This document shows, piece after piece, positions 1-64,000 of a stretch of DNA of 64,000 bases (its first letter is position 1; every line of letters begins with the position of its first letter). The notes under the pieces are model-generated. The model was not told where the DNA came from and ran no database searches. It was given only the letters and a program-made list of their open reading frames with translations. The position numbers and the translations under genes are program-made. The stretch is from Eledone cirrhosa (lineage: Eukaryota): assembly GCA_964016885.1 (NCBI GenBank), contig OZ024765.1:16616001-16680000 (forward strand), written 5' to 3'.

Positions 1-18924: not shown

Positions 18925-19084
18925 CATATATATATATACATATATATATATACATATATATATATACATATATATATACATATATACATATATATATATA
19001 CATATATATATACATATATATATATATACATACATGTACATGTGTATGCATATATGTCATACACACACAGAGGGAGAGAGAGAG

Positions 19085-19107
<23 letters not shown>

Positions 19108-19115
<8 letters not shown>

Positions 19116-19217
19116 CAGATTAAAGTTTAAGCAAAGAATCGGTGCTTTCACCCTTCAGAAGATCCTGTTAAGGGTGAAAGCAGCGATTCTTTGCTTAAAC
19201 TTTAATCTGTTATTTTA
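19108..19217. repeat. Fold-back hairpin, ~47-bp arms, 14-bp spacer, next to a TA run
   Basis: aaaataacagattaaagtttaagcaaagaatcggtgctttcaccctt / aagggtgaaagcagcgattctttgcttaaactttaatctgttatttt. Confidence 0.92.
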
Positions 19218-19247
19218 ATAAATATTTGCTTTACGGTTCTTATATAT

Positions 19248-19733
19248 CATCATCATCATCACTGTTTTACGTCCGTTTTACTTCCACGCTAGCATGGGTT
19301 AGACGGGTTGTCCTGCTGTGGGCAGTGTCTGGTCAGCTGACCTTGCCTTGCTCATACAGGAACTGATTTGGCTTGATTTCTACAGCTGGATGCCCTTCCT
19401 AACACCAACCTCGTTTACACTAAGTGCTGGGTGCTTTTTTTCCATAGCGCCTACACGTTCACTTTACAGTGTGGTCTGGATGGTTTTTTTGGCATGGCAC
19501 CTCCACGACCACTTTACAGTGGAATGATAGGGACCCTTGTCCTATCATATCATTTCTACAGCTGAGTAAACTGGAGCAATGTGAAATAAAGTGTCTTGCT
19601 CAAGGAAACAACACATCACCCGGTCTGAGAATTGAACTCACAATCTTTCTATTGCAAGGCCAATGCTCTAACCACTAAGCCATGTGCCTCATATTGTAAG
19701 GCGAATGCTCTAACCACTAAGTCATGTGCCTCC
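19248..19733 (-). mobile_element. SINE family A long-tail variant with duplicated 5' head
   Basis: attgcaaggccaatgctctaaccactaagccatgtgcctc occurs twice (19651-19733); longer RTE-like tail. Confidence 0.85.
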
Positions 19734-19852
19734 ATAATGTATAATATTTTTCACTCCTCTCCCTCTTGTCTCTATACACTAATCTCTCTATTAATCTATC
19801 CCCCTATGCATTTCACTCTCTTGTTTCCCCTGTCTCTTTGTATGTATGTATG

Positions 19853-19892
<40 letters not shown>

Positions 19893-20188
19893 GGTGTTAG
19901 GAAGGGCATCCAGCTGTAGAAATCAAGCCAGAATCAGTTCCCGTCCCACCCTTGCAAGCAGGGAAGAAGCGGACGTAAAATGAAATGATGATGATGATGA
20001 TATGTGTGTGTAGCAAACATCATGGGCGCTCTATCTCAAAATTATTTTTGAAAAGCATTAGAAATACGCAACCGGTAAAACTTAAAACCAAAACTGAATA
20101 CTAACCAATACTATTACTAATTCTCACTTATTCCTAATTAAACTATTTTTCACTGGGAACAATTTGTCAGCATTTTCTTTTCCGTTTA

Positions 20189-20252
<64 letters not shown>

Positions 20253-20379
20253 AAAGTTTTATTTAAAATTGTTGGGTTACAACAAGTAAATATTTTATAA
20301 CTGATATAAAGCACTCAACAAGTTTTGGAGTAGATATACGATATTAAACAAATGGAAACTATATTTATAAAACCATATT

Positions 20380-20445
20380 TATTTCATTATACATATTTCG
20401 GGGATACCATATAAAAAATATAGCATGCCTTCTTCAGATAAAATA
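20380..20445 (-). ncRNA. Minimal type-I hammerhead (mirror copy of 20609-20674)
   Basis: Reverse strand: tattttat-CTGAAGA-stem II-GAAA-t(atgt)a-TA-atgaaata. Confidence 0.72.
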
Positions 20446-20608
20446 CAATATATAAGCAGTTTTATAAATAATTTTGACGTACCATAAATATTGATCAACT
20501 TCCATGTATCATAAATTGACGTACCATAAATATTGATCAACTTCTTACATGAAAGTTGATCAATATTTATGGTACGTCAAAATTATTTATAAAACTGCTT
20601 ATATATTG

Positions 20609-20674
20609 TATTTTATCTGAAGAAGGCATGCCATATTTTTAATATGGTATCCCCGAAATATGTATAATGAAATA
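20609..20674 (+). ncRNA. Minimal type-I hammerhead
   Basis: Stem I tattttat/atgaaata; CTGAAGA 20617-20623; stem II atgccatatt/aatatggtat; GAAA 20655-20658; AUA site; AATAAA overlaps stem I 3' strand. Confidence 0.75.
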
Positions 20675-20820
20675 AATATGGTTTTATAAATATAGTTTCC
20701 ATTTGTTTAATATCGTATATATATATATATATATATATATATGAGTTAAGGTATTTATTTTATGTCTTCATTCATAGTTCAAGTATCTCTTCATGTATAA
20801 ATGATTTGCTCTCTCATATA

Positions 20821-20885
<65 letters not shown>

Positions 20886-21089
20886 CATATGTATATATAC
20901 ACATATATATATATAGATATATATATATATACATATTTACACACATTTTTAGGTCCGATTTTAGACACTTGCATGCGTGTGTGTGTGTTGTGTTAGTGTC
21001 TGTGTTGTGTGTGTCTACATTTTGTAGCTCTCTCTCTGAATGTTTCTCTTTCGTCAGATATATCCTGGCCTTCAATATGTTGTTTATGC

Positions 21090-21601
21090 CAACACCACCA
21101 CCACACCACTAACTGACCACCACCCCTACACCACCACCACCACGACACCACCAACAACACCACTACACCACCAACGCCACACCACTAACTGACCACCACC
21201 ACTACACCACCAACACCACTACCACTATACCATCAACTGTCCACCTCTATTACACTACCACTACACCACCAACATACATTAACTGACCACTACCAGTACA
21301 CCACCACCACACCATTAACTGACCACCACATCTACACAACTCTACCTTACCTTCACCTGTCCACCACCACTACACCACCACACCATTAACTGACCACCAC
21401 CAACACCACCACTACACTACCAACACCAACACCACACCACTAACTGACCACCACCACCACCACTGCACCACCAACACCAACCACCACCAACACCACTACA
21501 CCACCAACACCACACCACTAACTGACCACCACCACTACACCACCAACACCACTACCACTATACCATCAACTGTCCACCTCTATTACACTACCACTACACC
21601 A
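21090..21601. repeat. CAC/CAA-rich degenerate repeat with internal ~90-bp duplication
   Basis: ccatcaactgtccacctctattacactacc occurs twice. Confidence 0.85.
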
Positions 21602-21681
21602 GATGCGAGACAGCCTTTAGACATTTTAGACACTAAGACCACATACCTTAAACCAAGACTTGCTATAGAGAGAACAGTTAA

Positions 21682-22040
21682 CCCTTTAGCATTTAAACCA
21701 CCTGTATCCGTCAGAATTATTTCACCTCTTCCTGTTCAAACCAGTTGTAACAAGCTACTCATACTGATGTTAAGGTATTGTTCTCAAAATCCCATAGATT
21801 CGACATTGGATTGGCAGTATCGGTAGAGGGTCTGATGCCATGCTTTGCAGCAAAGATTTACGGCCCTTTATGGTCTGAGTTCAAATCCCACCGAGGTTAA
21901 CTTTGCCTTTTATCCTTAGGGGTCAATAAAATAAAGTACCAGTAATACACTGAGATAATTGCTGGCATTGTGCCAAAAGTAGAAACAATTAAGTGAAATA
22001 CTTATGTGAGATAATGCCTTTACCATAAATTTATAATAGT
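21682..22040 (+). mobile_element. piggyBac-like MITE interrupted by SINE family B (21808-21990)
   Basis: ttaa-ccctttagcatttaaacc; MITE sequence resumes at ttatgtgagataat after the SINE. Confidence 0.78.
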
Positions 22041-22044
22041 AACT

Positions 22045-22510
22045 ATCATCATCATTGTTTTACGTCTGTTCTTCCACACTAGCATGAGTTAGATGGGTTG
22101 TCCTGTTTAGGGCAGTGCCCGGTTGGTTGACCATGTCTTGCTCATACAGGAACTGATTCTGGCTTGATTTCTACAGCTGGATGCTCTTCTTAACACCAAC
22201 GTCATTTACAGTGAGTGCTGGGTTCTTTTTTTCCATGGCGCCTCCACGTCCACTTTACAGTGTGGTCTGGGTGCTTTTTTGCCGTGGCACCTCCACGACC
22301 ACTTTGCAGTGGAATGATAGGGACCCTTGTCCTATCATCTCATTTCTACAGCTGAGTAAACTGGAGCAATGTGAAATAAAGTGTCTTGCTCAAGGAAACA
22401 ACACATCACCCGGTCTGAGAATTGAACTCACAACCTTTTGATTGCCAGAATCAGTTCCCGTCCCACCCTTGCAAGCAGGGAAAAGTGGACATAAAATGAA
22501 ATGATGAAAT
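22045..22510 (-). mobile_element. SINE family A long-tail copy (minus) fused to an inverted short-tail 3' piece (22444-22510, plus)
   Basis: Junction caaccttttgatt|gccagaatcagttcccgtcc. Confidence 0.8.
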
Positions 22511-22899
22511 ATGACTGCTGTATAGGAATTGACCTGGAGGTAAAACAACCAGTATTACAAATACAATAAGCAAGAGTGCTAAACATGTTTGCTAAAAACA
22601 ACAGCCAAACCTCCTTCAAACCATACTCTAATATGTTACAGTAGAAAAGGACATATTGAATCAAGTAGTACCCTAGTATAGTTTTTTTTTTTTGGGGGGG
22701 GGGGGGGGGGGTCGAAAACATGCTGGATGGTCAAGGATAGAAGCTCTTTGATTATACGTCTGCTGGATTGAGGGCTGACCTGGGGCTAAACTGCAACAGT
22801 CAAACCAAAGTGACTGTAATATGACTTCCCAGAAAATTGTAAATTGTTGCAAAAAATTCTGAAGCATGTCAAAAAAAACCTTTGAAGTGTTAAAATAGA

Positions 22900-24300
22900 A
22901 ACACACACATACACACACAGACAGACACACATACACACACAGACAGACACACACACTCACACACACACACACAGACATACAGACATACACACACACAGAC
23001 GCACAGACAGACACACAAACACACACACATACAGACAGACACACACACACACACACAGACACACATACAAACTTACACACAGACACACATATGCACATGC
23101 ACGCAGACACACATATGCACACACACACACACACACATGCATGCACACACACACACATACATACACATACACTTAACAGACAAGATACAAAATAGATCCA
23201 CCCCTTCCACCATCTCAACCAACACCGCCAACACCACAACCACCACCACCGCAATCACAACTATCACTAGCACAACCATCACCACTACCACCACCACAAT
23301 CACATCAAAACCATCTCAACTACCACTAAGACCACCATCACCACCACCACTGCCAACATAACCAACATCACCAACACCATCACCAACATAACCAACACCA
23401 CCAACACCATCACCACTACCACCACCACAATGACATCAAAACCATCTCAACTACCACTAAGACCACCATCACCACCACCACTGCCAACATAACAACCAAC
23501 ACCACCAACACGATCACCACTACCACATCCCAACCACTACCACCATCACTACCACCACCACAATCACATCAAAACCATCTCAACTACCACTAACACCACC
23601 AGAAGCAGCACCACTGCCAACATAACAACCAACACCACCAACACCACCGCAATCACAACCACCACAACCAACACTAACACCACCACCACCAACACAGAAA
23701 ACACCACCATCATCATCACTGCAATCACCACTACCTCCACAATCACAACCACCACAACCAACACTAACACCATTATTAATGCCAACACCACCATCAACAA
23801 CACCACCACCACCAACAGCTTCCACAGCGACCACCACAGCCAACACCACCACCACCAACAACAACAACAACAACACAGCTTCCACAGCCACCACCATAGC
23901 CAACACCAACACCACCACCACCACCAACAACAACAACACAGCTTCCACAGCCAACACCACCAACAACACAGCTTCCACAGCCACCACCACAGCCAACAAC
24001 AACACCAACACCACCAACAACAACACAGCTTCCACAGCCAACACCACCACCAACAACAACACAGCTTCCACAGCCACCACCACAGCCAACACCACCACCA
24101 CCACCACCACCACCACCACCACCATAGCTTCCACAGCCACCACCACAGCCAACACCACCACAGCCAACACCACCACAGCCAACACCACCAACACCACCAA
24201 CACCACCACAGCTTCCACCACAGCCAACACCACCACCACCAACACAGCTTCCACAGCCACCACCACAGCCAACACCACCAACACCAGCACGACCATCATA
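22900..24300. repeat. (CA)/(CAGA) array followed by a CAC/CAA array with acagcttccacagcc spacers
   Basis: Directly visible. Confidence 0.9.
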
Positions 24301-24489
24301 ATTCTGACAACAGATTTAAATAACAAGAAATCACTCAGGGCTAATCTGAAGCCTGCGTGTGGATGCAAAAGCTTTTTTAGAAAAAAACGTAAATTTTCCT
24401 CAAGACATACAAACTCACCAATCTAACATATATATACATTTATACACACACACACACACATATATATATACATATATATATATATATAC

Positions 24490-24979
24490 TTAAGGTAAAT
24501 ATTGATGCAATTCAATTCAAGCACTCAACGTACTTATTCCACATAGGAGTGACGGAGTAAATATTGAATAAGGAAAAGCGAATTACTTTCAGATGTTCAA
24601 GTCCTTTAATAATAATGCTGTGATATATATTTCAATGGCGACAGTGGCGACACTGTTCCGTGCACCAGTGTCGCGACATCGTCAGACAGCTTGTTTTGGT
24701 TGAAAGGGGGGAACTGCCTAGGCAAATTTCGTTGAACTCTGCGGTAGCTAATGGTCAACTTCCTTCGGACCTGCGCCTGCGCAGACCGGTGGGGGTGAAT
24801 TGGTACTCACAAGGGAATGGACGAAGAACCCAAGAGCACACACTTCGTCCGTTCCCATGTCGATTCAATTTGGATTGCCTCGGAAACATAACCTTATTTA
24901 TTATGTAACAAGCTGTCTGATGATGTCGCGACACTGGTACACGGAACAGTGTGGCCACTGTCGCCATTGAAATATATAT
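24490..24979. mobile_element. Hammerhead fold-back cassette, tail on the left
   Basis: Arms 24623-24694 and 24907-24978 around a ~210-bp spacer; tail 24490-24616 adjoins a TA run. Confidence 0.85.
24617..24690 (-). ncRNA. Minimal type-I hammerhead with long stem II
   Basis: Reverse strand: gctgt-CTGACGA-tgtcgcgaca...tgtcgccatt-GAAA-t(atat)a-TC-acagc, then ATTAAA. Confidence 0.75.
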
Positions 24980-24983
24980 TATT

Positions 24984-25038
24984 ACTGCTATATATATTTC
25001 GGTGACAGCCATCTTTGGCTGTGACCTCTTCAGGCAGT
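24984..25038 (-). ncRNA. Canonical minimal type-I hammerhead (mirror copy of 25287-25341)
   Basis: Reverse complement matches 25287-25341. Confidence 0.85.
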
Positions 25039-25286
25039 CCGAATTGGTGTGGTAGAGGTGGGTACACATGTTGCCTTGCCTCAGAAAGAATTTCTATAGA
25101 CTTTTGACTCTCACAACTGACCAATGGGAGGAGGTGTCCTTTGACACTGAAATTTGTTTGTTCGAATTCATATGATTCCAGTTCCTCAGAGAAATAACAA
25201 CCCAACCAGGAACTGGGCATATCGGAGTATTGACGGAGTTAAACACCTCAACAACATGTGTACCCGTCTCTACCACCACAATTCGG

Positions 25287-25341
25287 ACTGCCTGAAGAGG
25301 TCACAGCCAAAGATGGCTGTCACCGAAATATATATAGCAGT
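25287..25341 (+). ncRNA. Canonical minimal type-I hammerhead
   Basis: actgc-CTGAAGA-ggt.c.acagcca(aaga)tggctgt.c.acc-GAAA-t(atat)a-TA^gcagt; predicted cut after 25336; AATAAA at 25342. Confidence 0.88.
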
Positions 25342-25609
25342 AATAAACGAAGCCAAATTTTAAATATTTGACTTATTTATTATATATCCTCTCTATATAT
25401 ATCTTTCTTTCTCTCTCTGTTGTTCTGCTCTTTCTCTTTCCTTCTCTATCTGTCTCTGTCTCCGTAACCCAACGGCTTATTTTAAAAATATCCTATACTA
25501 ACTTACCTAATAATTAAAGCTACAACTCCACTATCCGGGAGCTTAAAACAGTAATGGTTGCATTCTTTAAGGGTATGTCAATATTTATTTATAAAACTGT
25601 TCTATATTA

Positions 25610-25673
25610 TATTTTATCTGATGAAAGCACACCATAATTTAACTTGGTGTCCTTGACATATGTATAATGAAAT
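25610..25673 (+). pseudogene. Degenerate hammerhead of the 20.6/36.5 kb family (GAAA changed to GACA)
   Basis: tattttat-CTGATGA-aagcacacca..tggtgtcctt-GACA-tatgtata-atgaaata; same downstream tail as 20675-20715. Confidence 0.72.
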
Positions 25674-25771
25674 AAATATGGTTTTATAAATATAGTTTCC
25701 ATTTATTAATATTGTATATATATATATATATAGATATATATATATATATAGATATATAGATATATATATAG

Positions 25772-25902
<131 letters not shown>

Positions 25903-26264
25903 TATGACATTATATGTGTGTGTGTATTTGTTTGTGTTATCCAGGCTACATTGTTAAGGAAATCTGTCTGTATGATGGATGAAAGGACCAGAGAGATTAT
26001 TTGGTAATCCAAGTGTTGGATTGGATTAGAATGGATCGGAATCTCAGTAATATCTACAGAAACTCCTTGGCCAACACATAGAGGAGTGTAATTGAAGGCA
26101 GCACTCTCTAATGTTTCTTTAAAATTAGAATGAAATGGTTTGAAGAAATGTTATTGCAGCAGCTGGTGCAGTAATGCATCAGTTGCAACATTTGGTAATC
26201 AGAAAGAGGTGGTGGGTGTAAAAACCAAACTCGCTAGCTTCACTTTGGTATTTGTGCCACCTTT

Positions 26265-26940
26265 ACCTGTGGTCATGAATCTAGAGTAATTACCGAAAGA
26301 ATACAAATGGCCGAAATTGGGATTCCTCCAAAAGGTCTTTGCAGTAACGTTACTTGATAGAGTGCATAGCTCGGAGATCAGTGAGTCACTCCAGGTAGAG
26401 CCACTACTACTTTGAATTGAGAGATCACAGCTCCGATACTATGGACATGTGGTTAGAATGTCTCAAGAAAGAATTGCTGGACAGATCTGTAGCTTGGAGA
26501 TCAGAGAGTCAATCCAGGTAGAGCCACTACTTCTTTGAATTGAGAGATCACAGGCCTGATATTATGAATATGTGGTTAGGATGTCTCAGGAAAGAATTGC
26601 TGGAGATATTTGTAGATCAGAGATCAGTGACTCACTCCAGGTAGAGCCACTACTTCTTTGAATTGAGAGATCACAGCTCTGATACTCTGGACATGTGGTT
26701 AGAATGTAGAATGTCTCAGGAAAGAATCACTGGATAGATTTTATAGGCAAAACCGACAGGTAGGAGAGCCAGGGGTAGACCCCAAGCAGGATGGTTTTAT
26801 AACATCCATGAGCTTGGCTGGTCTTGCTTGGGGATCCAGCTGGATCATTTGGAGACAGTTGCTTCTGACAGGACCCACTGGAAGGAGTGTTTGAGGACTC
26901 TGCACCAATGACCCTTACAGGAATAAGTGGGAGAAGAAGA
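26265..26940 (+). mobile_element. Decayed RTE-type LINE 3' end with an internal ~122-bp triplication
   Basis: ggagatcagtgagtcactccaggtagagccactac...ttgaattgagagatcacag three times; encodes LLRIERSQLRYYGHVVRMSQERIA. Confidence 0.8.
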
Positions 26941-27573
26941 AACGTTATTTCAATACTGGACATAGTGTCATCTAATGTTTCTTTGAAAGCTGACGGAAGT
27001 GATTTGAAGAAATATCATTTTGATACTGGACATAGTGCTGTCCAGGATATAAGAATTCTTATTTCAAAACTGGACAGACTGTATCTTTGAAAATGGTTTA
27101 ACGAAGCATTGTTTCAATACTAGACATAGCATCCTCTAATATTTCTTTTAAAAGGAAGTGAAATGATATGAACACTGCTGCTGGTGATCGAACTTTGTGA
27201 AGAGAGATATCTCATGTTGAAGCACGTTCTGCAACTGGCAGAGTCTAGTGTCACAAGAAGAAGAAACGATTTGAAAAAACATTATTTCAGTAATAAACAT
27301 AGCACTATCCACTGTCTCTGTGGAAACAAAGTAGAATGATTTAAAGATGTTATTTCAAAACTGGGCACTGAATTATGTAATGATCCTTTGTAAATAGATT
27401 GAAATGATTTGAAGAAATGTGAAAATACTTGACAGAACATTCACAGAGAAACAATACCTTCATGTCTGGCATTGATATCTTGGTAAATAGACCACTACAT
27501 TGGTTCTCATTTGACTCACCTAAGTCCCTGGGACATTTTTCAGTAATTGCTTCAGTTTGCACGCTAAATTTAA

Positions 27574-27783
27574 CCCTTTAATGTTCAAACCGGCCAAAAT
27601 TCTCTACCTCTTTCTGTTGAAACTGGCTGTAACTGGTCACTCAAACTGATGTTACGGTATTGTTCTCAAACTAAATACTTTCAAAATCTCATAGATTCGA
27701 TATTATGTGAGATAATTATTCGAGGTAAAGGCTTTACCATGAAAATATAATAGTATATATAGAGTAATGTCAATGCTAAAGGG
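27574..27783 (+). mobile_element. Complete piggyBac-like MITE with TTAA on both sides
   Basis: ttaa(27570-27573)-ccctttaatgtt ... aatgctaaaggg-ttaa(27784-27787). Confidence 0.85.
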
Positions 27784-27788
27784 TTAAG

Positions 27789-28360
27789 TATATAAGCCAC
27801 TCCATATATAAGCCAGACTGTATATAAGCCAAACTGTATATAAGCCAGACTGTATATAAGCCAGACTGTATATAAGCCAGACTGTATATAAGCCAGACTG
27901 TATATAAGCCAGACTGTATATAAGCCAGACTGTATATAAGCCAGACTGTATATAAGCCAGACTGTATATACGCCAGACTGTATATAAACCACTCCATATA
28001 TAAGCCAGACTGTATATAAGCCAGACTGTATATAAGCCAGACTGTATATAAGCCACTCCATATATAAGCCAGACTGTATATAAGCCAGACTGTATATAAG
28101 CCAGACTGTATATAAGCCAGACTGTATATAAGCCAGACTGTATATAAGCCACTCCATATATAAGCCAGACTGTATATAAGTCAGACTGTATATAAGCCAG
28201 ACTGTATATAAGCCAGACTGTATATAAGCCAGACTGTATATAAGCCAGACTGTATATAAGCCAGACCATATATAAGCTAGACCATATATTATATAAGCCA
28301 GACTGTATATAAGCCAGAATGTGTATAAGCCAGAATGTATATAAGCCAGACTTTATATAT
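27789..28360 (+). repeat. 16-bp satellite (tatataagccagactg)n, about 35 units
   Basis: Directly visible; recurrent variant tatataagccactcca. Confidence 0.95.
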
Positions 28361-28794
28361 AGAGTAATGTGAATGCTAAAGGGTTGACGAGAGACTGGAG
28401 ATTTGGAGAAGAGATGAACACTGTCATGTATTTCTAAGGTGCAGAGAAATGCCATAATGAACAAAGTCATGTAGCTAGAGTAGCAACTCAATGACTGACT
28501 GGACTAGGTATAGGAACTACACTGATTGACCGATTGAAGGGAAGATAACTAGGATTAATTTTAAGAAAACTGGAGTTATTTTGGCCAGATATTTGAATTG
28601 GAACCTCAGAAATATTCTTCTGATGAGATATCTAGATAAATTATGATCCACATCTAACATCTTAGAGCCAACCAAAGTCAAATAGAACACAATCAGCCAA
28701 CAAACAGCAAGGTGTAATTGCAGATGGGTAGGATATATGTTAAGAACACAAGAGAGAGACTTGGCAATCCAAGCTTTGGATTAGGACCTCAGAT

Positions 28795-28974
28795 GGATTG
28801 GCAGTATCGGTAGAGGGTCGGACGCCATGCTTTCCAGCATAGTTACGTCCCTTTACGATCTGAGTTCAAATCCCGCCGAGGTTGACTTTGCCTTTCATAC
28901 TTACGGGGTCGATAAAATAAAGTACCAGTAATGCACTGGGTAATTGCTGGCCTTGTGCCTAAAGTAGAAACAAT
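28795..28974 (+). mobile_element. SINE family B
   Basis: ggattggcagtatcggtagagggtcggacgcc...aaagtagaaacaat. Confidence 0.9.
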
Positions 28975-29074
28975 ATTAGATATTCAAACGTTTTATAATT
29001 AATAAACTCATTTTGACCAACTAAGGTGAAGCAGGAATCAACTGACTAACAAATAGCAAAGATCAAGTGAGATT

Positions 29075-29908
29075 GGAGTAGGATACTATAAATATTTGAA
29101 TTAATAAACCTGTTTTTAGATATATTTTTGCTAAATAATTACAGGGATGTTAAGAGTAATTACTTCAAATTTTCACAACAATCTGAGCATTAGTAAAGAT
29201 ACTATAAACATTTGAATTAACAAACCTGTTTATTGATATTTTCTGCTAATCATTACAGGATGTTAAGAGATGATACTACAAATTTATACAATATGTTGAT
29301 TAGTAAAGATACTATATATATTTGAATTAACAAACCTGTTTTTCCATATTTTCTGTTAAATCATAACAAGTTGTTAAGAGATAATTGTTTCTACTTTAGG
29401 CACAAGGCCAGCAATTACCCAGTACATTACTGGTACTTTATTTTATCGACCCTGTAAGGATGAAAGGCAAAGTCAACCTCGGCGGGATTTGAATTCAGAT
29501 CGTAAAGGGACGTAACTATGCTGGAAAGCATGGCGTCCGATCCTCTACCGATACTGCCAATCCACCGCCCCTTGTTAAGAGATATTACAAATTTTCCCAA
29601 CAATCTGTCCATTAGAAAAGATACAATAAATATTTGAATTAATAAACCTGTTTTTAGATATGCACATATGTTAAGAGATAACATAGCAAATTTTCACACT
29701 AATCTGTCCATTAGTAAGGATACAATAAATATTTTAATTAATAAACCTGTTTTTAGATATATTTTTGCTAAATAATTACAGGGATGTTAAGAGTAATTAC
29801 TTCAAATTTTCACAATAATCTCTCCATTAGTAAAGATACTATAGATATTTCAATTAACAAACCTGTTTTTAGATATTTCCTGCTAAATCATTATAGGATG
29901 TTAAGAGT
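29075..29908 (+). repeat. ~115-120-bp AT-rich minisatellite containing a SINE B insertion (29384-29571, minus)
   Basis: Unit agtaaagatactataaatatttgaattaataaacctgtttttagatat..gttaagag; SINE TSD ttgttaagagata at 29371-29383 and 29572-29584. Confidence 0.88.
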
Positions 29909-30178
29909 TAAAGGAGCAGCACCCTTATGAACCTGCCTAACCTTGTCTACACCCATAATATTCTCAAGTACCTGGCTGTCCTTTTGTCAACTTGACACCA
30001 AACTGACCCTTACTATGAATCAATACAGCCCAGTTCTATCATCAATCATCATCAATAACAACAACACCACACAGTGTCACCATGGCAACATGTGAGAGCA
30101 CAACAAACTGACTCCAATGGCGATTTCCTGTTCATCTTTCAAATCAATCTATTTGATCATTCATAAATCAAACTATCA

Positions 30179-30211
<33 letters not shown>

Positions 30212-30352
30212 AACATATACATGTATATATATATTATATGAGTGTTTGTGTTCTTTATCTAGTGACAAAGTTATCTATATATAATCAAGAAAGATATCTA
30301 TATATGTATCAATCTATTTATCTCAGCTATTGATCAATTCCACTTTCCTTCT

Positions 30353-30984
30353 TTATATATATAATATATATATATAATAAATATGTATATATATATATAT
30401 AATATAGGTATATATGTATATATATATAATATATATATAAAATAAATATGTATATATATATAATATATGTATATATCTATATATATATAATATATATATA
30501 AAATAAATATGTATATATATGTATATATGTATATATATATAATATATATATATATATAATATATATATAAAATAAATATGTATATATATATATAATATAT
30601 GTATATATGTATATATATATAATATATATATAAAATAAATATGTATATATATATATAATATATGTATATATAATATATATATAATAAATATGTATATATA
30701 TATATAATATATGTATATATATATAATATATATAATAAATATGTATATATATATATAATATATGTATATATATATAATATATATATATATGTATATATAT
30801 ATAATATATATATGTAATATATATATAAAATAAATATGTATATATATATATAATATATGTATATATATATAATTTATATATATATATGTATATAATATAT
30901 ATAATATATATGTATATATATATAATATATATGTATATATATATATATATGTATGTATATATATATATGTATATAATATATATG

Positions 30985-31019
<35 letters not shown>

Positions 31020-31486
31020 GTATATAATATATATGTATATATAAATGTGTATATAATATATATGTAAATAATATATATATAATATATATGTAAATAATAT
31101 ATATATAATATATATGTATATATATATAAATAATTGTTTCTACTTTTGGCACAAGGCCAGCAATTATTCCAGTGCATTACTGGTACTTTATTTTATCGAC
31201 CCCGTAAGGATGAAAGGCAAAGTTAACCTCGGCGGGATTTGAACTCAGATCATAAAGGGAGGTAACTCTATGCTTCAAAGCATGGCGTCCGACCCTTACC
31301 GATACTGCCAATCCACCGTAAATAATATATATATAATATATATGTATATAATATATATGTATATATATATATATGTATATATATATGTATATAATATATA
31401 TATATAATATATATATATATGTATATGTATATATAATATATATATATAATATATATGTATATGTATATATAATATATATATATAAT
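30353..31486. repeat. TA/TAA/TATG array containing SINE family B (31132-31318, minus)
   Basis: Directly visible. Confidence 0.92.
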
Positions 31487-58600: not shown

Positions 58601-59883
58601 TCATACCACATTACACAACATTACCACACCACATCACAACCACCACTACAACACCACCACACCAACACCACTACCACCACACTACACCACCACACAACAC
58701 CACGACCACACCACAACACCACCACACCACAACCACCACCACACCACCACACAACACCACACCACCACCACACCACCACCACACTACACCACCACACTAC
58801 ACCACCACACCATATATATACACATACATATATACTTCATATATACACACATACATATATACCTTATATATATACACATACATATATACCTTATATATAT
58901 ACACACATACATATATAACTCCATATATATACACACATACATATATACCTCCATATATATACACACATACATATATACCTTATATATATATATATATATA
59001 CACACACATACATATATACCTTCATATATATATATATATATATACACACATACATATATACCTTCATATATATATATACACACATACATATATACCTTAT
59101 ATATATATACACACACATATATATATACCTTATATATATATATATACACACATACATATATACCTTCATGTATACACACATACATACACACCATATAATA
59201 ATAATAATGAAATTATTGTGTAAAGTGCTCAGGTGCACTACAACATATATATATATACACACATACATACACACCATATATATATACACACATCTACACA
59301 CCCTATACTCACACATATCTACACACCATATATATACACATATCTACACACCATATATATACACATATCTACACACCATATATACACATATCTACACACC
59401 ATATATACACACACATATCTACACACCCTATATATATATAGACTCACATCTACACCCACATATCTACACCATATATACACACATATCTACACACATACAT
59501 TCACATACATACATACCATATATACATACAGACATACAAACACACACACATATATACTTTCATGTATACACACACACATGTCTACACACCTTCATGTATA
59601 TACACATATACATTCACATACATACAGACATGTACAAACACACTTATTCATATATACTTTCATGTATATACACACACATATCTACACGCCATGTATATAC
59701 ACATATATATACATATACACATATATATACATATATATATATACTACATATATACCTCCCGTCTTTCTCTATATATACTTCATACACATATATACACACC
59801 AGCTGTCTCTCTCTCTATATATATATACATATACATACTTATATACATATATACATATACATACTTATATACATATATATACT

Positions 59884-59924
<41 letters not shown>

Positions 59925-59925
59925 T

Positions 59926-59961
<36 letters not shown>

Positions 59962-59965
59962 AACT

Positions 59966-59997
<32 letters not shown>

Positions 59998-59999
59998 CT

Positions 60000-60033
<34 letters not shown>

Positions 60034-60035
60034 CT

Positions 60036-60079
<44 letters not shown>

Positions 60080-60542
60080 CTTATATATATATATATATAT
60101 ATATACATATACTTATATATATATACATATATATATATACTTATATATATATATATATATATATACATATACTTATATATATATATATATACATATATAT
60201 ACTTATATATATATATATATATACATATATACTTATATATATATATACTTATATATATATACATACTTATATATATATATACTTATATATATATACTTAT
60301 ATATATATATACATACTTATATATACTTATATACATATACATATATGTATATATATACGTATACATATATACATACTTATATATATATACATATATACAT
60401 ATATATATATATGTATATATATACTTATATATATATACATATATACCACCCGTCTCTATATATACATATATATACTACATATACATATATACACACCACC
60501 CATCTCTCCCTATATATATATATATATATACAACCCGTCTCT

Positions 60543-60581
<39 letters not shown>

Positions 60582-62720
60582 CCACCCGTCTCTCTCTCTA
60601 TATATATACATATACACATATATATACATATATATATATATACACACACCACCCGTCTCTCTCTATATATACTACATGCACACTCTATATATACTACATG
60701 CACACTCTCTCTGTCTCTCTAATTGACATTTACTTTTCTAGTCTGTATGTCACATTTACCATTCAGCATTTTTACTTTCCACATCAATGTCTTAATACTA
60801 CTACTACTACTGCTACTACCACCACTACAACTACCACCACTACTACTACCACTACTACTACTACTACTAGTAGTAGTAGTAGTACTACTACTAGTACTAC
60901 TACTACTACTAGTAGTACTACTACTACTAGTACTACTACTACTACTAGTACTACTACTAGTACTACTACTACTACTAGTACTACTACTAGTACTACTACT
61001 ACTACTACCACTACTACCACTACTGCTACCATCACCACTAGTAACTCCCACCATCATCACCATAAGTACCACTACCAACACCACTACCACCACCACTCCT
61101 ACCACCACCAGCACCACTATAACTACCACCACCACCATCATCACCACCAACATTACCACCACCACCACTACCACCACCACAGCCACTACTACCACCAATA
61201 CCACCACCACTACCACCACCACGACCACCACCACCACTACTACACAGCCACTACTACCACCACCACTACTACACAGCCACTACTACCACCAACACCAGCA
61301 CCTCTACCACCACCGCCACTACCACAGCCACTACTACCACCAACACCACCAGCACCACCTCTACCACCACCAACACCACAGCCACTACTACCACCACCAC
61401 CACCACCACCACCCCTACTACTCATCACATGAAATAATAAGAAGCCAAGACAAACCACAAAGGTTTTAACTGACAAGAAAAAGAAGAGATGGCATTAAAA
61501 TCAGAAGAAATATTCCCTCCCCCACCATTTCTCCCACACACTACTACACCCACCACTTAATTTCCAATACCAGGCACCCCACCTTCTTATTCCCCCTCCC
61601 CTCCCCCACTAACCTCCTCCACTTATTAATTCCCACTTCATCTCCATCTCCACTCCTATTGTCCCCTTCCAGTTCTGCCAATACTATCAACACTGCCCAA
61701 CCACCAAACTCTAAATTTTTAAAAACTAAATCAAAGGCACTTCCACCAATACCACCAACACTACACTACTACCACCAACACTACACCACTACCAACAACA
61801 CTACACCACTACCAACACCATCACCACCAACACCACTAAACCACTACTAACAATACCAACAACACTACACCACTACCAACACAATCACCATCACCACCAA
61901 CACCACTAAACCACTACTAACAATACCAACAACACTACACCACTACCAACACAATCACCATCACCACCAACACCACTAAACCACTACTAACAATACCAAC
62001 AACACTACACCACTACTGACAACACCAACACCACCAAACCCCTACCAACAACACCAACACTACCAACACTACACCACACCAACACAATCACCATCACCAT
62101 CAACTACAACAGCACCTACACCACCAAACCACTACTAATAACACCAAAACTACCAACACTACACCACAACCATCAACATCACTACCAACAAAACCAACAC
62201 CACTACACCACTACAAACACAACCATCACCACCAACTATAACATCATTAACACCACACCATTTCTACCTACAACACCAACCACAACAACACCACCAACAT
62301 CACCAAGAAACACCACACCACCATCACCATCAACACTACTAACCACAACATCATCAACAAACACCAGGACCACCACCAACAACACCAATACCAACAACAC
62401 CAACATCACCAAGTAACACAACATCACCACCCCCAACCAAAATACCAACACCACCAACAACACCACCAAAAACATCACCAAGAAACACACCAACACCATT
62501 ACCCCCACCTACACCAATATCACCACCACCACCATCACACCACCACAACCACCATCACTATTCCACCAACACAACCATCACCACCACCACCCCACCACCA
62601 CAACATTCACCACTACCTTCACCACCACCACCACTGCCCCTCCACCACAACCATCACCACCACCACTACAACCATCACCACCACCACCACCACTAACACC
62701 CCCTCCCCCACCATCAATAT
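58600..62720. repeat. Successive CAC, TA/TACA/TACTTA, (TAC/TAG) and CAC/CAA arrays
   Basis: Directly visible. Confidence 0.92.
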
Positions 62721-63309
62721 CAACAAAATAACCCTCTTTATTAATTCCACACTTCACCTTCTACAGAAACATTTCATTCCATTTGTCATCTCTCTTATTT
62801 CTCATCACCAAAAGAAAGACTTAAAACCAAAGAAAAGAAAAAAAGAAAAAGAAAAGAAAAGAAAAGAAAAGAAAAGAAAAGAAAACAAAACAAAACAAAA
62901 GTAAAGAGAAAAAAAAATAAATAAATAAATAAAATAAAATAAAAATTAAATGAAATAAAATTAAAAAATAAAAATAATAAAAACGAGTAAATAAAATTAC
63001 AAAAGTGAAAGTAGAAAAAAAAAATAAAAAAAAAAGAAAAATTATGAAGAAAAGGTGAAAAGGAAGTGAAATCAGCAAAAGCCCGTAAGAATAAAATGGT
63101 GGACATCTTCCAATTCACGTTCTCGTCACTTTGTCGTAGACTGTCACGTCGTGACTGTCTGTAGGTGGGTGGGTGTAGAGGTGAAACAGGAGTAGGGTAG
63201 TGGCGTGTTGAAGACATCAATAGTGTATATGTGTGTGTGTATATATATATATCATCATCGTCATCAGTGTTTTAACATCCACTCCCCCCCACCCCGCTAA
63301 CAAGGGTTG

Positions 63310-63706
63310 GACATATATATATGTATATATATATATATATATGTGTATATATATATATACATATATATATACATATATATATATACATACATATATATAC
63401 ATATATATGTATACATATATATATATACACATATATATACACATATATATATATATGTATATATATATACATATATATATATATGTATATATATATACAT
63501 ATATATATATATATGTATATATATATACATATATATATACACATATATATACATATATATACATATATATATACATATATATACATATATATATACATGT
63601 ATATATACATATATGTATATATACATATATGTATATATACATATATGTATATATACATATATGTATATATACATATATGTATATATACATATATGTATAT
63701 ATACAT
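63310..63706. repeat. TA/TACA/TATG microsatellite
   Basis: Directly visible. Confidence 0.95.
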
Positions 63707-63914
63707 AGGAGAAGGCATCTCAGGAAACTGGGTTAACTCCGATATAAAACCTGCGGCTCAGTAGTTACCGATGATGTTGATCTTTTCTTCTTTTCGGGTT
63801 ATAGCTACTGTCGCTCAGAGAGTGGGATTGGTTCAGTGCACAGTCTTTCCTCACTTTAAAAATATTCGTCACGCACAGGCATTGCACGAGTGCATTAATA
63901 ATTATTAATAGTGT

Positions 63915-63949
<35 letters not shown>

Positions 63950-63954
63950 TATTA

Positions 63955-63987
<33 letters not shown>

Positions 63988-64000
63988 CCAATTCAATGAT

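Follow-up and report, generated by a model that had tools for sequence, protein, structure and literature searches.

Two repeat families, A and B, each arranged head to head with its 3' ends outward, are joined inside the stem III palindrome of a hammerhead ribozyme, and the 723 bp from 24618 to 25340 contain four type I hammerhead cores in the order minus-plus-minus-plus (Table 1). A and B are likely dead end-fragments of Penelope-like elements (PLEs), and their junction was probably produced by two neighbouring insertions followed by a deletion that joined them, which we regard as the best fit to the evidence below. The window, meaning the whole 64-kb stretch of DNA analysed, is animal-type and repeat-rich, with long TA microsatellites, reverse-transcriptase-like ORFs and tRNA-derived repeats.

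Composition of the four-core locus

Table 1 Features of the composite locus, with positions in the window.
Feature	Position	Strand	Remarks
(TA)n/(CA)n microsatellite, left edge of element A	24428-24489		from sequence; tail of A stops here; likely target site of A
Family A left arm, inverted, 5'-truncated, complete type I hammerhead	24490-24695	-	core 24685 to 24622
Core A-	C3 at 24685	-	complete ribozyme
Filler at head-to-head inversion point of A	24696-24706		arm match stops at 24695
Family A right arm, half ribozyme	24707-24979	+	core from 24917 with the 5' strand of stem I, stem II, and stem III as far as U16.1
Core A+	24917	+	half ribozyme
A/B junction	24969-25000		perfect 11-bp inverted repeat, 10-nt loop
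Family B left arm, inverted, complete hammerhead	24979-25073	-	core 25033 to 24989; severed about 10 nt past cleavage site
Core B-	25033	-	complete ribozyme
Family B right arm, 5'-truncated, complete hammerhead	25074-25385	+	core 25292-25336; short 3' end about 44 nt past cut site
Core B+	25292	+	complete ribozyme
TA/TC simple-repeat spacer, B to C	25381-25466		from sequence
Family C arm, degenerate fifth core	25467-25714	+	core 25618-25666 (GAAA to GACA); ends at (TA)n; left boundary approximate

The core-only pattern was matched four times between 24490 and 25385, whereas 2000 dinucleotide shuffles averaged 0.0025 matches and never exceeded 1; the full descriptor, which includes stem I and stem II, was matched three times against none in 300 shuffles. 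The full descriptor misses A+ because the 3' strand of stem I and base 17 are absent, so the locus comprises three complete ribozymes and one half; A+ stops at U16.1 (24979), one base before base 17, and its cut site is lost. A preliminary description of this DNA had reported four cores in this alternating order over about 730 bp, and that count stands, at 723 bp and with at most one core in any shuffle. A further descriptor match on the minus strand at 37563 (37500-37575) is weak, has a different fold and was left out of the count. Rfam returned no hammerhead at gathering score in the 64-kb window, nor at E up to 10 at the locus, and exact pattern scans found no loci in viral contigs, metagenome contigs or prokaryote genomes.

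The arms of family A (24623-24695 and 24907-24979) are 96% complementary over 73 nt and those of family B (24979-25073 and 25252-25346) 96% complementary over 95 nt, with 3 differences in 73 and 4 in 95, respectively. Four public runs were compared with 24495-25700. We place the right arm of A at 24707-24979 and that of B at about 25074-25385, both 5'-truncated, because in two contigs from other organisms (X5 record 9 and X6 record 17) the match starts at 24707 and because depth climbs toward the 3' ends, as it does over the right arm of B, where contigs cover 25078-25373. The left arm of A carries a long 3' end, reaching 133 nt past the cut site and repeated in runs X1 and X7, and the right arm is without base 17, the 3' strand of stem I and the usual 3' end. 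Both A arms carry a variant, at 24664/24938, that most copies of the family lack, as would fit a single source RNA for the two. Upstream of the A+ core, a 14-bp GC-rich hairpin and further hairpins at 24813-24858 had no Rfam match.

At the junction the plus core runs straight into the inverted arm of the second family, as previously described, with the end of A+ now placed at 24979 instead of 24978. The 11-bp inverted repeat consists of both stem III palindromes with one T shared, and every TA letter in it is accounted for by the stem III of A, no extra TA being left over. A degenerate core of a third family, C, which the preliminary description did not include, lies at 25618 in an arm with 77-86% identity to three other C arms of the window.

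The complete PLE-type short-stem-III signature (CUGANGA...GAAA...UH, stem I and a palindromic stem III) is present in A-, B- and B+. Family B and two C arms (20437 and 20617) have a G10.1-C11.1 pair, and family A a U-U. Every one of the eight cores examined for stem II (20437, 20617, 24685, 24917, 25033, 25292, 25618 and 36500), drawn from three families whose stem sequences are unrelated, has a C-C mismatch at the fourth stem II position from the core. This mismatch is possibly a conserved tertiary or protein contact, and the supplementary alignments of PMC4209133 and PMC8557442 may already show it.

The view that the families are unrelated holds at the sequence level, with the upstream regions of A, B and C aligning like shuffles (108-402 of 500 shuffles reach the alignment score). 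The tails of A (24490-24570, minus) and C (20250-20335, minus) have an 11-nt and a 9-nt word in common at similar spacing, but the likeness is marginal, the score being reached in 26 of 500 and 95 of 2000 shuffles, and homology of these tails, considered from the 11-nt word, is unproven. A likeness between the A tail and the reverse of the B upstream region was rejected, as 46 of 500 shuffles reach its score.

Origin of the junction between families A and B

The distance from base 17 to the first TA run sorts six outer ends into two classes, of 133, 138 and 145 nt and of 44, 48 and 49 nt, and the junction arms are outliers at -1 nt (A+) and about 10 nt (B-) past the cut site. Each of these six outer ends lies directly against a TA run, in keeping with an AT-rich or (TA)n target, and a target-site duplication is indiscernible inside such microsatellite flanks. 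A tail at one end only is seen in family C at 20334-20721 (138 vs 49 nt), the inner ends of A and B being lost. The long end of B is never seen, and the amount lost from B is estimated from A and C. No displaced remainder of A or B was found near the junction.

Families A, B and C each occur at a high repeat level: contig depth summed over run X1 reaches 84,000-176,000 over the 3' region of A, 739,000 over the B core and 1.95 million over C, against 7-20 for a single contig; these sums do not represent copy numbers. Among the 21 joints listed of 37, 11 are within-family fold-backs in X1 with differing breakpoints, five in A (24608, 24624, 24625, 24632 and 24658) and six in B (25013, 25017, 25052, 25056, 25069 and 25071); each is a single contig of depth 8.5-19, with sides of 22-45 letters where given, and we read them as other loci. 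The joint 25109-25243 was left out because 25109 lies outside the mirrored arm. None of the 21 listed joints links A to B, so the same junction, which the preliminary description had proposed to search for at other loci, was not recovered among them; a contig carrying the junction of the window itself would match collinearly and not be scored as a joint. In the raw reads of X7, depth is 447 over the 3' region of A vs 436 over the end of the A core, and this equality implies that most A copies continue past stem III.

These observations bear on the deletion reading, under which two Penelope-like families would have inserted, 5'-truncated and side by side, in a TA microsatellite. Each insertion would probably have been made with two outward 3' ends, one with a long 'tail' and one short, around a variable centre. 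A later deletion ending in the stem III palindrome of A would then have joined A and B tail to tail, perhaps taking away about 45-60 nt from A, 34-130 nt from B and whatever TA run lay between them, and leaving the 11-bp hairpin. We favour a deletion because one event accounts for both short junction arms, and this reading is further supported by the presence of head-to-head arms in A, B and C alike, by the two classes of outer ends, by X1 fold-backs with other breakpoints and by the A copies that mostly run past stem III. Against it, microhomology at the junction amounts to only 1 nt, and the similar divergence of the A and B arms (3/73 and 4/95) would fit a single event too. The tail of family C, at about 89 nt, also counts against this explanation, being longer than the 30-40 bp given in the available portions of PMC8557442 and PMC3846280.

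Neither a contig or read bridging 24979 nor an undeleted allele was seen among the 24 pieces listed of 9197, and one X6 contig departs from the stretch exactly at 24979. The missing bridge, together with a best run that has 42% of the stretch's words, could reflect a collapse of the assembly in the middle of an AT-rich quasi-palindrome. We consider such a collapse very unlikely, since the runs could be from other individuals, repeat contigs are fragmented, most pieces fall outside those listed, and recognisable sequences meet cleanly at the junction.

The earlier proposal that the palindrome, or a collapsed TA run, served as target or microhomology survives in part: a break inside the palindrome is seen directly, but a clean nested insertion of B in A is unsupported, as the remainder of A is absent beyond B and the left end of B is atypical, and there is no surplus TA. 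A rival reading has B inserted directly in stem III of A after a PLE endonuclease cut, with B cDNA primed at an unusual internal site and the rest of A lost as a target-site deletion. The position of the break agrees with this, as does the preference for (TA)n targets described in the available text of PMC8557442, and according to the accessible part of PMC11167929 the purified PLE protein of the anole cleaves both strands of AT-rich DNA, its own pLTR included, and begins cDNA synthesis without homology to the target. Three of the five A joints among those listed for X1 also break at 24624-24632, one being marked 'between: not known'. Direct insertion nevertheless demands that two unusual things coincide, a B end of non-standard type and a lost A remainder, and 1174 of the 1505 X7 molecules over the 3' part of B reach 25356-25359, past the stop point of B-, although these molecules end at an AATT site and ends in this run are library-biased. 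On balance we judge it unlikely. The pile-ups of X7 molecule starts and ends (6 of 14, those listed) all fall on AATT and were set aside as library cut sites, not biology.

Another possibility, which we hold to be very unlikely, is that the template for the right arm of A was a self-cleaved RNA, primed on a TA target through its UA-rich 3' end; the arm would then never have had a 3' remainder, and B would have landed beside it afterwards. The end of A+ at U16.1, one base short of base 17, and the complementarity of stem III to (TA)n would suit such priming, but base 17 is itself absent, none of the six outer arms in the window ends at this point and the shortened B end would need a separate explanation. 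In addition, anole ribozyme mutants insert normally and no RNA-seq ends occur at the cut site in the part of PMC11167929 available.

Among the A joints listed for X1, those at 24624, 24625 and 24632 lie near stem III and two of them are firm; the firm joints keep the cleavage triplet, which points to the TA run and not to catalysis. A plus arm of family C at about 36630 carries a deletion from stem III through a 6-nt AATATA repeat, with loss of the 3' half of the ribozyme. The idea of the TA palindrome as a favoured spot draws slight support from this deletion and from the three of five listed A joints, a count that was made post hoc on a filtered list and in which the stem III of B lies too close to the arm end for scoring. 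The palindrome may be a recurrent breakpoint. A broader version, which we find quite unlikely, is that the UA palindrome used for PLE hammerhead dimers doubles as a (TA)n target or breakpoint in DNA, so that families repeatedly decapitate each other's ribozymes and the resulting half cores could act in trans on families with a compatible stem I.

Two further fold-backs of family C occur in the window. One, at 20334-20721 (region 20250-20715), consists of (TA)n, a long-tailed minus arm, a palindromic centre, a short-ended plus arm and (TA)n; its cores are at 20437 (minus) and 20617 (plus), its centre has a short duplication and its arms differ at 3 of 169 positions. The second, in the region 36312-36680, has head-to-head arms at 36409-36680 and includes the plus arm with the AATATA deletion.

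Predicted pairing among the cores

Cores of the same family are predicted to cofold as double hammerheads, the homodimers reaching -6.2 kcal/mol for A and -7.2 kcal/mol for B. The isolated A+ half core and a B core likewise form a full hybrid hammerhead in prediction, at about -4.2 vs -7.2 kcal/mol for B/B, with a 5-pair stem I including two G-U pairs and an 8-pair stem III. In read-through transcripts (24600-25050, minus; 24900-25350, plus) the hybrids become costly, at 13.3 kcal/mol (minus) and 24.7 kcal/mol (plus) of predicted equilibrium ensemble energy, because each transcript with two same-strand cores holds a 73- or 95-nt antisense arm between them. The minus hybrid keeps three of five stem I pairs, with A-C and C-A mismatches at both stem I ends, and once the junction hairpin is included A+ is predicted to pair with B via the antisense arm instead. 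The monomer ribozymes would cost 70.4 (A-), 62.6 (B+) and 5.0 kcal/mol (B-) in context, which leaves only B- within reach; it could be briefly active as a monomer through co-transcriptional folding.

The preliminary description had suggested that cores on one transcript pair in trans through their AUAUAU stem III and cleave cooperatively. The predicted costs of the hybrids lend this no support, and cooperative cleavage from read-through transcripts appears unlikely because the A+ cut site is lost and each transcript contains an antisense arm. In these models neighbouring cores would block, not help, each other. Any activity of the ribozymes would be expected from dimers within one family, in the RNA of the parent elements, and read-through RNA from this locus would mostly form long duplexes with no cooperative cleavage. 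We hold it to be highly unlikely that the composite is a functional or co-mobile unit whose A and B cores complement one another within a single transcript. The cofold of isolated A+ and B and the low cost of the B- monomer speak for it, but the costs of both hybrids, the mismatched stem I ends on the minus strand, the capture of A+ by the antisense arm and the absence of a second A-B junction among the 21 joints listed (of 37) all speak against it. PLE hammerhead dimers are reportedly the subject of Lunse et al. 2017. Among the titles listed on retrotransposon heterodimers or octopus PLE hammerheads, none dealt with cross-family hammerhead dimers, which leaves their absence unproven.

Relation to known elements and the surrounding window

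We infer A, B and C to be PLE-type remnants and do not class them as members; no parent element was found. No Pfam match to PLE reverse transcriptase or GIY-YIG was obtained in 131 of the window's 163 stop-to-stop peptides of at least 55 aa, including all seven at the locus, as is expected for short 5'-truncated ends. Three features of endonuclease-positive PLEs are present: a type I hammerhead in a terminal repeat, an inverted, 5'-truncated, head-to-head copy with a variable breakpoint, and an AT-rich or (TA)n target. Available excerpts of the PLE literature describe insertions with an inverted 5'-truncated copy beside the pLTR, a tail at one end and a (TA)n bias (PMC8557442), and head-to-head copies as the most frequent arrangement, along with a case of one Penelope lying within another and numerous deletions at microhomologies (PMC3846280). 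They also report ribozyme pairs on opposite strands 100-700 bp apart (PMC4209133) and insertion into or beside older copies (PMC6765202).

The closest likeness is to the endonuclease-positive groups Penelope/Poseidon, Neptune, Nematis and Hydra, which, as far as the excerpts of PMC8557442 and PMC3846280 extend, have the same head-to-head arms, variable centre and long and short ends, and the same (TA)n flanks, with several families piled up and a ribozyme near each 3' end. In contrast to the units in those excerpts, the present locus has no ORF, family C has the longer tail mentioned above, and the two families abut by their tails, each with a shortened end. The cores resemble the minimal, short-stem-III type I hammerheads of metazoan PLEs in the accessible text of PMC4209133, sharing the conserved core, a stem I of five pairs, a long stem II, a palindromic loop on stem III, a homodimer fold in prediction and pairs on opposite strands. 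They differ from the examples there in the U-U that replaces G10.1-C11.1 at the base of stem II in family A, and in the C-C mismatch of all eight cores; a U-U at this position is described for axolotl HHR_Amex2 (PMC7229834, in part). Non-LTR retrozymes, in the available portions of PMC7229834 and bioRxiv 10.64898/2026.07.22.740005, are likewise short non-coding repeats with type I hammerheads and a PLE pLTR link, but those form head-to-tail tandem arrays, whereas the arms described here are inverted. A retrozyme array was considered and rejected, as no direct repeat of A or B occurs in 23500-26500 or in the window.

The sequences are new and their kind already known, namely truncated PLE-type ends piled up in a microsatellite, and the A/B composite looks like ordinary transposon debris. 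The role of hammerheads in PLEs is still open in the accessible parts of PMC8557442 and PMC11167929. A single A/B locus cannot answer that question; families as abundant as these could be used to tally breaks near stem III and the cut site across the whole genome, a count relevant to that role.

Several other repeats lie in the window. The intervals 16683-18407 (+), 31838-34719 (-) and 52003-52923 (+) hold a pair of long, nearly identical ORF fragments resembling reverse transcriptase, together with a Tc1-like transposase (PF01498, PF13358); the long reverse-transcriptase-like ORFs are presumably of RTE type. A tRNA-headed repeat, likely a SINE, occurs at 6923-6980, 36695-37043, 38202-38548 and 44011-44074, with one inverted pair at 94% over 352 nt. 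Finally, a repeat of about 180 nt, without a hammerhead core, forms inverted pairs and clusters at 28794-28974, 29384-29564 and 53711-54340, with 97% identity over 181 nt.
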